Shown here: positions 1 through 64,000 of the stretch, piece by piece
Position numbering within the stretch: position 1 is the first letter of the stretch
Layout of the letters: each line of letters starts with the position of its first letter
Source: Candidatus Beckwithbacteria bacterium GW2011_GWC1_49_16
GTDB lineage: Bacteria; Patescibacteriota; Microgenomatia; UBA1400; CG1-02-47-37
Assembly (NCBI GenBank): GCA_001029675.1
Contig: CP011210.1
Span: 948,891-1,012,890, forward strand
Length of the DNA: 64,000 nt
Direction of reading: 5' to 3'
Translations under genes and position numbers: made by a program
The notes under the pieces: generated by a model
Told to the model about the DNA's origin: nothing
What the model saw: only the letters and a program-made list of their open reading frames with translations
Database searches by the model: none

Positions 1-1309
1 GGAGGAAGCTTGATAAAGAAATGGCTAAAGCCAGGCCTAAAACCGACAGGTTTAAGGAGTAGACGAACCAAAAGCTTAGCGCCACGTTGGTTAAAACGGC
101 GATCGCTCCCAAAAAAAGCGGGGTTTTGGTGTTGGAGAGGGCGTAAAAGCCGCGGACCAGAATCTGGATGGCGGACTGGGCAAAGACAGAGATGGCAAAC
201 AGGGCCACGACCTGGCCGGTTAACAAAGTCGCCTGCCAGGGAAAGCCTTTGGCGCCGAAGGCGAGCCTTACTGCCGGAACCCTTAAGACTAACAAGATCA
301 TGCTGGCGGGCAAAGATAAATAGAGAACCTGATTTAAGGAAGAGACAAACAGGTCTTTGAATTTATCCAGCGATTTGCTGGTTTGCTGAGACAAGGTGGG
401 CAGGGCGGCTTGGCCGATGGTGGCGCCGAAAAGACCGACGGGTAAGGTGTTTAGGTGCTGGGCAAAGTAAAAGATAGCCAAAGACCCTGAAGCCAAAGAG
501 GTGGCGATAAAGACGGCGACGGTCAGTTCAATTTGGGTGATGGCTAAAGCCAGGGTGCGCGGCAGCATCAGACGGCCGATTCTTTTGACTGCCGGGTGGC
601 GGTAGTCGAAGTTGGGACGATAATAAAAACCAATTTGTTTAATTAAAGGAAGCTGGACTAACAGGTGGAGTAAGGCGCCGATGACCACGCCGATAGCCGG
701 GCCGTAGATGCCAAAAATGGGGCTTAAAACCAGGATGCCGAAGATGATGCCGAGGTTGTAGGCGATGGGAGAAAGCGCCGGAACGAGAAAGTGTTGGTAG
801 GACTGGAGCATGCCGGTGACAAAGTTTGACACCAAAAAGCTACCCTGGGCAATGATTAAAACTCGGGTAAGGTTAACCATTAAAACTAGCTCTCTGGCGG
901 TAAAGGTGGGGGCGATCAGGCGGCTTAAGGGTTCGGCAAACAGGGCCAAGAGCAAACCTAAAACCAAAAAAAGGCTAAAGCTTATGGTGATGACGGCCGA
1001 GGCGACGTGCCAAGCCTTCTTGGGATTTTTGACCAGGTACTGGGAAAAAACCGGAATAAAGGCGGCCGACAAAGCGCCGACGACCAAAAGCTGGAAGATC
1101 ATGTCGGGGAGCCTGAAGGCGGCAAAGTAGACGTCCAGTTGCCAGGCAAGGCCTTCACCAAAAAAAGTGCCGGCCAAAAAGCGGTCGCGCAGCAGTCCTA
1201 AGAGGCGGGAGAAAAAAACTGCCGCCATCAAGACCGAGGCGGCGGAAAGAATGCTGTTTTGTTTGCGGGAAAAAAACGAGTGAGAGTTTTTGAGGAAATT
1301 ATTTACCAT
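1..1309 (-). CDS. murJ: Lipid II flippase MurJ/MviN, partial; N-terminus at 1309 and the gene runs off the window start
   Basis: Reverse-complement translation from the ATG at 1307-1309 gives MVNNFLKNSHSFFSRKQNSILSAASVLMAAVFFSRLLGLLRDRFLAGTFF...DVYFAAFRLPDMIFQLLVVGALSAAFIPVFSQ, which matches MurJ N-terminal conserved blocks. It is absent from the ORF track because no stop falls inside the window. The plus-strand ORFs at 10-360, 810-1130 and 1007-1201 are antisense artefacts. Confidence 0.7.
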   Translation of the reverse strand, partial: MVNNFLKNSHSFFSRKQNSILSAASVLMAAVFFSRLLGLLRDRFLAGTFFGEGLAWQLDVYFAAFRLPDMIFQLLVVGALSAAFIPVFSQYLVKNPKKAWHVASAVITISFSLFLVLGLLLALFAEPLSRLIAPTFTARELVLMVNLTRVLIIAQGSFLVSNFVTGMLQSYQHFLVPALSPIAYNLGIIFGILVLSPIFGIYGPAIGVVIGALLHLLVQLPLIKQIGFYYRPNFDYRHPAVKRIGRLMLPRTLALAITQIELTVAVFIATSLASGSLAIFYFAQHLNTLPVGLFGATIGQAALPTLSQQTSKSLDKFKDLFVSSLNQVLYLSLPASMILLVLRVPAVRLAFGAKGFPWQATLLTGQVVALFAISVFAQSAIQILVRGFYALSNTKTPLFLGAIAVLTNVALSFWFVYSLNLSVLGLALAISLSSFL

Positions 1310-1374
1310 GATCAGTGCCCGAGTATAACATGGGGGTTGTCAGACAAACAACCAAAAGGTACAATGCGGGCATT

Positions 1375-1605
1375 ATGCCGATAATTAAGTCAGCCGAAAA
1401 AAAACTGCGATCGGACAAATCAAAAACCAGAGTCAACCAAGCCTACCGCTTAAAGTACCGGGAGGCAGTCAAAGTTGCCCGAGAAAAAAAGACTAAAAAA
1501 GCCATAACCGAGGCGTTTCGGACGCTAGACCGGGCGGCCAAAAGAAAAGTGATCCACAAAAACAAAGCTGACAGGCTAAAATCACGGTTGATGAAGCGGG
1601 CTTGA
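1375..1605 (+). CDS. rpsT: 30S ribosomal protein S20
   Basis: MPIIKSAEKKLRSDKSKTRVNQAYRLKYREAV...VIHKNKADRLKSRL is the typical S20 sequence (IKSAxKR...HKNxAxRxK). The ORF-track start at 1315 is probably an upstream extension. Confidence 0.8.
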   Translation: MPIIKSAEKKLRSDKSKTRVNQAYRLKYREAVKVAREKKTKKAITEAFRTLDRAAKRKVIHKNKADRLKSRLMKRA

Positions 1606-1625
1606 TACCTCTATACTGGTAGGAG

Positions 1626-2183
1626 ATGACCGCTGCCCGGAAGCTGACTGAGATTAACTTACTCCCCAAAGAGCGCTGGGAGACAGGAGTTTTAGGCAAA
1701 CTACTTAAATGGGCCTTGAATATCGGCCGCTACGTGGTGGTGTTTACGGAACTGGTTGTCATCGGCGCTTTCTTGTACCGGTTTGGGCTGGACCGACAGT
1801 TAACTGATCTTAAAGAGGAAATTGGCCAAAAACAGGCGTTGGTAGAAAGCTTTGGCGACTTTGAGGCTAAGTTTCGGGATTTGCAAGAAAAGTTAAAGAT
1901 AGTCAAAGAGATCGAAGGAGGGCAAGTTAAAGCAGACCAGGTGCTTGACGGGGTGAGCCAGATTACCCCCTTGGATACGGTTTATGACTCAATCTTGATT
2001 GACGAGGAGGGAGTAACCTTGGAAGGCCAGACTTTATCGGAGGTGGGGTTGGCGACACTACTTGCCAAAGCTCAAGGCAGCCAGCTATTTGAAGGCGTGG
2101 CACTAGAGAGTGTCAGTTCGGCGACAGACAACCAAGGGGCAATTGAGTTTAGATTGAAACTTAATTATGAAACTAACAACTAG
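1626..2183 (+). CDS. pilN: Type IV pilus assembly protein PilN-like
   Basis: N-terminal INLLPKE motif followed by a single TM helix and a coiled-coil region, the typical PilN architecture. Confidence 0.65.
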   Translation: MTAARKLTEINLLPKERWETGVLGKLLKWALNIGRYVVVFTELVVIGAFLYRFGLDRQLTDLKEEIGQKQALVESFGDFEAKFRDLQEKLKIVKEIEGGQVKADQVLDGVSQITPLDTVYDSILIDEEGVTLEGQTLSEVGLATLLAKAQGSQLFEGVALESVSSATDNQGAIEFRLKLNYETNN

Positions 2184-2796
2184 AGTCAACCGCGGCGGCT
2201 ACTCGGCTTACTGGCGCCGCTTAAGAACTTTATCCCAGGCGCCGTCGGCCAAGGTGTCTGGTTTAGTCAGTCTGACGATTTTTACGGTGGCGTTTTTTGG
2301 CTTGTTTGCCATTTTACCCACCTTCCGCACCATTGCCGAACTGACCCGGGAGATCGACGATGCCAAGGCAGTCAACAGCAGTTTAGCCAAAAAAATTAAG
2401 GCGCTGGAAAACGCCGAAGAAGTCTACTCCCAAGCCTTGCCGCGGCTAACGCTGATTGACGCGGTGGTGCCCGGCGGGCCGGAGTTTGACCGCTTGGCTT
2501 GGCAGATTCAATGGTTGGGGGCGGACAGCGGAGTGAACATTACCAGCGGCAGCTTCGGCGGTTTTCCTTTGCTTTCGACCAAAGAAAGCAGCGAGCTTAG
2601 CCAAATCGAGATGGAACTGACGGTGCAGGGCGACTACGGGGCGATTAAAAACTTTTTGGCGGATTTGACCAAGATCGACCGGCTGGTGGCAATAAATGAA
2701 GTTAATATTACCAGTAAGGGCAGCCAAGGAGTTCAGGTAGTAACGGCCAACATTCAGGCTTTGGCGTATTTTTTGCCGGGAGGAGAAAATGATTAG
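2167..2796 (+). CDS. pilO: Type IV pilus assembly protein PilO-like
   Basis: Immediately follows pilN with an ATGA overlap. Has an N-terminal TM segment, a coiled coil and a C-terminal globular domain; it occupies the PilO position. Confidence 0.55.
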   Translation: MKLTTRVNRGGYSAYWRRLRTLSQAPSAKVSGLVSLTIFTVAFFGLFAILPTFRTIAELTREIDDAKAVNSSLAKKIKALENAEEVYSQALPRLTLIDAVVPGGPEFDRLAWQIQWLGADSGVNITSGSFGGFPLLSTKESSELSQIEMELTVQGDYGAIKNFLADLTKIDRLVAINEVNITSKGSQGVQVVTANIQALAYFLPGGEND

Positions 2797-3130
2797 CGCT
2801 CTCTACGAAAAAAAGCTCAAGCGCGACATCTTTAGGCTGTCGCTGATGACCTTGATCACGGTGGTAATTTGGATCGGGGTAGCCACCTACAGAGCTTTTA
2901 CTAAAAGCCAAGTTGGCGGCAAGATAAAAAGCCAGATTATACCCTTGACGCCTACTCTTGATCTTGACACAATGGAACTTACAGATCAGAGGCTCAAAGT
3001 TGAACCGGTTAACTGGGACAGTCTGCAACCGGTATTTGAGGTGGTGCCGGAAACGGCTGAGCCGGAAGCCTCGCTAAGCGAGGAAGCCTCGCCGAGCGGG
3101 GAAGCCACCGCCAGCGGCTCTCAACTATGA
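2789..3130 (+). CDS. Small membrane-anchored protein, Ser/Glu/Ala-rich C-terminus (possible PilP-position protein)
   Basis: One N-terminal TM helix. Overlaps the pilO stop and the next gene start, i.e. operon-coupled. Confidence 0.35.
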   Translation: MISALYEKKLKRDIFRLSLMTLITVVIWIGVATYRAFTKSQVGGKIKSQIIPLTPTLDLDTMELTDQRLKVEPVNWDSLQPVFEVVPETAEPEASLSEEASPSGEATASGSQL

Positions 3131-4449
3131 AAAAATTTGGTTTAAGCAAAATTCACTTTCCTACTGCCCTAGGACTATTAATTTTATTGGTCGCCATTGG
3201 CGTGGGGGTGATGTTGGTAAGGAATCGCACCGGGGTGGACACGGAAGCGGAAGGGTCGCTGACACCCAGACAAGTGAGGATCACCAATGTGGCTGATACC
3301 AGTTTTAGCGTATCCTGGATTACCGATCAGGTGGCAAGCGGCCAGATCCGCTATGGCACCGAAGCCAATTCTTTGACTAAAACCGCGGCCGACGAAAGAG
3401 ACCAGCTATCGGGAGACACGGGCAGTTACGAGGTCCACCAAGTAACCTTGAAAAATCTGACGGCAACAACTGCCTATTACTTCAAGTTGGAGTCTGGCGG
3501 AAAACAGTTTGACAACAACGGCAAACCGTTTGAAGTGGCTACCGGGCCGACCCTGGGTGACCCGCCGGCGGCAGACCCGATTTACGGCACGGTTTTAACC
3601 TCGTCGGGGACGGCGGCAGAAGGAGTTTTGGTTTACATTAATGTCGCCAACGCCGGGCCGCTGTCGGCTTTGGCCAAGGCCAACGGCAACTGGGCTTTGA
3701 ATTTATCGACCGCCAGGACGGCAGATTTAGGCAGTTACTTGGCTTACGACACCCAAGCGACGATCGTCAATTTGTTGGCTCAGGGAGGAAAACTAGGGAC
3801 GGCGACGGCGGTGACCACCGCGGCCAACGACAGCCCGGTGCCGGACATTACTCTCGGCCAGTCTTATGACTTTAGGGCTGACGCTGCCAAAACCCAAGAC
3901 CAAACCGCCGAGCCGTTAACCGGCTTTGAACTGTCGCCGATTGCCACTGGCTCGGCCGCGGCGACTGCCTCGGGTGAAGTAACTTTAGAGAATCCCAGTT
4001 TTGACGGCGAAGTCTTAAACGCCACCCAGCCGGCGTTTATCGGCACCGGGCCGCCGGGAACGGTGTTGACGCTCCTGGTGGAGTCGGAAAATACCTATAC
4101 CGGATCGGCGACTGTCGATGCTAGCGGCGAGTGGGAATTTAGCCCCCCGGCGGGGCTGACCCCGGGCGGGCACACGGTGACGATTTCCTATATCGACGAT
4201 AATGGCGACGAGCAGACGCTCACCCGTAACTTTGTCATCGCCGCCGCCGGCGACAGCGACGAGCCGGCAATCACCGCTACCCCTTCGGGGCAAACGGCGT
4301 CGCCGTCACCCGCGGCCAGAACCGGACTGCCGGCAACGGACTCGGGAGTGCCGGAGCCGGGAACAGGAGAGATAACTTTATTAATGCTGATTATGGGTTT
4401 AGGCTTGCTGGCCGGAGGAGCGGTAGTCAAAAGGATAAATTCGCTGTAA
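3127..4449 (+). CDS. Cell-surface protein with an N-terminal signal-anchor, an FN3-like (purple-acid-phosphatase N-terminal type) domain and a C-terminal hydrophobic anchor
   Basis: PRQVRITNVADTSFSVSWITDQVASGQIRYG is an FN3-like motif. The C-terminus LPATDSGVPEPGTGEITLLMLIMGLGLLAGGAVVKRINSL has an LPxT(D/G)-like motif, a TM helix and a basic tail. Confidence 0.5.
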   Translation: MKKFGLSKIHFPTALGLLILLVAIGVGVMLVRNRTGVDTEAEGSLTPRQVRITNVADTSFSVSWITDQVASGQIRYGTEANSLTKTAADERDQLSGDTGSYEVHQVTLKNLTATTAYYFKLESGGKQFDNNGKPFEVATGPTLGDPPAADPIYGTVLTSSGTAAEGVLVYINVANAGPLSALAKANGNWALNLSTARTADLGSYLAYDTQATIVNLLAQGGKLGTATAVTTAANDSPVPDITLGQSYDFRADAAKTQDQTAEPLTGFELSPIATGSAAATASGEVTLENPSFDGEVLNATQPAFIGTGPPGTVLTLLVESENTYTGSATVDASGEWEFSPPAGLTPGGHTVTISYIDDNGDEQTLTRNFVIAAAGDSDEPAITATPSGQTASPSPAARTGLPATDSGVPEPGTGEITLLMLIMGLGLLAGGAVVKRINSL

Positions 4450-4458
4450 TATGAAAAT

Positions 4459-5910
4459 ATGGATGACAGCCTGCTGACGCCCTCAACACCCCCCGCCACT
4501 CCACCGACTCCGGAAGACGAGCAGAAAAAAATTGACGAGCTGGCCCAAAAACTCCCCAGCGACCTGGAAAAACCTCTGCCACCGCCCAAACCACCGGGTC
4601 CGCCGCCGCCGCCGCCCTTCACTCCACCAGTTGCTGGGCCCCCGCCGCCGCCCGACGATAAACCCCTCTCCGGCGACGCCAACGTCCCGCCGGAAGAACC
4701 GGAGATAAAAAGTCCGGGTAAATTTAACCAGGTCGGCAAAGCAGTCAAAAAACACGGCGTTAAAATCGCCGGCGGAGCTTTGGTGGTGACGCTTTTAATC
4801 GGCGGCGTCATCGTCGGGCAAAATTTGGTCCAGCAGAGACAGGTGGTGGAACAGCAGGCAAAATTAGGATGTGATTTCACTAATAACTGTTCAGGTTGTG
4901 AGGGTTGGGCGCCTGGAGACGGCGAATGTTGCCCTGTAGGACCGCCTGATGCTTGTGATGATCCTGGATCGTTAATATGTATTCCTGACCCATATGTTTC
5001 AGAGTGCGTGGAATATCCCTATGCAGATAAATGTGAGGGGGTAAAGGGCTTTACCGGTTATTATTGGAGGCCTGTTGAGTTTGAGATTGACCCCGAAACC
5101 GATCCTCGGTGTAAAGAAAGTCCGCCGCCGGGAGGTGAAGGAAAACACACTGAATGTCGTAATAATGCCTGCGAGATCGTTGACGGTTCGGGACCAATCG
5201 AGTGTACTAGCAACGCCGATTGTGCTCACCCCTCGCCTTCTCCCTCACCGTCGGCGAGTCCGTCTCCTTCTCCGTCATCTTCACCTTCGCCGCAACCGGA
5301 ATTGGCCTGTGTGGATTTGAGCACCTCACCGGAAGAAAACGCCATTAAGCTCGGGGACTCGGTGACTTTGACCTGTCAAGCCAGCTTCTCCTCGGTCAGC
5401 CCGGTAGCCCAATTCCGCTACCAGGTCGGGGGCGGAGCCTTTGTGGAGGATCCGACTAGCTTCCCGATTGACACCGGCACCGGCCAAGCCACTAAAAACA
5501 TCACCATCGATCAAACTGGCACCTGGTTGGCGCAGTGCCGAGTCTGTACCGATTCAACTGCCGCCAGTTGTACCGGCTGGGGCCAGGCGGATGGTATTGG
5601 CGGCCCTAGTTTGCCGCCCCCACCAGAACCGCCCGGGCCGCCCGTGCCAGAACAAGCCAGCTGCGACTTGAGTTTATCTGCCGGCAGCGTTTCCTGCGGC
5701 GGCGGGTCTTGTAGCGGAACACTGCGCTGGACCAACAATGTGGTAGTTAATATCATCCAGACCAACCGGGTAATCGCCGCCAGCCAACAACCGCCCAGTG
5801 GTTCCAAACAAATTTCCGCCAGGACGGCGGCGGATTTGGCAATCAGCTGCCAAACTACCAACGGACAAACGCTGGATACTTTAAGCCTGTCGGGGCAATT
5901 TAATCTTTAA
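4459..5910 (+). CDS. Pro-rich / Cys-rich membrane-anchored surface protein
   Basis: N-terminal poly-Pro tract (PPPKPPGPPPPPPFTPPVAGPPPPP), a TM helix, multiple CxxC-rich modules and an (SP)n linker (PSPSPSPSASPSPSPSSSPSP). Confidence 0.5.
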   Translation: MDDSLLTPSTPPATPPTPEDEQKKIDELAQKLPSDLEKPLPPPKPPGPPPPPPFTPPVAGPPPPPDDKPLSGDANVPPEEPEIKSPGKFNQVGKAVKKHGVKIAGGALVVTLLIGGVIVGQNLVQQRQVVEQQAKLGCDFTNNCSGCEGWAPGDGECCPVGPPDACDDPGSLICIPDPYVSECVEYPYADKCEGVKGFTGYYWRPVEFEIDPETDPRCKESPPPGGEGKHTECRNNACEIVDGSGPIECTSNADCAHPSPSPSPSASPSPSPSSSPSPQPELACVDLSTSPEENAIKLGDSVTLTCQASFSSVSPVAQFRYQVGGGAFVEDPTSFPIDTGTGQATKNITIDQTGTWLAQCRVCTDSTAASCTGWGQADGIGGPSLPPPPEPPGPPVPEQASCDLSLSAGSVSCGGGSCSGTLRWTNNVVVNIIQTNRVIAASQQPPSGSKQISARTAADLAISCQTTNGQTLDTLSLSGQFNL

Positions 5911-5919
5911 CTATAAACT

Positions 5920-6828
5920 ATGCCGGAACAACCAATACCAACACCAACGAGCCAACCCCCCGCCGCTAAACCTGCCTCGCCGGCAGGCGGGGCTTCGGCG
6001 GGTAAAGGGGAAAAGAAATGGCTGTTGTGGGGCCTGATTGGCTTTACGGTCATCTTACTTATCACCGCGGTGGTGTTGTTTTTACAGCTAAGAAAACCGG
6101 CGGAAGAACCGGCACCCAGAGTCAGGCCGACGCCGACTCCGGCGATACCGCCGGTTCAGGAAGTAACCGGAGCTGGCGTCTGCGAAACCACCTTCACCGT
6201 CACCGGGCCGACTTGTACCGGAGTGACGATTGATCCAACGGGTACCAGCGTTTCGGCCGGAGATGACCGGGAACTGACGGCAGAGGTAACCGGCGGGTCG
6301 GGGACGTACACCCATGAGTGGACGATTACCAGCGACGGGGCTGATGAGGGAGATTTAAGCTCAACTACCGCCAACCCGACGACCTGGACGGCGCCTGGCA
6401 GCTTAGATGAGTCTCAATCGTGGACGATTACCGATACTATTACCGATGCCGTAGGAGAAGATATTACTACCAGCTGCAGTGTAATTCTAAACTTTACCGG
6501 TTTGGTCGCCTGTTTTGATACCTGTGATACCGACCTAGACTGCGAAGAGGGCCTAAGTTGTACTGATGTGGCCGGTACTTTCCGCTGTGTCGATGCCAAT
6601 TGTCCCGAAGACGTTGATTGTAGTTGTGCCGACGCTTCGCCGTCGCCTTCACCGTCGGTGTCGCCGTCGCCAGGGGTATCTCCCTCGCCTACTCCGCCAG
6701 GCATAACCCAAGCGTCACCGTCGCCGAGAGTGGCTCAACCCGAGCTGCCCGAAGCCGGCTTCTCGGCGCCCTTGGTCATCGGCGTCGCCGGAGGAATTCT
6801 GTTGGTGATACTCGGTCTGTTGTTCTAA
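5920..6828 (+). CDS. Cys-rich surface protein with N-terminal TM anchor, (SP)n linker and C-terminal LPEAG plus hydrophobic tail
   Basis: TM at residues ~35-55; the CxDxDLDCEEGLSCTD module is paralogous to the previous gene; the C-terminus is ELPEAGFSAPLVIGVAGGILLVILGLLF. Confidence 0.5.
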   Translation: MPEQPIPTPTSQPPAAKPASPAGGASAGKGEKKWLLWGLIGFTVILLITAVVLFLQLRKPAEEPAPRVRPTPTPAIPPVQEVTGAGVCETTFTVTGPTCTGVTIDPTGTSVSAGDDRELTAEVTGGSGTYTHEWTITSDGADEGDLSSTTANPTTWTAPGSLDESQSWTITDTITDAVGEDITTSCSVILNFTGLVACFDTCDTDLDCEEGLSCTDVAGTFRCVDANCPEDVDCSCADASPSPSPSVSPSPGVSPSPTPPGITQASPSPRVAQPELPEAGFSAPLVIGVAGGILLVILGLLF

Positions 6829-6829
6829 A

Positions 6830-8068
6830 TTACTTCCAGGTCGGCAGCCAAAACCAATACTTAACCAAGTTTTTGGGGAGATGGACGGCGGTGTTAATTG
6901 GATAGAAGAAAAGAAAAAGAGCTACGACGATAGTCGTGTAGTAGATGATTAGTAGGCGACCTCGCTGGGGCGAGGTTTTTTGAAAGTCAATTAGCGCCCA
7001 GGCAATAATGATGGTAAGTAAGGATAGGGCCGGTAGGTAGTGGTGTAAGAAAAGAATTCTGGGGGAGAAAGACCAAGGCAACCAAAGAAGAAAATAACTG
7101 ACAAGAAGGTAGATCGTTGATCGTTGATGGCGGTAGAGGGCGTAGATCACGGCCACCAGTCCGCCCCAGAAAACGGCCGGGTTGCCCAGGTTATAAATGT
7201 TGGCGATGGTGTCTTTAGCATAGTCGACGTAAAACCAAACGGGACGAGCCAAAAGCGGCCACGTAAGGGCGGCGGTTTGGTAGTCGTGGGTGGCGGAAAG
7301 ACCGGTTTGGTACCAATAGATTTGCTGGTGGAGGTGGTAAAAGTCGATTAAGCTGTGGCCTTGAGCGAAAAACTGAAGGTAGGAAAGAAAGTAAATGACC
7401 ACAGGAATAATCAGTAAACTGTAAACCGTAATCAGTAACTTTTTAGGATTGGTAATTAAAACTTTTAGTTGGGGTAAAAGAAAAACGGCAAAGATGGGGT
7501 AGATGGCTAGGGCGGAGTGCTTGGTGGCAAGAGCCAAGCCGGTAAAGATGCCGGTGAGATAAAGATGTTTTAAGGTCCGACCTTTAAGAGCACGGTAAAA
7601 AAAGGTCAGCGCCAAAAGCATAAAGGTGGTGACGAAGATGTCGTTCATGGTGATTCTGGACATGGTGAGAGCGAGGCCGTCAAGCGAAAAAAAGGCGGCG
7701 GCCAAAAGCGACAGTTTAGGGTTTTTAAACAGGGCCTGGGCGAGAGTAAAAACCGCCGCCACGGCCAGGGTGCCGAAAAGGGCGCTGGGAAACCGCCAGG
7801 CAAAACTGTTATCGCCCAAAAGCTTGACCGAACCTGCCTGGATCAGTTTGGCCAGCGGCGGGTGAAGCCAATCATAAGCCGTCCCCTTTTCGGGGGGCTC
7901 GTGCCACCATTCGTAGCCGGCCGGATTATTTTCAGCGTGAGCCCGGACGGTGACGACATGATAGACTTCGTCAAAAACGTAGGCCGGCGGGATGCCAAGG
8001 CGGAAGACACGGACAACTAGGGTGAAAGTAAGTATTGCCCAAAATGCCTTGGTGTAAAATGACTTCAT
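6830..8068 (-). CDS. GT-C fold glycosyltransferase, PMT/ArnT-like (GT39/GT83 family)
   Basis: Polytopic membrane protein with a DE motif in the first periplasmic loop (YVFDEVYH). The start is probably the internal Met MKSFYTKAFW, which shares a CATG with the divergent gene at 8067. Confidence 0.6.
   Translation of the reverse strand: MKSFYTKAFWAILTFTLVVRVFRLGIPPAYVFDEVYHVVTVRAHAENNPAGYEWWHEPPEKGTAYDWLHPPLAKLIQAGSVKLLGDNSFAWRFPSALFGTLAVAAVFTLAQALFKNPKLSLLAAAFFSLDGLALTMSRITMNDIFVTTFMLLALTFFYRALKGRTLKHLYLTGIFTGLALATKHSALAIYPIFAVFLLPQLKVLITNPKKLLITVYSLLIIPVVIYFLSYLQFFAQGHSLIDFYHLHQQIYWYQTGLSATHDYQTAALTWPLLARPVWFYVDYAKDTIANIYNLGNPAVFWGGLVAVIYALYRHQRSTIYLLVSYFLLWLPWSFSPRILFLHHYLPALSLLTIIIAWALIDFQKTSPQRGRLLIIYYTTIVVALFLFFYPINTAVHLPKNLVKYWFWLPTWK
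7572..7584. repeat. Solo 13-mer AAGGTCCGACCTT inside the PMT-like glycosyltransferase coding sequence
   Basis: Exact 13/13 match to the repeat terminus, embedded as ...LKGRTLK... in the minus-strand protein. Confidence 0.7.
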
Positions 8069-9545
8069 GAGATTTATTGTAGCACTCACGTTTTGGGTAG
8101 TGGTATTTTGGTTAACTTTTAGCCAGACTATGTTCAGGCAAAATGACGGTGTTTTTGGCGCCTGCTCAAACTGCTGGGGCGATTGGTCGGCCCACACCAG
8201 CTACATGGCCTCGTTTGCCTTTGGGCGAAACTTTCCGCCCAGCTTACCGATTTTGGCCGGCGAAAAATTCAGCTATCCCTTTTTAGTGGATTTGATCACG
8301 GCCGGAGTGGTCAAGCTGGGAGTCGACTGGGTGAAAGCAATGGTGGCGGTCAGCTTAGTCACCGCGGTGGGGTTGGCGGGGGCGGTAATAGCTTTTGGCT
8401 GGAAGCTAACCGGTAAGTTTAAAATCGGGGTGGTAACGGCGCTGGTGTTTTTTTTAAACGGCGGCGTGGGCGAGTGGCAAAATCTTATTTCCTCCCAGGT
8501 CGTCCCCCAGCGGGGGCTGGCTCTGGGGATGACCATGGCCATCTGTGTCTACTGGTTGCTGTGGCAAAAGAAACTTTTTTGGGCGGGGGTGGTGGCAGGT
8601 TTGTTGCCGCTGGTTCACGCCCATTCGTTTATGGCGGTAGTCTTGGTGGCGGGGGGGCTAGGGGGCTGGCGAGTGATCAGAGCAAAAAATAAAACCAAGG
8701 AAATTTCAGCCTGGTTGGCTTTTGCTGTCCCGGCGTTGATTCTGGGCGGGGCGCAGGTGAGGTATTTTTACGCCGGGGTCTTGGGCCAAAACTTTGTCAG
8801 GTGGCAACCAGGCTGGCTGGCTGGCGGCGGCCTTTGGGGCTGGGCCTGGTTTTGGCTCAAAAACGCGGGGCTGGTCTTGGTTTTGGCAACAGCAGGCTGG
8901 TGGCTGGCTCCAAAAAATCTCCAGCGTTTTAGCCTGGTATTCTGGGGGTTGTTTTTTCTGGCTAACTTAGTCGTCTTTCAACCTTGGGATTGGGACAACA
9001 CTAAAATGTTGACCCACTGGCATTTAATGGCTTCGGTGCTGGCGGCCGGGGTAATCGTCAGGTTTTTTGACCATAAACGCTGGTTGGTAAAAATCTTAGG
9101 AGTGGGGGTGTTGGTTGCCAGTGTTTGGTTTGGATCGGTTAAGGTCGTGGCCATTGCCAAAGGGGAAAATCAGTATCGCTTTTGGGATAAAAACCAAATC
9201 GAAGCCGCGGCTTGGGTCAAAGACAATACCCCTCCCCGAGCAGTGTTTTTGACCGCTTCAAACCATGATCACTGGCTGCTTCCACTCACCGGCAGAAAAA
9301 TCGTCATCGGTTACCCGGGCTGGCTGTGGACTTACGGGCTTAACTACAGTCAGCGGGAAAAAGAAGTCGGAGAAATTTTTGGCGGCGGACAGACGGCAGA
9401 CAGCCTAATGGACAAATACCGGGTCGACTACGTCGTTTTAGGGCCGGAAGAAAAAAGACTCGACTCTATCAACCAGGAATATTTCCAAACCAAGTTGACT
9501 GAAGTTTACCAGCTTGAGGACTACCAAGTCTTTGCGGTCAACTAA
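8067..9545 (+). CDS. Polytopic integral membrane protein with C-terminal soluble domain (putative GT-C-type glycosyltransferase)
   Basis: About 11 predicted TM helices followed by a ~130-aa soluble C-terminal domain; sits in the glycosyltransferase neighbourhood. Confidence 0.4.
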   Translation: MRFIVALTFWVVVFWLTFSQTMFRQNDGVFGACSNCWGDWSAHTSYMASFAFGRNFPPSLPILAGEKFSYPFLVDLITAGVVKLGVDWVKAMVAVSLVTAVGLAGAVIAFGWKLTGKFKIGVVTALVFFLNGGVGEWQNLISSQVVPQRGLALGMTMAICVYWLLWQKKLFWAGVVAGLLPLVHAHSFMAVVLVAGGLGGWRVIRAKNKTKEISAWLAFAVPALILGGAQVRYFYAGVLGQNFVRWQPGWLAGGGLWGWAWFWLKNAGLVLVLATAGWWLAPKNLQRFSLVFWGLFFLANLVVFQPWDWDNTKMLTHWHLMASVLAAGVIVRFFDHKRWLVKILGVGVLVASVWFGSVKVVAIAKGENQYRFWDKNQIEAAAWVKDNTPPRAVFLTASNHDHWLLPLTGRKIVIGYPGWLWTYGLNYSQREKEVGEIFGGGQTADSLMDKYRVDYVVLGPEEKRLDSINQEYFQTKLTEVYQLEDYQVFAVN

Positions 9546-10755
9546 GGCTTTTGCGCACAAAAACGGCCCTCAAGCTTAAGATTAACAGGGTAATAAGAGT
9601 CAAATTTCTTAAAAGCATCAGGTAGTAAATCGGCAAGCTTCTGCCGGCAGAGTAAAAATCTTCAAGAAAAGGAGTATAGAGGACGGGGTAAACGTTTTGG
9701 TTTAACAGCAGGGCGACAAGGGTAAGGCCGAAAAGAACAAAGTAGTCGTTTTTGGCTTGCGAGCCGGTGAGGCGGAAAAAGGGAAAAAGGGAAACAAACC
9801 ACCAGAGGTACTGGGCGTGGAGGTTTTTGGAAAAAAGCAAAAACACCAGAATAAGGCAAAAAACCAGAGCGAAGCTTAATTTTTGGCGCAATTTCGGCCG
9901 GCGGTAAAGGTACCAGTAAAAGAGAATAACCGGCAAAAACCAGAAGCGGTTAAACCAGGCAAGGCCGACGGCGTCGACTAAGGGAGAATCGACTCCCCAG
10001 ACGCCGTAGCCGCCAAGAAGAGGCAGGGGCCTGCCAGCGGTCAGAAGCGACCAGCCGGTAAGAAGGCTGCCGGGGACGGATTCGATGCTGACGTATTTTA
10101 GGGCGTGGAAACTTAGTCCGGCGCCGATGTCATCGAGTCTGCCGCCGAGATAAAGGTAAGGAATCAGGCTTAAAAGAATCGCTTGAAGATAGTAAAGTAA
10201 GAAAGCGATCGCGGCTTTGGGGTTCTTTTTGGAATAGGTAAGAAGCATTAAATAGGGCAAGATGATGACGGGGTAGACTTTGACCGCGGTAGCCAGCCCC
10301 AAGACAAAGGCAGACAGCGGCGGCTTTTTTTGGACAAACAAAACCAGGCTTGCCGCCACCAACAAAGCGGCCAGGGCTTCAAAGCGAAACAGAATAATCG
10401 GGCCCAAGAAAACTAGGGCAAACGGAAGGGTGAGTCTTTGGATCAAGGGGCGGCGGCGGGTTAAATAAAGCTGGAGGCCTAAAATGGCTAGAATGATAAT
10501 AAAAAAAGCGTTCAAGTAATTCACATAGAGAAAAGGAGCCAGACCGGCAATAAAAGCGGGTAAGAGCAAAAACAGGCTGGTGGCCGGCAGAATTTCTATG
10601 CCGGGAGCGTCAAAAAAGGTGCGGTATTTAAAAAAGTGCTCGACTCTTAAAAAATAATTCCAGACGTCGACTTCAAGATGCCCCCGCCACAGGGGAATGT
10701 GGGCTTGAAAAAAAATCACGGCTAGAGCTAAGAGAGCCAAGCTTAAATACTTCAT
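9538..10755 (-). CDS. DUF2029/GT87-like polyprenyl-phosphate-sugar-dependent glycosyltransferase
   Basis: Polytopic membrane protein with a ...ATAVKVYPVIILPYL... motif typical of the DUF2029/GT87 family. The start is taken at MKYLSLALLALAV (ATG 10753-10755), which overlaps the stop of the LCP gene. Confidence 0.45.
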   Translation of the reverse strand: MKYLSLALLALAVIFFQAHIPLWRGHLEVDVWNYFLRVEHFFKYRTFFDAPGIEILPATSLFLLLPAFIAGLAPFLYVNYLNAFFIIILAILGLQLYLTRRRPLIQRLTLPFALVFLGPIILFRFEALAALLVAASLVLFVQKKPPLSAFVLGLATAVKVYPVIILPYLMLLTYSKKNPKAAIAFLLYYLQAILLSLIPYLYLGGRLDDIGAGLSFHALKYVSIESVPGSLLTGWSLLTAGRPLPLLGGYGVWGVDSPLVDAVGLAWFNRFWFLPVILFYWYLYRRPKLRQKLSFALVFCLILVFLLFSKNLHAQYLWWFVSLFPFFRLTGSQAKNDYFVLFGLTLVALLLNQNVYPVLYTPFLEDFYSAGRSLPIYYLMLLRNLTLITLLILSLRAVFVRKSLS

Positions 10756-11819
10756 GGCGTCTGATTTTGGTAGAAGAGCTCGTCGATGTAGTCGTGAACA
10801 AGAGTCCAATCGTTGTCGACGGGGATTAAGACCCAAGCACCATAAAGGCTGTCGGGCGGGTGGTAAAGTAGCGGCGGGATGTCTTCGACTTCACTCCCCT
10901 GGTTTAAAATTCCGGTTCTTAAGCTGTCCTGGTCAACCCGGAGCGCCAGCTTGGCCAAATCGGACCAGCTTTTTTGAGGAATGTCGGTTTTGACCGAGGC
11001 AGAAAATATTTGGTAGAGACCTTTAACCTTTTTTAGGCTCAAGAATACCTTCGGGCTCAAGAGTTTTTTCTTGAAGCTCAAGATGACCCGCTGTTGGCGC
11101 TGGGAGCGGGCGTAGTCGGTGCCTTCTTCGCCGGCGGCGTTACGGGACCTAATGTACTTTAAAGCCGTGACGCCGTCCATGACTTGGCTGCCGGCTTTAA
11201 ATTCGACGGTTTGGTAGCGGTCGGATTCGGGCTCGGCGTTTTCTTTGCCAGGGATGGGGTATTTGGCATCGACGAAGCCGTGGGGAACGTCGACGCTGAT
11301 GCCGCCGACGATGTCGATGGCTTTTTCAAAACCGGAAAAATCGAGTAAGGCGGCGTAGTGGACTGGCTGGTTGACGATTTCGGCAACGGCGGCTCGGGAC
11401 AAAGTCAAACCCCCGCCGTCCAATTTGCCCTCGCCGTAAAAGTAGGCGGTGTTTAGTTTGGCTTGGAGCGACTCGACCCAAATGTCCCGGGGCAGCGAGA
11501 CCAAAACGGCGTCGCCGCTTAAAAGTTCAACGGAGATAAGCATGATGCTATCGGTTAACTCTCCCCCGGGGTGGTCGCCGCCGGCGACGCCTAAGAGCAA
11601 AAAGTTCGTCCGGCCCTTGAAACTTTCAAGGCTGGTGACGCTGGGGTTCAAAAAGGAGACGGCGGCGGCCGGGCCGCGGGCAAGATTTTTTAAGCCTCTC
11701 CCCAGGGCCGGGGAAAGGAGGATGACTAAGCTCAAAAAGACAGCGACGGCAAGCAAATAAGTTAGGGGGCGGACCAACCACAGGTGTTTATAAAGGCGGC
11801 GTCTCAATTTGGGGAACAT
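10752..11819 (-). CDS. LCP family (LytR-CpsA-Psr) cell-wall glycopolymer phosphotransferase
   Basis: N-terminal TM helix, then FLLLGVAGGDHPGGELTDSIMLISV...VSLPRDIWV...LNTAYFYG, the LCP core motifs. Confidence 0.75.
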   Translation of the reverse strand: MFPKLRRRLYKHLWLVRPLTYLLAVAVFLSLVILLSPALGRGLKNLARGPAAAVSFLNPSVTSLESFKGRTNFLLLGVAGGDHPGGELTDSIMLISVELLSGDAVLVSLPRDIWVESLQAKLNTAYFYGEGKLDGGGLTLSRAAVAEIVNQPVHYAALLDFSGFEKAIDIVGGISVDVPHGFVDAKYPIPGKENAEPESDRYQTVEFKAGSQVMDGVTALKYIRSRNAAGEEGTDYARSQRQQRVILSFKKKLLSPKVFLSLKKVKGLYQIFSASVKTDIPQKSWSDLAKLALRVDQDSLRTGILNQGSEVEDIPPLLYHPPDSLYGAWVLIPVDNDWTLVHDYIDELFYQNQTP

Positions 11820-11833
11820 GTTATGATTCTAAC

Positions 11834-13636
11834 ATGCCCAAATCCCTGACTAAAGCTTTAAACCCGCCTCAAAAACTGGCGGTGACTTTTGGCGAAGGAC
11901 CTTTGCTCATTTTGGCGGGAGCGGGTTCGGGAAAAACCCGGGCCTTGACTTATCGGGTAGCCTATTTGATCAAGGAGCGCCAAGTGGATCCGAAAAGGAT
12001 TTTACTGGTGACGTTTACCAACAAGGCGGCGGGTGAGATGAGACAACGGCTAGAAAAGTTAGTAGGACGAGACCACAGCGCCGGTCTTTTTGCCGGGACG
12101 TTTCATGCCTTTTGCGTCCGGCTTTTAAGAATTGATGGGGGCAAGATCGGCATCGAGCCAAACTTTGTGATTTACGACGAGGCTGACAGCCTGGCGGTGA
12201 TCAAAAAGGCGATCAAAAACTTAAAGCTTAATCCCAAAACCTACAAACCCCGAGGGGTGAAAAGCCTTATTTCCCAGGCTAAAAACGAGCTGATTTCTGC
12301 CGAGGCTTATCCCCAGTACGCCCGGGGCGAGTGGCAAAAGGGGGTGGCGGAGATTTTTTTGGAGTACCAACGCTTACTTAACCGCTTCCGGGCGCTTGAT
12401 TTTGACGATCTTTTAATGAAAGCGGTTTACCTGCTTAAAAAAGACCAACCGACGCGGCAAAAATACCAAGACCGGTATCAGTGGGTACTGGTGGATGAAT
12501 ACCAAGACACCAACAAGGCCCAGTATGAACTGACTAAAATCTTGGCGGGTAAGTGGCGTAATTTGGCGGCGGTGGGAGATTTTTCCCAGTCGATTTATGC
12601 TTTCCGGGGGGCGGATTACCGCAACATCAACCAATTAAAGCAGGATTTTGCCGACTTGAGACAGATAAGTTTAGAACAAAATTATCGCTCGACCCAGACG
12701 ATTTTGGACGCGGCTACCGCGGTGATTGCCAAAAATAGCCTCCACCCGGTGTTGACCTTATGGACCAAGGCGGGTTTGGGGGCGAAGGTAAAGATTTTTG
12801 AGGCAGACAACGAAAAAGAAGAAGCAGGTTTTATCGTCGCCACGATAAAAAACGACCCAGGCAGCCATGCGGTTTTATACCGAACCAACGCCCAGTCCCG
12901 GGTAATCGAGGAGGCGCTTCTTAAAAACGGAATGGCCTACAGCTTGGTGGGCGGGGTGAGATTTTACGCGAGAAGAGAGATCAAGGACCTGACGGCCTAC
13001 CTAAGGCTAATCAACAACCCCAAGGATTTAGTCAGTTACCAACGGTTGGAAAAGTTGGGGAAAAGGAGTCTTAACCGGTTTGTTAACTGGCTCGACCAGA
13101 AAAAAAATATCGACAAGCTGCCGACCAGAAAAATTTTGGAGCAGGTGGTCAAAGTAACCGGCTATCTTGACCGGTTTGACAAAAAGAACGAGGAAGATCT
13201 AAACCGCCTGGAAAACATCGATGAATTAAACAGTGTGGCGGAAGAGTTTAAGGATTTGGGGGCCTTTTTAGAAAACGCAGCCTTGGTCGAGGCGGCCGAC
13301 CGGCCGACGCTAAAGGGTAAAGAAAACCACGAGGGAGTAACCTTGATGACCATGCACAACTCCAAGGGCCTGGAGTTTGATACGGTGTTTATGATCGGCA
13401 TGGAAGAGGGACTTTTCCCCCACTCGCGGTCTAGTTTCAACAAAGAGGATCTCGAGGAAGAACGCCGGCTCTGCTACGTGGGCATGACTCGGGCTAAGCG
13501 GCAGCTTTATTTGTCTTATGCCCGGGGCCGGTTTTATTTTGGCAGACGAAACTACAATACGGTCAGCCGGTTTTTGGCCGATATCGACGAGGGCTTGTTG
13601 GAGTTTGTTAATCAGGAATTTGATATTATTACTTAG
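11834..13636 (+). CDS. pcrA: ATP-dependent DNA helicase PcrA/UvrD (600 aa, compact)
   Basis: Walker A AGAGSGKT; motif III VGDFSQSIYAFRGAD intact; motif VI VGMTRAKRQLYLSY. Confidence 0.85.
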   Translation: MPKSLTKALNPPQKLAVTFGEGPLLILAGAGSGKTRALTYRVAYLIKERQVDPKRILLVTFTNKAAGEMRQRLEKLVGRDHSAGLFAGTFHAFCVRLLRIDGGKIGIEPNFVIYDEADSLAVIKKAIKNLKLNPKTYKPRGVKSLISQAKNELISAEAYPQYARGEWQKGVAEIFLEYQRLLNRFRALDFDDLLMKAVYLLKKDQPTRQKYQDRYQWVLVDEYQDTNKAQYELTKILAGKWRNLAAVGDFSQSIYAFRGADYRNINQLKQDFADLRQISLEQNYRSTQTILDAATAVIAKNSLHPVLTLWTKAGLGAKVKIFEADNEKEEAGFIVATIKNDPGSHAVLYRTNAQSRVIEEALLKNGMAYSLVGGVRFYARREIKDLTAYLRLINNPKDLVSYQRLEKLGKRSLNRFVNWLDQKKNIDKLPTRKILEQVVKVTGYLDRFDKKNEEDLNRLENIDELNSVAEEFKDLGAFLENAALVEAADRPTLKGKENHEGVTLMTMHNSKGLEFDTVFMIGMEEGLFPHSRSSFNKEDLEEERRLCYVGMTRAKRQLYLSYARGRFYFGRRNYNTVSRFLADIDEGLLEFVNQEFDIIT

Positions 13637-13639
13637 GCG

Positions 13640-14785
13640 ATGATTATTAGAGACATTACCGCCAGCGACAGACTCAAGTTTAATGACGCGGTCGGGCATC
13701 CGCTGCAGGCTTTTGAGTGGGGGCAGTTCAGGCAGGAAACCGGAGTTAAAGTGATCAGGAAGGCCATTTTTGAAGGCGATAAATTGATCACTCCGGTTCA
13801 GGTGACCATTCATCAGCTGCCAAAAGTAAATTGGAAAATCGGCTATTTTCCTCGAGGGCCGATGCCGGACGAGGATCAGATGAAGTTATTAACCCAGATC
13901 GGCAAACAAGAAGGACTAATGATGATTAAACTCGAGCCGAATGTGGCAGCGGTGATAAATGACGGCGGGCCAAAAGTTCAGGCCTGGGAGACGGTAAGGA
14001 CGTTTTTGCGGTCTTTCGGGGCCAGGCCGGGAAGGTCGCTTTTTACCGATTATTCGTTTCAGCTGGATTTGACCGAGAGCGAGGAGAAACTTTTAAAAAA
14101 CATGCACTCTAAAACCCGCTACAACATCAGGCTGGCAGAAAGAAAGGGGGTCAAGGTGGCGGTGGATAATTCCCCGGCCAGCTTTGAATGGTTTCTGAAA
14201 CTTCTGTTTGAGCAAACGGTGGTGCGGCAGGGGTTTTATGCCCACACGCCGGATTATTTTAAAAAGCTGTGGGGGGTGTTGGCACCGGCCGGCATTGCCC
14301 ACCTGCTTCGGGCCTATGTGGGCGATAAAACTTTAGCGGTGTTTATGGTGTTTAAGTTTAATAACTGGTTGTATTACCCCTACGGAGCGTCGACGCGGGA
14401 AGAAAAGGAGCTAATGGCGCCAAACTTGGCTATGTGGGAAGCGATTCGCTTTGGCAAAAAGGAGGGGTGTAAGAAGTTTGACCTGTGGGGAGCGCTGTCG
14501 CCCACCCATAACAAAAATGATCCCTGGTACGGCTTTCACCGGTTTAAGGAAGGCTATGGAGGCAAGCTGGTCGGCTTTATCGGCAGCTACGATTTGGTGC
14601 TTGAACCCAAGAAATATTTGGCTTACCGGGCCGGTGACAGCTTACGCTGGGCATACCTTAGGACTGCGGCGGCGGCCAAAAGGATGCCGGGACAACTAAG
14701 CGGAGTTTTCTCTGATGTGCCAGAAAAGGTAGGTGAGGTCGCCAGCGACGCGATCAAGACTTTTGAAAAAGATGACCGATCTTAG
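13640..14785 (+). CDS. FemAB-family peptidoglycan peptide-bridge aminoacyltransferase
   Basis: Length and FemX/FemA-like architecture; the ...SKTRYNIR... core motif is repeated in the adjacent paralogue. Confidence 0.65.
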   Translation: MIIRDITASDRLKFNDAVGHPLQAFEWGQFRQETGVKVIRKAIFEGDKLITPVQVTIHQLPKVNWKIGYFPRGPMPDEDQMKLLTQIGKQEGLMMIKLEPNVAAVINDGGPKVQAWETVRTFLRSFGARPGRSLFTDYSFQLDLTESEEKLLKNMHSKTRYNIRLAERKGVKVAVDNSPASFEWFLKLLFEQTVVRQGFYAHTPDYFKKLWGVLAPAGIAHLLRAYVGDKTLAVFMVFKFNNWLYYPYGASTREEKELMAPNLAMWEAIRFGKKEGCKKFDLWGALSPTHNKNDPWYGFHRFKEGYGGKLVGFIGSYDLVLEPKKYLAYRAGDSLRWAYLRTAAAAKRMPGQLSGVFSDVPEKVGEVASDAIKTFEKDDRS

Positions 14786-15644
14786 GCAAGCTCGGGCTTA
14801 TTGGCGATACATGAAAAGCTTAGGCTGGCGGGTGGTCGACGGCGCCTTTGTCAAAAAACTCCCCTTTTTAGCTTTGAGCCTGGTCAAAATCCAAAGGCCG
14901 GAGCGTCAACCTAATCTTGCCGCGCTGAAAAAATTTCGCCCCATCTACATTAGCTACGAACCAGCGGTCAACCACAAACCCCCTGCCGGTTTCCGCCCGG
15001 GGTCACCCCTTTTGCCGTCAAGAACCATTTGGCTTGATTTGAGAAAGAGCCAGAAAAAACTTTTACAAGAAATGCGCCCCAAAACCCGCTACAATATTAA
15101 AAAATTACGGATTACGGATTACGGATTACGGATTACTCAAGGCAGTCAGCTAAGCGACGATCAACTCGCTGCTTTTTACCAAATTTACCGGGAAAACGCT
15201 AAAAAGCAAAGATTTTGGGGAGCAAGCTTTACTCAACTGAAGTCGTTGGCCACCTGTTTTGGTAAAAAGGCTTATTTAATCATTGCCAGACGGATGGCGC
15301 AGGCAGGGGAAAGCCGAAGGCAGGGTTTGGCTGGCAATGATGTCATTGGCGGGCTTTTAATTCTCGTTCACGACCGCGTGGCGTATTACTCCCACAACGC
15401 GGCCACCAATGAAGGGCGCAGGCTCTTTGTTCCCACCATCTTAACTTGGGAGGCGATTAAGCTAGCCAAAAAACTTGGCTGTCATACTTTTGACTTTGAG
15501 GGTATTGACGACCCTCGCTTCCCGGTCACCCGCAAATGGACGGGGTTTTCTCGCTTCAAAAAAAGCTTTGGCGGTAAGGAGGTCAACTACCCCCAGGCTT
15601 TGGTAAAATGGCAAGTACCGTTGTATCGATACAATAGAACTTAA
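14772..15644 (+). CDS. FemAB-family aminoacyltransferase, second copy
   Basis: Paralogous to the previous gene (RPKTRYNIKK vs SKTRYNIRL; FKKSFGG vs FKEGYGG). The start is taken at the internal Met MTDLRQ to avoid a 53-nt overlap. Contains the heptanucleotide repeat listed separately. Confidence 0.6.
   Translation: MTDLRQARAYWRYMKSLGWRVVDGAFVKKLPFLALSLVKIQRPERQPNLAALKKFRPIYISYEPAVNHKPPAGFRPGSPLLPSRTIWLDLRKSQKKLLQEMRPKTRYNIKKLRITDYGLRITQGSQLSDDQLAAFYQIYRENAKKQRFWGASFTQLKSLATCFGKKAYLIIARRMAQAGESRRQGLAGNDVIGGLLILVHDRVAYYSHNAATNEGRRLFVPTILTWEAIKLAKKLGCHTFDFEGIDDPRFPVTRKWTGFSRFKKSFGGKEVNYPQALVKWQVPLYRYNRT
15104..15136 (+). repeat. Tandem heptanucleotide repeat (ATTACGG)x4.7 inside the femAB-2 coding region
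   Basis: Direct reading: attacgg attacgg attacgg attacgg attac, translated as ...LRITDYGLRITQ... Confidence 0.85.
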
Positions 15645-16102
15645 TGATTGTGGCCTTGGAAAACATCAGGAGTCTTTATAACGTCGGGGCGATTTTAAGA
15701 AGCGCCAGCTTTTTTGGAGTGAGCGAGGTATTTTTGGTGGGGGTAACGGGGTCGAGGAAAATCGGCGGCCAAAGGTGGCTTCACGAAGGGTTAGCCAAAA
15801 CCGCTTTGGGAGCAGAATGGCAGTTACAGATCAAAATCTTGAAAGACAGCCAGAAATTGATTGATCTTGCCAAGAAGAACGGTTTGAAACTGGTAGTAGT
15901 GGAGCAAACGGCGGGGGCAACTCCCCTGTCAAGCTTCCGGCCGGGCAAAAACATGGTCTTGGTCTTTGGCAACGAGGTAACTGGCGTCAGTCAAAAAGTT
16001 TTGGCGGCGGCAGACAAGGTGGTAGAAATCCCCCGACGGGGCAAAAAAACTTCTTTAAATGTCGCCGTGGCGGCCGGAATTGTTTTAAGTCGATTGGGGT
16101 AG
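15644..16102 (+). CDS. SpoU/TrmH-family RNA 2'-O-methyltransferase
   Basis: SPOUT motifs: LYNVGAILRSA...LVFGNEVTGVS...SLNVAVAAGIVL. Confidence 0.8.
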   Translation: MIVALENIRSLYNVGAILRSASFFGVSEVFLVGVTGSRKIGGQRWLHEGLAKTALGAEWQLQIKILKDSQKLIDLAKKNGLKLVVVEQTAGATPLSSFRPGKNMVLVFGNEVTGVSQKVLAAADKVVEIPRRGKKTSLNVAVAAGIVLSRLG

Positions 16103-19100
16103 GTCCTGCCTGTCGGTAGGCAGACCCAGGGGCCAGCAGTGGCGGCGGTATTCGCAGCGAAGACAATGGCGTTGATAGTCGGTGGTGCGGGCAAAGCGGT
16201 GGCGGCGAATGGCTTTCATCGAAGACTTGATGGTGGTCATCAATTTGGCTACCTGATCGTCTGGAATGTCAAAGCTTCGTTTGACAAACTTGGTCTTTTT
16301 TAGGCCGGACTCGACAAAATCCAGCTCGGCTTCTAAGACTTTGTAGCTTAGGCGCGGATCAGCAGCAAAAAGAAGCCTGTAGAAAACCAGCTGACGAAAA
16401 AGGTCGCCCGAAGAAGTTTTGGTCTGGCCCAAAATGTCGTTAGCGCTTTTAGTCGGCCCGGTTTTGTAGTCGGTGACCTTGATGGTCTTTTTGGTTTTAT
16501 CGATTAAATCAACCCGGTCGATTTTGCCGGATAAGGGGATGTCGTCCAGGTAGGGCTTGGAGTAAAAACCGCCAAAGCGCAATTCTACGGCCAACGGCTT
16601 GGTCATCTCTTGATGGTAGTAGCGGTAGTAGGCGGCAAGGGCGTTGACGCCTTTATCAATAAAATCGGCGTGTCTCACCGGAGTTAAAACTTCACTACCT
16701 AAAGCTTTCTTAAACTGGCTTAATAAAAATTCCTTGGCGGGCAAGCGGTTGGTTTTGAGGAAGCGGCGGTAGAATATTTCCAAAGCCTTATGGACGGCGG
16801 TGCCAAAAGATAAGTAGGCTTGTTTGGCCCGGGGGACACGAATGAGGTTGTTTAGCTTGAATTTATAGCTGCAGGCCAGATAGGTGTTTAGGGCCGTAGC
16901 CGAGAGTTTAAAGTCTTTTAAAATGAGGTTGAGAAAATCACTTTCTTTGACGGACGGGGTTACCTGGGGCAGGGGTTTTAAGAGTTTGGTTAGGGCCTGT
17001 TTGGCCTGTTTAGTTAATTGGGGTGAGACGGGTTCAAGGTATTTTTGAGGAATTTCGGAAACAAACATGGAGGGGACGGCTTCTTTGCCGGTGACGGAAC
17101 CCGAGTAGCGGTCGGCGTAAGTAACGCAGACTTTTTTGCGGGCGCGGGTTAGCCCCACGTAAAACAGCCGCCTTTCGTCTTCATTTTTCTCTTTTTTTTG
17201 AAGATCGGTGAAGCTTAAGATCCCTTGGGGAAGTTTGATTAACTCCCGGGTGCGGTTGTTGCCCCATTTTTTATCGATAGCCCGATAAATAAAGACGTAG
17301 TCCCATTCCCTCCCCTTGGCTTTGTGGACGGTAGATAGGGTGACGGCGTTGGTTTTTATGTCCAGATCCTGCTCGACGACGCTCAAACGGTTTTGTTCCA
17401 TCAACTCAAGGGCTTTAATGAAACCAACCAAGTTGAGGCTGTGGTCGGCTTGGTTTAAACTTTTGACCTCGGCAAAAAGCGAGTTTAAACGGTTTAGCTT
17501 TTCGACGCTATCGGGCAAAGTCTCGAGCCAGCTTAAAAACCCCGACTGCTTTAAAACCATTTCGAAAAACTGGCTGAAGGTTTTTTCGGCGTCCAGCTTT
17601 CTCCAATCAGAAAGCTTGCCAATAAACTTAGTGATTTTGGAGCCGGATTTGAGCTTTAATTTTTTAAATTGGGGCGAGAGAATAAAGTCCACCAGATTGG
17701 TGTCGGCTTGGGCGACGGCCCGGGAAAGTTTTAAGATATCCAGGGCGTCTAATTTCAAAAACTGATAGTTTAACAGGGTGAATAAATCAAGGTCGTCACC
17801 CGCGCCTCCGCCGGCGTCGCTGATCACTTTCAAAAGGAGCAAAAACTGGTTTACTACCGGGTCGATTAAGACGTTGCCGCCGCCTTCTATGTCCAAACTC
17901 ACCCCAAACTTGGTGAGCATTTCTGCCAGCGTCCCGGCGTCGGCGTTGTGGCGAAAAAGAACGGCGATACTCTCTGGTTTGGTACCTGATTTGATCAGCC
18001 GGTCTATCTCCCGGGCGAGCCAAAAGGTTTCCAGAGTTTCCGAAGGAAATCTGACCAAAGACAGCTTTTGCTCTTTGAATTTACCTTGGGATTTTAATGT
18101 GGTGGTGGCTTTTTTGAGCTGGAGCTGGTTTTTTTTGATGACGGCGGCGGAGGCATCCAGGATGGTTTGAGTGGAACGGTAGTTTTGCGCCAGTTCAATC
18201 ACTTGGGCTTGGGGGAAAAGATTGTTGAAGGCGATAAAGTTCTCGGTCGAAGCTCCTTGGAAGCGAAAAATTGAATTATGAACTACCACATTGTTGGCTA
18301 CAAAATTGTGGCTAGGCGGTACTTCCAAGTCATAAACATTGATGGTTTTTATTTTCTTCTCGCGTTTAATGACTTTATCGTAGATAACCTTATGCCTTCT
18401 AACCACAGGGAGGTAGTTGCCAACTAAAATATTGCCTGCTTGCATTATTCTTGAGGGGCGGTGCTGTATCCTGGTAGTTCCTAAAGGCGCCTTAATATCA
18501 ATAATTCCAGGGAGTTTTCTCTCAAGCTTTTCGGCAATTTTATACAATTGAGAGAAATCAGTGTTATTTAGTCTGAAGCCTTTACCGATATTTTTATTTC
18601 TAAGCTTAAATCCGAGCTTGTTAAGTTTTTTTATGATTTTTTTGTTTGAAGTTTGGATTCGTAGCTCATGAAGAATGGAGGGGGATTGTAGTAGTCCTTT
18701 TTTATCATATTTAGAGCGATAGTTTCTTGAACACATAACAAGGTTAATTTTGATTCTCCCGTCCCCCAAAGTGGTTGCATCTCGAATATAATGGGGTTGA
18801 TTAAGATTTACCCCGAGATCTTGAGCAAGTATGGCAGCATTTTTTTCTGTATCAAACTCTTGATACAGCTTTTTAAGCCACTTGCCAGTAATTGCGTTAT
18901 TTCTTTCTTGAAAAACAACCGTTGGGATTTTGTAGGTAAGCGATAAAACCATTTCACGGTATCTGGCTTCTGCTTCTGATTTGTGTGCTGACAGGCCAAT
19001 AATTTTATCGGCTCCTGCCTCAATTTTTAGTCTTACTGAAAGGCTTCTTGTAATGCCTAAACGCCAACCCAAGCTTTTTTTATACATGAGGTAAACATAC

Positions 19101-20185
19101 CAGATGTTAGTCATTTCTCTGGGCGGGATAAAACAGAACATTTTATGATTATCTGTAGTAGCTATTTTTTGACCTGACTCGGTTGTAAAAGTAATGAGCC
19201 TAACTTTTCTTTTTTGCTTGAAAACCCTTTTAACTTTAGCGTAAGAGGTGTAGCCTTTACCTACCGCGGTTAAAACTTCATCTCCGGCTTTAATCTTTTC
19301 GATGTTTTTAAGGCCTGATTTGGTGTTGATTTTGATGCCCGCCGGCAAACACTGGTTCGGGTCTCCGACAACAAAGACATTGGCCTGATCGCCCCAGTAG
19401 GAAGCCAGAAGTTGTAAAACCTGGTTTTGAGCCGAGTTGGTATCCTGGTACTCGTCAACTAAAAAATAAAGCAGGCGCTCCTGATGGGTTCTTAATATGT
19501 TGGTATCCTGCTTAAAAGCGACTGCCACAAAATTGATCATGTCTTCAAAGTCATAGCGGCCTTTTTGGGCGAGTAACTTTTGGTAGGTTTGATAAACCCG
19601 AGCCAGGTCGTAGTTTTTGTCCAGCGTTTTTCTAGCGTTTAATAAGGCGGTGGCGGAAAGTTTGTTCTTCTCTTTTACCAACGAGGCTTTCTCTTTTTTG
19701 ACGATGGCGGCAAAAGTGATCGGGCTGACGGCTTCTCTTTTGAGGTCTTTTATTGATTCTATTAGGCTTGGGGTGTAGTAGAGGGGCGAGTTGGCCGGCT
19801 TGATAGCTTTAAAACGGCCGTGAGACAAAATCTGGTTAAAAATATCCACCCTTTCCAGTTCGGAAAGAGGCTCAAGATTCAAAGAAATGGCAAAGCGGTC
19901 GGCAAATTCCTGGATGACCGAGGAGCAAAAAGAGTGAAAAGTGGAGATATTAACGTAATAGGCCGGTTGGCCGATAGTGGCAAGTAGCCTCTGGCGCATC
20001 TCTCTGGCGCCGGATTCGGTAAAAGTTAAAGCCAAAATGCCGTCGGGGGGAGTGTCGGTTTTTTTCAAGATGTAAGCGATGCGCTCGGCGATGATCTGGG
20101 TTTTGCCGGTGCCGGGGCCGGCGATGACCATGACCGGGCCTTCGATGGTAGTGACGGCTTTAACTTGGGCCGGGTTTAGCTTCAT
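16085..20185 (-). CDS. UvrD-family helicase fused to a C-terminal Cas4/RecB-like PD-(D/E)xK nuclease with a four-Cys cluster, interrupted by an intein
   Basis: N-terminal Walker A AGPGTGKT and DEYQDTN. Motif III is split (VVGDPNQ | intein | SIFRFQGAS). The C-terminal nuclease carries Cys residues at YLACSYKF and CLRCEYRRHC. Confidence 0.8.
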   Translation of the reverse strand: MKLNPAQVKAVTTIEGPVMVIAGPGTGKTQIIAERIAYILKKTDTPPDGILALTFTESGAREMRQRLLATIGQPAYYVNISTFHSFCSSVIQEFADRFAISLNLEPLSELERVDIFNQILSHGRFKAIKPANSPLYYTPSLIESIKDLKREAVSPITFAAIVKKEKASLVKEKNKLSATALLNARKTLDKNYDLARVYQTYQKLLAQKGRYDFEDMINFVAVAFKQDTNILRTHQERLLYFLVDEYQDTNSAQNQVLQLLASYWGDQANVFVVGDPNQCLPAGIKINTKSGLKNIEKIKAGDEVLTAVGKGYTSYAKVKRVFKQKRKVRLITFTTESGQKIATTDNHKMFCFIPPREMTNIWYVYLMYKKSLGWRLGITRSLSVRLKIEAGADKIIGLSAHKSEAEARYREMVLSLTYKIPTVVFQERNNAITGKWLKKLYQEFDTEKNAAILAQDLGVNLNQPHYIRDATTLGDGRIKINLVMCSRNYRSKYDKKGLLQSPSILHELRIQTSNKKIIKKLNKLGFKLRNKNIGKGFRLNNTDFSQLYKIAEKLERKLPGIIDIKAPLGTTRIQHRPSRIMQAGNILVGNYLPVVRRHKVIYDKVIKREKKIKTINVYDLEVPPSHNFVANNVVVHNSIFRFQGASTENFIAFNNLFPQAQVIELAQNYRSTQTILDASAAVIKKNQLQLKKATTTLKSQGKFKEQKLSLVRFPSETLETFWLAREIDRLIKSGTKPESIAVLFRHNADAGTLAEMLTKFGVSLDIEGGGNVLIDPVVNQFLLLLKVISDAGGGAGDDLDLFTLLNYQFLKLDALDILKLSRAVAQADTNLVDFILSPQFKKLKLKSGSKITKFIGKLSDWRKLDAEKTFSQFFEMVLKQSGFLSWLETLPDSVEKLNRLNSLFAEVKSLNQADHSLNLVGFIKALELMEQNRLSVVEQDLDIKTNAVTLSTVHKAKGREWDYVFIYRAIDKKWGNNRTRELIKLPQGILSFTDLQKKEKNEDERRLFYVGLTRARKKVCVTYADRYSGSVTGKEAVPSMFVSEIPQKYLEPVSPQLTKQAKQALTKLLKPLPQVTPSVKESDFLNLILKDFKLSATALNTYLACSYKFKLNNLIRVPRAKQAYLSFGTAVHKALEIFYRRFLKTNRLPAKEFLLSQFKKALGSEVLTPVRHADFIDKGVNALAAYYRYYHQEMTKPLAVELRFGGFYSKPYLDDIPLSGKIDRVDLIDKTKKTIKVTDYKTGPTKSANDILGQTKTSSGDLFRQLVFYRLLFAADPRLSYKVLEAELDFVESGLKKTKFVKRSFDIPDDQVAKLMTTIKSSMKAIRRHRFARTTDYQRHCLRCEYRRHCWPLGLPTDRQDLPQST
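18275..19351 (-). mobile_element. Intein (~359 aa) inserted in helicase motif III of the UvrD-family protein
   Basis: Starts with Cys (CLPAGIKINTKSG...). Block B TxxH is TTDNH, ~67 aa in. Block F/G is NVYDLEVPPSHNFVANNVVVHN followed by the +1 Ser. Removing it restores VGDPNQSIFRFQGAS. Confidence 0.8.
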
Positions 20186-20697
20186 TTAAGATGCTGGTAA
20201 AAGTAAATGGCGGCGATTAACCGCCCCTTATAGCGGTTGGCTTTGGGGAGACGGCCATATTGCTTGAAGCCCATTTTTTTATAAAAGGCTAGGGCGACTT
20301 TATTTTCGGCCATACATTGTAAGATGGCGGTAGTTAGTTTCAATTTTTTCCGAGCTTGTTTTAAGGTATAGGAAAACAATTTCTTACCTAGGCCTTCAGA
20401 GCGATATTCTTTTAGAAGGGCAATCCCAATTTCGCCGAGGTGGCGGGAACGACGACCTTGTCTTTCGACGCCGCAGGAACCGATCATTTTCTTGCCGTCA
20501 AAAACGCAGGTGATGACTTTGTTGTTCTGTTTGATTTTTTTAAGGTCTGTTTGAAAGTGTTCCCTCTCTGCTTTTTTGGTGAGTGGTTCATCGGGGCTTA
20601 GGGTGATGAAGGTGTCTTCGGCTTCGATGGTCTTGGCGTAGCGGTAGAGAGCTTCAAAGTCTGTGGGGCGAGGAGGGCGAAAAGTAATTTTTTTCAT
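20182..20697 (-). CDS. GNAT family N-acetyltransferase
   Basis: CoA-binding motif RSEGLGKKL and GNAT fold length. Confidence 0.7.
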   Translation of the reverse strand: MKKITFRPPRPTDFEALYRYAKTIEAEDTFITLSPDEPLTKKAEREHFQTDLKKIKQNNKVITCVFDGKKMIGSCGVERQGRRSRHLGEIGIALLKEYRSEGLGKKLFSYTLKQARKKLKLTTAILQCMAENKVALAFYKKMGFKQYGRLPKANRYKGRLIAAIYFYQHLK

Positions 20698-21677
20698 TTA
20701 AGCTTTTTGGGTTCGTCTTTGGGAGCAATCTGCCTAGTGGAATCGAGTTTTTGGCCCAAGAGGTTAAAGCTTTTGGCGACGTTGGCAAATTGGTTGTAGG
20801 CGTTGTTTAAATGCTTACCTAAAAGCTCCAACACCGATTCAGTTTTCTCGTAGTCTTTTTGGATGGCCCGCATCAGCCGAAAAATTTCTCGGGTTTTGGC
20901 TTCGATTTTTTGTCCCTCAAATGACAACAGTAGGCTTTGCAAGACCATATACAAAGTGTTGGGAGAAACTGGATAAATCCGGTAGGTTTTGGCAAATTCT
21001 AAAAGAGCCGGGGTGGTGGCAATTTCGTGGTAAACGGCCTCAGAAGGAATGTACATGATCGCCAAGTCCAAAGTGCCCTCCTCGGGGAAAATGTATTTTG
21101 AGGCGATGGCGACGACGTGTTTTTTGACATCGCGGGCAAATTCCTTTTTGGCAGCCACGCGTTCTGCCTTGCTGTCGGCAGTGGTCATTTTCCGAAAATT
21201 TTCTAAGGGGAATTTGGAATCTATGGGTAAGATGCCGGCCGAGGTTTTGATGGCGGCGTCGACTTTGTCCCCTGACTTAAAAGCATATTGGAGATGAAAG
21301 CTGTCTTTGGGGAATGATTGGCTGATTAAATCCTTTAACACCTGTTCGCCAATGTTGCCGCGTAGTTTGGGTGATTTTAAAAAAACTTGCAACTCCCGCA
21401 TCGATTGGCCGAGTTCGTTCATCTGACCCACCTCTTTAGCTACGTCTCTTATATATTTGGCGGCGTTGTCCAGGCGCTCGTTTAAAGTTTTGGTCGACTG
21501 CTGCATCGAGCTGGTCAAGGTCGGCGACAGTTTCTGGAGGCTGTCGATTACCTTCAAAAGATTGTCGTCGGGTTTGAGACTATCTTTTAACTGGCTAAAC
21601 TGGCGATTGACCAACCAAGCCACTAAGGCCAAAGCAACGATTATTAAGGCAGCAATCAAGTAAATGTCTGGAGACAT
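20694..21677 (-). CDS. rmuC: DNA recombination protein RmuC
   Basis: N-terminal TM helix, a coiled coil, then RGNIGEQVLKDLI...DAAIKTSAGILPIDSKFPLE, the RmuC core. Confidence 0.8.
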   Translation of the reverse strand: MSPDIYLIAALIIVALALVAWLVNRQFSQLKDSLKPDDNLLKVIDSLQKLSPTLTSSMQQSTKTLNERLDNAAKYIRDVAKEVGQMNELGQSMRELQVFLKSPKLRGNIGEQVLKDLISQSFPKDSFHLQYAFKSGDKVDAAIKTSAGILPIDSKFPLENFRKMTTADSKAERVAAKKEFARDVKKHVVAIASKYIFPEEGTLDLAIMYIPSEAVYHEIATTPALLEFAKTYRIYPVSPNTLYMVLQSLLLSFEGQKIEAKTREIFRLMRAIQKDYEKTESVLELLGKHLNNAYNQFANVAKSFNLLGQKLDSTRQIAPKDEPKKLK

Positions 21678-21703
21678 AAGCGAATTAATTGTAACATAAA
21701 GGC

Positions 21704-22030
21704 ATGAGGTCTAAGAGAAAAAACTTTTTACCGACTCTGGTTTTAATCTTGGTGTTGTGGGGGCTTTTGGGGTTGCTTCTGACCCAGGTTGATCCGGAGC
21801 TGGTAAAGGATATTTTAGTGCCGGGGCTTTACTTGCCGTTTTTTTTGCTGTTTTTTCCGGCTAGTTTTTTAACGCTGGCGGTAGTGCTAGCTAACAGCCG
21901 CCGGGGCTTGATTGTGGCCTCGGCTTTAAATTTGTTTTTGGCGTTACGGCTTTTCGGTTTGGGAAACGTTCTCAATCTAATCTTACTTGCCGGAATTGCG
22001 GTGGCAGTTGACCGCTACTTTGAGGTATAG
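21704..22030 (+). CDS. Small membrane protein, hypothetical
   Basis: Three to four hydrophobic helices; no recognisable motif. Confidence 0.3.
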   Translation: MRSKRKNFLPTLVLILVLWGLLGLLLTQVDPELVKDILVPGLYLPFFLLFFPASFLTLAVVLANSRRGLIVASALNLFLALRLFGLGNVLNLILLAGIAVAVDRYFEV

Positions 22031-22052
22031 TTTAATTAGTTAAAGTTGATTT

Positions 22053-22427
22053 ATGCAAGTTTCCAAGCTGGACGTTGCCAAGGATGTAGAGCAAAAGATT
22101 TTCCGGTCGCTTTATCAGGTGTTAGCAGACCTTAAAAATCCCAATGACGTGGCCAAGTTTTTAGACGACGTTTTGAGTGACACAGAAAGAACGGTTTTGG
22201 CCAAAAGGTTGGGCATTGCGGTGTATTTGTCTAAAAACCGGTCGTACGAGTCGATTAGGCGTGATCTTAGAGTTTCAAGCGCCACGATTGCCAGCGTCCA
22301 AAAGTGGCTGGAACACAGCGGCGAAGGCTTGATGCTGGCCTTAAAGCGGATTGAGGCGGACGAGTGGGCGGCGGTGGCGGCGGGCAAGATTGCGGCATCC
22401 TTCAAACGAGCATTTAAACGCAACTAG
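22053..22427 (+). CDS. TrpR-like YerC/YecD family DNA-binding protein
   Basis: ...LSDTERTVLAKRLGIAVYLSKNRSYESIRRDLRVSSATIASV... is a TrpR-like helix-turn-helix. Confidence 0.6.
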   Translation: MQVSKLDVAKDVEQKIFRSLYQVLADLKNPNDVAKFLDDVLSDTERTVLAKRLGIAVYLSKNRSYESIRRDLRVSSATIASVQKWLEHSGEGLMLALKRIEADEWAAVAAGKIAASFKRAFKRN

Positions 22428-22465
22428 AGTTTGGGATTTTTCGGCTTTGGGCTAAAATAGGACTT

Positions 22466-24010
22466 ATGGCAGACAAATTTTATGTGACGGCGGCGATCCC
22501 TTACGTCAATGGTCTTCCCCACTTGGGACACACCCTGGAGTTTACCATCGTTGATGTAATTTCCCGTTACCAGCGGCTTTCTAGTAAGAAAGCGCTGTTG
22601 ACTTCTGGTTCGGATGAAAATGGCCAGAAGATTTTGCAAGCGGCCAAAAAGGAAAATTTACCACCGCAAAAATTGGCGGACAAGTATACCAAAGATTTTC
22701 TGGCTCATGCCAAACAACTTAACGTTAATTTTGACGTCTGGCGGAGAGGAACGGACAAGAAAAATCACTGGCCGGGGGTGGTAAAGTTGTGGCAGCGGGC
22801 AGAAAAGAATGGTGACATTTACAAGAAAAAGTATCAAGGGCTTTACTGCGTCGGCTGCGAGCAGTTTTACAAAAAGGGTGAGCTTGTCGACGGCAAGTGT
22901 CCGGAGCATTTGATCAAGCCCGAGGTGGTGGAAGAGGAGAACTACTTTTTCAAATTGTCACGCTACCAAAAACGCCTGGAAAAGCTGATTGCTGACGGCA
23001 AGTTGCGGGTGCTGCCCGAGGTAAGAAAAAACGAGACGTTAGGCTTTATCAGGCAGGGCCTGGAAGATTTCTCGGTGTCTCGGCCTAAAGAAAGGTTGTC
23101 CGACTGGGGCATCCCGGTGCCCGGAGATGACTCCCAAGTAATGTACGTTTGGTTTGACGCTTTGACGATTTACATGACGGCGGTGGGGTGGAACTGGGAT
23201 TTGAAAAAGTTTAAAACCTGGTGGCCGGCAGATTTGCACGTTATCGGCAAAGGAATTTATCGCTTTCACACGGTCTACTGGCCGGCGATGCTTCTTTCCA
23301 CCGGGTTCCCCTTGCCCAAAGCGGTCTTAGTTCACGGCTATGTCACTTCCGACGGGCAAAAGATGGCCAAATCTTTGGGAAACGTGGTGGATCCGGAAAA
23401 GTTGCTGGCAAAATACGGCACCGATCCAGTGCGCTACTATTTACTCAAAGAAATTCCTACCCAGTCGGACGGCGATTTTACCGAAGCGCGCTTCAAAGAG
23501 GTCTACAACGCCGATTTGGCTAACGGTTTGGGAAATTTGGTGGCACGGGTTTTAACCATGGCCGACAAATTTACCGGCGGGAAGGTGCCGTCAGTTGATC
23601 AAGACCCGGACGCTCACCCTCTGCGCGTCGATGAAAAAATCTATAACTGGAAAAAGGCCTGGCAGGCGATTGACCAACACGTCAATGCTTATGAGTTTCA
23701 GCGGGCGCTTGAAGCCATTTGGGAGTTTGTCCACGCAGCTGATAAATACATTGATGAAAACAAGCCCTGGGAACTGGCTAAAAAGGGGCAACAAAAAGAA
23801 ATCGACTGGGTAGTTTATGGACTGCTTGATAGCTTGCATCAGCTAGCGTGGCAGATTTACCCCTTTCTGCCGGAAACGGCGCAAAAAGTCGCCCATGCGC
23901 TCTCGATCGAAAAACTGCTGGCTAAAAATCCTATTTTTAAAGATAGCTGGGTGAATATTAAGCCGGGCACCAAAATTAAAAAAATTAAACCTTTGTTTCC
24001 TAGGCTTTAA
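22466..24010 (+). CDS. metG: Methionyl-tRNA synthetase
   Basis: HLGH motif (PYVNGLPHLGHTLE), Zn knuckle CVGCEQF...CPEH, and KMSKS-type KMAKSLGN. Confidence 0.9.
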   Translation: MADKFYVTAAIPYVNGLPHLGHTLEFTIVDVISRYQRLSSKKALLTSGSDENGQKILQAAKKENLPPQKLADKYTKDFLAHAKQLNVNFDVWRRGTDKKNHWPGVVKLWQRAEKNGDIYKKKYQGLYCVGCEQFYKKGELVDGKCPEHLIKPEVVEEENYFFKLSRYQKRLEKLIADGKLRVLPEVRKNETLGFIRQGLEDFSVSRPKERLSDWGIPVPGDDSQVMYVWFDALTIYMTAVGWNWDLKKFKTWWPADLHVIGKGIYRFHTVYWPAMLLSTGFPLPKAVLVHGYVTSDGQKMAKSLGNVVDPEKLLAKYGTDPVRYYLLKEIPTQSDGDFTEARFKEVYNADLANGLGNLVARVLTMADKFTGGKVPSVDQDPDAHPLRVDEKIYNWKKAWQAIDQHVNAYEFQRALEAIWEFVHAADKYIDENKPWELAKKGQQKEIDWVVYGLLDSLHQLAWQIYPFLPETAQKVAHALSIEKLLAKNPIFKDSWVNIKPGTKIKKIKPLFPRL

Positions 24011-24041
24011 ACCCAGTCATACTTAAGATAATTTAAATTAT

Positions 24042-24737
24042 TTAAGTTTTATCCCATCTTTCTTTGTCATGATAAAGTTGCAGCCACTGGTTTAGGGTTA
24101 GAGTCGTGGGGCGGCGGGCAGAGGCAAAGCTTCTTTTAATAAAACTTTGATAGTTTTTTCTTTGAGACCAGGGCAATAGCGGTTTGTCGCGCTGTTGAAT
24201 CCGCAGCAAAACCGAGGCGACTTTAGGTTTGGGCACAAAATCGCGCCGGTGAAATTTGTGGACAATGGCAAAGCGAAACCAGGGACGCCAACAGACAGAA
24301 AACTGACCCCGGTAAGAAATCCCCGACCAGCGCTCGGCCACATCTTTTCTGACCACCAAGTAGCTATCTTGCGGCGGATTAATATCATTAAGTAATTTGC
24401 GAACAATTAAACCCTCAACATCAAATGGTAAATTAGCAAACACCTTGTAAGCTTCGTGGGGCAACTCCCAGGTTAAAAAGTCCTGATGAATAAGTTTTAA
24501 ATTGGGGGTGTTGGAGAAATCGCGGCTAAGCTGCTGATATAGGCTCTGATCCAACTCAACAGCAACCACCTGTTTGGCAACGTCCAACAACTCGGCAGTT
24601 ATGATCCCTTTGCCCGGACCAACTTCAATGACTAAATCGTTTTTACCAATAGAAGATTGCCGTACCAGTTGGTGGACCAACTGACGGTTATGAAGAAATC
24701 GCTGGGAAAGTTCCGGCCTCCGCCAAGACGTATACAT
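24042..24737 (-). CDS. rRNA adenine N6-methyltransferase family protein (KsgA/Erm-like)
   Basis: N-terminal SQRFLHN (cf. GQNFL/SQNFL), SAM motif VIEVGPGKGIITAEL, and NLPF (as ANLPFDV). Confidence 0.55.
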   Translation of the reverse strand: MYTSWRRPELSQRFLHNRQLVHQLVRQSSIGKNDLVIEVGPGKGIITAELLDVAKQVVAVELDQSLYQQLSRDFSNTPNLKLIHQDFLTWELPHEAYKVFANLPFDVEGLIVRKLLNDINPPQDSYLVVRKDVAERWSGISYRGQFSVCWRPWFRFAIVHKFHRRDFVPKPKVASVLLRIQQRDKPLLPWSQRKNYQSFIKRSFASARRPTTLTLNQWLQLYHDKERWDKT

Positions 24738-24838
24738 GGCGGCGGCGGAGCATCATGGTAATCATAGCGGTAGGATTATAACATAACCATCAGGATCATT
24801 AAGGCCTGATCCTATAACAGATGAGATATAATAGGAGA

Positions 24839-25678
24839 ATGTTGGTAGATACCCATAATCATCTTAACTTTGAGGCGTTCGATAAGGACTGGGAAGCGGC
24901 GGTGAATAGGGCCAGCGAGGCCGGGGTAGGAAAAATGATAGTGGTGGGGACGGATATTGATACCAGCCTTAAAGCGATTGCCATGGCCAAACAAAGAAAA
25001 ACGCTTTGGGCCACGGTCGGATTTCATCCCCACCACGTTAAAGCCTTAATTAAACTCCCCTACGCCAGGGTACAGCTGGCGCAAATTACCGACCAGTTGA
25101 AGAAAATGGCCCGAGGTAAACAGGTGGTGGCGGTGGGAGAATGCGGCCTGGATTATCACACTTACCAAAACAGTCGGCATAAACACCCGGACAACGGCCG
25201 GGACTGGGAGAAACTGAAAGACTTACAAAAGCAGATATTTGGGATGCAGATAGAGTTGGCCCGAGAATTAAAGCTGCCTTTGGTGATTCACAACCGGGAA
25301 GCGGACATGGAGGTGTTGGATGCGATTGACCATTTTTGCAAAAAAGACGGCAATGTGCCCCGTGGGGTGCTCCATTGCATTTCGGGCAGCAGTGAGTTTT
25401 TAGAAAAAGGCCTTAACATGGGTTTTTATATCGGGGTTGACGGCAACGTCACTTATGACGGCAAGGTTAAGGCCTTGGCGAAAAAGATTCCTTTGGAGCG
25501 GCTGGTGGTCGAGACCGACTCGCCGTACCTCGCCCCTAAACCGCGACGACGGTTGAGGAATGAGCCGGCCAATGTTAAAATCGTGGCCGAGTTTCTGGCG
25601 AAACTTAAAAATATATCCAGAGAAAAACTAGAGCAGGCAACCACGAAAAACGCCGAAAGGTTATTTAATTTACACTAA
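24839..25678 (+). CDS. tatD: TatD family metal-dependent hydrolase/DNase
   Basis: MLVDTHNHL start and HxH...E...H...H...D arrangement. The ORF-track start at 24821 is probably an upstream extension. Confidence 0.8.
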   Translation: MLVDTHNHLNFEAFDKDWEAAVNRASEAGVGKMIVVGTDIDTSLKAIAMAKQRKTLWATVGFHPHHVKALIKLPYARVQLAQITDQLKKMARGKQVVAVGECGLDYHTYQNSRHKHPDNGRDWEKLKDLQKQIFGMQIELARELKLPLVIHNREADMEVLDAIDHFCKKDGNVPRGVLHCISGSSEFLEKGLNMGFYIGVDGNVTYDGKVKALAKKIPLERLVVETDSPYLAPKPRRRLRNEPANVKIVAEFLAKLKNISREKLEQATTKNAERLFNLH

Positions 25679-25680
25679 TC

Positions 25681-27171
25681 ATGGTGAAAGAGTATTTGAA
25701 TAAAAATCAAAAGCGGGTGATGCGGACTTTGGAGATTCTGCCGGGAGCCATCTCTTGGTCTTTGATTATTTTCCCCATCTGGGGGTCGCTGGTGATACCG
25801 GTGGCGGTCGCTTACTACATCATTGCCTTTGACGTTTACTGGCTGTATCGGTCAATCTGGACGGCGACATTGTCTTTAATTGCCCACTACCGGTTGCGGG
25901 CGGCACAGCAGTTTGATTGGTTAAACGAAGCCCAGTCGTTTCTTGATTGGGAAAGGATCCACCACATCGTGGTGATTCCCACTTACCAAGAACCCTTGTA
26001 TATTTTAAAGCGGACTTTGACCGGGCTTTCCCAGCAGACTTTTCCCAGAGAAAACCTGACGGTAGTGGTGTCTTTTGAAGAGCGGGAAGGAGAGGCGGCC
26101 ACAAAGATGGGGAGAATTTTAAAACGGGAGTTTGGTGAGATTTTTGGCAATTTTATCATCACTTTTCACCCTGATTTGCCGGGAGAGGTTAAAGGCAAGT
26201 CTTCAAACACTGCCTGGGCGGCGCGGCTAGCTAAAAAGAAGCTAATTGACGAACAGGAACGGGACATCAATTATGTGACGATTACCTCAAACGACGCCGA
26301 CGCCTTGCTTCACAAGCAATACTTTTCCTATTTGACTTTCAAGTTTTTGGACGACCCGGACAGATATGAGAAGATTTGGCAGTCGGCGATCCAGTTTTAC
26401 AACAACATCTGGCGGCTGCCGGCCGTCACCCGAGCCTACAACCGGGTGTCTTCGGTAGTTCAGACCGGGATTTTGATGAGAAAAGACAGGTTGATGAATT
26501 TTTCCACCTACACTTTGAGCTTGAAGCTGGTAGATAAGGTGGGCTACTGGGATACGGACGTCATTCCCGAAGACTACCGGATGTTCTTTAAAACCTTTTA
26601 TGCCACCCGGGGTAAGGTCGAAGTCGAACCGATATTTTTGCCGGCGTTTTGCGACGCGGCCGAGTCGACGACGTTTTGGAAGACGATGAAAAACCAGTAT
26701 AACCAAGTCAAACGCTGGGCTTGGGGGGTGTCGGACGACGCTTATATTATTTACAAATGGCTGACGGTGCCCAACATGCCGTTTTGGGAAAAGTCGATCC
26801 GGGCCATGTATGTAATTAAGGATCACGTCTTGTGGCCGGTGAACTGGTTTGCCATCACCTTGGGGGCCAACATTCCACCGCTACTTAATAAAGATTTCAA
26901 CCGGACGATTATCGGCAAGACCCTGCCCCAGGTGTCGTCGGGGATTTTGACTTTGGCCTTGGTAGCACTGGCGGCGATCATTTTTATTGACTGGCAGCAA
27001 AAACCCAAGGCGCCGGAAGGAACTCCCTGGTGGAAGCGGTTTTTTGCGCCGTTTGAGTTTGTGTTACTGCCCATCGTCGGCTTTTTCTTCACCGCGCTTC
27101 CCGGGCTAGACGCCCACACCCGGCTGATGCTTGGCCGCTACATCGAGTACAAGGTGACGGAGAAGGTTTAG
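25681..27171 (+). CDS. Processive family-2 glycosyltransferase (membrane-embedded, QxxRW motif)
   Basis: N-terminal TM helices, a GT-A domain, QVKRWAWG (the Q(Q/R)xRW motif of cellulose/chitin-synthase-like enzymes) and C-terminal TM helices. Confidence 0.6.
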   Translation: MVKEYLNKNQKRVMRTLEILPGAISWSLIIFPIWGSLVIPVAVAYYIIAFDVYWLYRSIWTATLSLIAHYRLRAAQQFDWLNEAQSFLDWERIHHIVVIPTYQEPLYILKRTLTGLSQQTFPRENLTVVVSFEEREGEAATKMGRILKREFGEIFGNFIITFHPDLPGEVKGKSSNTAWAARLAKKKLIDEQERDINYVTITSNDADALLHKQYFSYLTFKFLDDPDRYEKIWQSAIQFYNNIWRLPAVTRAYNRVSSVVQTGILMRKDRLMNFSTYTLSLKLVDKVGYWDTDVIPEDYRMFFKTFYATRGKVEVEPIFLPAFCDAAESTTFWKTMKNQYNQVKRWAWGVSDDAYIIYKWLTVPNMPFWEKSIRAMYVIKDHVLWPVNWFAITLGANIPPLLNKDFNRTIIGKTLPQVSSGILTLALVALAAIIFIDWQQKPKAPEGTPWWKRFFAPFEFVLLPIVGFFFTALPGLDAHTRLMLGRYIEYKVTEKV

Positions 27172-27189
27172 GGCTGATACAATAAAAGC

Positions 27190-28701
27190 ATGCTTAAACG
27201 CGTCTGGCGCTGGGTGAAGAAAAACGAGGCTTTGGCCTGGTTAGTGGTTTTCTCGGTGGTGTTGCGGATTACCTCCTGGTTTGAGCCTTACTGGTACGGC
27301 GACGAGGGTATTTATTTAGTTTTAGGCCAGGCTTTGCGGCGCGGGCTGGTGTTTTACCGCGACATCCACGACAACAAGCCGCCTTTACTTTACCTTTTGG
27401 CGGCCGTCGCCGGGGGCGTCACCTGGTTTAGGGTGATACTGACCGTCTGGTTTGGGGCGACAGTGGTGGTATTTTACCGGTTGATGGAAAAGCTTTTTCC
27501 CAAAAACAAGTTAGCCTGGTATTTGTCGACCATAACCATGATTTTGGGGACGACGGCCACCGAGGGCAACATTGCCAACGCGGAGATATTTATGATCGGG
27601 CCGATTATGCTCGCCATGCTAATGGCCTTGCGGCAAACTCCCGCCTCCGCCAAGGCTTCGGCGGGCAAGCGAAACTGGCTCTTGGTGGGACTTTTGATGG
27701 CGGTGGCGTTTTTATTTAAAGCGCCGGCGGGGGCTGATTTGGCGGCACTGCTCATTTGGTTGGTAGCCTTTACCCGACTGGGTAAAAAAGCTTGGCTCAA
27801 AGCCGCGCTGATCTTGGTAGGATTTTTACTGCCGCTGGCGGCCACCTTGGTTTACTACGCTCAAGTGGGAGGACTGGAGCGTTACGTGCGGTCGGCGCTG
27901 CTTCAGAACATCGGCTATCTTTCATCCTGGCAGACCGGAGAACACTCGGCTTCGGGGTTTTCCTCTCAATCGGGGCTAATGCTTCGGAGCGGGGCCTTGG
28001 CAGTTTTGATCGGGGGATTTTTTTGGCTTAAAAAACGATTTAAGCTGGAAACCAAGTTGAGCCTGATGGTGGTGTGGTTTTTTGCGGCCTTGTGGGCGGC
28101 GTTACTCTCCGAAAGGCCGTATCCTCATTATCTTATCCAGCCGCTAGTGCCGGCGGCAGTGCTGGTGAGCTTTTTGCTTTTTGGCAAAAGAAAGTTGGTG
28201 CGGTTGGTGGTGGTGACGGCGGCTTTGGTGGCAGCGGTAAGCTTCTATCAAATTCGCTTTTGGCAGTATCCGGTGGCGGCTTACTACCAAAATTTTATTG
28301 GGTATGCCTTAGGGCAAAAAAGCCGGGAGGCTTACTTTGACTTTTTTGACTGGCGGGTGAACCAGACTTATCGGGTAGCAGAGTTGGTTAAGAAATATAC
28401 CACGAGCGACGAGCCGATTTTTGTCTGGGGCGACGAGCCGTATATTTATGCGCTTTCCGAAAGGCTGCCGGTAGGCCGCTATACGGTCGCCTACCACATC
28501 TATGATTTTGACGGCTTTGAGGAGACGCTTACCGCCTTGGACGAGAAACGGCCGAGCCTGGTGGTGATGATGGAGTATGAGACACGGCCGTTTGAGGGGT
28601 TAACCGCGAGGCTGGCTACAGATTATGTCTTGGTAGACAAAGTCGACCAGGCCCTGATCTACATGCGGGTTGACGGGGTCACCCGTTCGCCAGGCTTATA
28701 A
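27190..28701 (+). CDS. GT-C fold glycosyltransferase, ArnT/PMT-like
   Basis: YWYGDEGIY DE motif after TM1 and ~11 TM helices plus a C-terminal soluble domain. Confidence 0.55.
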   Translation: MLKRVWRWVKKNEALAWLVVFSVVLRITSWFEPYWYGDEGIYLVLGQALRRGLVFYRDIHDNKPPLLYLLAAVAGGVTWFRVILTVWFGATVVVFYRLMEKLFPKNKLAWYLSTITMILGTTATEGNIANAEIFMIGPIMLAMLMALRQTPASAKASAGKRNWLLVGLLMAVAFLFKAPAGADLAALLIWLVAFTRLGKKAWLKAALILVGFLLPLAATLVYYAQVGGLERYVRSALLQNIGYLSSWQTGEHSASGFSSQSGLMLRSGALAVLIGGFFWLKKRFKLETKLSLMVVWFFAALWAALLSERPYPHYLIQPLVPAAVLVSFLLFGKRKLVRLVVVTAALVAAVSFYQIRFWQYPVAAYYQNFIGYALGQKSREAYFDFFDWRVNQTYRVAELVKKYTTSDEPIFVWGDEPYIYALSERLPVGRYTVAYHIYDFDGFEETLTALDEKRPSLVVMMEYETRPFEGLTARLATDYVLVDKVDQALIYMRVDGVTRSPGL

Positions 28702-28703
28702 AT

Positions 28704-29114
28704 ATGAAAAAGCCACGGCAGATGAGTTTTTTCTCTAACACCGGCGCGGGTTTTGGTGAGGTAAAACTTCAGATCGATACTCTCGCGGCCGACCCGGCGG
28801 CAAAAATTGGCCTAAGGATCGCCTTTTTGGCCTTAGGGGTGGAATTTTTGGTCTTGGCTTTGTCTTGGAGCCGGCTGCCTCCCGAAGTGCCGCTGTGGTA
28901 CAGCCGGCCTTACGGGGAAAGCCAACTGACGGGGGCGTGGTGGCTATGGTTGCTTCCAGGGGTGGGTTTGTTTATAAACTTGGTGTCGATCAGATGGGCG
29001 GGGGTGGTGGTGGCAACAGAAAAACTCTTGGCCCAAATCTTGGTGTGGGTGGGGGCGATGACGGCGGTAATGGGGTTGGCGGCAGTGAGCAAAATTGTGG
29101 CCTTGATGTTATGA
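28704..29114 (+). CDS. Small 3-4 TM membrane protein (possible flippase-type partner)
   Basis: Hydrophobicity pattern only. Overlaps the next gene start with an ATGA. Confidence 0.3.
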   Translation: MKKPRQMSFFSNTGAGFGEVKLQIDTLAADPAAKIGLRIAFLALGVEFLVLALSWSRLPPEVPLWYSRPYGESQLTGAWWLWLLPGVGLFINLVSIRWAGVVVATEKLLAQILVWVGAMTAVMGLAAVSKIVALML

Positions 29115-30205
29115 ACTTGGTTTATTTAATTAAAGTGACCGGGTTAGCGGCGATACTTTCCGCCATAATTACTCCGATAATAATCAGGCTGTATCGGCGT
29201 CTCAATTGGCTCGATGATCCTAAAAAGGCGACTCACCCTAAAGTGATTCACGCTTACCCGGTCCCCCGCGGGGGCGGAGTGGCGATATTTTTGGCGATAG
29301 CGGTTTCAAGCTTGACCTTTTTACCGGTAGACAAGCACCTTTTGGGCATTCTTTTGGGGGCAGGGGTTTTAGCCGTGGTGGGATTGGCGGACGATGTCAA
29401 AAATGTTAATCCTTATTGGCGGCTTTTATGGGGAGTTTTGGCGGCGGGGCTGGTGGTGGGAGCGGGCATCGGCATTCCCTATATTTCCAACCCCTTCCGC
29501 GCCAACGCGGTGATTTTGCTGTCTAGCCCGCAAATCCCGATTTACCTTTTAGGGAAACTCCGGACCATCTGGATTTGGGCGGACGTGTTTGCGCTTATTT
29601 GGATCGTGGGAGTGATGAACTTTGTCAACTGGTCAAAGGGGCTTGACGGGCAGCTGCCGGGGATCGTGGTGGTAGCGGCGACGGTAATTGGGGTTTTAAG
29701 CTTAAGGTTTGTCGACGACGTCACCCAGTGGCCGGTAATTGTTCTGGCGTTTATTTTAGCCGGGGCTTACCTGGGTTTTTTGCCTTGGAATTTTTATCCG
29801 CAAAAAATCATGCCCGGTTATGGCGGCGGGGCTTTGGCGGGTTATTTTTTGGCGGTGTTGGCGATTCTGTCTGGAGCCAAGGTAGCTACAGCCATTCTGG
29901 TTTTGGGGGTGCCCTTGATGGACGCAGTTTACACTGTGGTTAGAAGGGTGGCTGCCGGCCGCTCTCCGGTTTGGGGAGACAGGGGACATCTGCATCATAA
30001 ACTCATGGATTTGGGTTGGGGGAAAAGGCGGGTAGCGCTGTTTTACTGGCTGGTGACGGCAATATTGGGGCTTTCGGCTTTGCGATTGAATAGCACAGCC
30101 AAGGCCTATACAATGGTGCTATTGGCAGTGGTTTTAGGAGGATTTTTATTATGGCTGAATACGGCTACTTACTTCTTAAAGAAGCCCGGCCGCGACAGTG
30201 GCTGA
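29111..30205 (+). CDS. Polyprenyl-phosphate N-acetylhexosamine-1-phosphate transferase (WecA/MraY family)
   Basis: ...GLADDVKN... and ...VMNFVNWSKGLDGQLPG... (cf. NAxNxxDGLDGL), ~10 TM helices. The start is at MNLVYLIKV (ATG 29111) within the longer 28865 ORF. Confidence 0.7.
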   Translation: MNLVYLIKVTGLAAILSAIITPIIIRLYRRLNWLDDPKKATHPKVIHAYPVPRGGGVAIFLAIAVSSLTFLPVDKHLLGILLGAGVLAVVGLADDVKNVNPYWRLLWGVLAAGLVVGAGIGIPYISNPFRANAVILLSSPQIPIYLLGKLRTIWIWADVFALIWIVGVMNFVNWSKGLDGQLPGIVVVAATVIGVLSLRFVDDVTQWPVIVLAFILAGAYLGFLPWNFYPQKIMPGYGGGALAGYFLAVLAILSGAKVATAILVLGVPLMDAVYTVVRRVAAGRSPVWGDRGHLHHKLMDLGWGKRRVALFYWLVTAILGLSALRLNSTAKAYTMVLLAVVLGGFLLWLNTATYFLKKPGRDSG

Positions 30206-31077
30206 AAAACCTGGCGCTTTATACCGGGCTGGTGTTTTCCGGCTGGCTGTTTATAGCGGAAAAGTTTTGGACGGTGACGGCGGCTTTTTTGATTTTTTCC
30301 TTGATGACGGGCTCTGTCTACATCCTGAACGACATTATCGATTTGGAGTCGGACAGAAAACATCCGTTTAAGAAAAAGCGCCCCGTCGCTTCCGGCAAGC
30401 TGCCGATGCCGGTGGCGCTGTTTTTTAGCCTGATGGGGTTGGTGGCTGCTTTCTATCTTGGCTGGAGTCTGTCTTTTTTTCTGTTTTTAGGACTGCTGGC
30501 CTACCTGACTTTACAGCTGGTTTACAGCGGCTGGTTGAAACATATACCGATCATGGACGTGATGCTCATCTCCGCCGGTTTTATCGTCAGGGTGTATACC
30601 GGGGCGGCGATGATCGGGGCGCATATCAACGTTTGGCTGCTACTTTGCATCATTTCTTTTTCGCTGTTTCTGGCTATTGGCAAAAGAAGAAGCGAGCTGA
30701 CACTTTTACAAGGCCAAACTGCCAGCCGCAGGGTTTTGGGCCGCTACCCGGAAAAGTTACTCGACGTTTATACGGCCATGTTTGCCAATACTACCTGGGT
30801 GACTTACGCGCTTTTCACCTTCATGTTCCCGCCGTTTGCTTTTCGGGGGCGGGTGTTGACTTTACTGGCTGATCTGCCCCGGACCTTTAGGTCAGAAAAG
30901 TGGCTGATGGTGACGATTCCTGTGGTCATCTACGGGGTGATGCGCTACCTCCATTTAATTTACGAGAAAAACCAAGGCGAGTCGCCAGAGCGGATTTTGA
31001 CTGACGACCGGCCGATGCTGATCACTGTCGCTCTCTGGGGTTTAATGGTGGTGGGGATTTTGTACGGCCTGGGGTAA
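30151..31077 (+). CDS. UbiA-family prenyl-phosphate phosphoribosyltransferase (decaprenyl-phosphate phosphoribosyltransferase-like)
   Basis: LKEARPRQWLKNL start, the Asp-rich motif YILNDIIDLESDRKH (NDxxDxxxD), and ~8 TM helices. Confidence 0.65.
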   Translation: MAEYGYLLLKEARPRQWLKNLALYTGLVFSGWLFIAEKFWTVTAAFLIFSLMTGSVYILNDIIDLESDRKHPFKKKRPVASGKLPMPVALFFSLMGLVAAFYLGWSLSFFLFLGLLAYLTLQLVYSGWLKHIPIMDVMLISAGFIVRVYTGAAMIGAHINVWLLLCIISFSLFLAIGKRRSELTLLQGQTASRRVLGRYPEKLLDVYTAMFANTTWVTYALFTFMFPPFAFRGRVLTLLADLPRTFRSEKWLMVTIPVVIYGVMRYLHLIYEKNQGESPERILTDDRPMLITVALWGLMVVGILYGLG

Positions 31078-31079
31078 AT

Positions 31080-32006
31080 TTACTCGTACTTCTCGGCGTA
31101 TTTGCCGGTAATCCAGCAGCTCTTACCCGATTCATACTCGACTTGATACCAGCCGGACTGCTCATCCAATAAAGGAAATTTGTCACCGTGGTCTAAAGCG
31201 GCGACGATGGTCTCGTCCCCGCCGCCGGTAGACGGTTCGCTCCTGCAGTTGACGTAACCGTCGGCTTCGTTATCAATGACCACGTAAGGTAAATCCGGAT
31301 CGCCAGCGCCTGAAGTAGGTGAGGCTTTGGGAGAGGCAGTGGTTTTAGGGCTGGGGCTGGCTTTGGGGCTGGGTGAGGGTGAGACTTGGGCAGAGGGAGT
31401 AGCTTCCTGGTCGTCCTCGGCGCCGGAAACGGTATCTCCCTCCCGAGCCAGCTGAACTGAGGCAATCAGTTTGTAACCCTTGACGGTTTTGGCTTTGATG
31501 CTTCTTTCCCGGTAACCGGGGGAAGAAACGACCAAGACGTGGTCGCCTTCGGAAACAGAATCGATAGACAAGGGGGCAAAGCCTCTGGGTTCGCCGTCGA
31601 GGTTGACCACGGCTCCGTCGGGGGTGGTAACGACGGCGATCGAGGTAGCGTTTTTGTCAGCTAAGGCTTCAAAAGACAAAATTTCGCCGCTTGATTCTTC
31701 CTCGGTTAGGCCCAGTTCGCGCTTGACGACGGTCAGAATGCCAGGGGTGAGGTTAACCCGACCCTCCCAGACGGTTAAGGCCTGACCAGAGGACTCGGGG
31801 ACGATTTTCAAGACGTATTCGCCGGGCTTTAGTTTTTCGTTGTAGTAAGGAGTTTGACCTAAATGCTCGCCATCAAGAAAGACGGTGGCTTTAGGGGAGG
31901 CTTCGACGGAAAGGGCGGCTTTTTTACGGGAAGATAACAAACTTCTCACCCCAAAAATGGCTCCGCCGATGAGCAGGATGATTAAAACCCAGGCAAAGCG
32001 TTTCAT
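31080..32006 (-). CDS. Secreted/anchored PEGA-domain protein with (SP/SPK)n linker and a C-terminal SH3-like domain
   Basis: Two PEGA-like motifs (VFLDGEHLGQTPY, VVNLDGEPRGFAPL) and an SPSPSPKASPSPK linker. The start is taken at MKRFAWVL. Confidence 0.55.
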   Translation of the reverse strand: MKRFAWVLIILLIGGAIFGVRSLLSSRKKAALSVEASPKATVFLDGEHLGQTPYYNEKLKPGEYVLKIVPESSGQALTVWEGRVNLTPGILTVVKRELGLTEEESSGEILSFEALADKNATSIAVVTTPDGAVVNLDGEPRGFAPLSIDSVSEGDHVLVVSSPGYRERSIKAKTVKGYKLIASVQLAREGDTVSGAEDDQEATPSAQVSPSPSPKASPSPKTTASPKASPTSGAGDPDLPYVVIDNEADGYVNCRSEPSTGGGDETIVAALDHGDKFPLLDEQSGWYQVEYESGKSCWITGKYAEKYE

Positions 32007-32047
32007 CAGAGGAGATTGTAGCAAAAAATGGTATAATTATCAAACTA

Positions 32048-32119
32048 GGCCTAGTGGCGAAGAGGTAACGCGGCTGTCTGCAAAACAGCCATACGTCGGT
32101 TCGATTCCGACCTAGGCCT
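32048..32119 (+). tRNA. tRNA-Cys (anticodon GCA)
   Basis: 7-bp acceptor stem GGCCTAG/CTAGGCC, T-arm GTCGG-TTCGATT-CCGAC, and anticodon stem GCTGT/ACAGC with loop CTGCAAA. CCA is not encoded. Confidence 0.85.
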
Positions 32120-32159
32120 CTAACTTGACAAAGGCTCTTTTTGTGGTAATATACCTTTC

Positions 32160-32190
32160 TCCTCCCGAAAATGGGAGGATTTTTTGTTTG
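32160..32190 (+). terminator. Rho-independent terminator downstream of tRNA-Cys
   Basis: TCCTCCC-gaaaat-GGGAGGA hairpin followed by TTTTTTGTTT. Confidence 0.55.
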
Positions 32191-32207
32191 GGCCGCATGG
32201 CCCGATC

Positions 32208-32960
32208 ATGAAACGAAAAGAATTTTCGCTTGTAGTTTCGACACTATCGCTAGGTAAGGCAACCACGAGACTTACGGTCAACCTCATCAAGTTTATGGGT
32301 TGGTCGTTGGTGTGGGGAGTTACCATGCTTCCCTATCAAATCTTCCGGGTGTTTTTACCTAAGCGTGGCCCGGGCAGACCCGGAAGCCACCCGATCTCGA
32401 AGTTTTTCCGCAGTGCCTTTGAGAGTAAAAGGGCCCGAAAATTTGTTGGGGCCGGCTTGGCCATGGTCTTGATGCTATCTAACCTGGTGGGTAATATCCT
32501 GGCGGTAGAAGGGACACAGGCGGTTGACCCGACCCTGATTTCTACCCCGGAAACCCAGGTAGTGACCCAAACCACTCTAGAGACGCCTTTAGAGGGGGTG
32601 GTCGCCCAGGGCTTTAACGGGCTCCATAGAGGAGTAGATGTCTTGGCGCCGATAGGCACGCCGATTGAACCGGTAGCCGACGGGGTGGTGAAGGAAGCCA
32701 GCTTTGGCAGATTGGGTTGGGGCAATACCATCGTGGTCGAGCACGAGGGTGGTTTGGCTTCGCGTTATGCCCACTTGAGCCAAATCAAGGTGGTGGCGGG
32801 AGAAAAAGTCAGCAAAGACCAAGTGATCGGTACCGTGGGAATGACCGGGTGGACTACTGGCCCCCACCTTCACTTAGAAATGTACCAAAACGGCCGGGCG
32901 ATTAATCCGCTTACTGTACTGCCGACGTTTCAAAGCCAGCTTCTGGCTCTGGGGCAGTAA
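32208..32960 (+). CDS. M23 family metallopeptidase (peptidoglycan endopeptidase-like)
   Basis: HRGVDVLAPIGTPI...GWGNTIVVEHEGG...GMTGWTTGPHLHLEM are the M23 HxxxD...HxH motifs. The start is taken at MKRKEF. Confidence 0.75.
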   Translation: MKRKEFSLVVSTLSLGKATTRLTVNLIKFMGWSLVWGVTMLPYQIFRVFLPKRGPGRPGSHPISKFFRSAFESKRARKFVGAGLAMVLMLSNLVGNILAVEGTQAVDPTLISTPETQVVTQTTLETPLEGVVAQGFNGLHRGVDVLAPIGTPIEPVADGVVKEASFGRLGWGNTIVVEHEGGLASRYAHLSQIKVVAGEKVSKDQVIGTVGMTGWTTGPHLHLEMYQNGRAINPLTVLPTFQSQLLALGQ

Positions 32961-33094
32961 AGTTGATTTCTTCAATTTGGCCGGCTTGCTCGCGGTTGGC
33001 GGAAAAAAGAGATATTCCCAAGATAGCTAGGGCCAGTAAAAACAAGATGGCGGTGGCCAAGGCGCTTAAAATGATTTGGTGCAGGCGGGAGAGT

Positions 33095-33889
33095 TTAAGC
33101 ATTCTTTCTTAAGAGTAGACCAAGTTGGTAGATATCGGTGTGGGGCGGAGACAAGTAAATAGTAAAGCTATTATCAAGTTTTCTCAAAGCTTTTAAATAG
33201 TCAAAGTAGCTGTTGGCAAGTTGATAGGCTTTAAAATTGGCATGCAGTACCTTGGGCTTCTTCCCTTTAACCTGGCTCATGGCTCGCGCTATGTCCATGG
33301 TTTTTTTGACCGAGTTACAGGCTGAACCAAGAATTAACCCAGAGACATCATCGTCCTTAAGAATTTCCTCCGTCCTCTCTGGCGTAGAGCGACCGCCATA
33401 AATTATTGGGGTCTCAACGGGAATCTGCCTTTTTATGGCCTTAGCGCAGGCGGAAATAAGCTTGGATGCGGGCGGAGGCATATCGTCACGTCCGCTCCCG
33501 CGAGACCCCCACTTGGGCTCATAACCAATCACTAAACCCTCAAGTGAACTCTCCGGAATATCTTTAAAAATTTGAGCTGTCTTTTGACCAACGGTTAGAG
33601 CAACTTCGGTTTCAGCTTTATCCGCAAACTCCTCCCAGGATTCACCTAACAAAACCGTAGTTTTTGATAAAAATTCTAGGCCGAGCTGCTTCTGCTTAGC
33701 CTCAAGGTAAATGAGTTTTTGGCGAATTATCTGAGGATTATCACCAACTTCAGAATGGCCGATGATTACACCTTGGGCCCCGGCGGAAGCTATTTGTTCT
33801 AAACTAACGTCACCCGTGCGAGCATAAGGGTCCAAATTATCCCCCTCATAGATATCAAAGTTTTGAGCAGAAAGAATAAATTTTGCCAT
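33095..33889 (-). CDS. tpiA: Triosephosphate isomerase
   Basis: IIGHSEVG (cf. IVGHSERR) and VIGYEPKWGSRGSG (cf. AYEPVWAIGTG). Confidence 0.75.
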   Translation of the reverse strand: MAKFILSAQNFDIYEGDNLDPYARTGDVSLEQIASAGAQGVIIGHSEVGDNPQIIRQKLIYLEAKQKQLGLEFLSKTTVLLGESWEEFADKAETEVALTVGQKTAQIFKDIPESSLEGLVIGYEPKWGSRGSGRDDMPPPASKLISACAKAIKRQIPVETPIIYGGRSTPERTEEILKDDDVSGLILGSACNSVKKTMDIARAMSQVKGKKPKVLHANFKAYQLANSYFDYLKALRKLDNSFTIYLSPPHTDIYQLGLLLRKNA

Positions 33890-34554
33890 TAGAGCCTGAC
33901 GTCGCCGTAGACGTTGACGGTTCTTAAAAGTTTTTTAAGCTGTTTGGTTTCCTCTTTTAAGATGTTGACCGATTTGTCAACCTTAAACATACCGCCGTGG
34001 CCAGGGACGATGTAGTCGACCAGCTCCCAGATTTTAGCCCGGTTTTTGATGTGGGATTTGGGGCGTTTGCTAAAAGCGATCCATTCGTGGGCTTTTTTCC
34101 AGTCGCCTTGGTATTCGAACAGATCGCCGGTAAAAGCGACCAGGCCTTTTTGGGTTTTAACCAAAACCCCAATGCTTCTGTCGTCGTGGCCGGTCATGCC
34201 GGTGACGGTGACGTTGTCGTCGATTTTGAAGTTTTTATGGAAAAAGGTGGCCAAATCGCCCTGGTAGATGTCAAAGCCGACTACCAGAATAGCTTTGGGG
34301 AAAATGTTGTTGTTTGAGGTGTGGTCGGCGTCGCCGTGGGTGCAAACGACATAATCAATATCTGCTGGCTTGAGGCCGTGTTTGGCAAGGCCTTTGACAA
34401 TCACCTGTTTATCTTTAGGCAGGCCGGTGTCGACGACAATGTTTTTCTCTGATTTGATCAGGGAGATGGTACCGTCGGCTTTTTGGGCTTCGAGCTTTTT
34501 TTGCCAGACGGCGTAGCCGGGCTGAAGTACAAAGACTTGGGCTAGTTTTGCCAT
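33889..34554 (-). CDS. MBL-fold metallo-hydrolase
   Basis: VVCTHGDADH is the HxHxDH motif. Confidence 0.75.
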   Translation of the reverse strand: MAKLAQVFVLQPGYAVWQKKLEAQKADGTISLIKSEKNIVVDTGLPKDKQVIVKGLAKHGLKPADIDYVVCTHGDADHTSNNNIFPKAILVVGFDIYQGDLATFFHKNFKIDDNVTVTGMTGHDDRSIGVLVKTQKGLVAFTGDLFEYQGDWKKAHEWIAFSKRPKSHIKNRAKIWELVDYIVPGHGGMFKVDKSVNILKEETKQLKKLLRTVNVYGDVRL

Positions 34555-34580
34555 ACGGGGTATTTTACCACTTTTGATGC

Positions 34581-35210
34581 CTAGAGCTTAAACGCCTGGA
34601 TGCTGGTGGCATTTTTGTCAGGATAAGCCCAGGCATTGATAAACTGCTTGAGAGTGCGTTTTTGGTTGGGCCTGGCTGGACGGCCGGGGTCGTGGAAATA
34701 AACGTGTTTATCGTTAATATCAAAAACTAAAACAAAGTGGCCGGAGTAACCTTTTTTGTCGTAGAGGGCATAGTAGTTACAGCTGCAACCTGCCAAATAA
34801 CCCTTTCTAATTAATCTTTTTAGATCTTTAAGGGTGGGGGCTTTTTGGTAAAACTTAAAAGTCTTGGTAAAATGGGCGGCAGCTTTTCTTTCGTAGGTAA
34901 TATCGCTGTTGTCAATTTGGGCCTGACCTACCTTTTTACCGTATTTTTTTATAAGGTATTTCTCTCCCTCTTGGGCAAACTTTAAATAATCAAAATCTTC
35001 ATAATACTCGATGTCAAAACCCATTTTTTTGAGACTGATTAAGCCGTGCATCGGCCAGGTCCAAAGACCCTTCTTTTTGGCCACAATTTTATTTAAGCTT
35101 TTCATGGAAAAGTTTTTGGCAGGAAGAAAGTGTTTTAGCACCATGCGCAGGCAAGCTGGGTAACAGGAGGTGTTGTCTTTGGAGTTGGGGTAGAAAGGAA
35201 TTTGGCTCAT
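34581..35210 (-). CDS. Papain-like cysteine peptidase domain protein (C39-like/BtrH-like)
   Basis: A Cys near the N-terminus in CYPACLRM and a downstream His (SGHFVLVFD) in the typical order. Confidence 0.35.
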   Translation of the reverse strand: MSQIPFYPNSKDNTSCYPACLRMVLKHFLPAKNFSMKSLNKIVAKKKGLWTWPMHGLISLKKMGFDIEYYEDFDYLKFAQEGEKYLIKKYGKKVGQAQIDNSDITYERKAAAHFTKTFKFYQKAPTLKDLKRLIRKGYLAGCSCNYYALYDKKGYSGHFVLVFDINDKHVYFHDPGRPARPNQKRTLKQFINAWAYPDKNATSIQAFKL

Positions 35211-35214
35211 AAGC

Positions 35215-35853
35215 TCATTTTTCCGCTTGAATCAGCCCGACATTGAGGCCAAGGTGTTTCCGATTTAATTGTTTAAACCCTGCCTGCCTGACAAAAATAG
35301 GAATTTTGCCTTGGTAGTTATCGCTGGTATGTTCGAGTAAATTCTGGAGCTTAACCAAGGTGGTAAAGACTGGATTTTTTGGCTTGACGAAATCAATTAA
35401 AATCAGTCTGCCCCTTGGCTTTAAAACCCGATAGATTTCTTTTAAGGCGCGTTTTTTGTACTTTGTGGGCAAGTGATGGAGCATCAGGCTGGACCAGACT
35501 AGATCAAAAGAGTTACCTGAAAAAGGCAGTTTTTCTGCCAAAGAAATTTTAAAGTGAATGGCGGCTCCGGCTTTTTGGGATTTTTTTCTAGCAATTTGTA
35601 AAATGCTGGTGTCGGCGTCGAGACCATAGAGCTTTGATTTAGGATAGTGGGCGGCAAGATAAAGCAGGTCATCACCGGTTCCACAGCCGACGTCTAAAAT
35701 CTTGAGTCTGTCAGATAACTTAACATGCTTAAAAACACGCCTGTGGAGCGCTTTTCTTAAACCGAATGGGTTACCTAGATCATAAAAGGGAGTTAAAAAA
35801 TCAAAAAACAAGGGCGGCTTGAATTTGTATGCGGTTTTGGGGCGATGGAACAT
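35215..35853 (-). CDS. Class I SAM-dependent methyltransferase
   Basis: ILDVGCGTGDD motif I and acidic motif II LYGLDAD. Confidence 0.75.
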   Translation of the reverse strand: MFHRPKTAYKFKPPLFFDFLTPFYDLGNPFGLRKALHRRVFKHVKLSDRLKILDVGCGTGDDLLYLAAHYPKSKLYGLDADTSILQIARKKSQKAGAAIHFKISLAEKLPFSGNSFDLVWSSLMLHHLPTKYKKRALKEIYRVLKPRGRLILIDFVKPKNPVFTTLVKLQNLLEHTSDNYQGKIPIFVRQAGFKQLNRKHLGLNVGLIQAEK

Positions 35854-37484
35854 TACATTCCGCCCATGCCGCCCATGTCGGGCATGCCGCCGCCAGCCTT
35901 AGTCTCGTCTTTTTCAGGTAGGTCGCAAATTAAAGCCTCGGTGGTGAGGATCATGCCGGCCACAGAAGCGGCGTTTTGGAGAGCCGAACGGGTGACTTTG
36001 GCGGGATCAACAATACCCTGGGACAGCATCGAGCCAAACTCAAGCGTTAAGGCGTTGAAGCCAAAGTCGGCTTTGCCCTCTTCGACTTTTTTGACCACCC
36101 AACCGGCTTCGGCGCCGGAGTTTTCGGCGAGTAATCTCACCGGTTGCTTGAGGGCGAAACGCAAGATTTCTAAGCCGACTTTTTCGTCTTCGTTATCAGG
36201 AGTAACACCCTCTAGAGTTTTGATGGCTCGAAGCAGGGCCACGCCGCCTCCTGGGACAATGCCCTCTTCGATGGCGGCCTTGGTGGCTTCGACGGCGTCT
36301 TTGACGCGCTCTTGAGTTTCTTTGAGCTCGATCTCGGTGGCGGCGCCGACGTTAATGACGGCGACTCCGCCGGAAAGTTTGGCCAGGCGCTTTTCGAGAT
36401 TTTCTTTGTCGTAGTCGGAGTCGGAGCGGTCGATCTCCTGCTTGATGGCGGCGATTCTGGCGTTGATATCCTTCTTGTTACCCTTGCCGCCGATGATGCG
36501 ACAGTTGTCTTTGTCGGCCCAAACTTTTTCGGCCCGGCCGCAGTCTTCGACGGTGGCCGAATCAAGTTTTCTACCGGTGTCTTCAGAGATGACCGAGCCA
36601 CCGGTTAAAATGGCGATGTCAGTTAACATCTCTTTTCTTCTGTCGCCAAAGCCGGGGGCGTTGACGGCCAGGATGTTAAAGGCACCGCGCAATTTATTGA
36701 CTACTAAGGTAGCCAAAGCCTCACCCTCAATGTCGTCGGCGATAAGAACAATGTTTTTGGTGACTTTAACGGCAGCCTCCAGGAAAGGGAGTAGGTCGGA
36801 GATGGCGGAGATTTTCTGGTCGGTGATTAAAATCAAAGGCTCTTGGATTTCGGCTTCCATGGTGTCGGGGTTAGTGACGAAATAGGCCGAAGCGTAACCT
36901 TTGTCAAACTCCATGCCCTCTTTGTGGTCGATGGACATTTCAAAACCTTTGGATTCCTCGACTTCGACGACGCCGTCGCGGCCGGCCATTTTGAGGGCTT
37001 CGGCGATTTTGGCGCCGATTTCGGGACTGGCGGAAGAAATGGTGGCCACTTGGGTAATTTCCTGGTCGCCCTTGACGTCTTTAGCCATTTTTTTGATTTC
37101 TTCAACCACCGCGGCTACTCCCTTGTCGATGCCTCGTTTCATCAGCATCGGGTTGGCGCCGGCGGTGATGTTTTTCAAACCCCTGGAGACAATGGCTTGA
37201 GCCAGAAGGGTCGAGGTGGTGGTGCCGTCGCCGGCAACGTCGTTGGTTTTGGAGGCAGCTTCTTTAATCAGTTGGGCGCCCATGTTTTCAAAAGGATCCT
37301 CAAGGTCGATTTCTTTGGCGACGGTGACTCCGTCGTGGACGACGCTGGGGGCGCCCCATTTTTTGTCCAGAGCCACGTTTCTGCCTTTAGGGCCTAAGGT
37401 GGTAACCACGGCCTTGGAAAGAAGGTTGATGCCTTTTAAGAGTTTTTGGCGGGCTTCTTCGGAGAAAAGTAATTGTTTGGCCAT
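35853..37484 (-). CDS. groEL: Chaperonin GroEL
   Basis: Full-length typical GroEL ending in the GGM repeat. Confidence 0.95.
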
Positions 37485-37509
37485 ACTTCGACTACGCTCA
37501 GTACAAGTA

Positions 37510-37806
37510 CTACTTGACTAGAGCAAGTACATCCTTGAATTCGATAAATAGTAACTCGTCTTTGTCGGTGGCGCCCATTTTGACTTCGTTGCCGCCCCAT
37601 TTTTTGTAGATAATGCTGTCGCCGACTTGGCAGGGGGCCGGTCTCTTGGCCCCGGAGTCGGTGATTTCGGCGGGGCCGACTGCCAGAACCTTAGCCTGCT
37701 GGGGTTTTTCGTCGTGGGAATCGGGCAAGTAAATGCCGGAGGCGGTCTTTTTGGCCATGTCTTCCGGTTTAACAAGAATGTAGCCGGCGGTGGGTTGAAA
37801 TTTCAT
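37510..37806 (-). CDS. groES: Co-chaperonin GroES
   Basis: [14 protein letters not shown]... The ORF-track start at 37815 is a GTG extension; the ATG at 37804-37806 fits better. Confidence 0.9.
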
Positions 37807-37808
37807 AG

Positions 37809-37835
37809 TTATCACTCAATTAATGTAAGTGCTAT
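37809..37835 (-). promoter_or_regulatory. CIRCE-like inverted repeat (HrcA-operator-like) immediately upstream of groES
   Basis: In gene orientation it reads ATAGCACTT-N9-GAGTGATAA, against the consensus TTAGCACTC-N9-GAGTGCTAA (3 mismatches in 18). Confidence 0.4.
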
Positions 37836-37861
37836 TTTAACAAGCAATAAAAACTTGTCAA
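37834..37861 (-). promoter_or_regulatory. Sigma-70-like promoter for groESL (TTGACA-16-TAAAAT)
   Basis: The reverse complement of 37856-37861 is TTGACA; after a 16-nt spacer the reverse complement of 37834-37839 is TAAAAT, directly upstream of the CIRCE-like repeat. Confidence 0.4.
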
Positions 37862-37917
37862 GGGCTGGTTAATCCCTGTTGACAAAAACTGCCACTTGTA
37901 ATAACATAGTTATTACT

Positions 37918-38160
37918 ATGCCCTACCAAAGTATTTTTAAAGCTGGTAACAGCAACGTGGTTACCATTCCGACCGAGTTAATGAAAGAGCTTAACTTAAA
38001 AATTGGCGAAAAGGTGGTGGTGGAAAAATCACCGGTCGGTCAGGGTTTCTTGGTTAAAAAGGCGCCATCAAAAAGACCTTATCAAGACGAAATGCTTCAG
38101 TGGTTTAAAATTTTTGTCAAAGAAAACGGCGCTATTTTAGATGAGCTGGCAGTACGTTGA
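37918..38160 (+). CDS. AbrB/MazE (SpoVT-AbrB) family antitoxin, Phd-position partner of Doc
   Basis: ...NSNVVTIPTELMKELNLKIGEKVVVE... is a swapped-hairpin AbrB-type motif. It overlaps the doc start. Confidence 0.6.
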   Translation: MPYQSIFKAGNSNVVTIPTELMKELNLKIGEKVVVEKSPVGQGFLVKKAPSKRPYQDEMLQWFKIFVKENGAILDELAVR

Positions 38161-38530
38161 TATCGGCGAGGTTTATACCATTCACCAACTGATAATCAAA
38201 AGGGCTGGGACGAAGGCAAGCATCAGAGATTTTACTCTTCTTCACTCGGCAGTGGAGCGACCAAAAGCCAGCTTTGCTGGAAAAGATTTATACGCCAGTG
38301 TCTATACCAAAGCGGCGGCTTTGCTCCAATCCCTGTGTTTAAATCACCCCTTTAGTGACGGCAATAAACGGACTGCTTGGGCTACCACTCATCGCTTTTT
38401 ATGGAAAAACAAATGTCACTTAAAGGCTAAAACCAAAGACGCGATTGAGTTTATGATTTTTGTTGACATCAAAAAACCGCCACTCGAGGTTATCGCGGCG
38501 TGGCTAAAACAAAGAACTAAGAAATTTTAA
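38141..38530 (+). CDS. doc: Doc (death-on-curing) toxin, Fic/Doc family
   Basis: [13 protein letters not shown] is the Doc signature HxFx(D/N)GNKR. Confidence 0.8.
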
Positions 38531-39296
38531 GATCGATAAAATAGCCCACCAAGTAAGCGGCTAAGGCGGCAATCGCCCCAACCAGGAGCATTTCGATGCC
38601 GGAGCGGAGCGGGTGGCGGCGGGTTACAAGGGTGCGCAAAGAGCCGACGGTGAAAAGGGCTAAAGCGGTAAAGATGATAGATAAGTCAAAAGGGCTTAGG
38701 GGGGAAAGGCGGGCAAAAACGTAAGGTAAAAGGGGGAAAAGGCCGGCGACGGAAAAGGCGATAAAAGTTGCCAGGCCATTTTTGACCGGGCTGGCGTCGT
38801 CTTCGGCGATGAGACCTAATTCCTCGACCATCATGCAGTCGACCCAGACTTTTTTGTCGGCGGTAATGATAGCGACGGCTTTTTTAAGATCTTGGCCTTT
38901 GAAACCCTTTTTTGCCATGATGGCTTCGACTTCTTTTTTCTCCAGGTCGGGGAGATGGTCGACTTCCCATTCTTCCATTTTCCGCTCGCGTTTGATGTAC
39001 TCGAGCTCTGATTTGGTGCCCAAATAGTTGCCGATCGCCATGGCCAAGCCGTCGGCCAGAAGGTTGGCAAAGCCCAAAATCAAAACGATCGCGGGGGAAA
39101 GTCTGGCGCCGGCAACGCCGGCGACCACGGCAAAAGTGGTGACGATACCGTCGTTGGCGCCGTAAACCACGTCTCTGATATAAGTGCCGCCGATGGTGGC
39201 GTGATAGGTTTCTTTGGCGGTGCCTTGGAGGTGTTGGCGTCTGGCCTCGGCGATTTTCTGTTTTAGGCTTTGGGGCATACTAGATTTTCCCCTCAA
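38517..39296 (-). CDS. VIT1/CCC1 family iron/manganese transporter
   Basis: ...[20 protein letters not shown]... and C-terminal TM helices. Confidence 0.7.
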
Positions 39297-39750
39297 AAGT
39301 AATATCTAAGGGTTTGAGGTTGAGGCGTCGGTAAAATTTGATGGCGCGGGTGTTTTTATAATAGCAGTTCACCTGGAGAGTGCGGAGGTTGTTTTGGCGA
39401 CACCAACTTTTAAAAGCGGCAATGAGCCTGGCGCCTACTTTTTGAGATCGGTACTGGGGGAGAACGCCGATGTTTTCCAGCTCGGCTACGCTTCTAGTGC
39501 GATAAAAAAATGCTTTCTTTTTGCCGTTGAGGTAGCCCGCTGGTTTTCCGTCAATTTCGGCGATTAAGCAGCAGAATTTTTTATCCGAGGTAATTTCTTT
39601 TAAATATTTTGTCCCTGCGCGGGTAAACTCCCAGTCTGGATTGAAAAAGGGGTCAAACCGGCTGTTGGCAGTAAAAATTTCGTGGTTTAATTTTTGAATT
39701 TTTTTCCAGTCTTTGAGCTTGGCTTTTCTGATTTTTACAGGAGGGCTCAT
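39280..39750 (-). CDS. GNAT family N-acetyltransferase
   Basis: ...[21 protein letters not shown]... CoA-binding motif. Confidence 0.7.
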
Positions 39751-41135
39751 TTAATTGATTGTAACATTTTGCTGGTAGAGACCCTTGGGTTGTGGGGTAA
39801 AACGACTTTGAGGCGGCCGCCTAATTTTTCCATGATGCGGCGTTTTTCTTTCTGGTTGGGGGTGCTGGCGGAGACGGCCAGGATGTCGGGGCGAATTTTT
39901 TTGATGAGGGCCTCGTGGGCGGCGGGAGAGAAAAATTTCTCCGGCAGGGCAAAGACTTGGTCGGCAATTTTCAAGCGGCGCAAGTTAATCAAGCGCCGGC
40001 TGATGGGGTTGATCGGCCGACCCGGGCCCTTAAGCAGGCTAACCCGGGTGTCGGACTCGACGCCGACTAATAAAATGTCGCCCTGTTTTTTGGCGGCCTT
40101 TAAAAATTTTACGTGTTCTGGATGGAGAATATCGAAAACGCCGGTGGCGAGAACTTTTCCTCTTTCCTTCCCAATAAGGTCCGACCTTTCGCCTGCCGGC
40201 GAGCCCTTCTCGGCTGGCAGCCGGGAATTCCTGTTAAGGTCGGACCTTGATAGCCTAGACAGACGCTGGCGGTATTTTTTCATGACGATTTGGCCGGTGG
40301 GGCGGGGGTGAAAAAAGGCCTGGTGGGGGCCTACCCTTTCGCGGGTAATTTTTGGCTTCATGTACCAAAGTTGGAGGCGGAAGGCGAAGGACTCCAACCA
40401 ATCAATAAGGTCTGACCTTCCCCGATGTGACTTCGGGGGCACCTTCTCGGCTTGCAGCCGGGAATTCCTGTTAAGGTCAGACCTTTGTAAGCGAAAAGAG
40501 TTCGGGAGAAAGCGGGTTACCCAAGAATTGGAGGCAATAAATTTTTGGTAAGTGCCATCTTTGTTAATCAAGGGTTTGACTTGAGCCACTTCGTGGGCGG
40601 TGTAAAGGTTGCGACGAGAGGCGGGTACGGCCAAAGCCGATTCGTCCAGCCAGAGATTAAGACAAAGTTTGTCGGCCACCTCCGAGGAATCCATTCGGCC
40701 ACCTCGGAGGTGAGGAAACAATAAAATCGTTGCCAGCAAGCGGGTGAGCCAGAGGCGATTTTTTGAGGTAACCACCATCAAATCAATGTCGTCGTTTTTG
40801 TCGGCATTCTTCATGGCCAGAGCGCCGGTGACGGCGACCAGCCTGACCGTCGGAATCAGTTTTAACCAGCCGGCGACGCGGCGGGCTAACCTAAGCTTGG
40901 CGGCCGAGATTTGGGCGCGGCGGCGGCGGAGAGCCACTAAATGAGAACGGCCTTTGAGGTGGAAATATCGGCTGGTCTTTACTATAAGGTCCGACCCACC
41001 CTGCGGGTAAATAGCGCCTGCGGCGCTTTCCTTAATGGGTCGGACCTTTAAGTCGCCGGCTATCTGCCACCTAATAATTTCGCTAGCAGTCAGCGGGTAA
41101 TCAAAAATATCCGCGTAGGCGACGGTCTTAAACAT
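39747..41135 (-). CDS. Composite ORF: N-terminal minimal nucleotidyltransferase (Pol-beta-like) domain plus C-terminal RfaE-domain-II-like cytidylyl/adenylyltransferase, with three in-frame palindromic repeat insertions; may be two genes
   Basis: N-terminus YADIFDYPLT...GALAMKNADKNDDIDLMVV. C-terminus ...GVFDILHPEHVKFL...LLKGPGRPINP (cf. GxFDxxHxGH and KGPGRPVNP of HldE/RfaE). The repeats are translated as RSDLNRNSRL... Confidence 0.4.
   Translation of the reverse strand: MFKTVAYADIFDYPLTASEIIRWQIAGDLKVRPIKESAAGAIYPQGGSDLIVKTSRYFHLKGRSHLVALRRRRAQISAAKLRLARRVAGWLKLIPTVRLVAVTGALAMKNADKNDDIDLMVVTSKNRLWLTRLLATILLFPHLRGGRMDSSEVADKLCLNLWLDESALAVPASRRNLYTAHEVAQVKPLINKDGTYQKFIASNSWVTRFLPNSFRLQRSDLNRNSRLQAEKVPPKSHRGRSDLIDWLESFAFRLQLWYMKPKITRERVGPHQAFFHPRPTGQIVMKKYRQRLSRLSRSDLNRNSRLPAEKGSPAGERSDLIGKERGKVLATGVFDILHPEHVKFLKAAKKQGDILLVGVESDTRVSLLKGPGRPINPISRRLINLRRLKIADQVFALPEKFFSPAAHEALIKKIRPDILAVSASTPNQKEKRRIMEKLGGRLKVVLPHNPRVSTSKMLQSIK
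40176..40248. repeat. Miniature palindromic repeat, copy a (AAGGTCCGACCTT ... AAGGTCGGACCTT)
   Basis: 13-bp terminal inverted repeats read directly. Its internal core is shared with copy b. Confidence 0.8.
40407..40485. repeat. Miniature palindromic repeat, copy b (AAGGTCTGACCTT ... AAGGTCAGACCTT)
   Basis: Shares a 45-bp core (cttctcggctKgcagccgggaattcctgttaaggtcRgacctt) with copy a at about 42/45 identity. Confidence 0.8.
40985..41048. repeat. Miniature palindromic repeat, copy c (AAGGTCCGACC ... GGGTCGGACCTT), with a different internal segment
   Basis: The same terminal inverted-repeat motif bounds a distinct ~40-bp internal sequence, which is itself a palindrome (ccctgcgg...gcgcctgcggcgc). 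Confidence 0.65.
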
Positions 41136-42676
41136 TACTTATTGGCGGCTAGACCATACTGGGACAGAACCTGGCTGACACCCTGGGAGAGGGTGTCGGT
41201 GATTTTTTTCTCGGGCTCGTTTTTAAGGTAGGAGTTGATGGCATCTTGGTAGTATTTAATCAGCCGGTCGTTTAAGCCGTTGTCAAAGGTGCGGTCGGCC
41301 AAAGGCCAGGATTGGGCCGAAACGGCTTGGGTGATGATGGCGCCCAAAAAGGGGTCTTCTTGAATGGCGGCGGTCATGTCCTGGCGGGGGTAGGGCTCGC
41401 CGAAAAGGCGTTCCTTGCCGGCCAGGTCGTGCATTTTTAACAGCGTTTCTTTGGAGCTTAGGTATTTGAGAAAGTCCCAGGCGGCGGCTTGGGAGTCGGA
41501 CTTTTTAGAGACGCCTTCGAGCCAGTAAGTGGCCCAAGTGATGTTGGTGCCTGGCAGCTGGGGTACGGGATAGAGTCTGAAGTTTAACTCGGGGTTTAGA
41601 GCTTTGATTTCCAAAGCGCGCCAGGAGGGGGCAAAAATCATGGCCACTTTTTCGTCGGCAAAAGCCAGGGTGGAGTTGGGCAGCTTTTCGTTCCAGGAAC
41701 CGTCTTGGGTGGTAAACAGGGTATAAAACTTTAAGGCGGAAGTGACGGTGGTTTGGTCAGGCTTGGTGGGGTCACCGCCGTTTTGAAGAATCATTAATCC
41801 TAAAATGTCGGAGAAATGGTCGACGTTGTTGGTGGTGCCCAAAGCGATGCCGCCGACGAGTAAGTTGCCTTTGGCGTCTTTTTGGGCCAGTTTGAAGGCG
41901 GTGCTTCTAAGATTGTCCCAAGTGGTGGGAATTTTGAGGTCGGCGTTTTGGGCAAAGATACTTTGGTTGACGTAGAGGGCTAAGGCATCAAACTCTAAGG
42001 GAATGCCGTAAAAATTGCCATTGGTAAAGGCGTCTCTTCTAACGATGGGGTAGAAGGTGGTGTCAAACTCGTTTGGCGAGTAGATGTTTTCGGGAACAGA
42101 AGCCAGGTCGGCTTTGAGCATAGGCAGCCAGGTATTGTGCCAGCGGAATATGTCGGGGCCCTCATTTCGGGCCAGGGCCGATTGGAGGCGATCGCGATAA
42201 TCCTTAGGCGACTGGCGGGTGTAGTTGACGGTAATGTTGGGGTGATCTTGGCGGTAGTCTTCGATGATTTTGGCCATGATGCTCTCCGGTTCCCACAAGC
42301 CCCAATAGTCAAGGGTGACAACGTCTGGTTCAGGGGCCTTTCTGAAACGGGGCAAGATGACTTTGGTGACTAAAAGTCCCAGCAGAATAACGACGATCAG
42401 GCCGATGATGACGGGGAAAAAGCGCTTGAAAAACGGTTCAGCCACCGGCGGGGCTTGGGCGGGCTCACCGGGCGGTGGCGTGGGCGGCGGCTGATCTATT
42501 GGTGGGGGCGGGACAGGTTGGGATTGCTGCTCCGCACTTTGGATCGGAAAGGGGGGGCTTTCCGGCGGCGGCGGAACTGGCGGCGGAGCGGCCGGGGGCG
42601 AAACCGGAGGAGTTTGAGTGGGATCGTCGGGCATATATGTTATCATCTTAACAACAGGTGATAGTTGAAGCAACAT
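41135..42676 (-). CDS. ABC transporter extracellular solute-binding protein (family 1, sugar-type) with a Pro-rich N-terminal region
   Basis: Pro-rich tract, a TM/signal anchor, then a ...DYWGLWEPES...DIFRWHNTWLPML... SBP-1 fold. Confidence 0.65.
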   Translation of the reverse strand: MLLQLSPVVKMITYMPDDPTQTPPVSPPAAPPPVPPPPESPPFPIQSAEQQSQPVPPPPIDQPPPTPPPGEPAQAPPVAEPFFKRFFPVIIGLIVVILLGLLVTKVILPRFRKAPEPDVVTLDYWGLWEPESIMAKIIEDYRQDHPNITVNYTRQSPKDYRDRLQSALARNEGPDIFRWHNTWLPMLKADLASVPENIYSPNEFDTTFYPIVRRDAFTNGNFYGIPLEFDALALYVNQSIFAQNADLKIPTTWDNLRSTAFKLAQKDAKGNLLVGGIALGTTNNVDHFSDILGLMILQNGGDPTKPDQTTVTSALKFYTLFTTQDGSWNEKLPNSTLAFADEKVAMIFAPSWRALEIKALNPELNFRLYPVPQLPGTNITWATYWLEGVSKKSDSQAAAWDFLKYLSSKETLLKMHDLAGKERLFGEPYPRQDMTAAIQEDPFLGAIITQAVSAQSWPLADRTFDNGLNDRLIKYYQDAINSYLKNEPEKKITDTLSQGVSQVLSQYGLAANK

Positions 42677-44453
42677 GAGACAAGGCTTTAAAAAGCTTTA
42701 TAAAAAAATCGTTAAGCGGCCGAGATTAAAGTGGACTTTAATAGCTCTGGGGGTAGTGACGGTTTTGATGATAGCCGTAGTGGCGGCTTATCATCTAGCT
42801 TTCACCCAAAGGGTGTTTCCGCGGGTCAGCGTGGGGGCGATAGAGCTGTCTAATTTGACCATTCCCGAAGCGGAAAGCCTGCTCGTCAAATCCCTGCCGA
42901 GAGAAATTCCGACGGTTAATTTAGTTTTGGGAGGCAACGAGTGGCCGCTTGAATTAAATAAGCTGCGGTTAAAGTACGAGCCAAAAACCACTGCCCAAAA
43001 AGCTTATCTTTTGGGAAGGGGCGGGAGGTTACTGCCGGACATCGCCGCCAAGTGGCGTTTGTGGTGGCGGGGAGAAGCGATGGACTACAGCTATACGGTT
43101 GACGAGTCGGGGTTGGCGGAGAAGTTAAACATGGTCGCCGATCAGCTCGACGAACCGGCGATTGAGCCCAATTTGACGCTTAGCCAAGACGGCCGGGTGG
43201 AGCTGACGCCGGGAAGAAACGGCAGGTTGGTGGATAGATCCGAGCTAATGGAGCTGGTTAGAGCCAGAATCGGCCGGCTTGACTTTGATCAAATCGGCAT
43301 TCCCATAGAATTGGTCACGGTGGCGGTGGATGGGGGTAAACTCTCGGCAGCGCAAGAAAGGGCAGAGAGGCTTAAAGAAAAAACCATCGAGCTTGACTAT
43401 GACGACAACACAAGACAAGTTTCCGGCCAGGAGCTTTTGGATTTGATTGATTTCAACGGGGGCTTTAGTGAAGTAAAAGTAGCCAGCCTGTCTTCGTTTC
43501 TGGCGGCAGAGATTGACCGGCCGGCGCAAAACGCGCTTTTTAACTTTGACGGGACGCGGGTGGTGGAGTTTAAACCGGCGCTGCCCGGCTTGAAGTTAAA
43601 TGAGGCTGAAGCCAGAGCGATGATCGCCGACAGCCTTGCTAAGCTTGAAGGCCAGGAAGAAGCGAGGCTTGCCGTCAGGTTGCCGCTAACCAAAACCGAG
43701 GCGGCGGTAAAGACCGAAGACGTCAATGATTTAGGAATAAAGGAACTTTTGGGTGTGGGCGAATCGACCTTTCATGGTTCGATTGCCACAAGGGAACACA
43801 ACATCGCTTTGACGGCGGCGAGATTAAACGGCGTCTTGGTACCGCCGGGAGAAGTATTTTCCTTTAACCAAATGGTGGGGGACGTGTCGGCGGCAACCGG
43901 TTATCAGTCGGCTTACATCATCAAAGACGGGCGGACGATTTTGGGCGACGGCGGCGGGGTGTGCCAGGACTCGACCACGGTGTTTCGGGCGGCCTTGGAC
44001 GCGGGCTTGCCGATCGTGGAGCGCCACGCTCATTCTTACCGGGTGAAGTACTACGAGCAGAACGCGCCACCGGGAATTGATGCGACGGTGTATGCCCCGA
44101 GCGTGGATTTAAAGTTTAAAAACGACACCCCGGCACATATTTTAGTTCAGGCTTTAGCCGATACCGGCAGTAATTATTTGCGGGTGGAGATCTACGGCAC
44201 CAGCGACGGGCGGGAGGCGACGGTAGAAAACGCCAAGATTTGGGGACAAGCTCCCCCGCCGGCACCGCTTTACCAAGATGACCCGACCTTACCTCTCGGC
44301 ACGGTCAACCAAGTCGACTGGGCGGCGTGGGGGGCGAAAACCTCGTTTGATTGGCGGGTGACAAGAAACGGTGAAGTGATCAACGAAAAGACCTTTTATT
44401 CTAATTTTCGCCCTTGGCAGGCGGTGTATCTTAGGGGTACCGGCGGGATTTAG
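42675..44453 (+). CDS. VanW family protein with N-terminal TM anchor
   Basis: The C-terminal ~150 aa GDGGGVCQDSTTVFRAAL...ERHAHSYRV is the VanW core. Confidence 0.7.
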   Translation: MRQGFKKLYKKIVKRPRLKWTLIALGVVTVLMIAVVAAYHLAFTQRVFPRVSVGAIELSNLTIPEAESLLVKSLPREIPTVNLVLGGNEWPLELNKLRLKYEPKTTAQKAYLLGRGGRLLPDIAAKWRLWWRGEAMDYSYTVDESGLAEKLNMVADQLDEPAIEPNLTLSQDGRVELTPGRNGRLVDRSELMELVRARIGRLDFDQIGIPIELVTVAVDGGKLSAAQERAERLKEKTIELDYDDNTRQVSGQELLDLIDFNGGFSEVKVASLSSFLAAEIDRPAQNALFNFDGTRVVEFKPALPGLKLNEAEARAMIADSLAKLEGQEEARLAVRLPLTKTEAAVKTEDVNDLGIKELLGVGESTFHGSIATREHNIALTAARLNGVLVPPGEVFSFNQMVGDVSAATGYQSAYIIKDGRTILGDGGGVCQDSTTVFRAALDAGLPIVERHAHSYRVKYYEQNAPPGIDATVYAPSVDLKFKNDTPAHILVQALADTGSNYLRVEIYGTSDGREATVENAKIWGQAPPPAPLYQDDPTLPLGTVNQVDWAAWGAKTSFDWRVTRNGEVINEKTFYSNFRPWQAVYLRGTGGI

Positions 44454-44460
44454 GCAAAAT

Positions 44461-45648
44461 ATGGTTCGAAAGCTTCAAAGCCTTAGCTTAAAGCAACTAA
44501 AAAGTTTTCAAAAAGAATTTGAGCGGCAAACTCGAGCCAGGCTGCAACGCCGGGCCAGTTCGCTGGCTTGGTTTGACTCGCTGATTGGGCCGTGGGAGGG
44601 AAAGTTGATGCAAAAAACACCGGTGGCGGTGGTGGAGCTGGGGGGGTCATTTTTGAGGTTGGGGGTGGCAGAAAGCGGCGACGGAAAAACGGTTGGCTGG
44701 CTTAAAAGGCCGCAAAGTCAAAAAGCGGTTAATTACCACCTAAACTCCCAGGATTTTGTCGACTGGCTGGCGGAAAAAACTTTGCCGTTTTTAAAAGCCG
44801 GCCGGGCCAAAAGGGTGGGGTTTATTTTTTCTTACCCCCACCGGCCCAGACTCAACGGCAGGCATATTACCGGAGTGCTTACCAGGCTAACTAAGGCCCT
44901 GGTGATTCCCGATGCTATCGGGGTGAATGTGGGGAAAATGTATCTTACAGCTTTATCCCACCGTGGCTGGCCTTTGAAAAAACTGGTGACTATAAATGAC
45001 ACCGTGGCGGTGGCCTTGAGCGTGCCTGGCGCCTGGATGGGGTTGGTGATGGGAACAGGGGCCAATATTTGCTCTACCCACCCGAAGTTAAAACGCCTAA
45101 GGAACATCGAGGCGGGTAACTTTGACGGCGGGACCCATACTTTGGCCAGCCTAGCCGTTGATTTGCTGGAAAGGCCGGGAGAGCAGACGATGGAAAAACA
45201 AACTACCGGCCGGTATCAATATCGCGTCTTGGCTTTTGCCGCTTTGACGGCGGGAATGAGACCGGAGTTGGCCCGGGCGATCATGGTTGAAGGCGACAAG
45301 GTCGAGTCTGCCTTGGTGGGGAAAATCAGCCGGGGCCAGTTTAATTTATTAAAGTCTGCTTCTTTGACAAAAACAGAAAAACAAGAGCTGAAGATTATGG
45401 CGCAAATAATTCTGGAAAATGCTTGGCAGATGTGGGGGGCGGTGTTGGCGGCAGTGGTAAAAATGAATCCGGAGAGAGTTAAAAACGGGCCGGTAAAAAT
45501 CCCGGTGACGGGCGGGGTGATATTAAATGAGCCGGTCTTTTTTAACGGCCTTAAAGCGACGGTGGGAAAATTATCGGGTAAGAAAATTGAGCTGGTAAAA
45601 ATCGTTGACCCGATCCGCGGGGCAGCGGTAGCGGCGCTCGTGGAGTAA
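44461..45648 (+). CDS. Actin-fold sugar kinase, hexokinase-like (tentative)
   Basis: VAVVELGGSFLRLGV (cf. LDLGGTNFRV), VTINDTVAVALS (cf. LINDTVGTL) and LVMGTGANICS (cf. GTGxNxAY). Confidence 0.35.
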   Translation: MVRKLQSLSLKQLKSFQKEFERQTRARLQRRASSLAWFDSLIGPWEGKLMQKTPVAVVELGGSFLRLGVAESGDGKTVGWLKRPQSQKAVNYHLNSQDFVDWLAEKTLPFLKAGRAKRVGFIFSYPHRPRLNGRHITGVLTRLTKALVIPDAIGVNVGKMYLTALSHRGWPLKKLVTINDTVAVALSVPGAWMGLVMGTGANICSTHPKLKRLRNIEAGNFDGGTHTLASLAVDLLERPGEQTMEKQTTGRYQYRVLAFAALTAGMRPELARAIMVEGDKVESALVGKISRGQFNLLKSASLTKTEKQELKIMAQIILENAWQMWGAVLAAVVKMNPERVKNGPVKIPVTGGVILNEPVFFNGLKATVGKLSGKKIELVKIVDPIRGAAVAALVE

Positions 45649-45659
45649 AATAGAAGTTT

Positions 45660-47954
45660 ATGTTGAATCTGTGGCTGGCGAAACAAGCCAAAAAATATGG
45701 CGACAAAGAAGCGATAGTTTTTGATGATTTTGACAGCGGGAAAAAATGGCGGGTGTCTTACCGGCAACTTAATAGCCTCACGGCTAACCTGGCGGTTTAT
45801 TTGCGTCATTTGGGGCTTGCGCCCGGACAAAGGTTGGCGTTTGCTTTTGAAAACAGCTTAGAAGTAATCCTAATTAATTTGGCTGCCTGGCGGGCGGGAT
45901 TGGTAACGGTGCCTTTGGACATCACCCGGGACACGCCGGAAAGAAAAGCTTACAAATTAAAGTTTACCGAAACAGAAGTTTTGTTTACTAGAAAAGATGA
46001 AAAAAGCGTCCAAGAAAATCGCTGGCTAAAGAGCCGGCTTAAAAACCTGGAAGTAATTGAACTGGCAGACTTTAGTGAATTGAAAGCCAGGCTAGTCAAG
46101 TCCGACAGCAGCCCAGATTTTCAAACCGACCCCGATAGAGATGCTTTAATTTTGTTTACCTCGGGGACGACCGCTTTGCCCAAAGGCGCCAGGCTGACGT
46201 TAAACAATTTGTGGGCCAACGCCCAGTCAATTGTCGACTGGTTGAGGTTTGGCCAGCGCGACCGGTGGCAGGTGGTCTTACCGCTGCATCACATTAACTC
46301 GACTACTTTTGTCAACACCGCGCTGATGGCCGGCGGGACGGTGGTGTTGCTGCCGCGCTACTCCAAGTCGCGTTTTTGGCAGGCTTTGGCGGAAAATCGG
46401 GTGACGGGGACTTCGATCGTACCGACGATCGCCTACGACATGTTAAGCGAAGAAAAGGCTTTTTTGAAATATAAAAGCAAGCTCAAACAAGTACGGCGGA
46501 TCCAGATCGGCTCGGCGCCGGTCCAGCCGACGGTGGTAGAAGAGTTTATGGCTAAATTCAAAATTCCTTTGATTCAGGGTTATGGCCAGACGGAAACCTC
46601 GCTTCGGAGCACGGGAGTGCCGATGGCTTTGACCGCTTCACAATATAAAAAAATTAGACAGCTTAATTCTTTGGGGACTGAACTAAAACACACCCAGGTG
46701 ACCGTGCTTGACCGGGCGGGCCGAGAGGTTGGCGAGGGCAAGGTGGGTGAGATCGTTGTCCGCGGCCCGGTGGTGATGAAAGGGTATTTGAAAAACCCGG
46801 CCGCCAACAAAGAGGCTTTCCAGTTTGGCTGGTTTCACTCGGGCGACACCGGCTACTGGCGGCGGCTTTTCGGCCGGAAGTTTTTCTTTCTTAAAGGACG
46901 AACCAAAGAAATCATCCACAAAGGCGGAGTCTTGGTCTCGCCTTTGGCAGTGGAAAATGCTCTGCTTAAGGCTTATCCTACCCTAAAACAGGTTTACGCC
47001 GTTGGCTTCCCTGATGCCCGCATGGGTGAAAGAATTGGTCTGGTGGCGGTAGCTAAAAACGAGAAAACATTAGCAAAGATTTTGGCCGACGCCGCTGCCG
47101 GGAAGGTTGCCGGCTTGAGCCGGTACGAAGCGCCGAGTGCGCTAGTTGCCATTGACGAAAGCAACTTGCCCAAGACGTCGACGGGCAAGGTACAACGGAT
47201 CAAGCTTAAAGAAAAATTTGCGGTCAAACTTTTGGAACGATCCAGAACCATAACTGAAAGCGATCAATACCGCTTTAAACTCTTGGGGCCGGAAGAAACT
47301 TCCCTTTTGCGTCAAGCACTGGCTATCAACAACCAGCGCTGGGGCAAAAAGCTTAATAGTAATTTGGCCGAATTTAGAAAGCGGGCAGAAAACGGTTTGC
47401 TTTTGGCAGCTATCGATAAAAAATCCCATCGGGTGGTCGGCAGCGTAGCCGCACTTCAATTAAATAAACAGTTACTTCCCCCCACTTGGAGAAAGGCTAC
47501 CGCCGCCGGCACGCTTAAAAACCACGACTATAAAGGAGATAGTTTAGTCTGCGTCAGTATTTCGGCGGCGCAAACCCGTGACTCGAAACCCGTAACTCGA
47601 AACAGTCTTAAAATCCAAAAGACTAAGTTGACGCCAGCCAAACTCAAAGTCTATTTGACCAGCGATAAAGACAATATAGTCAGGTTCCACCGCAAGCCCA
47701 AAGGCGGATTTGGCCGCGGCGCCAGGCTCATCAAAGTTCTCCCCGGCGGAAGATTAGAAGACCAAGACTCGCTGGGCTACAACATTGTCTTTGAGTATCC
47801 AAAACTCACCCATCGACCCAGAATGAGCCAACAAGCGTCAATCGGAGTTCAACTAATTGAAGCGGCATTGATTTATGCCTATGAGCATAAAATCAAGCAT
47901 GTTTTGGCCTACTCGCGTCCGGCAGAGCTTAGCAAATATTTTAAAAAGGGCTAA
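45660..47954 (+). CDS. ANL-superfamily adenylate-forming enzyme (acyl-/aminoacyl-AMP ligase) with a ~250-aa C-terminal domain of unknown function
   Basis: LILFTSGTTALPKGARLT (the A3 motif) and GYGQTETS (the A5 motif); the residues after ~510 have no motif I recognise. Confidence 0.65.
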   Translation: MLNLWLAKQAKKYGDKEAIVFDDFDSGKKWRVSYRQLNSLTANLAVYLRHLGLAPGQRLAFAFENSLEVILINLAAWRAGLVTVPLDITRDTPERKAYKLKFTETEVLFTRKDEKSVQENRWLKSRLKNLEVIELADFSELKARLVKSDSSPDFQTDPDRDALILFTSGTTALPKGARLTLNNLWANAQSIVDWLRFGQRDRWQVVLPLHHINSTTFVNTALMAGGTVVLLPRYSKSRFWQALAENRVTGTSIVPTIAYDMLSEEKAFLKYKSKLKQVRRIQIGSAPVQPTVVEEFMAKFKIPLIQGYGQTETSLRSTGVPMALTASQYKKIRQLNSLGTELKHTQVTVLDRAGREVGEGKVGEIVVRGPVVMKGYLKNPAANKEAFQFGWFHSGDTGYWRRLFGRKFFFLKGRTKEIIHKGGVLVSPLAVENALLKAYPTLKQVYAVGFPDARMGERIGLVAVAKNEKTLAKILADAAAGKVAGLSRYEAPSALVAIDESNLPKTSTGKVQRIKLKEKFAVKLLERSRTITESDQYRFKLLGPEETSLLRQALAINNQRWGKKLNSNLAEFRKRAENGLLLAAIDKKSHRVVGSVAALQLNKQLLPPTWRKATAAGTLKNHDYKGDSLVCVSISAAQTRDSKPVTRNSLKIQKTKLTPAKLKVYLTSDKDNIVRFHRKPKGGFGRGARLIKVLPGGRLEDQDSLGYNIVFEYPKLTHRPRMSQQASIGVQLIEAALIYAYEHKIKHVLAYSRPAELSKYFKKG

Positions 47955-47963
47955 AATATACTT

Positions 47964-48290
47964 ATGGCACAGATGGTTCTGGCTTATATTACCTGCGAGT
48001 CCGTCAAGCAGGCTAAAGTTATCGGCCGGCATTTACTCAATAAAAAACTTACCGGATGTGTCAATATTTTTCCGACGATGCAGCCGATGTTTCTGTGGCC
48101 ACCGAAATCAGGAAAAATTGACGAAAGCAAAGAAGTTGTGCTTCTGGTCAAAACCTTAAAAAGTCGCTATAAGGCGGTGGAAAAAGAAGTGATCAAAATG
48201 CACACTTTCGATACGCCGTGCGTGCTTGAAATTCCGGTGGGGCGGGTGGCCAAAAAATACTTTGACTGGATCAAAGGCGAGGTTAAATAA
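47964..48290 (+). CDS. cutA: Divalent-cation tolerance protein CutA
   Basis: ~108 aa; the VLAYITCESVKQAKVIG... start is typical of CutA1. Confidence 0.7.
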   Translation: MAQMVLAYITCESVKQAKVIGRHLLNKKLTGCVNIFPTMQPMFLWPPKSGKIDESKEVVLLVKTLKSRYKAVEKEVIKMHTFDTPCVLEIPVGRVAKKYFDWIKGEVK

Positions 48291-49137
48291 GAAATTGGGG
48301 TAGGGCGAAAGAGCTTTGGTGGATTTTGGCGTTGTAGTAATTTAAATCTTTGATTGATCTGGGATAAATGTCTTTTTCTGGGTCAAGTTTTTTAGAGGCA
48401 ATGTTCATCAGGTAAAGTCCGCCAGGAATATATTTGCAGGTGACGGAGTAGTTTTTGGCTAGAGAAAAGGTAGTTTTTAGTTTGCGGTTGATAGATTGGT
48501 AAAATTTTTCACCATAGTAGCCATTTTGGCCGTCGGTTAGAAGAATCCCCTGCTGGTTTAACTTTTTAAAGCAGTCCTTGTAAAATCTGGTTTCAAATAA
48601 GGAGAAAGATATGCCTGGTTTGCCTTTGGCGTCGAAAGCTTCGGTACCGGTGACAAAGATTACATCGTAAAAATTTTCTGGTTGGCTTTTAATAAACTGG
48701 GAGCCTTCGGCGATATGAAGCTTAACTCTTTTATCTTGAAAGGCTTTTTTGGCGACCGGAAAGTGCTGGGAGCAGAGTTTGACTACCGTTTGGTCGATGT
48801 CGACCATGTCGATTGGCTCTACCTCTTGATATTTAATGAGCTCGGCGACAGAATGACCATCGCCACCACCGATGAGTAAGACTCTTTTCTTCTTAAACTT
48901 GCCCACACTCATGGGCACGTGAACGATCATCTCGGGCATGGCAGTTCCCTGATCTTCTGTGCGATAAATCCAGTTGTTTAGGAGTAATGTAGTGCCGAGA
49001 GTTTTAGCTTTGACGATTTTAATGTTTTGAAATTTAGTTTGCTGGCTAGCCAAAATTTTATCGATTTTAAAACTTAAACCAGCACCGTCGGCGTATTCGT
49101 CGTAGAGCCAAGATTTTCCGGATGGGCTGGAGGTCAT
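48283..49137 (-). CDS. speE: Spermidine/spermine synthase family aminopropyltransferase
   Basis: [15 protein letters not shown]...[11 protein letters not shown]...DVIFVTGTE are the SpeE motifs. Confidence 0.7.
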
Positions 49138-50120
49138 ATAAGTTTCTGTTGGTCGGGGGCCTGGGGTGGCTTTTTGCCGAAGTGGGTAAAGGCTTTGGCG
49201 GTGGCCATGCGGCCGCGGCTAGTGCGTTTTAAGAAGCCAATTTGCATGAGATAGGGCTCGATGACTTCTTCGATGGTGTCACGCTCCTCGGCGATGGTGG
49301 CGGCCATGGTTTCCAGACCCACCGGGCCGCCTTCGTGTCTGTCGATGATGGCTTTTAAAAGCCGCCGGTCGTTGGCATCAAGGCCCATGTCGTCGACTTC
49401 AAGAAGTTTAAGGGAGTCCTGGAGCACTTCTTTAGTAATCCCCTTTTGACCTTGGATTTGGGCCATGTCGCGGCAGCGCTTTAAAAGTTTTAAGGCAATC
49501 CGGGGAGTGCCGCGGGAGCGGGAGGCGAGGTTTTTGGCGATCGAGGGCTCAAGCTTAAGCTTAAACTTGGCAGCGGCGTTTAAAATCACCTGGGCCAGGT
49601 CGTCGGGGGTGTAAAAGGTCAGGCGGTGGGTCATGCCGAAGCGGTCGCGCAGCGGGCTGGCAAGCAGGCCAATGCGGGTGGTGGCGCCAATCAGGGTAAA
49701 CTTGGGTAGGTCTAGCTTTAGGGTTTTGGCCGACGGCCCTTGGCCCAAGACGATGTCGAGCTGGTAATCCTCCATGGCCGGATAGAGGGTTTCTTCGACC
49801 ACTTTGCCTAGGCGATGGATCTCATCAATGAAAAAGATGTCGTCGTCTTTTAAATTGGTTAAGATGGCGGCTAAGTCGCCGGCTCGCTCTATGGCCGGGC
49901 CGGAAGAGCTCCTAATGTTGACCCGTAACTCTCTGGCAATCAAATGAGCCAAGGTGGTTTTGCCTAAGCCCGGGGGACCGTAAAGGAGGATGTGTTCGAC
50001 GGCCTCGCGGCGCTTTTTGGCGGCTGACAGGGCCACTTTGAGGGAACGCTTGATTTTGCCCTGGCCGACAAAGTCGTCCCAGCTTTCAGGGCGGGCCAGG
50101 TATGATTTAGCTTGGCTCAT
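49134..50120 (-). CDS. ruvB: Holliday junction helicase RuvB
   Basis: Walker [12 protein letters not shown] and a typical RuvB fold. Confidence 0.9.
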
Positions 50121-50692
50121 TGTTGGTGACCCAAACTTTTAATGGCCTTGGCGACAAGGGTTTCGACCGAGTCTTTGGGGCTGGCGACTTGTTTTAGGGC
50201 TTCTACGGCTTCGCGTTTGGTAAAGCCTAAACCGATTAAGGCCTCAAGGGCTTCTTGGGATTGGGGCGACTCACCGGTTAAGTCCAAAGCCGTGAGGTCG
50301 CCGAGTTTGGGCTTTAGTTCGATAATGATTTTTTGGGCGTTTTTTCTGCCCAGGCGGGGAACGGAAGTAAAAAAGTCGACGTCTGCTTGGGAGATGGCGG
50401 TTTGGATCCGGTCGACGCCTTTATCCATAAGCTTGACGGCAATCTTGGGGCCGACGCCAGAGATGGCGATCACTAGTTTAAACAATTGAAGCGCTTCGCG
50501 GCTGTCAAAACCGTAAAGATCTAAGGTGTCCTCGCGGACGTGGGTGTAGATAAACAGAGACGCTTGATTAAGCTTAAGCAATGAATTCCGGGTGGTTTGG
50601 GGCACAAAAACCTGGTAGCCAACTCCCCTAACAGATAATAAAATGCTGTCGAGGGTAAAAGTTTCTGGTTTGCCTGTGAGTTTGCCGATCAT
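50117..50692 (-). CDS. ruvA: Holliday junction DNA helicase RuvA
   Basis: MIGKLTGK... start and HhH motifs. Confidence 0.85.
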
Positions 50693-50696
50693 AACT

Positions 50697-51185
50697 TCAT
50701 TTTACCCTACTTTTTAGTTTGTAGGAAAAGGCGTGGGTTAAAGCCACGGCTAAGGCGTCGGCGGTGTCGTCGGGTTTAGGAATGGCTGGCAACTTTAAAA
50801 TAGCTTTGGTCATCTGCTGGACTTGGGCTTTGTCGGCTTGGCCATAACCGGTGACGGCTTGTTTTATTTGTAAAGGGGTGTAGGAAAAACTGGGGATAGC
50901 GGCGAGTTCGGCGGCGACTAAGATGACTCCCCTAGCCTGGGCCACTTTGATGGCGGAGGTTCGGTTTTTGGCAAAAAACAGGTCTTCGACGGCGACGGCG
51001 TCAGGATGGTGACTGGTCAAAAGCTTGGTAAATTGGTCAAAAAGCTGTTTGAGGCGGGTGGGTTCGGCGAGAGTTTTTTTGGTTTCGATCAAACCATACT
51101 CGCCTACTATCTGGTCGCCGGCCTTGTCGTTGACTATGCCCCAACCCAGCCGGGCCGTCCCCGGATCGACGCCTAAAATCTTCAT
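50697..51185 (-). CDS. ruvC: Holliday junction resolvase RuvC
   Basis: MKILGVDPGTARLGWGIV start. Confidence 0.85.
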   Translation of the reverse strand: MKILGVDPGTARLGWGIVNDKAGDQIVGEYGLIETKKTLAEPTRLKQLFDQFTKLLTSHHPDAVAVEDLFFAKNRTSAIKVAQARGVILVAAELAAIPSFSYTPLQIKQAVTGYGQADKAQVQQMTKAILKLPAIPKPDDTADALAVALTHAFSYKLKSRVK

Positions 51186-51216
51186 GGCTCAATTATAGCG
51201 TGATATAATGGGTTAA

Positions 51217-52164
51217 ATGAAGTTTAGGAAGATTTTGCTTCTAGACTACACCGGCAAAGAGCTGGAAAAGACATATTGGGAGAAGATCGCTAGATTGGCA
51301 GATAAGAAGGTTTTTCTTACTTCTAGTTCTAAAAACTTGGGGAAAGAATTGGTTGAAGCAGATGGAGTGTTGTTAAAGTTGGGGGCCAAATTTGGCCAGG
51401 ACTTAATGGATCAGGCGTCTAAGCTTAGGTACATTGGGATGCTGGGAACTGGAGTTGGTGGGGTTGACCTTAAGTATGCAACAAAGAAAAAAATTACTGT
51501 TTGTAATATTGCCGGCTATGCCACCGAGGGGGTGGCAGAATTTACTTTTGGGGCAATCATAGATTTTCTGAGAGAAATTGAGAGGGCCAAACAACAAGCG
51601 CGCCAAGGAGACTATTCCGAAGCGACTTTTGCCGGAACAGAAATTAAGGGCAAAAAGTTTGGAGTCATCGGCTTAGGAAGTATTGGCGCCAGAACGGCCG
51701 AGCTGGCTTTGGGGTTTGGGGCAAAAGTTTTCTACTGGTCAAGAAACAGAAAGAAAAATTACGAAAGAAAAAGAATAAAATACAGGACAATTGCTAACCT
51801 GCTAAAAGAGTCGGATATTATCACTCTTAATTTGGCGCTTAATCCAAAAACTAACGGGTTTTTGGGCCGAACAAGATTGAGCCTAATTAAGAAAGGGGCC
51901 TTACTGGTAAATCCAAGCCCGATGGAATTGATAGGTCTTAAGGCTTTGGTTTCAAGGCTCAAAAAGAAGGCAATTAGCTTTATATTAGACCACTCTGATG
52001 AGATGACTAAGGAACAATTAAGACTGCTTAAGCCTTACAAAAACTGTTTGATTTATCCCCCAATCGCCTACACCACCGAGGAAGCGACAGCTTTAAAAAA
52101 GGATATTTTTGTAGATAACCTGGAAAACTTTCTTAAAGGAAAGCCGAGTAATAAAGTAAATTAA
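51217..52164 (+). CDS. D-isomer-specific 2-hydroxyacid dehydrogenase (NAD-binding)
   Basis: GVIGLGSIGARTAELA Rossmann motif and catalytic R/E/H spacing. Confidence 0.75.
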   Translation: MKFRKILLLDYTGKELEKTYWEKIARLADKKVFLTSSSKNLGKELVEADGVLLKLGAKFGQDLMDQASKLRYIGMLGTGVGGVDLKYATKKKITVCNIAGYATEGVAEFTFGAIIDFLREIERAKQQARQGDYSEATFAGTEIKGKKFGVIGLGSIGARTAELALGFGAKVFYWSRNRKKNYERKRIKYRTIANLLKESDIITLNLALNPKTNGFLGRTRLSLIKKGALLVNPSPMELIGLKALVSRLKKKAISFILDHSDEMTKEQLRLLKPYKNCLIYPPIAYTTEEATALKKDIFVDNLENFLKGKPSNKVN

Positions 52165-52174
52165 AGTTGCCCCT

Positions 52175-52244
52175 AAGGACAGACCTTCCAGCTTCGCTGT
52201 CCCGGCTTGGCCGTTGGCCACGCCTCCTGTTAAGGTCTGGCCTT
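52175..52244. repeat. Degenerate copy of the same repeat family in the valS 5' leader
   Basis: AAGGACAGACCTTcc...cctgttAAGGTCTGGCCTT; it shares cctgttaaggtc with copies a/b and gaccttcc with copy b. Confidence 0.6.
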
Positions 52245-52262
52245 ATTGGCTATAATACTGCC

Positions 52263-54494
52263 ATGGATAAGCGTTACCAGCCGGACCTGTTTGAGGATAA
52301 AATTTATCGAGACTGGGAGAAGTCGGGGACTTTTACCCCCAAGGCTAAAGGCGAGGCCTACTCGATCATCATGCCGCCGCCAAATGCCAACGATCCGCTT
52401 CATATCGGCCACGCCTGTTTTGTCACTTTAGAGGACATCTACGCCAGGTTTGAAAGGATGCGGGGCAAATCGGTTTTGTGGCTGCCGGGGACAGACCATG
52501 CCGGCATCGAAACCCAGTACGTCTTTGAAAAACGCTTGAAAAAAGAGGGTAAGAGCCGATTTGATTTTGACCGGGGAACTCTCTACCGGATGATTTGGGA
52601 TTACGTTGAGGAAAACTCGGGAACGGCGATAAAACAGATGAAAAAATTGGGGGCAAGCGCCGATTGGAGCCGGACCAAGTTTACTTTAGATAAAGACGTG
52701 GTCGCGATGGTGGTGGACACTTTCAAAAAACTCTACGATGACGGCTTGGTGTACCGGGAAGTGCGCTTGGTTAACTACTGTACTTCTTGCGGCACGGCCT
52801 TCTCTAACCTGGAGGTGAAGCACGTCGAAAGAGTAAGTCCCCTTTACTACATGAAGTACGGGCCGTTTACCCTGGCGACCACCAGGCCGGAGACCAAGTT
52901 CGGTGATACGGCCATCGAGGTTCACCCCGACGACAAACGTTACCAAAAATGGATCGGCCAAGAAGTCGAGGTCAAAGGTTTGGCGGGTAAGTTCAAGATG
53001 CGGGTGATTGCCGACAGAAGAGTAGACCGGAAGTTTGGCACCGGGGTGGTCAAGGTGACGCCGGCTCACGACTTTAATGATTTTGACGTTTACCTCAAAC
53101 ACAAGAAAGAGGTGCCGGGGCCAAAGCAGGTCATCGGCTTTGACGGCCGGATGAACCAGCTTGCCGGAAAGTACCAAGGACTAAAGGTGATGGAGGCAAG
53201 AAAAGCGGTGGTGGCCGACTTGACCAAGCGGGGCTTAATGGAAAAGGTGGATGAAACCTACCGGAATACCATCGGCGTCTGTTACCGCTGTGGCACAACG
53301 ATCGAGCCTTTACCCCTGCCCCAGTTTTATATCAAGGTAAAACCCCTAACCCAAAGGGCTTTGCGGGCATTAAAAGAGAAAAAAGTGAAGATCTTTGGCG
53401 CCGGCTACGACAAAATTTTGAACCACTGGCTCAAGAGCCTTGACGACTGGAACGTCAGCCGCCAAATCGTTTGGGGCATTCGCTTGCCTATATGGTATGA
53501 GGCTGATAAAAATCCGGAGGTTGAAGTTAAGTTTTTGAACAAAGACAAAAAACTCATAAGCGACCAGGTGGGCGAGTTGTTGAAAAATTATTCGTTGGCA
53601 GAGATAAAACGGGGCTTGCAAAGCCTGCGGGCGCCGCTCACGGCCAAGTTTACCGTCTCCCCTACCTCGCCGGGAGAAAATTTCCTCCAAGAAACCGATA
53701 CCTTTGACACTTGGTTTTCCAGTTCCCAGTGGCCGTTGGTTACCCTGAAGACAAGCAGATTTAAAGATGACTTTAAACGCTTTTACCCCACTAGCCTCAT
53801 GGAGACGGCTTACGACATTTTGATTTTCTGGGTGATGCGGATGCTTTTTATGGGACTTTACTTAACCGGCAAGGTACCTTTTGAAAAGGTTTATCTTCAC
53901 GGCTTGATCCGCGACGAAAAGGGGCAGAAGATGAGTAAGTCTAAGGGAAACGTGGTCGATCCGGTCGAGGTAATCCAAAAATACGGCGCCGACGCCTTAA
54001 GGATGGCTTTGGTAATTCGGTCAACGGCAGGCCGAGACAAAAACGTCGGCGACGATGATATCAGAGGCATGCGCAACTTGACTAACAAGATCTGGAATGC
54101 GGCCCGGTTTGTGATCGTGTCCAATAATACCCACTCAGAACACTCCCGGAGTGGGGTTGCGCCTGCGGCACACTCCGGGAGTGATAGCGACCTGAAAGAT
54201 GAAAAATTTAAGAAGGAGCTGTCCGGCGTGGTGAAGCAAATCACCGACCAGCTTGAAGCGATGAAGCCGGGGCTGGCGGCGGAAACGGTTTATTTCTACT
54301 TCTGGCACTGGTTTTGCGATGAATGTATTGAGCAGAACAAGCAGGGTAAAATTTCGCCACTAGCTTTGATCAAAGGTTTGCGGGTGTTTTTGAAGCTTTT
54401 ACATCCTTTTGTGCCGTTTGTAACCGAGGCAGTCTGGAGGCAGTTGCCCAAGACCGAGGAAAAATTACTGATTGGCGCCCAATGGCCCGCCTGA
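52263..54494 (+). CDS. valS: Valyl-tRNA synthetase
   Basis: PPPNANDPLHIGHA (HIGH), LPGTDHAGIETQ (the ValS hallmark) and KMSKSKGN. The start is taken at MDKRYQPD; the ORF-track start at 52167 reads through the palindromic repeat. Confidence 0.85.
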   Translation: MDKRYQPDLFEDKIYRDWEKSGTFTPKAKGEAYSIIMPPPNANDPLHIGHACFVTLEDIYARFERMRGKSVLWLPGTDHAGIETQYVFEKRLKKEGKSRFDFDRGTLYRMIWDYVEENSGTAIKQMKKLGASADWSRTKFTLDKDVVAMVVDTFKKLYDDGLVYREVRLVNYCTSCGTAFSNLEVKHVERVSPLYYMKYGPFTLATTRPETKFGDTAIEVHPDDKRYQKWIGQEVEVKGLAGKFKMRVIADRRVDRKFGTGVVKVTPAHDFNDFDVYLKHKKEVPGPKQVIGFDGRMNQLAGKYQGLKVMEARKAVVADLTKRGLMEKVDETYRNTIGVCYRCGTTIEPLPLPQFYIKVKPLTQRALRALKEKKVKIFGAGYDKILNHWLKSLDDWNVSRQIVWGIRLPIWYEADKNPEVEVKFLNKDKKLISDQVGELLKNYSLAEIKRGLQSLRAPLTAKFTVSPTSPGENFLQETDTFDTWFSSSQWPLVTLKTSRFKDDFKRFYPTSLMETAYDILIFWVMRMLFMGLYLTGKVPFEKVYLHGLIRDEKGQKMSKSKGNVVDPVEVIQKYGADALRMALVIRSTAGRDKNVGDDDIRGMRNLTNKIWNAARFVIVSNNTHSEHSRSGVAPAAHSGSDSDLKDEKFKKELSGVVKQITDQLEAMKPGLAAETVYFYFWHWFCDECIEQNKQGKISPLALIKGLRVFLKLLHPFVPFVTEAVWRQLPKTEEKLLIGAQWPA

Positions 54495-54931
54495 ACCCTT
54501 ACGTCAAAGTTTTGGGGGCGAGAATTTATCGGCCGGTAAAACCGCTGCTTGATCCCCTATTTTCCCGAGTAAAACCGGTACATATATTGATTCTGTTGCT
54601 GGTGGTGGGACTCGGGGGAAGTTTTTGGCCTGTCGTGGACGGCAGATTAAACTTGGCGCCGTCGGCTCAAGAAAAAGCGGCGTGGTGGCCGGGGTCAAAA
54701 GAAACCGAAGAATGGGTGAGCCGCCCCGATAGACTGCGAGCAGAAATTTTAAAATGGGAAAAGGTTTTGCAAGACAGGCCCTACGACCAGGGAGTGCTAC
54801 TCCAACTGGCAGTTCTAAATTGGCAGGTGTACGAAGAGCAAAAAGCGCTGGAGTACTTTGCCAGGGCAAAATACCTTGACCCAAATAACGCTGAAGTCCG
54901 AAGGCTGGGAGAATCTATTTTTCTTTTTTAG
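54482..54931 (+). CDS. Membrane-anchored TPR-like protein, hypothetical
   Basis: One TM helix and TPR-like helices at the C-terminus. Confidence 0.3.
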   Translation: MARLNPYVKVLGARIYRPVKPLLDPLFSRVKPVHILILLLVVGLGGSFWPVVDGRLNLAPSAQEKAAWWPGSKETEEWVSRPDRLRAEILKWEKVLQDRPYDQGVLLQLAVLNWQVYEEQKALEYFARAKYLDPNNAEVRRLGESIFLF

Positions 54932-55643
54932 GTTCAGGCTTGGGCTTGTCGGCGGGTTTTTCTTCCTCTTTCTTCTCCCCTTCTTTTTCAGCCTCGCCTT
55001 CGGCGGGAGCGGTTTCTGCCTCGGCGGCGGCTTCGCCTTCTGCCGGAGCGGCCTCGACGGGTTTTTCTTCCTCTTTAGCCGGTTCTTCGATCTGGACGAC
55101 AATCTCCTCTGGGTTTTCGGTAACCAGTTTGACTTTGGCGGCGTCAACTTTGATGTCTTTTAAGGTCAAGCCCTGGCCGATTTCTTCAAGGGTAGAAACG
55201 TCTAAAACAAATTTATCAGGCAAATCGGTAGGCAGGGCTTCGACTTCGATCTCGTCTAAGACTTGAACCAGCACCCCACCCTTGTTGACTCCGGGGGCTT
55301 CGCCGGTTAATTCAATAGGAATATCGACGGTGACTTTCTTGGTCAGGTCGACCTGGTGGAAGTCAACGTGCAACAGTTCGTCGGTGACGGGGTGAAGGTG
55401 GACGTTGTGGATCAAAGCCGGACGGGCCTTGGTTTCTTTGTCGACCTTGAGTTCAATAATGCCGGTCTCCCCTGCCTGATCAAAGGCGGCTTTGAAGTCC
55501 TTGGCGGGCACCTGGACAGCCAAAGATTTAACGTCCTTGCCGTAGATGTTGCCGGGCAACACCCCCTCGCGGCGGAGCTTTTTAACTTTTCTACCGGTAA
55601 GGTCTCTTTTTATGACGGAAAGCTTGATTTTATCAGTGGCCAT
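54915..55643 (-). CDS. rplY: 50S ribosomal protein L25 / general stress protein Ctc, with an acidic/Lys-rich C-terminal tail
   Basis: ...VIKRDLTGRKVKKLRREGVLPGNIYG... is the L25 signature; a ~60-aa E/A/K/P-rich low-complexity tail follows. Confidence 0.8.
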   Translation of the reverse strand: MATDKIKLSVIKRDLTGRKVKKLRREGVLPGNIYGKDVKSLAVQVPAKDFKAAFDQAGETGIIELKVDKETKARPALIHNVHLHPVTDELLHVDFHQVDLTKKVTVDIPIELTGEAPGVNKGGVLVQVLDEIEVEALPTDLPDKFVLDVSTLEEIGQGLTLKDIKVDAAKVKLVTENPEEIVVQIEEPAKEEEKPVEAAPAEGEAAAEAETAPAEGEAEKEGEKKEEEKPADKPKPEPKKEK

Positions 55644-55670
55644 GATTCACGCATGGTAGCACATTTCCTT

Positions 55671-58600
55671 TTACTTCTCAATAAAGTCGACGGTGAAGAC
55701 ACGGTCGTAGGAAAGATCGGACTCGAAGGTGGTTACTTGGGCAGAAGTGAGGGCCCGGGGAGAAGTGGAGGTGGCTAGTAAGAAAGATGGATGGTTGACG
55801 ATGACCTTGACCGGATCGGCGATGATGCCCGGCTGCTTGGGAATGACGACCGCCAGTTTGCCCTCGCGCGACCCCTCTTGGGGAGCGGTAGCCAGCTTAC
55901 CCGGCAAGCGGTAGGTCATCTCCACCGCCAAGGTGTGCTTGACCGGAACGGTAACGGGGAAGCCTAAAACGAGTTTGTCACCCACCTGGGAGGCATCGAT
56001 GTCGGCCTCGGGGTCAAGCTTGGTCTCGCCTACTTTGACCGAGATGACTCGCGAACCGGCGGGAATGTAAGCTCTTAAATAGCTTCGGTAATTTCCTCCG
56101 GGCCAGGCGTCCGCCGGGCTTTGGTTTTGGTAGGTAATGGTAGCAGTAGATAGAATTTCCTTAGTCTTTAGAATGGTCAGCTGGTATTCCAGCTCTCGGT
56201 TTAAGAAGTAGTTGGCTTTATTGATGCCCAAGTTGGCCTCGACGGGATAAAAGTAGTCGACGATCGGGGCGGGGTTGGCGGCGATTAAGGGGGCATAGAG
56301 AGCGCCGGCCCAGTTTTGTTCTAAAAGAATTTTTTGGCTGCCCTCGTCGTGGAGATTGAGAAGAATTTGTTTTTGGGTCATGGCGGTTTCGAGGGCTTGG
56401 GTAAACTGGAGTAGTTCGCCGGCAGAGGCGTTTTGGGCTCGGTCGAAAAGTTCACGGGCAAGAGACCCCAAAAAGTCTTTCTTTTGAGTTGAGCCGGGGA
56501 AAAAGTCGATTTCAGTGCGGTATTCGGCACGCTCAAACAAGTTGGTGGCGGTGATTTCCTCGTTGAAGTCGGGCAGTTTAACCGGGCCGGTGACTTTAAG
56601 AAATTCTCTGGCGGCCGGGAGGTTGACGGCGATCACCCCATCGACGTTTCTGCCGGTGGATTTGTTGAGAAACCACTCGGCGCGGGGGCCGGAGACGGTA
56701 AAATCGGGGTCCCAGTTCGAGTCCCTAAAAAACCACGAGTTCTGGCCTAAAAACTCCTTGAGGGGTTCGGGGGGTTCGACAAAACCAGACAGCTGGCCGT
56801 CGGCGGCGTAGATGTCTTCGACAGTGAAGTCTAAAAGCTTCCCTTTTTCAAAGGTGAGTAAACCATAGGAACCGATGAATCCCCCTGTAGGACGGATCTC
56901 GGCGTTGTTTTGAAACAAAATTAGGTAGGTTTTTTTGGAGTTTTGAGCGATTAGATCGGGAACCAACGGCAGCATCACCCGAGCCTGGTTGACTTTTTGG
57001 CGAATGGCGGGAAAGTCGGTGGTCAACTGGTGGAGTTTTTGGCTTAAAGGAGTAGACAGGTTCAGACTCAACTGCCTGCCGCTTTGGAGTTCGGACTCAA
57101 CAAAAGAGAGTTCGGAGTAGGCTTGGTCGAGGTTAACCTTGATACGATTTAGGGCTAAATCGAGGTTGCCGTCTTGGTGCTTGAGGACGATTGAGGCTAA
57201 CAAGGTACCGTCTTGGGCGGCGGCGGCTAGGTGGAGAGTCCCCTGGCTTAGTTTGCCGCCGATGAACAGGAGTTGATCAAGGTTGGTAGCCAACTCCCCT
57301 GCCCCAACTGCGCTTAAGACCGCGTGGCGGCTTCGCAGTAACCGGCGGGAAGATTGAAAGTGTCTGTCGGCCGAGGTGGTGAGTTTTTCCAGTCGGTCCA
57401 GGTGGGTAAGGTCGGTCGATGAGGCAGCCTGGTTTAAGTAACTGACACCCAAAAGGGTATGGCCTATCATTAAAACCAGGGGTCCGAGGACAAGAACCAG
57501 GGCGAGAGCGAGGGTGAGGACGGCGGTTTTGGTCCGACGAGAAAGTTTGCTGAAGCCGGGAAATTGGGGAAGCTTGGGAAGTTTGGAAAGTTTGGGATGT
57601 TTGGGAAGTTTGAATTTAGGCAAGGCCGGAAACTTAGGTATAGTAATATTTTTTTTGGGAGCATCGGGGAAGGCTGGCTTAATCCCCAACTCTTCCAAAG
57701 AAAGCTGGTCTTCCCGGCGGGGTGTTTCTGGGGGGGGTGGTTGTTTAATTTCTTCAGGTAGTTTGGCCTGGCCGCTTTGGAGCCATTCTAAGGTGCGGGT
57801 AATCCCCTCTTCAAGGTCTACCTTGGATGTCCAACCTAGGTTTTGTTGAGAATTTAAGGTTTCCTTAGGAAGGCTCATTGGGCCGAGAGTGTCTTCGCCT
57901 TTGACGAAGTCAATTTTCAAACCCTTGTCGGCTAAAACCTCTTTGATTTTGTAGGCCACGTTTAGAAGAGTAATTTTCTCCGGATTTAGCAGGGTGTAGA
58001 TCTCGCCGGTGGAGCTTTGGGTGAACATGGCCTTGGTGAGGCCGTAGACGATATCGGATACAAAAGTGGGGTAAAGAGGGGTGAGGCCGTTGCCGGGGAT
58101 TTCCAGGGTATCTCCCTTTTTGGCGGCAAGAAAGAGTTTGGCCAGACCGGTGCCGGTGGCAAGATCCATGCGGGGGCCGTAGACGTGGGCGAGGCGGACG
58201 ACGCGGGCGTCAAGCTGGTGGCGGTTGACGTATTCAAAAGTTAGAGCCTCGCTGAAACGCTTGGCTTCGTGGTGAGAATAGAGTTCTTGGGCGACGTGGT
58301 CGGAGCCAAAATAATGAGTCAAGTCGCTAGTGGCGAGGCGAGCGGAAAAAATATCGGTGGTGGAGGCGAGAAGAAACTTAGCTTGGTGTTTTTTGGCTAT
58401 TTCTAAAAGCTCGCGGCTGCCCAGGGAGTTGACCAAAAGCGTGTCCAGGCTGACGTCGAGGCCATTGACATAGGCTTCGATGCCGGCCAAGTGAAAGACG
58501 TAGTCGACCTGGGGCAGATTGGTTTTTAAAGGTTTGTTTAGGTCGTGCTCAAAAAAAACAAAGTTCTTTTGGTCAAGCAAGTGGTTGAGGTTTTGTTTTT

Positions 58601-58769
58601 TGCCGCTTAAAAAATTGTCGATGCCATAGACCAAACAGTTTTGCAAAATTAAAGCGTCGCAGAGATGGGAGCCAATAAAGCCGGCGGCGCCGGCGACCAG
58701 GGCGGTGGGGAGGTGAGAAGACGACTTAACTTGTTGGACAGATTTTTTGGCAGGCATAGCTTGAACCAA
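55671..58769 (-). CDS. Fusion protein: N-terminal NAD-dependent epimerase/dehydratase (SDR), central TM and KLPKLP-repeat linker, C-terminal DUF4012-like domain
   Basis: GAAGFIGSHL Rossmann motif; KFPALPKFKLPKHPKLSKLPKLPQFPGF repeats; ...PTGGFIGSYGLL... in the C-terminal half. Confidence 0.55.
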   Translation of the reverse strand: MVQAMPAKKSVQQVKSSSHLPTALVAGAAGFIGSHLCDALILQNCLVYGIDNFLSGKKQNLNHLLDQKNFVFFEHDLNKPLKTNLPQVDYVFHLAGIEAYVNGLDVSLDTLLVNSLGSRELLEIAKKHQAKFLLASTTDIFSARLATSDLTHYFGSDHVAQELYSHHEAKRFSEALTFEYVNRHQLDARVVRLAHVYGPRMDLATGTGLAKLFLAAKKGDTLEIPGNGLTPLYPTFVSDIVYGLTKAMFTQSSTGEIYTLLNPEKITLLNVAYKIKEVLADKGLKIDFVKGEDTLGPMSLPKETLNSQQNLGWTSKVDLEEGITRTLEWLQSGQAKLPEEIKQPPPPETPRREDQLSLEELGIKPAFPDAPKKNITIPKFPALPKFKLPKHPKLSKLPKLPQFPGFSKLSRRTKTAVLTLALALVLVLGPLVLMIGHTLLGVSYLNQAASSTDLTHLDRLEKLTTSADRHFQSSRRLLRSRHAVLSAVGAGELATNLDQLLFIGGKLSQGTLHLAAAAQDGTLLASIVLKHQDGNLDLALNRIKVNLDQAYSELSFVESELQSGRQLSLNLSTPLSQKLHQLTTDFPAIRQKVNQARVMLPLVPDLIAQNSKKTYLILFQNNAEIRPTGGFIGSYGLLTFEKGKLLDFTVEDIYAADGQLSGFVEPPEPLKEFLGQNSWFFRDSNWDPDFTVSGPRAEWFLNKSTGRNVDGVIAVNLPAAREFLKVTGPVKLPDFNEEITATNLFERAEYRTEIDFFPGSTQKKDFLGSLARELFDRAQNASAGELLQFTQALETAMTQKQILLNLHDEGSQKILLEQNWAGALYAPLIAANPAPIVDYFYPVEANLGINKANYFLNRELEYQLTILKTKEILSTATITYQNQSPADAWPGGNYRSYLRAYIPAGSRVISVKVGETKLDPEADIDASQVGDKLVLGFPVTVPVKHTLAVEMTYRLPGKLATAPQEGSREGKLAVVIPKQPGIIADPVKVIVNHPSFLLATSTSPRALTSAQVTTFESDLSYDRVFTVDFIEK

Positions 58770-58862
58770 TTCATGTTACTTGATAAACGGCCTGGCGGCA
58801 ACTCTGTACTGCGGTAAATCCGAAGCTTTGTCTTCGGTCACTTTACTCTGGAAATTCGGGGT

Positions 58863-59288
58863 TTAAACTTCGTCCAAGGCCTGGTTGACCAGTAAATCGG
58901 CTTCGAAGTTTTTGGCGCGGGGAATGGCGGTATAAGAAACAGCAAGGCCGAGTTTACCTTCAAGCTCCCTGACTTCAATGACTTTTTGGCGCAAGGAAGC
59001 GTCTTTAACTTTCCAGTTGCCGTTTAATTGGTTGACGACTAGGGTGGAATCCAAAAAAAATTTACAATTTTTGAATTTAGATTTTCGAATTGTTTCCCGG
59101 TGACTGGTCAACCACTCCAGGGCGACGATGACGGCTTGGTACTCGGCTTGGTTGTTGGTGGTTTTGCCGATATATTTGCCAAACCGGTGGAGGGTTTTTT
59201 GGTTTTGATCTTTGATGACGACGCCGGTGGCGGCTGGGCCGGGGTTGCCGCGGGCACCGCCGTCAACAAAGATATTAAGATTGTTCAT
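58863..59288 (-). CDS. rnhA: Ribonuclease HI
   Basis: ...IFVDGGARGNPGPAATGVV...TNNQAEYQAVIVALEW... Confidence 0.85.
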   Translation of the reverse strand: MNNLNIFVDGGARGNPGPAATGVVIKDQNQKTLHRFGKYIGKTTNNQAEYQAVIVALEWLTSHRETIRKSKFKNCKFFLDSTLVVNQLNGNWKVKDASLRQKVIEVRELEGKLGLAVSYTAIPRAKNFEADLLVNQALDEV

Positions 59289-59739
59289 CGGCCAAGCGAA
59301 CTATCAGGTGGCGGTTTTTACCCTCGCCTTGGGACTCGGTGGTGACTTCGGGGGTAGCACTTAAAAACTGGTGGATGAGGCGGCGCTCGTAGGGGTTTAA
59401 GTTAAAAAGAGCAATGGGCTCGCCGGAGTAGATGACTTTCTCGGCGGTGGCCTGGGCCATTTGCTCTAAGTCTTGGGACCTTTTTTGGCGGTAGTCGCCG
59501 ACGTTAACGACCACTTTGACCCACTGGCCTTGATCTTTATAAAGGAGCAGGCCCAAAATCAGCTGGAGGGCGGAAATAGTTTCGCCGTGGTAGCCGATGA
59601 GCACCCCCGCGTCCTCATCGGAGGCAACGATGTCGACTTGATAGCCATCGTCCGGGTTCTTTTTAACACTGATTTTTTCCGGCTTGATGTCCAGGTGGTC
59701 AAGAAGGTCGCCAAGGAGAGATTTAATTTTTTTGTCCAT
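59275..59739 (-). CDS. khpB: Jag/KhpB RNA-binding protein (KH and R3H domains)
   Basis: ...GYHGETISALQLI... KH motif and ...ERRLIHQFL... R3H motif. Confidence 0.8.
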   Translation of the reverse strand: MDKKIKSLLGDLLDHLDIKPEKISVKKNPDDGYQVDIVASDEDAGVLIGYHGETISALQLILGLLLYKDQGQWVKVVVNVGDYRQKRSQDLEQMAQATAEKVIYSGEPIALFNLNPYERRLIHQFLSATPEVTTESQGEGKNRHLIVRLADEQS

Positions 59740-60511
59740 TTTTTAGTCTCATCTGCTGGATAAGCATAAAGATAGAAAAGGTTAGCCAGTATAGTACCAG
59801 GCCCGAAGGAAAACGCAAGCCGACAAACAGGGTCATGATGGGAAAGAGATAAAGCATCTGTTCCTGCATGGCGGCGGCGATGTCGTCGGATTTGGCTTCG
59901 GTCTTTTTGGCTTTGGCCTGGGTGCCCTTGGTGGCGGTGAGCATTAAACGAGAGGAAAAGAATTGGATGATGGCGGCGGCGATCAAAAAGGGGCCGGGGA
60001 GGCTAGAAAACTTTATCGGCCCGAGGTTAACTTGGGGGACAGGAATTAAGTCGGGGCGGGTGAGGTCAAGGTAGAAAAATTTAGAGTTGATGGTGGCGTC
60101 GGCGGCCAGTTTTAGGGGTTGATAAAGCAGTTGGTTTAAGCTGTCGACGACGTTGCCGCCATTTTGGAGGACTTGGTTAAAAGCTTGAAAAAGGGCGATA
60201 AGGATGACGATTTGGACGATTTGGGGTAAGCAGCCGGCGGCGGGGTTGACGCCTTCTTTTTGGTAGAACTTTAGTTGGGCCTGGGCGAAGGCTTGGCGGT
60301 CTTGGCCGTATTTTTCTTTGAGTTTGGCCAGTTCCGGCTGAAGCTCTTTTAACTTTTGGGCGGATTTAATCGACGGAGCGGTTAAGGGGTTTAAAGCGCC
60401 TCTAATGACGGCGGTCAGGCCGATGATCGCCAGGCCTAAATTTTGGCCTAAAACCTGGTAGAAGAAAATCAGGGCATTGACCAGCGGCTGGAAAAAAATA
60501 AGTTTCCACAT
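59723..60511 (-). CDS. yidC: Membrane protein insertase YidC (short form)
   Basis: ...AIIGLTAVIRGALNPLT... and the typical 5-TM arrangement. Confidence 0.85.
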   Translation of the reverse strand: MWKLIFFQPLVNALIFFYQVLGQNLGLAIIGLTAVIRGALNPLTAPSIKSAQKLKELQPELAKLKEKYGQDRQAFAQAQLKFYQKEGVNPAAGCLPQIVQIVILIALFQAFNQVLQNGGNVVDSLNQLLYQPLKLAADATINSKFFYLDLTRPDLIPVPQVNLGPIKFSSLPGPFLIAAAIIQFFSSRLMLTATKGTQAKAKKTEAKSDDIAAAMQEQMLYLFPIMTLFVGLRFPSGLVLYWLTFSIFMLIQQMRLKNGQKN

Positions 60512-60515
60512 AGTG

Positions 60516-60728
60516 TTATTTTAATGGGTCGGAGCCTCCGGCTGACCAGGGGTGACAGCGAACTATTCGCCTCAGCCCGAACCACGAACCTTTTAATATA
60601 CCATACTTTTTGATGGCCTCATAAGAGTATTGGCTGCAGCTGGGAGTAAACCTACAGCCGCCTTCGACCAGATGAAACCAGCGGTTTTTTTGGTATGTCT
60701 TAATCAGCTTTAAAATGAGGCGCTTCAT
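60516..60728 (-). CDS. yidD: Membrane protein insertion efficiency factor YidD
   Basis: ...[19 protein letters not shown]... Confidence 0.8.
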
Positions 60729-60984
60729 AAACTAAAAACAAATAATCTTTTCCGGGCTCATAAGCTCCTATTTGCTTTTCAATTGCTATCATGGTTTGTC
60801 GTTTCATGTTGTTGCGCTGGACGGCGCCGCGAGCTGCCTTTTTGGTGATGACTACGCCGAAACGGGGGCGGTCCAAGTGGTTTGCCGCGGCCTTGACGGT
60901 TAGCCCGGGCTCGCGTTTAACCACCGGCGCTGACAGCAGTTGTCTAACGCGGTAGCCGGGGAGGCGGTGAACTCGGGGAAGCAT
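60700..60984 (-). CDS. rnpA: Ribonuclease P protein component
   Basis: Basic ~94-aa protein, ...RLGVVITKK-like [22 protein letters not shown]. Confidence 0.8.
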
Positions 60985-61024
60985 AACAAAATTTCTAATT
61001 TCTAATTAACCTAAGTGCTATCGG

Positions 61025-61162
61025 TTATACCGCCAACCTCTGGCGTTTTTTGGCGCGGCGGCGCGCCAGCACCTTTCTGCCGGCGGCTGTGCTTTGTTTT
61101 TTTCTAAAGCCGTAGCGGCGGCTGCGGCGGCGCTTGGAGGGTTGATAAGTGCGTTTAGGCAT
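61025..61162 (-). CDS. rpmH: 50S ribosomal protein L34
   Basis: Translated by hand: [45 protein letters not shown]. It is below the ORF-track size cut-off. Confidence 0.85.
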
Positions 61163-61199
61163 AATTTAGCCAAGTATATATTACTTTGCTTTTCCCAAC

Positions 61200-61212
61200 A
61201 AGGTCCGACCTT
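61200..61212. repeat. Solo 13-mer AAGGTCCGACCTT in the rpmH–dnaA intergenic (origin-proximal) region
   Basis: Exact match; it lies ~37 bp from a perfect DnaA box. Confidence 0.7.
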
Positions 61213-61248
61213 GTTGTTAATTTTCGTGTATTGTTGGTGTTGACGGGG

Positions 61249-61257
61249 TGTGGATAA
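61249..61257 (-). promoter_or_regulatory. Perfect DnaA box (TTATCCACA) upstream of dnaA
   Basis: The plus strand reads tgtggataa. Confidence 0.5.
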
Positions 61258-61292
61258 GTGGGTATGGTGGTAATACTCCTGCCTAATGTAAC

Positions 61293-62696
61293 ATGAATAA
61301 TGAGTCGTTGTGGTCGGCGGTGAGAAGCGAGCTTGAGTTAAACTTGTCGCCGGGAAACTTTGCTACTTGGATTGCGCCTCTGGCGCTTTTATCGCTTAAA
61401 GAAAGCGGTGGTAAGTCAATATTGACGATCGCCTGCCCGTCGGTGTTTCATAAAAACCAGATTAGCGAGCGGTATTTGGGCCAGATAGCGGCAGTGGCGG
61501 AAAAGGCATTAAAGAAAAAGTGTGAGATTAAACTAGCGGTGAAGCAGCGGGCGGTAAAGCAAAAAAAGGGCCGGCGGGGGAGCGGTGAGGGCGAAGATTT
61601 GTTTTCGGTAGACATAGCCAAAATGGAAAGGGAGGCTTATCTTGAGGCGGCGGCCAGGGTGGGCTTGTCTGCCGCGCTGACTTTCAAAAACTTTGCCGTC
61701 TCCGGCTCCAACGAGGTGGCTCACGCGGCGGCGAGAACTGCGGCCAAAAGCCCGGGGCAAGTGTATCGGCTCGTCTTTGTTTATGGCGGGGTGGGGGTGG
61801 GCAAAACCCACCTGATGCAAGCGGTGGGGCACGAGATTCTAGCCAAAAACCCTGACGCGGCGGTGGTGTATTGCACCGGCGAGGAATTTACCAACGAGAT
61901 CATTGAAGCGATCAGAAATAAAACCACGGCCAACTTTCGCCACAAGTACCGCCAGGCTAGGGTGCTACTTTTAGATGACGTCCAGTTTATCGGAGGAAAA
62001 GAAACGGTTCAGGAAGAGTTTTTCCACACTTTTAACGCGGTCCATAAAGAGGGGGGCCAGGTGGTTTTGACCAGCGATCGGCTGCCAAATGAAATCGCCG
62101 GGCTTGAGGATAGGCTTAGGTCGCGGTTTGAGGGGGGGCTGACGGTAGATATCCAACCGCCGGGGTTTGAGTTGAGGACGGCAATTTTACTGATTAAGGC
62201 CCAGCAGCTCAATATGGAACTGCCAATGAGGGTGGCCCAGGTGGTGGCGGCCAACGTAGAATCAACCCGAAAACTTGAGGGGGTGCTTCTAAGGCTTAGC
62301 GGAGAACAGGTGGCTAAAAAAGAGGCCCTGACCGAAGAGCTGGCGATGGCGCTACTTAATAAAATCAACGGCGAGACGGTAAGACTTAAAAGCCGGGTGA
62401 CGGCGACGCAGGTGGTGCGCCTGGTGGCGGAATACTACCAGCTAAAGACTACCGACATTCGGGGAGAACGACGGCTTAAAACGGTGGCCTTGCCGCGGCA
62501 GGTCGTGATGTACCTTTTGCGTAAGGAGCTGCGGCTGTCTTTGAAAGAAGTGGGTCGGGTTTTGGGCGGAAGGGACCATTCGACGGTGCTTCACGGACAA
62601 GAAAAAGTCTCCCGGCTTCTTTCCGAGTCGGAAGATTTGCGCCTCGATGTTATCAACATTAGAAAGCAAATTTATCAAAACAGGGGAAAGGTTTAA
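61293..62696 (+). CDS. dnaA: Chromosomal replication initiator DnaA
   Basis: AAA+ Walker A GGVGVGKTHL and the C-terminal DNA-binding domain. Confidence 0.95.
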   Translation: MNNESLWSAVRSELELNLSPGNFATWIAPLALLSLKESGGKSILTIACPSVFHKNQISERYLGQIAAVAEKALKKKCEIKLAVKQRAVKQKKGRRGSGEGEDLFSVDIAKMEREAYLEAAARVGLSAALTFKNFAVSGSNEVAHAAARTAAKSPGQVYRLVFVYGGVGVGKTHLMQAVGHEILAKNPDAAVVYCTGEEFTNEIIEAIRNKTTANFRHKYRQARVLLLDDVQFIGGKETVQEEFFHTFNAVHKEGGQVVLTSDRLPNEIAGLEDRLRSRFEGGLTVDIQPPGFELRTAILLIKAQQLNMELPMRVAQVVAANVESTRKLEGVLLRLSGEQVAKKEALTEELAMALLNKINGETVRLKSRVTATQVVRLVAEYYQLKTTDIRGERRLKTVALPRQVVMYLLRKELRLSLKEVGRVLGGRDHSTVLHGQEKVSRLLSESEDLRLDVINIRKQIYQNRGKV

Positions 62697-62700
62697 TGAG

Positions 62701-62870
62701 TTGTCCACTGTTTTTAGGTTATCAACAAGATATTCACAAAAACATCCACCGCCGGAGCGGGGGTTATCAACAGGAAAAAAAGGCAAAGATTTTAGGGGAA
62801 AAATCGATTATAATGAACATATCAAAGCCGCCTACTAAAACTACTACTAATACTAAATAATTGTAGGAGA
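62701..62870. promoter_or_regulatory. Putative oriC: cluster of DnaA-box-like 9-mers followed by an AT-rich tract in the dnaA–dnaN spacer
   Basis: TTGTCCACT (62701), TTATCAACA (62719), ATATTCACA (62730), TTATCAACA (62764), then ...ctactaaaactactactaatactaaataatt... Confidence 0.45.
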
Positions 62871-62875
62871 AGAGA

Positions 62876-63997
62876 ATGAAACTATCCATACTTCAGGAGA
62901 ATTTGGCCCACGGGGTAACTGCAGTAAGCCGGGCGGTAGCCGCCAAAGCGCAATTGCCGGTTTTGGCTAACATTTTATTGGCCACAGAAGGAGGAAAACT
63001 TAAACTTTCGGCGACAAACCTAGAAACAGGAATTACCGTTTGGCTTAACGCCAAGGTGGAGAGAGCAGGCAAAGTGACGGTGCCGGGGAGGGTTTTTGGG
63101 GAGCTGGTGACCAGCTTGCCGCAGGAGGCGGTGGAACTAACAGTATCGGAAGAAAAGGTTCAGGTAAAAAGCGGCGCTTACCGCGCGACGGTTAATGGGA
63201 TTAGTGCCGAGGAGTTTCCGGAGGTGCCGACCCTAGCCGGCAAGAAAGCGGCGGGAGAGTTGGGGCTTGATGGGGCGGCTTTATCGGAGGCGGTCAGCCT
63301 GGTGGCGTTTGCGGCGGGGACAGATGAGGCCAGGCCGATATTTACCGGAGTAAAAATGGAGTTTAGCAAAAAAGGCCTGCGGCTGGCGGCGACCGACGGC
63401 TATCGCTTGAGCGTTAAAAGCTTGCCCGGGTCAAAAATTAAAGGAGCGGGCAAAGAGATGGTGGTGCCGGCCAGAGCCCTAACCGAGCTAACCAAGATGC
63501 TTAAAGATGAGGAGGGGGAGGAAGTGCGGCTGGCGGCGACCGACAAGGAAAAGCAGCTGATTATGAGTCTTGATGGGGTGGAGGTGGTGACCAGATTACT
63601 CGAGGGTGATTTTCCGGACTTTGACAAGATCGTTCCAGGCAGCAGCAAAACCAAGCTGGAGCTGGAAACGGAAGAATTACACCAGGCGGTCAGAGCCGCG
63701 GCGATTTTTGCCCGAGACAGCGCCAACATTGTCAAGTTTAAGATAGAAAAAGACAAGCTGACGGTGACGGCCAACGCGCCCCAGGTGGGCGAAAACGAAA
63801 TAGGCGTGGCGATTAAAAAAACGGGCGAGGACAGCGAGGTGGCGTTTAACAGCCGCTACTTACTGGAAATGTTGTCGGCGGTGACGGCGGAGAGGTTGGG
63901 GTTGGAGCTGTCAGGGCCGCTTTCACCAGGGATGTTTCGGGCGGCGGGGGACGACTCCTGGCTTCATATCATCATGCCGGTGAGGGTGCAGGGGTAG
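62876..63997 (+). CDS. dnaN: DNA polymerase III beta sliding clamp
   Basis: MKLSILQENLAHGV... and three-domain length (373 aa). Confidence 0.9.
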   Translation: MKLSILQENLAHGVTAVSRAVAAKAQLPVLANILLATEGGKLKLSATNLETGITVWLNAKVERAGKVTVPGRVFGELVTSLPQEAVELTVSEEKVQVKSGAYRATVNGISAEEFPEVPTLAGKKAAGELGLDGAALSEAVSLVAFAAGTDEARPIFTGVKMEFSKKGLRLAATDGYRLSVKSLPGSKIKGAGKEMVVPARALTELTKMLKDEEGEEVRLAATDKEKQLIMSLDGVEVVTRLLEGDFPDFDKIVPGSSKTKLELETEELHQAVRAAAIFARDSANIVKFKIEKDKLTVTANAPQVGENEIGVAIKKTGEDSEVAFNSRYLLEMLSAVTAERLGLELSGPLSPGMFRAAGDDSWLHIIMPVRVQG

Positions 63998-64000
63998 GGG

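Follow-up and report, generated by a model that had tools for sequence, protein, structure and literature searches.

The locus lies within a 64-kb window (64,000 nucleotides, the whole stretch of DNA that was analyzed), where a small toxin–antitoxin (TA) module stands back to back with groES and groEL. The genes, given by their positions in the window, are the following:

35853 to 37484, minus strand: groEL, an open reading frame (ORF) of 543 amino acids, with PF00118 (Cpn60_TCP1) called on an identical contig; a neighbor outside the TA module.
37510 to 37806, minus strand: groES, 98 amino acids from the ATG at 37806, matching PF00166 (Cpn10, E = 1.3e-24) and the NCBIfam co-chaperone GroES models.
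37918 to 38160, plus strand: the antitoxin gene, 80 amino acids from its ATG, with an AbrB/MazE/SpoVT fold.
38141 to 38530, plus strand: the Doc toxin gene, 129 amino acids, Fic fold, PF02661.
38517 to 39296, minus strand: a VIT1-family gene (PF01988, E = 8e-70), convergent with the Doc gene.

The original prediction described a Doc toxin preceded by an overlapping 80-amino-acid antitoxin of the AbrB/MazE type, the pair being divergent from groES across about 110 bp. This layout is borne out by the ORFs at 37918–38160 and 38141–38530, which overlap by 20 nt, by the Pfam matches of their products, and by the measured gap between groES and the antitoxin gene, 111 bp (37807–37917). The order, with a small antitoxin gene directly upstream of a single-domain Doc, is kept in all relatives. 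At the other end, the ORF coordinates of the Doc and VIT1-family genes give a 14-nt overlap of their 3′ ends, and the VIT1-family gene is the right border of the cassette, which extends over ∼650 bp (37879–38530). Its GC content is 41.4%, compared with 50.4 ± 4.1% for 650-bp segments across the window (2.7th percentile), and the neighboring accessory genes, encoding a methyltransferase and a GNAT protein, have a similarly low GC content. The low GC of cassette and neighbors alike fits an originally foreign accessory element in a variable region. A search of the 64-kb window found no paralogs of either Doc or the antitoxin.

The toxin is recognized by both Pfam and NCBIfam. It scores 66.3 bits against PF02661 (Fic/DOC; E = 4.5e-18; gathering cutoff 24) and passes the trusted cutoff of TIGR01550 (DOC_P1) marginally, with 38.9 bits against 38.65. 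The protein is 100% identical to an annotated "death-on-curing family protein" of Candidatus Beckwithbacteria bacterium GW2011_GWB1_47_15; the gene has therefore already been annotated, and the match assigns the window to a groundwater genome of the CPR/Microgenomates. Its catalytic motif lies as follows:

38345 to 38377, plus strand: Doc catalytic motif, 11 residues (69–79), fitting H-x-F-x-[DN]-[AG]-N-K-R.

In an alignment of 20 sequences, F71 and D73–T78 are invariant and H69 is conserved in at least 90%. The family profile aligns residues 5–123 with residues 3–119 of P1 Doc (PDB 3K33, E = 1.3e-6) and sets the catalytic motif against HIFNDANKRTA of that structure; P1 Doc was reached only through this 20-sequence profile, the single-sequence PDB search having reached 9vzc only. 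The canonical Doc motif that had been predicted is thus in place, the catalytic histidine (H69) included, and the loss of either, which would have spoken against a Doc assignment, is not seen.

The antitoxin matches PF04014 (MazE_antitoxin, SpoVT/AbrB-like) over residues 6–51 (E = 5.6e-9) with 36.3 bits against a gathering cutoff of 24.7, so that both members of the pair exceed the cutoffs of the Pfam families named for them by the original prediction. The single-sequence PDB search matched it weakly to MazE/PemI structures. Among the NCBIfam models, TIGR02609 (doc_partner) fits best (E = 2.3e-10, model positions 3–73 of 74), with a score below the trusted cutoff (40.7 vs. 55.9 bits), and because of this shortfall we class the protein as doc_partner-like with an AbrB/MazE fold and leave it outside the TIGR02609 equivalog. 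The protein has the swapped-hairpin N-terminal domain of AbrB, MazE, and SpoVT, with a C-terminal tail that is presumed to bind Doc. The label "Phd" that was initially attached to the antitoxin has to be dropped: The Pfam scan finds no Phd/YefM domain (PF02604) in it at E ≤ 0.01, and its best NCBIfam family is of the AbrB type. We also rejected membership of the pair in a listed defense system. With PADLOC, Doc gives no more than partial matches, at the level of a domain, to candidate proteins of larger size that contain Fic (PDC-S23 among them), and the antitoxin has no match.

Two features occupy the TA side of the intergenic region:

37879 to 37907, plus strand: candidate TA promoter TTGACA-17-TAACAT, 10 of 12 matches, conserved across the family.
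37898 to 37916: dyad GTAATAAC-ATA-GTTATTAC, overlapping the TA −10 box and ending 1 nt before the antitoxin ATG.

A promoter scan taken alone does not rise above chance here (two promoters found, with 1.5 expected in shuffles), and conservation in relatives was therefore used as the test of a promoter; it supports both this site and the one on the groES side. The TA-side candidate had been proposed from the sequence of this window, and the same arrangement, TTGAC-N17-TAAC(A/G)T followed after 9–11 nt by ATG, recurs in 34 of 44 distinct family members found in unrelated contexts. A half-site of the GTwATwAC type is present in 31 of the 44, usually as a dyad with 3-nt spacing over the −10 box. 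No other copy of the dyad occurs elsewhere in the 64-kb window, and among lineages whose synonymous sites are saturated, it is nearly invariant. We infer that it is a candidate operator for autorepression by the antitoxin, the binding itself being predicted from its position and conservation. Wherever it is located, the AbrB-Doc module thus appears to carry its own conserved promoter and operator.

The distance from the −10 hexamer to the antitoxin ATG is 10–12 nt, slightly more than is usual between this element and a transcription start. The antitoxin mRNA is therefore probably leaderless or provided with a leader of a few nucleotides, a leader of 2–5 nt being as likely as none; a few family members (L117 and L134) carry a GGAG-type leader instead. 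A different picture would follow if translation began at the TTG at 37879, giving an antitoxin of 93 amino acids: The presumed promoter and operator would then be coding sequence, and the real promoter would lie elsewhere. Gene callers report this length on some contigs, and the reading frame is indeed open from 37879. The TTG concerned, however, opens the TTGACA box. The conserved DNA upstream of the ATG is the dyad, which lies 9, 10, or 11 nt from the ATG in different family members; shifts by single nucleotides break any common reading frame, so the conservation is at the level of DNA and not that of an N-terminal extension. Homologs, moreover, align from the ATG (MQIQT.../MPYQS...), and the GGAG-type leaders of L117 and L134 are situated between dyad and ATG. 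We consider the longer form very unlikely and retain the ATG at 37918.

The groES side of the intergenic region likewise holds two features:

37834 to 37861, minus strand: groES promoter TTGACA-16-TAAAAT, TG-extended, 11 of 12 matches.
37809 to 37835: CIRCE-like inverted repeat ATAGCACTT-N9-GAGTGATAA (as read on the groES strand), the presumed HrcA operator.

Both had been noted before on the groES side and were found again at these positions. The repeat matches the CIRCE consensus, TTAGCACTC-N9-GAGTGCTAA (PMC7464140), at 15 of 18 specified bases (three mismatches) and is the sole such site in 64 kb, where 0.02 would be expected by chance. It overlaps the groES −10 box by 2 nt and reaches downstream to 3 nt before the groES ATG, so that in this genome the repeat abuts the start codon and groES has no Shine-Dalgarno leader. 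As an RNA hairpin it is weak (−4.2 kcal/mol, z = −2.0).

All 12 relatives examined have kept the TTGACA and −10 boxes of groES, those with a TA module and those lacking it alike, and the same promoter and CIRCE variant (TAGCACT...AGTGATA) lie upstream of groES in every relative inspected, near or farther. More broadly, among the 76 Patescibacteria groES loci with sufficient upstream sequence, 61 have a CIRCE-like site (four mismatches at most), and 58 of these 61 have TTGAC just upstream. The groES control region thus appears to be ancestral and to owe nothing to the TA module.

At least seven related lineages have the two units side by side. It was found in the window and at loci L002–L007, L008–L013, L026, L103–L105, and L125, with Doc proteins 71%–82% identical and antitoxins 61%–71% identical. 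Contigs with Doc proteins 82% and 77% identical have the TA pair at the same groES site; L026, which represents a species in GTDB, and L103–L105 and L125, contigs from metagenomes, have it there too (Doc 71%–78% identical). In a GroEL tree, the lineages with a full-length GroEL (n = 5) form a clade with 82%–88% mutual identity, against 66%–72% for the outgroups. Conservation of the adjacency, a point left open by the original prediction, is therefore real but limited in extent: From the loci compared, it appears to be confined to one genus-level clade of Beckwithbacteria. No Doc gene lies within 4 kb of groES at the other approximately 75 Patescibacteria groES loci scanned, and groES is found near the module at four of 80 metagenome loci, all four being clade members.

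Within these limits the geometry varies. The two −35 boxes are separated by 17 nt in the window and by 8, 13, 14, 15, 16, or 25 nt in relatives, and in the L008 group a fragment of an ISL3 transposase gene lies between groES and the module, leaving ∼640 bp between the units. Two members of the clade are without the module, a GNAT gene (L027) or an alpha/beta-hydrolase gene (L025) being found directly upstream of groES. A further member, L024, has a different AbrB-Doc pair (47% identity) that is less closely related to the groES-linked pairs than to others; it is codirectional with groES, and its TGA stop codon falls inside the groES −35 box. A residual oddity is that, in sister lineages, the same gap upstream of groES has received two Doc pairs that are unrelated to each other. 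Beyond the clade, Doc homologs of up to 73% identity occur in other contexts in Woesebacteria, Amesbacteria, and other groups, and one in Amesbacteria is divergent from ftsH, a protein quality-control gene. None of the TA loci away from groES, the ftsH-adjacent ones included, has a CIRCE-like site.

The TA genes themselves are intact in all lineages. Values of dN range from 0.05 to 0.30, dS is at least ∼0.7 or saturated, and omega, where computable, is 0.04–0.20 for both genes, as expected under purifying selection. Purifying selection together with saturated dS indicates long-standing maintenance of a functional pair. The alternative, that the cassette was inserted horizontally into this genome alone and recently, draws on the low GC content of the cassette relative to the window and on the scattering of the family over Microgenomates in many contexts. 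Against it stand the occupation of the same site in several species-level relatives, at the protein divergences given above and with dS saturated, the equally low GC of the methyltransferase and GNAT neighbors, and the lack of convincing repeats flanking the cassette. Such an insertion is therefore extremely unlikely. What had been raised as grounds for doubting the predicted neighborhood, an adjacency unique to this genome with signs of recent insertion, is thus not what the relatives show.

Two repeat pairs were considered as borders of the cassette and rejected. The inverted pair I5 (16 nt, 88%; 37795–37810 and 38515–38530) brackets the intergenic region and the cassette, and the direct pair D9 (22 nt, 82%) lies at 37795–37816 and 37896–37917. 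The left copies of both are in groES codons 1–4, which differ in relatives that have the same module, and the 94 inverted pairs present within 1.6 kb also count against them as borders. D9 is explained by the resemblance of the CIRCE arm TTATCACT to the operator half-site TTATTAC, combined with a leader deletion specific to the window.

Placing a toxin module against the main heat-shock operon had been put forward as an unusual regulatory neighborhood. Such functional coupling would mean that TA and groESL expression influence each other, Doc activity thereby becoming linked to proteotoxic stress. This might come about through an overlap of the upstream promoter regions, through supercoiling generated by divergent transcription, or through HrcA and the antitoxin acting across the 111 bp. 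The proximity of the −35 boxes in the window, 17 bp apart, is compatible with this, as is the fact that at least seven lineages with saturated synonymous sites have retained the adjacency under purifying selection. Two further loci point in the same direction, namely, L024, where an independent Doc pair immediately precedes groES and its stop codon falls within the −35 box of groES, and that of the Amesbacteria homolog beside a quality-control gene. In a coregulated divergent pair, however, both adjacency and geometry would be conserved, and here the adjacency is seen in one clade, the spacing of the −35 boxes ranges over 8–25 nt, the ∼640-bp separation with its insertion sequence fragment is tolerated in the L008 group, the module has been lost in L025 and L027, and the orientation is reversed in L024.

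The control elements speak against coupling as well: Relatives that have no module show the same groES promoter and CIRCE, the TA promoter and operator do not differ between unrelated contexts, no CIRCE-like site accompanies the module at any locus away from groES, and Doc is missing from the vicinity of groES in the remaining Patescibacteria loci scanned. Coupling in this sense is hence improbable, and the TA and groES promoters probably act independently of each other. We give a similarly low probability to a related proposal, namely, that the groES promoter of the Beckwithbacteria clade is a preferred place for Doc-type modules to be kept or captured, their expression being mechanistically tied to the heat-shock promoter; supercoiling from divergent transcription, read-through into groES, or a chaperone dependence of the toxin–antitoxin balance may serve as routes. 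A variable hot spot explains both the long retention and the second Doc pair in L024, with a selective link to groESL as a possible contribution. Very probably, then, the locus holds a self-contained type II TA cassette that is a neighbor of groESL and not part of a regulatory unit with it, its position being due to descent and to a variable insertion site.

AbrB is the most common partner of Fic/Doc, with 55 pairs and a more than threefold over-representation (Makarova et al. 2009, PMC2701414), and the same pair of AbrB/MazE/SpoVT and Doc annotations occurs on plasmids. The present pair resembles this class (TIGR02609/TIGR01550; PMC2701414) in gene order, in the sizes of its products (∼80 and 129 amino acids), in the overlap of stop and start, in the AbrB-fold N terminus of the antitoxin, and in the Doc motif HxFxDGNKR. 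It differs from it in an antitoxin that scores below the TIGR02609 cutoff and in the remarkably conserved promoter and dyad of the Microgenomates subfamily, which are set directly against the ATG. Judged on these features, the pair is an ordinary representative of the AbrB-Doc class among type II TA systems.

In comparison with the P1 Phd/Doc system (PDB 3K33, 3DD7, and 3KH2), the toxin is alike in fold family, length, and catalytic motif, and the presumed mechanism is alike too, comprising phosphorylation of EF-Tu, a block by the antitoxin C terminus, and autorepression. The antitoxin here is of the AbrB/MazE fold, not Phd/YefM, and the module is located on the chromosome of a CPR bacterium; since the antitoxin fold differs, this is not a Phd/Doc system in the strict sense. 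The groES side resembles CIRCE/HrcA-controlled groESL operons (PMC7464140) in its 9-nt-spaced repeat between the −10 box and the groES start and in the sigma-70 promoter upstream, and it differs in that the repeat is a variant of this lineage, asymmetric in a conserved way (TAGCACT ... AGTGATA), and in this genome abuts the ATG. Our literature search found nothing specific on TA–groESL adjacency or on Doc modules in CPR bacteria, nor a published description of a conserved promoter and dyad directly against the ATG in the Microgenomates AbrB-Doc subfamily.

These comparisons suggest how the cassette may work. Its own sigma-70-type promoter, TTGACA-17-TAACAT, would drive a bicistronic and almost leaderless mRNA, the ATG lying 10 nt past the −10 box, and translation of Doc would be coupled to that of the antitoxin through the 20-nt gene overlap. 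Doc of P1 and Salmonella phosphorylates EF-Tu on a conserved threonine and halts translation, and Phd inhibits Doc (PMC9207808). By analogy, unbound Doc would phosphorylate EF-Tu at the corresponding threonine and bring translation to a halt, the C-terminal segment of the antitoxin would neutralize Doc, and depletion of the antitoxin would set Doc free; the kinase activity, the toxicity, and the operator binding are all predicted from the better-known systems. A dimer of the antitoxin would bind the dyad GTAATAAC-N3-GTTATTAC over the −10 box and so repress its own operon. As to its history, the cassette probably entered a variable accessory slot upstream of the groESL promoter in the ancestor of the genus-level Beckwithbacteria clade and would since have been inherited within that clade, with losses and one replacement, while groESL kept its ancestral promoter and CIRCE.

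The story of a toxin placed beside the heat-shock operon accordingly offers little new biology, since descent and a variable insertion site explain it. Of modest use are two by-products of the comparison. One is the lineage-specific CIRCE variant, conserved in front of groES across Patescibacteria. The other is a signature of the AbrB-Doc cassettes of Microgenomates, TTGACA-N17-TAACAT over a GTwATwAC dyad with the ATG 9–11 nt farther on, which predicts near-leaderless expression and a testable operator.

In the window (37806-37835), the right CIRCE arm stops 3 nt ahead of the groES ATG, and a Shine-Dalgarno leader is absent. In all relatives, by comparison, the groES leader is 25-110 nt long and carries GGAGG; upstream of groES at L002, a locus of the lineage with an 82%-identical Doc, the DNA reads ...GAGTGATAA[GTAAAAATTAGGAGGATTTAA]CTATG. 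The GroES N-terminus, MKFQPT... in the window, is ~3 residues shorter than that of the relatives (MA(K/T)PNLKP...), and from this pattern it looks as though the leader and first codons of the window gene have been deleted. An assembly error as the cause of the short start is ruled out, since the identical sequence was read on 24 contigs.

The CIRCE is itself asymmetric: in the window (37809-37835) and at groES loci L024-L047 of relatives, a left arm TAGCACT is paired with a right arm AGTGATA, not AGTGCTA, and this imperfect palindrome is kept across many Microgenomates among the groES loci compared. In sequence, the CIRCE arm and the half-site of the window's candidate TA operator are identical but for one base. 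There is also a 22-nt direct repeat in the window (82% identical), with one copy at the groES start (37795-37816, CATAGTTATCACT) and the other at the antitoxin start (37896-37917, CATAGTTATTACT); it is probably the product of chance together with the groES leader deletion.

Gene content between groES and a conserved SBP gene differs among the relatives, the genes seen there being VIT1, GNAT, alpha/beta-hydrolase, phosphoribosyltransferase, and CTP_transf-like genes of differing lengths. The following features lie around groESL in the window and in relatives.

Window 35215-35853: methyltransferase gene
Window 39280-39750: GNAT gene
L008:4212-4610: ISL3-family transposase fragment (132 aa)
L008:8633-9290: PIN_3 and MazE-type TA pair
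L024:3249-3895 (sister species): second AbrB-Doc pair
L002:1333-2391, L003:1171-2496, L007:619-1944: large Fic-domain proteins (352-441 aa; PF02661)

GC content is low (42%-44%) in both the methyltransferase and the GNAT gene, as it is in the TA cassette; these two genes flank the groESL-TA-VIT1 block and are not found in every relative. At L008, a relative's locus, groES and the TA module are separated by the inserted transposase fragment, and the PIN_3 pair is ~4 kb away. The pair in the sister species is unrelated to that of the window (Doc 47% identical) and is located directly upstream of groES and co-directional with it, its TGA stop being contained in the groES -35 box TTGACA; its promoter and dyad are of the same type as in the window module (GTTATAAC-ATA-GTTATAAC). 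The large Fic-domain genes, all from the lineage whose Doc is 82% identical, lie directly downstream of groEL, and in these genomes Fic/Doc-family genes are therefore present on both sides of groESL.

Elsewhere in the window, ARAGORN calls a 96-nt tRNA-Gly(GCC) on the minus strand (53237-53332; anticodon at position 39) within a long plus-strand ORF (52167-54494). The Rfam tRNA model does not report this segment at gathering score; either the call is a false positive or the tRNA is unusual and contains an intron.

In Amesbacteria (L017-L019:471-3665), ftsH and the TA-pair homologue (Doc 71%) are transcribed divergently. The ftsH gene carries an intein that includes a LAGLIDADG endonuclease (PF14890, PF14528), and the locus has no CIRCE-like site. 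Doc and a convergent gene share 8-17 nt at their 3′ ends in several contexts that are unrelated to one another, the partners being VIT1, an alpha/beta-hydrolase, an unknown gene, and a tRNA synthetase-like gene.

Window 38517-38530: Doc 3′ overlap
L002:5377-5393: Doc 3′ overlap
L008:5377-5390: Doc 3′ overlap
L014:4386-4402: Doc 3′ overlap
L017:4386-4393: Doc 3′ overlap

No terminator-like site was found on the plus strand after Doc in the window, and the overlap of Doc with its convergent neighbors may lead to convergent transcriptional interference.

Follow-up and report, generated by a model that had tools for sequence, protein, structure and literature searches.

The window analysed here, by which we mean the whole 64-kb stretch of DNA, contains a minus-strand ORF (Table 1) whose product has an N-terminal nucleotidyltransferase (NTase)-like domain and a C-terminal cytidylyltransferase domain (PF01467). 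The Pfam search gave CTP_transf_like with an E of 6.6e-11, and Polbeta/NTP_transf_2 was matched weakly. An earlier reading of this DNA, made from the letters alone (hereafter the sequence-only reading), described the ORF as composite, with palindromic elements inserted in it. The two enzyme-like domains are indeed present, but the same layout is common to many orthologues of 396-464 aa, including syntenic ones; therefore, the two-domain protein is ancestral and is not a product of the elements. As that reading stated, this single frame crosses three elements (a, b, and c) without any stop, and they contribute the peptides RSDLNRNSRLPAEKGSPAGERSDL, RSDLNRNSRLQAEKVPPKSHRGRSDL, and KVRPIKESAAGAIYPQGGSDL. 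In the AF2 model of the protein, pLDDT falls below 50 at the inserts (residues 28-47, 203-241, and 296-323) and also at residues 147-153, 167-171, 174-192, and 258-278, and the inserts are predicted to fall in low-confidence loops between the confident domains.

Table 1. Host ORF and palindromic repeats in the 64-kb window (positions are those of the window; "." marks copies listed without strand).
Feature	Position	Strand	Description
Singlet AAGGTCCGACCTT	7572-7584	.	In frame (ALKGRTLKH) in membrane-protein ORF 6830-8197(-)
Host ORF	39747-41135	-	From the ORF list; 462 aa; carries elements c, b, and a and a fourth small palindrome doublet
Element a (family 2B)	40176-40248 (40171-40248 with ATTGG tail)	-	Covariance model 89 bits; top strand AAGGTCCGACCTT-AACAGGAA-hairpin-hairpin-AAGGTCGGACCTT + ATTGG tail; in the interdomain linker of the host ORF; codes for RSDLNRNSRLPAEKGSPAGERSDLIG
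Element b (family 2B, third hairpin longer)	40407-40485 (40402-40485 with ATTGA tail)	-	Covariance model 64.6 bits; codes for RSDLNRNSRLQAEKVPPKSHRGRSDLID in the host ORF
Second palindrome-doublet family (CACCTCCGAGG... / CACCTCGGAGGTG)	40677-40712	-	In the host ORF; peptide LRGGRMDSSEV
Element c (c-type)	40984-41050	-	Covariance model 33 bits on the minus strand vs 19 bits on the plus strand; arms AAGGTCCGACCCA / TGGGTCGGACCTT, 15-18 nt; single inner GCGCC..GGCGC hairpin; codes for KVRPIKESAAGAIYPQGGSDL close to the N-terminus of the host ORF
Element d (family 2A), full fourth copy	52175-52244	-	Intergenic, between two + strand genes; covariance model 87 bits
Third palindrome-doublet family (CACTCCCGGAGTG-17 nt-CACTCCGGGAGTG)	54141-54183	+	In frame in a ValS-like ORF
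Singlet extended to 21-nt palindrome CAACAAGGTCCGACCTTGTTG	61196-61216	.	Intergenic, upstream of dnaA-like ORF 61293-62696

The repeat family that had been suspected is real: the 13-mer AAGGTCNGACCTT has six copies in the window (at 7572, 40176, 40236, 40407, 40473, and 61200) against 0.01 expected, and none of 100 shuffles reached this number. Altogether, the window holds three in-frame inverted doublets (63-79 nt), one intergenic doublet, and two singlets, one of which, the in-frame copy at 7572, had been overlooked by the sequence-only reading. All three in-frame elements had been described as bounded by the 13-mer. This was confirmed for a and b, whose end 13-mers are perfectly complementary with a covarying central base (C/G, T/A), but not for c (40986-41048), which has only the 11-nt core in common with AAGGTCNGACCTT. 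The shared core of a and b, estimated earlier at ~45 bp, is a stretch of 44 nt with 95% identity that includes the palindrome GGAATTCC. The two copies reported as divergent and non-coding are both intergenic; the one at 61200 is an extended singlet, but element d proved to be a full copy, with its top strand on the minus strand, as in a-c, and its ATTGG tag at the opposite end.

The hairpins anticipated for the copies were recovered in all four doublets (a-d), which fold into a closing stem of 13-15 bp with two inner hairpins (z-scores from -3.4 to -6.3, whether RNA or DNA parameters were used and on either strand). The arms are perfect or near-perfect, and in the variants inspected each arm is itself palindromic (4-6-bp arms). 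In the family alignment, 98.9% of the stem cells are paired, compared with 79.7% in shuffles, and the covariation score is 0.50 vs 0.14 in shuffles (0/500 reached it; slid controls <=0.08). All 56 changed stem cells are double changes; one-sided G·U-type changes are absent from the 280 cells, which contain no G·U pairs, and this points to Watson-Crick pairing on both strands, i.e., to DNA. A search of the whole window against Rfam 15 at the gathering threshold returned one tRNA only, and nothing relevant was matched in 39700-41200 even at E up to 10.

Relatives of the elements were drawn from public genomes by the palindrome pattern alone, which yielded at least 117 doublet loci, mostly from Patescibacteria and often several per genome. 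No doublets were found in viral contigs, and a metagenome scan with the strict family-2 pattern gave nine loci. Peptide-level searches for host proteins returned few sequences (three proteins with a 52-aa profile and three representatives in an exhaustive 32-aa search) because such short queries do not carry enough bits. Families 2A/2B were found inside an NTase-CTase fusion, an O-antigen-ligase-like membrane protein, a PMT-like glycosyltransferase, and RNase H-like, ClpB-like, and integrase-like proteins; in total, at least seven unrelated kinds of protein carry in-frame copies. About 25 of the 47 oriented relatives sit within ORFs, and every copy within an ORF keeps the frame and has no stop in the frame used. 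The family element is translated in two sense frames (e.g., RTLLDRRHGQRPSWDSKAGRRVL vs KGRSLTGDLAESQVGTAKPEGASL) and once in antisense, and also occurs between genes. In 19 copies of the 2A/2B type (70, 73, and 79 nt), the unit length (core + 5) is a multiple of three; this was rejected as a general rule, since it is broken by the L124 (71 nt) and L044 (74 nt) types. The family-2 3' tail ATTGG (CCAAT on the other strand) is conserved in most copies.

Comparison with the orthologue at locus L118 revealed 90% and 86% identity in elements c and b, respectively, against 64% in the remaining gene, where the best 63-nt window reaches 79%; the 5' 44 nt of element b are 100% identical. The orthologue alignment that had been suggested as a check showed that the same loops hold palindromic DNA and not a peptide without palindromic structure. 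The segments are thus DNA elements and not a protein repeat, as the sequence-only reading had argued, because they are used in several frames, in antisense, and between genes, are conserved at 86-90% vs 64% identity, and have covarying stems without G·U.

Outside the elements, L118 and L119 are 87% identical; L119 lacks 39 nt of the interior of element c, and its site b is occupied by a different element. In two other orthologues (L129 and L130), site b holds a minimal doublet of 44 nt, and the second palindrome family, of the 40677-40712 type, lies at a different site (10814-10850) in L129. This turnover counts in favour of the explanation proposed below. Mobility in this genome is inferred, since no clean pair of filled and empty sites was found among the loci compared. 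The pair L121 and L126 was discarded as a putative element swap in identical genes, as the upstream part is a diverged mosaic and the comparison is unclean. That many orthologues have inserts in the same loops could also be due to an ancient insertion followed by gene conversion.

The copies are strongly oriented: of the 47 oriented copies, 41 carry the top strand on the C-rich and two on the G-rich strand, and the GC skew around them is strand-wide, not gene-wise. Copy d and those at L054, L117, and L123 are antisense to the local genes, yet they obey the strand-skew rule. Within ORFs, the sense orientation prevails (~25 vs 1-2 antisense), and among intergenic copies both neighbours are sense in eight cases and both antisense in one, a bias that may reflect a role at the RNA level. 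Within the window, the skew does not switch at dnaA, and an origin beside this gene was consequently dropped as an anchor for strand assignment. If the skew reflects the direction of replication, as we assume, the orientation bias fits single-strand transposition by Y1 enzymes, which act on the lagging-strand template (Quentin 2018, PMC6006769). In 19 independent copies, no target-site duplication was found at the ends in 17 and none past the 5-nt tail in 17; the rest comprise three 2-nt matches, attributable to chance, and one 5-nt match (L090).

A Y1/HUH transposase gene lies directly beside the palindromes in 15 of the 117 pattern-selected loci (among them L033, L009, L032, L072, L018, L092, L098, and L086), mostly with palindromes on both sides of the gene. 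Such bracketed genes occur in Saccharibacteria, Kaiserbacteria, Lloydbacteria, Parcubacteria, and other groups. Their products are nearest to the REP-associated tyrosine transposases (RAYT), with NCBIfam REP_Tyr_transpos matches of E 1e-13 to 2.6e-6; the NF047646 scores of 27-51 bits lie below the curated RAYT threshold (cut-off 80), so these proteins are relatives and not certified RAYTs. With Pfam Y1_Tnp, the L033 protein scores 22.2 against a threshold of 23, and many homologues have a precomputed PF01797 match. The top PDB profile match is 4ER8 (TnpA-REP; E 2.7e-4), that to ISDra2 TnpA is marginal (E 0.16), and a phmmer search of PDB with one RAYT-like protein gave no match. Approximate IS608 and IS200 TnpA queries produced only marginal tblastn matches, of which that in L033 (E 0.17) pointed to the RAYT-like gene. 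The RAYT-flanking repeats have lineage-specific outer arms, and at L085 the REP core has co-varied and adjoins its own RAYT. The bracketing of Y1 genes by the 13-mer palindromes corresponds to the REP/REPIN-RAYT arrangement. In a profile search, no RAYT-like gene was detected in the 64-kb window or in any family-2 locus, and the 13-mer held in common is what connects RAYT with this genome.

We propose that the three segments of the host ORF belong to a REP/REPIN-like repeat family found in Patescibacteria (candidate phyla radiation), which spread in the RAYT manner and settled in frame within genes; we assign this explanation a probability of roughly two-thirds. Its unit is the short palindrome AAGG-N5-CCTT, represented here by AAGGTCNGACCTT, and the element comprises two inverted units around one or two small hairpins and a 5-nt tail (ATTGG as consensus). 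When single-stranded, the complete element forms a 13-15-bp stem with a branched loop as a cap. The elements would most likely spread and be homogenised at the replication fork, where a RAYT-type enzyme would cut and join single-stranded DNA without duplicating the target; this mode is proposed because the same 13-mer flanks the Y1/HUH gene in other Patescibacteria, and the copies of this genome may have been mobilised in the same way. Unusually, in this Microgenomates-type lineage the doublets have come to lie within genes, in variable loops and linkers, with the frame kept and without stops in the frame used. Translation of the inserts most likely yields short, hydrophilic, disordered peptides, which may be neutral for the host proteins.

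According to another explanation, which we consider unlikely, the elements are a selected structured nucleic-acid module that is useful in or between genes, and not selfish mobile DNA. The three-way junction of the transcript could be a protein-binding site, the module could act as an mRNA-stabilising or processing hairpin, as classical REPs have been described, or as a ribosome pause site (SD-like AGGAG), or, as single-stranded DNA, it could provide a strand-specific signal at the fork. Selection of this kind would agree with the invariant junction nucleotides (AACAGGAG, GGGA) in genomes of 38-51% GC, with a C·A/A·A mismatch kept in one helix across those genomes, with the sense bias in and between genes, and with the conservation of element nucleotides far above that of the host gene. 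The general resemblance of RAYT-REPIN systems to long-lived, vertically inherited partners (PMC5581495) was also counted in its favour. However, there is no Rfam match, an RNA helix would not usually lack G·U pairs altogether, the two strands are equally able to fold, and the copies antisense to genes follow the strand skew; furthermore, near-identical copies in unrelated genes are hard to square with a gene-specific function.

Distinctly less probable is a conventional MITE, Correia-like or Tc1/IS630-like, with double-stranded terminal repeats and a DDE transposase acting in trans. The perfect 13-15-bp terminal inverted repeats, the small size, the multiple copies, and the frequent TA in the flanks (as TAAGGTC...GACCTTA) are reminiscent of such elements, but target-site duplications are missing with the tail counted or not, and for this reason a Correia-type mechanism does not fit. 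In addition, each terminal repeat is itself palindromic, singlets exist, the orientation is strongly biased relative to strand composition, and the sole gene recurrently bracketed by the repeats is of the Y1/HUH and not of the DDE type. A TA target duplication was likewise absent, and the resemblance to a Tn3-like terminal repeat is limited to 8 nt.

Two further readings are scarcely credible. An ordinary protein repeat or low-complexity linker with incidental DNA palindromes would suit the position of the segments in variable loops, where orthologues often have some insert, but it is already contradicted because the elements are used in several frames; the same DNA gives unrelated peptides in these frames and on the opposite strand, non-coding copies exist, the stems covary significantly, and the element nucleotides are better conserved than the folded domains. 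Removal or skipping of the segments (peptide e.g. RSDLNRNSRLPAEK) as mini-introns or by translational bypass, which would keep them out of the protein, could be favoured by very stable hairpins within the coding region (-37 to -43 kcal/mol as RNA), but splicing or bypass would require neither the kept frame nor the absence of stops seen in the ORF copies, and no bulge-helix-bulge, ribozyme, or intron family was matched. An integron attC site (no GTTRRRY at the 3' end), a hammerhead or other small ribozyme (unsuitable junction sequences, no Rfam match), and an archaeal-type bulge-helix-bulge intron (stem without bulges) were also rejected.

Beyond the proposed RAYT-type spread, a RAYT-REPIN partnership conserved throughout Patescibacteria, with repeats adapted to intragenic life and a three-way-junction core that may double as a strand-specific signal, in DNA or RNA, for the host, is a tentative possibility, with the odds somewhat against it. 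Frame-preserving spacings, open sense frames, and hydrophilic products would be the signs of such adaptation. If the proposed explanation is true, it would provide a testable mechanism by which palindromic repeats enter and persist in coding sequence, and it would mean that episymbiont genomes of ~1 Mb keep a repeat-transposase partnership. For annotators, many of the unusual loops and seemingly low-complexity inserts of CPR proteins would then be repeat DNA and not lineage-specific protein features. Should the partnership reading hold, HUH/Y1 transposases acting on single strands at the fork would account for the spread of in-frame "selfish DNA in proteins" of the RPE kind. Because their covariation is strictly Watson-Crick and their orientation is locked to the strand, the repeats might also serve to mark the direction of replication in fragmentary MAGs.

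In mechanism, the nearest class is that of REP/REPIN sequences with a RAYT-type Y1 transposase, known from E. coli, Pseudomonas, and Stenotrophomonas. As in these systems, singlets of a short palindromic unit exist alongside inverted doublets with a hairpin fold, the palindrome unit brackets a Y1/HUH gene (here in other Patescibacteria, not in this window), target duplication is absent, the repeats cluster, and TnpA-REP 4ER8 is the top PDB relative. In classical REPs, the 5' foot of the hairpin bears a tetranucleotide tag (GTAG or CGTC), whereas inspection of the flank listings by eye revealed no such tag here, and a 3' ATTGG tail is present instead. The unit is just 13 nt long, its spacer has extra conserved hairpins that give a three-way junction, and the transposase relatives score under the curated RAYT cut-off. 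REPINs of the classical kind lie outside genes in nearly all cases (Bertels 2017, PMC5581495), whereas the window doublets a-c are intragenic and in frame.

The likeness to Rickettsia palindromic elements (RPEs) pointed out in the sequence-only reading is well founded, as in both cases a palindromic repeat persists in frame within genes. RPEs occupy many unrelated protein genes and also have non-coding copies (PMC10969869), and the same review considers them apparently tolerated as extra surface peptides and ties no transposase to them. Differences are the other host phylum, the length (63-79 nt here vs about 100-150 nt for RPEs; PMC10969869), and the terminal palindrome that the present family has in common with RAYT-flanking repeats; the likeness drawn here is one of arrangement. 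With IS200/IS605 and its miniature derivatives (PATEs), the family shares the Y1/HUH superfamily, hairpin-based recognition, the absence of target duplication, a conserved pentanucleotide abutting one end (here CCAAT, on the complementary strand), and an orientation tied to the replication strands (PMC6006769); however, the element ends are complementary to each other, and neither TnpB nor an IS-sized parent was seen. Correia, ERIC, and other bacterial MITEs are similarly small, have inverted-repeat ends, are often co-transcribed with genes, and are at times intragenic, but they have target-site duplications and DDE-type parents, none of which were found here.

By definition, REP/REPIN sequences are extragenic, and most work on them concerns Proteobacteria; in-frame palindromic inserts are best known from Rickettsia. 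In the literature searched, we found no description of such repeats in Patescibacteria. The REP/REPIN and RPE classes are themselves known; the novelty lies in intragenic, in-frame, Rickettsia RPE-like REPINs in Patescibacteria. Two themes are thereby joined: a REP-like palindrome that brackets RAYT-like genes in groups across Patescibacteria, and doublets of that palindrome set in frame in the proteins of ultra-small genomes, among them enzymes, chaperones, and membrane proteins.

The three palindrome-bounded segments in the minus-strand ORF 39747-41135 (copies a, b and c; 462 aa) are most likely REPIN-like doublets, i.e., inverted pairs of a repetitive extragenic palindrome (REP), belonging to a Patescibacterial REP family. 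As the sequence-only reading had claimed, this host ORF is stop-free through all three. The bounding 13-mer AAGGTCNGACCTT proved overrepresented in the window, with six occurrences against 0.01 expected (six were reached in 0 of 100 shuffles), and six of the eight occurrences of the 9-nt core GGTCNGACC lie within one gene. Copies a and b have in common a 44-nt stretch with 95% identity, and their central arm base covaries (C/G, T/A). A covariance model built from relatives found exactly four copies in the 64 kb, namely copies a-c and copy d, which is intergenic, with the minus strand outscoring the plus strand for each. All copies are predicted to fold into a long stem that closes over two internal hairpins, with z-scores of -3.4 to -6.3 under RNA or DNA parameters on either strand.

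Palindromic features in the window
Feature	Position	Sequence or arms	Context
Copy a	40176-40248	arms 13 nt, perfectly complementary	host ORF
Copy b	40407-40485	arms 13 nt, perfectly complementary	host ORF
Copy c	40986-41048	arms 15-18 nt, AAGGTCCGACCCA / TGGGTCGGACCTT	host ORF
Copy d	52175-52244		intergenic
13-mer sites	7572, 40176, 40236, 40407, 40473, 61200	AAGGTCNGACCTT	
Singlet (lone unit)	7572-7584	AAGGTCCGACCTT	in frame (ALKGRTLKH) in membrane-protein ORF 6830-8197(-); absent from the sequence-only list
Perfect 21-nt palindrome	61196-61216	CAACAAGGTCCGACCTTGTTG	intergenic, immediately upstream of dnaA-like ORF 61293-62696
Second doublet family	40677-40712	CACCTCCGAGG... / CACCTCGGAGGTG	in frame in host ORF (peptide LRGGRMDSSEV); other site in orthologue L129, 10814-10850 (peptide HLRGERSSHLGG)
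Third doublet family	54141-54183	CACTCCCGGAGTG-17 nt-CACTCCGGGAGTG	in frame in ValS-like ORF 52264-54494 (peptide EHSRSGVAPAAHSGSD)

About 50 oriented relatives were recovered from public genomes and metagenomes by pattern scans and the covariance model. Since these loci were chosen by the palindrome pattern itself, figures for copy number and distribution are lower bounds biased to perfect arms, and the ORF contexts are mechanical stop-to-stop calls. The top-strand consensus of family 2, the type of a, b and d, reads AAGG-N5-CCTT / AACAGGAG / hairpin with a conserved C·A or A·A mismatch, and then GGGA / hairpin / (G/A)AAGG-N5'-CCTT / ATTGG. A single element type yields RTLLDRRHGQRPSWDSKAGRRVL when translated in one host gene and KGRSLTGDLAESQVGTAKPEGASL in another, is read antisense once (locus L123) and also occurs between genes. 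Its hosts include an O-antigen-ligase-like membrane protein (three copies), PMT-like glycosyltransferases, an RNase H-like protein, a ClpB-like ATPase and integrase-like proteins. Stem cells are paired in 98.9% of cases, compared with 79.7% in shuffles, and the stem covariation score is 0.50 against 0.14 in shuffles (as high in 0/500) and at most 0.08 in slid controls. All 56 changed stem cells are changed on both sides, with no G·U-type change in 280 cells, a pattern that suits a requirement for pairing in both strands of the DNA better than it suits an RNA helix. The multiple frames, the antisense and intergenic copies, this covariation and the excess conservation described below bear out a DNA-level repeat rather than an ordinary protein repeat.

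In the host protein, residues 329-435 match a Pfam cytidylyltransferase domain (E 6.6e-11), and the N-terminal half gives only weak nucleotidyltransferase (NTase) signals. The earlier description of a composite ORF stands for two different enzyme domains, the N-terminal one weakly, but not for a composite made by the elements: the same architecture occurs in dozens of Patescibacterial homologues (396-464 aa), and the two-domain protein was not created by them. Synteny is also conserved: the host gene comes after an SBP gene and is followed by VIT1, Fic and Cpn10/60 genes close by. Where the protein alignment has variable loops, orthologues at 50-60% identity differ in the short insert found there, with NRNSRLPAEKG.., KGRSLTGDPAEGRVGTAKPEG.., QGPTLK..RSDP, GSDP..GSDP and HLRGERSSHLGG as recurrent peptides. 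In an AlphaFold2 model from a shallow alignment, which can serve as supporting evidence only, pLDDT is below 50 at residues 28-47 (c), 203-241 (b) and 296-323 (a) and 88-95 in the intervening domains.

Between the window and the orthologue in L118, element c is 90% and element b 86% identical (100% over the first 44 nt of b), compared with 64% for the remainder of the gene and 79% for its best 63-nt window. The L119 orthologue, 87% identical to that of L118 outside the elements, lacks 39 nt of the c interior and has a different element type at site b. Such conservation and turnover are not what neutral loop DNA would show, and they require homogenisation across the repeat family, re-insertion or constraint on the nucleotide sequence. 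Orthologues with the same peptides and no palindromic DNA had been named as evidence against a DNA element; those in L129 and L130 carry palindromic minimal doublets of 44 nt at site b, and no clean pair of a filled and an empty site was found among the loci compared. Across the five syntenic loci (L118, L119, L129, L130 and the window), doublets concentrate in the NTase-cytidylyltransferase gene, at 1-4 per gene, with none in the flanking 9-21 kb; the gene stands out as a hot spot or as a refuge over the long term. In another pair of loci, the alleles L121 4816-6189 and L126 2555-3946 match at 100% downstream of the first element site but at only ~80% upstream of it, with a recombination or mosaic breakpoint at the element.

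A genome scan for two GGTCNGACC palindromes 35-65 nt apart gave 117 loci among the matches listed, and in 15 of these a Y1/HUH-superfamily transposase gene adjoins the palindromes, mostly with palindromes on both sides. This bracketing is the defining arrangement of systems pairing REP/REPINs with a REP-associated tyrosine transposase (RAYT) (PMC5581495; PMC6006769). The adjacent proteins, with motifs YHxYNRG, LMPNHFHLL and YIHLNPV, match Pfam Y1_Tnp and the NCBIfam REP-associated tyrosine transposase at E 1e-13 to 2.6e-6, under the curated cut-off. Against solved structures, their profile scores best with 4ER8, the TnpA-REP of E. coli (E 2.7e-4), and next with ISDra2 TnpA (E 0.16). The Kaiserbacteria/Paceibacteria type is conserved (~236 aa; the best 120 of 490 homologues are 62-81% identical). 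Repeats beside RAYT-like genes have the core AAGGTCNGACCTT in common, with lineage-specific outer arms (GTG..CAC, GTAC..GTAC, TATA..TATA, CTGTC..GACAG); locus L085 has an altered core, GCGTAAGTCTGACTTACGC, beside its own RAYT-like gene, as would be expected of co-evolving partners. Palindromes of the GGTCNGACC type also flank RAYT-like genes in Anoxybacillus (L104), Emticicia (L008) and Rubritalea (L013), and the pairing is therefore broader than CPR. In a Kaiserbacteria locus (L040), two nearly identical 57-nt doublets (6619-6675 and 7389-7445) bracket a 165-aa ORF (6771-7268) with no Pfam match, possibly cargo or one more gene flanked by repeats.

According to the proposed account, a RAYT-type Y1 enzyme, presumably encoded in the source genome (64 kb of which were covered), would maintain and spread the doublets via single-stranded DNA. 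They would persist inside the host gene because the loops are tolerant, the frame is kept and the peptides, if translated, are hydrophilic, unstructured and probably neutral. Of the suggested mobile or recombinogenic element, the repeat family and the RAYT adjacency in relatives are observed, and actual transposition is inferred. Target-site duplications were absent from 19 independent copies, and no copy was found in viral contigs.

The element's top strand is the C-rich strand in 41 of 47 oriented copies from ~30 contigs, the G-rich one in two, and lies in flat background in four. GC skew is a whole-strand property in these genomes, with the same sign for genes on either strand; in the window (1-64000), plus-strand skew stays between about +0.02 and +0.22 in all 4-kb windows regardless of gene orientation. 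The G-rich strand is usually the leading strand; if this applies here, the element's complementary strand (5'-CCAAT, then the element) would lie on the lagging-strand template. As the 64-kb window has no skew switch near dnaA, the link between skew and replication is an assumption. Action of Y1 transposases on the lagging-strand template has been described (PMC6006769). An RNA-level role of the element is conceivable given the sense bias, with ~25 sense and 1-2 antisense copies in ORFs and both neighbours sense for eight intergenic copies against both antisense for one; however, the lack of G·U-type changes favors DNA pairing. The exceptions to gene direction (copy d, L054, L117 and L123) obey the skew rule instead. 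We read the orientation as the product of a strand-specific mechanism together with selection for the orientation tolerated in transcripts and proteins.

The palindrome also occurs in other settings. In the Verrucomicrobia MAG CAMNLW01 (L002, L023, L025, L029, L068), outside Patescibacteria, it forms tandem arrays with a 22-bp period, AAAAGGTCNGACC(TTTT), which look like iterons or binding-site arrays. A conserved 87-97-nt intergenic element, Fam1 (L001, L014, L017, L041, L048, L054, L067, L083, L117), has the terminal palindrome and ATTGG tail of family 2 and a different, well-conserved interior (..GTCGACTAAACAT..). The Rfam searches, run on the window rather than on the Fam1 loci, gave no family match for the elements.

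No prior account of such elements in CPR/Patescibacteria was found in the full-text literature searched, the coverage of which is incomplete, and one may exist elsewhere. The likeness to Rickettsia palindromic elements, known from many proteins as palindromic repeats in frame (PMC10969869), holds up: the window elements work like them, and the family lies in frame in several unrelated proteins. By anatomy, the nearest system is the REPIN. Two classical REP traits are lacking, in that copies a, b and c are not extragenic and the GTAG/CGTC tag is missing, and the associated enzymes fall under the curated RAYT threshold. We therefore file the elements as a variant of REP/REPIN systems rather than as plain members.

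Follow-up and report, generated by a model that had tools for sequence, protein, structure and literature searches.

In a REPIN, two REPs stand in inverted orientation, and of the spacer between them only the hairpin is conserved; REPINs are found next to RAYT genes, which they flank (PMC3337134, PMC5581495). Most work on REPIN-RAYT systems concerns Pseudomonas and Enterobacteria, where they are described as lineage-specific, extragenic and passed on vertically (PMC5581495, PMC3337134). In the window analysed here (the whole stretch of DNA, 64,000 nt, from Candidatus Beckwithbacteria bacterium GW2011_GWC1_49_16) a 70-nt palindromic repeat, hereafter copy D, precedes the valS gene and is, judging from sequence comparison, very probably a REPIN of a REP/RAYT system, that is, a piece of non-autonomous mobile DNA made of two inverted 13-nt REPs and a 44-nt spacer. 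Its family shares with the REP/RAYT systems of P. fluorescens SBW25 (GI-GIII) and E. coli (REP/BIME; TnpA-REP, 4ER8) the same inverted pair of palindromic REPs and a spacer that varies in sequence while keeping its hairpin; singlets and higher-order arrays likewise occur, and the same REP flanks a Y1/HUH transposase gene for which RAYT is the best match (PMC3337134, PMC5581495).

In other respects the family departs from the known systems. E. coli-type REPs combine an imperfect palindrome with a conserved 5' tetranucleotide (GTAG type) that is used for cleavage, whereas the REP described here is a perfect palindrome of 13 nt with a free central base and without an obvious GTAG-like 5' tetranucleotide, and on its own can form only a 5-bp mini-hairpin. 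Unlike in known REPINs, the spacer adds two hairpins, which results in a three-way junction, the core is common to many classes of Patescibacteria and to some MAGs labelled as Verrucomicrobia, and many copies lie within genes, where the frame is preserved. The CPR transposases, unlike known RAYTs, stay under the NCBIfam equivalog cut-off.

Other groups of short palindromic elements resemble the family in part. Similar to the Rickettsia palindromic elements (RPEs), its members are inserted in frame in unrelated genes of a reduced genome and give rise to a conserved hydrophilic peptide (PMC10969869); this likeness is one of description. RPEs are about 100-150 bp long, Rickettsia-specific and have no known transposase. 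In contrast to RPEs, copy D is intergenic and not translated, in-frame insertion being found in copies A, B and C of the window. Like MITEs (Correia/NEMIS, ERIC, RUP, BOX), the elements are short, non-coding, hairpin-forming and dispersed, and MITEs can affect neighbouring transcripts (PMC10969869). However, unlike MITEs with TIRs and TSDs, they have inverted ends but no consistent target-site duplication, no parent DDE IS was seen, and the associated enzyme belongs to the HUH/Y1 type, which acts on single-stranded hairpins and not on double-stranded inverted-repeat ends. PATEs derived from IS200/IS605 likewise have a Y1 HUH transposase, hairpin-forming ends and a gene flanked by repeats, but in the present family the RAYT model beats that for IS200, and a single palindrome stands on both sides in place of distinct left and right subterminal hairpins.

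The repeat family in the window and the fold of copy D

The core AAGGTCNGACCTT occurs eight times in the window when up to one mismatch is allowed, compared to an expectation of 0.17 and a maximum of one in 100 shuffles. A covariance model built from 17 family members and applied unfiltered to the entire window recovered copies A, B, D and C, in descending order of score (Table 1), and no further full copies; it also detected both singlets, along with a marginal site at 25407. The window contains four full doublets and two singlets, a total of 10 REP units in its 64 kb. Of these, three doublets (A-C) and one singlet are intragenic; mostly intragenic doublets are atypical for REPs, which are known as 'extragenic'. 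Each of the four doublets folds into two internal hairpins closed by a stem of 13 bp, with folding z-scores of -3.4 to -5.5 that are alike on both strands and for RNA or DNA. At the gathering threshold Rfam returned only a tRNA at 32048 for the whole window, and nothing credible was found in the region 40150-41080 at E<=10.

Table 1. Positions of copy D, its neighbours and the other REP-containing sites within the 64,000-nt window.
Feature	Position	Strand	Basis or remark
TAA stop of the D-2-hydroxyacid dehydrogenase gene (51217..52164)	52162..52164	+	10 nt before the left arm
Putative REPIN copy D (70 nt, D-type subfamily)	52175..52244	-	Covariance model R1 and alignment with L007, L035, L101, L102, L106
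Copy D, left REP arm AAGGACAGACCTT	52175..52187	.	1 mismatch (position 5, T to A) to the core AAGGTCNGACCTT
Copy D, spacer (44 nt, two small hairpins)	52188..52231	.	Folding and D-type alignment
Copy D, right REP arm AAGGTCTGGCCTT	52232..52244	.	1 mismatch (position 9, A to G) to the core
TATAAT hexamer, candidate -10 box of a presumed leaderless valS mRNA	52251..52256	+	6 nt before the ATG
valS, from its true start ATG 52263	52263..54494	+	N-termini of the 60 best homologues, nearly all aligning to MDKRYQPDLFEDKIY
Putative REPIN copy A (73 nt), in frame inside ORF 39747..41135 as RSDLNRNSRLPAEKGSPAGERSDL	40176..40248	-	93.1 bits
Putative REPIN copy B (79 nt), in frame inside ORF 39747..41135	40407..40485	-	79.3 bits
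Putative REPIN copy C (63 nt), arms AAGGTCCGACCCA / TGGGTCGGACCTT, ORF 39747..41135	40986..41048	-	37.3 bits
REP singlet AAGGTCCGACCTT, inside the PMT/GT39-like ORF 6830..8197	7572..7584	.	Read as LKGRTLK
REP singlet, rnpA/rpmH-dnaA intergenic region	61200..61212	.	Extends to the 21-bp palindrome CAACAAGGTCCGACCTTGTTG

Copy D occupies most of the 98-nt gap between the stop codon of a 2-hydroxyacid dehydrogenase gene, the product of which matches Pfam 2-Hacid_dh and 2-Hacid_dh_C, and the ATG of valS. Its arms, 44 nt apart, are complementary at 12 of 13 positions and form the inverted REP pair of a REPIN; in an inverted-repeat search the complementarity stretched to 19 nt at 84%. A preliminary description of this DNA had recognized a palindromic repeat here and assigned it to the family present at 40.1-41.1 kb, and both assignments held up, the observation being far beyond chance. 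Copy D scored 74.7 bits (E about 1e-17) on the minus strand and 23.6 bits on the plus strand, and the minus strand carries the canonical orientation (REP-AACAGGA...REP). The same description had called the copy degenerate, which is true of the arms, with one mismatch each, but not of the spacer, where only one of 44 positions departs from the consensus of the 70-nt D-type subfamily. The two arm substitutions are partners of one stem pair and affect the two outermost half-sites of the element, and since they face each other they leave a single A.G mismatch in the 13-bp stem. Both outer half-sites being mutated, this copy may have lost its capacity to be mobilised.

The spacer of copy D forms the hairpins CAGC-TTC-GCTG and GGC.TGGCC-GTT-GGCCA.GCC within the closing stem. 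RNA folding, which had been proposed as a check of the repeat region, yielded a stable hairpin of -38.4 kcal/mol on the plus strand (z -3.5), compared to -40.6 kcal/mol on the minus strand, and the corresponding DNA foldings gave -22.2 and -21.8 kcal/mol (z -5.1 and -3.8). The conservation of this architecture was assessed in 23 superfamily members aligned to the model, a fit that itself favours the structure, with members that represent few subfamilies; paired cells amounted to 90.9%, as opposed to 78.4% in shuffles and 23-53% with slid partners. Both sides had changed in 17 of the 25 pairs, the central N of the two arms was complementary in 21 of the 23 members (GC in seven, UA in six, CG in five and AU in three), and helices 1-3 contained almost no G-U pairs. 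The members thus form, as REPINs do, a hairpin of the whole element with a spacer conserved in structure. Core matches, covariance scores and compensatory changes, all of them drawn from sequence, together show that copy D is a member of this family and has its covarying hairpin architecture. Moreover, the symmetric folding of the two strands and the almost purely Watson-Crick covariation argue for a constraint at the DNA level (on a single-stranded hairpin or a cruciform) more than for one on a strand-specific RNA.

The dehydrogenase-valS junction

The listed valS ORF (52167..54494) starts at a TTG codon 96 nt 5' of ATG 52263 and has no stop across the repeat. The preliminary description had drawn attention to this stop-free frame, and the frame is indeed open; however, four of the 70-mer's six frames lack a stop, so that an open valS frame across copy D is uninformative, and the frame is read in the orientation opposite to that of the intragenic copies. 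A homologue search with the 743-aa query from ATG 52263 returned thousands of ValRS proteins, and among the 60 best N-termini, which were inspected, nearly all show the pattern MDK/MEK..Y.....E..IY..WE at MDKRYQPDLFEDKIY, while a 32-residue extension was found in none of these 60. The 32-codon TTG extension is, by this homology, an artefact of ORF listing and valS begins at ATG 52263, as had been proposed. Copy D is then intergenic, as had also been claimed, and, because valS starts at this ATG, it is not translated.

No Shine-Dalgarno sequence was found ahead of the valS ATG. The right arm of copy D ends 6 nt 5' of the TATAAT hexamer, and in the relative L098 valS shows the same geometry as in the window (TAGAAT, 6 nt, ATG). 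Since the hexamer lies 6 nt before the ATG and a Shine-Dalgarno sequence is missing, the repeat may lie upstream of the transcription start of valS, and the arrangement suggests that the valS mRNA is leaderless, with a promoter that abuts the right arm of copy D.

The intergenic gaps 5' of valS in three relatives (L096-L098), compared as had been recommended for the valS leader, measure 7, 72 and 19 nt, and the 13-mer core is missing from all three valS loci. In L098 valS directly adjoins ruvC, from which it is separated in the window by the dehydrogenase gene and copy D. The closest complete ValRS is only 67% identical to that of the window, and the sole ValRS with 100% identity (P0001, L095) is encoded on a contig that begins inside valS. 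Rfam returned nothing for 52140-52280, neither at the gathering threshold nor at E<=10, including T-box and other aminoacyl-tRNA synthetase leaders. The stem of copy D starts 4-10 nt past the dehydrogenase stop codon and is followed on its 3' side by ATTGGCTATAAT, and a scan of the plus strand of 51900-52500 for intrinsic terminators (a GC-rich hairpin with a U-tract) found none at copy D.

Relatives of the repeat, flanking transposase genes and alternative readings

A scan of one genome per species for the pattern AAGGTCNGACCTT-N35-65-AAGGTCNGACCTT provided 94 stretches, which were fetched only for carrying the doublet. As labelled, they come mostly from Patescibacteria/CPR of many classes (Saccharibacteria, Woese-, Beckwith-, Chisholm-, Adler-, Kaiser-, Nealson- and Lloydbacteria, Microgenomates, Parcubacteria and Paceibacteria), and a few bear other labels, namely one Verrucomicrobia MAG with several contigs, Rubritalea, several 'Pseudomonadales' MAGs, Okeania and Limnohabitans. 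Another 11 loci came from metagenomes that were scanned for the signature of the A/B/D superfamily. The doublet pattern had no match in viral contigs, which argues that the element is not a phage feature. Around 284 13-mers no conserved flanking tetranucleotide of the GTAG type was detected, and the 13-mer is sharply bounded; an inner AACAGGA and an outer ATTGG are held in common by the A/B/D superfamily only. The 13-mer is depleted in long open frames (44% compared to 81% for random positions), occurs in other genomes also in arrays with periods of about 21-26 nt, and shows no consistent direct target-site duplication in the flanks of 19 members.

Besides copy D, the D-type subfamily includes members in L007 (= L109), L035, L093, L100, L101, L102, L103 and L106. 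The copies in L007, L035, L101, L102 and L106 are about 85-93% identical to copy D in unrelated flanks, and the flanks of the D-type copies bear no relation to the valS locus. In L007 the element sits at the 3' end of a trpR-like ORF, and in both L007 and L102 the upstream ORF terminates at a TAA within the element. Near-identical D-type and A-type copies are found in several different MAGs, which suggests, at the sequence level, a horizontal spread of REPIN subfamilies among them.

To characterize the surroundings of the repeat, pairs of 13-mers 400-2600 nt apart were collected, the longest open frame between each was listed, and motif, Pfam and NCBIfam scans were applied. An HUH/Tyr transposase ORF lies directly between 13-mers in at least 13 of the 94 doublet loci (L002, L005, L008, L026, L033, L037, L048, L056, L073, L074, L076, L082 and L087). 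These ORFs encode 215-250 aa (391 aa in L005) with the HUH motif MPNHFHLL and, in most, the Tyr motif YIHLNP, and the usual layout is doublet-gene-singlet in a unit of about 0.9 kb. In L100 a RAYT-like ORF (MPNHVHFVL...YYEHIIR...YIKINP) follows a D-type doublet at a distance of about 360 nt. All ten ORFs examined, nine flanked by 13-mers and that of L100, passed the gathering cut-off of Pfam PF01797 (Y1_Tnp). NCBIfam NF047646 (REP-associated tyrosine transposase) was the best match in 11 of 11 ORFs and for most the only one, with scores of 24-65 bits that lie under its 80-bit equivalog cut-off, and NF033573 (IS200) was also matched weakly. When a profile of eight RAYT-like proteins was compared with the PDB, 4ER8 (TnpArep) came first with a weak E-value of 0.025 and with the HUH and Tyr motifs aligned, followed by ISDra2 TnpA; a search of the PDB with the single sequence of one RAYT-like ORF gave nothing relevant.

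By our own rough estimate, chance alone would place a single-copy gene in less than 1% of the 8-kb stretches of a genome of roughly 1 Mb. A RAYT is told apart from an ordinary IS200-type insertion sequence by the number of transposase copies per genome. Each of the transposase loci contains one transposase gene, and the MAG CAYIHM (L002, L006, L016, L061) carries doublets on four contigs together with a single transposase gene. Motif, profile and layout, as read from these sequences, show that the REP core is associated with RAYT-like genes in other genomes. Within the 64-kb window neither a RAYT nor any other transposase gene was found by Pfam on about 50 ORFs or by a motif scan, and for this reason we infer the link to a RAYT in this genome from the association elsewhere.

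Several other readings of copy D were weighed against that of a REPIN. A role primarily at the transcript level, as a terminator, attenuator or 3' stabiliser kept at its site for this function, is unlikely. The stable plus-strand hairpin shortly past a stop codon would suit such a role, REPs of E. coli are mentioned as reported stabilisers of upstream mRNA (PMC3337134), and MITE hairpins can serve as terminator-like elements (PMC10969869); however, the plus strand has no U-tract site in the terminator scan, both strands fold equally with Watson-Crick covariation only, the D-type subfamily occurs in unrelated contexts and orientations, and relatives have no element before valS. The preliminary description had placed the repeat in the valS 5' leader and suggested a possible role as an intercistronic hairpin (terminator, attenuator or RNA-stability element), and a structured element immediately 5' of an aminoacyl-tRNA synthetase gene does recall a T-box-like riboswitch or a tRNA-Val-sensing attenuator. 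A valS-specific leader of this kind is extremely improbable, since Rfam returned no such leader, sister copies stand in non-synthetase contexts and the D-type subfamily in unrelated ones, the core is absent before valS in L096-L098, no U-tract terminator follows on the plus strand, and the TATAAT hexamer 6 nt before the ATG would put the repeat 5' of the likely transcription start; on these comparisons copy D is not a valS-specific control element. Very improbable as well is that the two 13-mers are operators of a dimeric DNA-binding regulator overlapping the valS promoter. Each arm is palindromic, the right one ends close to the TATAAT box, and arrays with regular periods exist in other genomes, but among 554 oriented sites the 13-mers had no positional link to -10-like boxes, the motif is often found inside ORFs, its central N covaries between the arms, which would be needless in a pair of operators, and the association with transposase genes accounts for the motif better. 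Even the open frame and the read-through of the sister copies A-C inside another ORF leave only a negligible chance that the repeat is translated, from TTG 52167, as a 32-residue N-terminal extension of ValRS with the peptide PLRTDLPASLSR..., given that nearly all of the 60 homologue N-termini begin at the Met of 52263 and that the frame is one of several open ones and reversed relative to the intragenic copies.

The remaining alternative accepts mobility but assigns copy D to a different parent: it would be a miniature (MITE or PATE) of a multi-copy IS200/IS605-type IS, or of a DDE IS with 13-bp TIRs, and no part of a single-copy, 'domesticated' RAYT system. The unit of doublet, Y1 transposase gene and singlet could itself move, the RAYT-like proteins do match NF033573 weakly, and the near-identical D- and A-type copies across different MAGs suggest horizontal spread. 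In contrast, the best family match was always the RAYT model and never that of IS200, each locus holds one transposase gene, with a single gene beside doublets on four contigs in CAYIHM, and neither a consistent target-site duplication nor a DDE transposase was seen, so that this origin appears decidedly unlikely. A DNA-uptake sequence, an integron attC site, the core site of a tyrosine recombinase and a ribozyme had also been considered and were dropped once the association with RAYT emerged.

Under the favoured reading of copy D as a REPIN, the whole element could adopt, when single-stranded, the form of a Y-shaped hairpin, and a RAYT-type enzyme would recognize its REP ends. The elements of the family would most likely be copied or moved in trans by a RAYT (HUH/Y1, IS200 superfamily) encoded elsewhere in the genome, the presence of this enzyme in the present genome and mobilisation by it being presumed. 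Copy D would have landed, or would have been kept, between the 2-hydroxyacid dehydrogenase gene and valS. Local effects on these neighbours would be a by-product: an influence of intercistronic hairpins on mRNA stability is known as a side effect of REPs and is plausible here as a secondary effect, since a transcript of the plus strand would carry a stable stem-loop past the dehydrogenase stop, which could protect its 3' end or dampen read-through, as described in E. coli.

Intragenic copies and the wider family

In the host of copies A-C (462 aa) a cytidylyltransferase domain comes after an N-terminal domain specific to CPR, and copy C is read in frame close to the N-terminus of this protein. 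In an alignment with 17 homologues, repeat-derived peptides (RSDLNRNSRLQAEKGSPAGERSDL, RTLPNRNSRLPAEKGSPAGEG, GQSLTGDPAEGRVGTAKPEG and GPTLKF..) appear at the same variable loops in some lineages only. A-type copies always yield the peptide RSDLNRNSRLQAEKGSPAGERSDL, and they are present in frame, in one orientation and one frame, in five further unrelated long ORFs (L058, L099, L105, L106 and L035). Among the peptides of intragenic REPINs are RSDLNRNSR and LQAEKGSPAGER. Searches for further carrier proteins of the A-type peptide, both with short queries of low power, matched two of 158 candidates with a doubled profile and only four proteins at E<=1e-3 when a 33-aa segment from the window was compared with representatives.

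As a family member copy D is ordinary, and the family itself is a novel version of a REPIN-RAYT-type system. Our literature search yielded no paper with the 13-mer and none that links RAYT, REPIN, MITE or palindromic elements to CPR. Whether the observations add up to a CPR REPIN-RAYT system with a 13-nt core shared across classes, with subfamilies that move between distant genomes and with doublets routinely tolerated as in-frame loops of 21-26 residues is, in our judgement, evenly balanced. In such a system the loops would sit in housekeeping proteins, always in one orientation and frame, and would probably be translated; a RAYT-driven element would then generate variation of protein loops in ultra-small genomes, as RPEs do in Rickettsia, and copy D would represent an intergenic, slightly decayed member of the population.

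For the annotation of this genome, the valS call should begin at 52263, and long ORFs here can absorb REPINs at their ends. More generally, the family brings a REPIN-RAYT architecture into the reduced genomes of CPR bacteria, with a compact 13-nt REP that crosses classes and with frequent in-frame intragenic copies. If this is true, the repeat would offer a tractable marker of mobile DNA within genomes and of horizontal exchange among CPR lineages, and it would be the second independent case, after the RPEs of Rickettsia, in which palindromic repeats reshape the proteins of a reduced genome.

REPINs and a second palindrome inside the 462-aa ORF

Three REPIN copies, each consisting of two inverted REPs around a spacer, lie within the 462-aa ORF (40176-40248, 40407-40485 and 40986-41048), where all of them are in frame and read through, and in homologues of this ORF the same loops occur either with related repeat-derived peptides or without them. 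In the representative protein library, a 778-aa protein (P0246) contained seven separate segments matching the in-frame translation of A-type REPINs.

The same ORF harbors a small palindrome distinct from the REPIN. This palindrome encodes the peptide HLRGGRMDSSEVA, and its sequence (TCGGCCACCTC(C)GAGG) at the same time forms a near-direct repeat. The resulting insert is common to two homologues (P0123 and P0124) and absent from the others, and no further copies of this palindrome were found within the 64-kb window.

Features of the window and tandem arrays of the REP core in public genome loci (L-numbers)
Feature	Position	Context	Details
REP singlet	7572-7584	PMT/GT39-like glycosyltransferase ORF 6830..8197	AAGGTCCGACCTT; translation LKGRTLK
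REP singlet, extended to 21-bp palindrome	61195-61216	rnpA/rpmH-dnaA intergenic region	CAACAAGGTCCGACCTTGTTG
Marginal covariance-model match	25407-25476	within TatD ORF	13 bits, E 0.4
Small palindrome, distinct from REPIN	40673-40712	462-aa ORF	arms CACCTCCGAGG ... CCTCGGAGGTG
462-aa ORF	39747-41135	minus strand	CPR N-terminal domain + CTP_transf_like
AddA-like UvrD-helicase/PD-(D/E)XK nuclease ORF	16088-20185	minus strand	1366 aa
Tandem 13-mer array	L040 7215-7305		period 26 nt
Tandem 13-mer array	L079 41-108		period ~18 nt
Tandem 13-mer array	L094 1817-1913		period 21 nt

Single REPs and other genes of the window

Two REPs occur as singlets, and the intergenic region holding the second of these is probably the oriC region. 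The marginal match to the covariance model of the REPIN family is an inverted repeat whose two halves (AAGGCCTTAAC...GTTAAGGCCTT) look like REP arms without the central TCNGA; it may be due to chance or represent an old remnant. Elsewhere, the AddA-like ORF carries an intein (Intein_splicing and Hint matches, residues ~277-637), and at 37879-38527 a MazE-like antitoxin ORF overlaps a Fic/Doc ORF next to groES/groEL, the two overlapping ORFs likely constituting a toxin-antitoxin pair.

Geometry of the valS start

The sequence TATAAT is located exactly 6 nt before the valS ATG (window 52251-52265), and TAGAAT occupies exactly the same distance in a relative (L098, 2484-2503), in both cases without a Shine-Dalgarno sequence. 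A -10-like box so close to the start codon, together with the missing Shine-Dalgarno sequence, would fit a leaderless valS mRNA. In L098, ruvC and valS are divergent, with 19 nt between them.

The REP core and RAYT-like genes in other genomes

The tandem arrays of the 13-mer REP core in three loci are higher-order REP arrangements. At another locus (L100 923-1564), a RAYT-like ORF, resembling REP-associated tyrosine transposases, adjoins a D-type doublet and encodes a fourfold tandem NAPTIG peptide between the HUH and Tyr motifs. Furthermore, the 13-mer was present in ~79-nt arrays of four units at a spacing of ~22 nt on many contigs of one MAG labelled Verrucomicrobia (L001, L010, L011, L013, L024, L052, L066 and L068), and it flanks a 391-aa RAYT-like ORF in a locus labelled Rubritalea (L005). 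Because of these occurrences, the REP core may not be restricted to Patescibacteria, or else the Verrucomicrobia and Rubritalea bins may be mislabelled.
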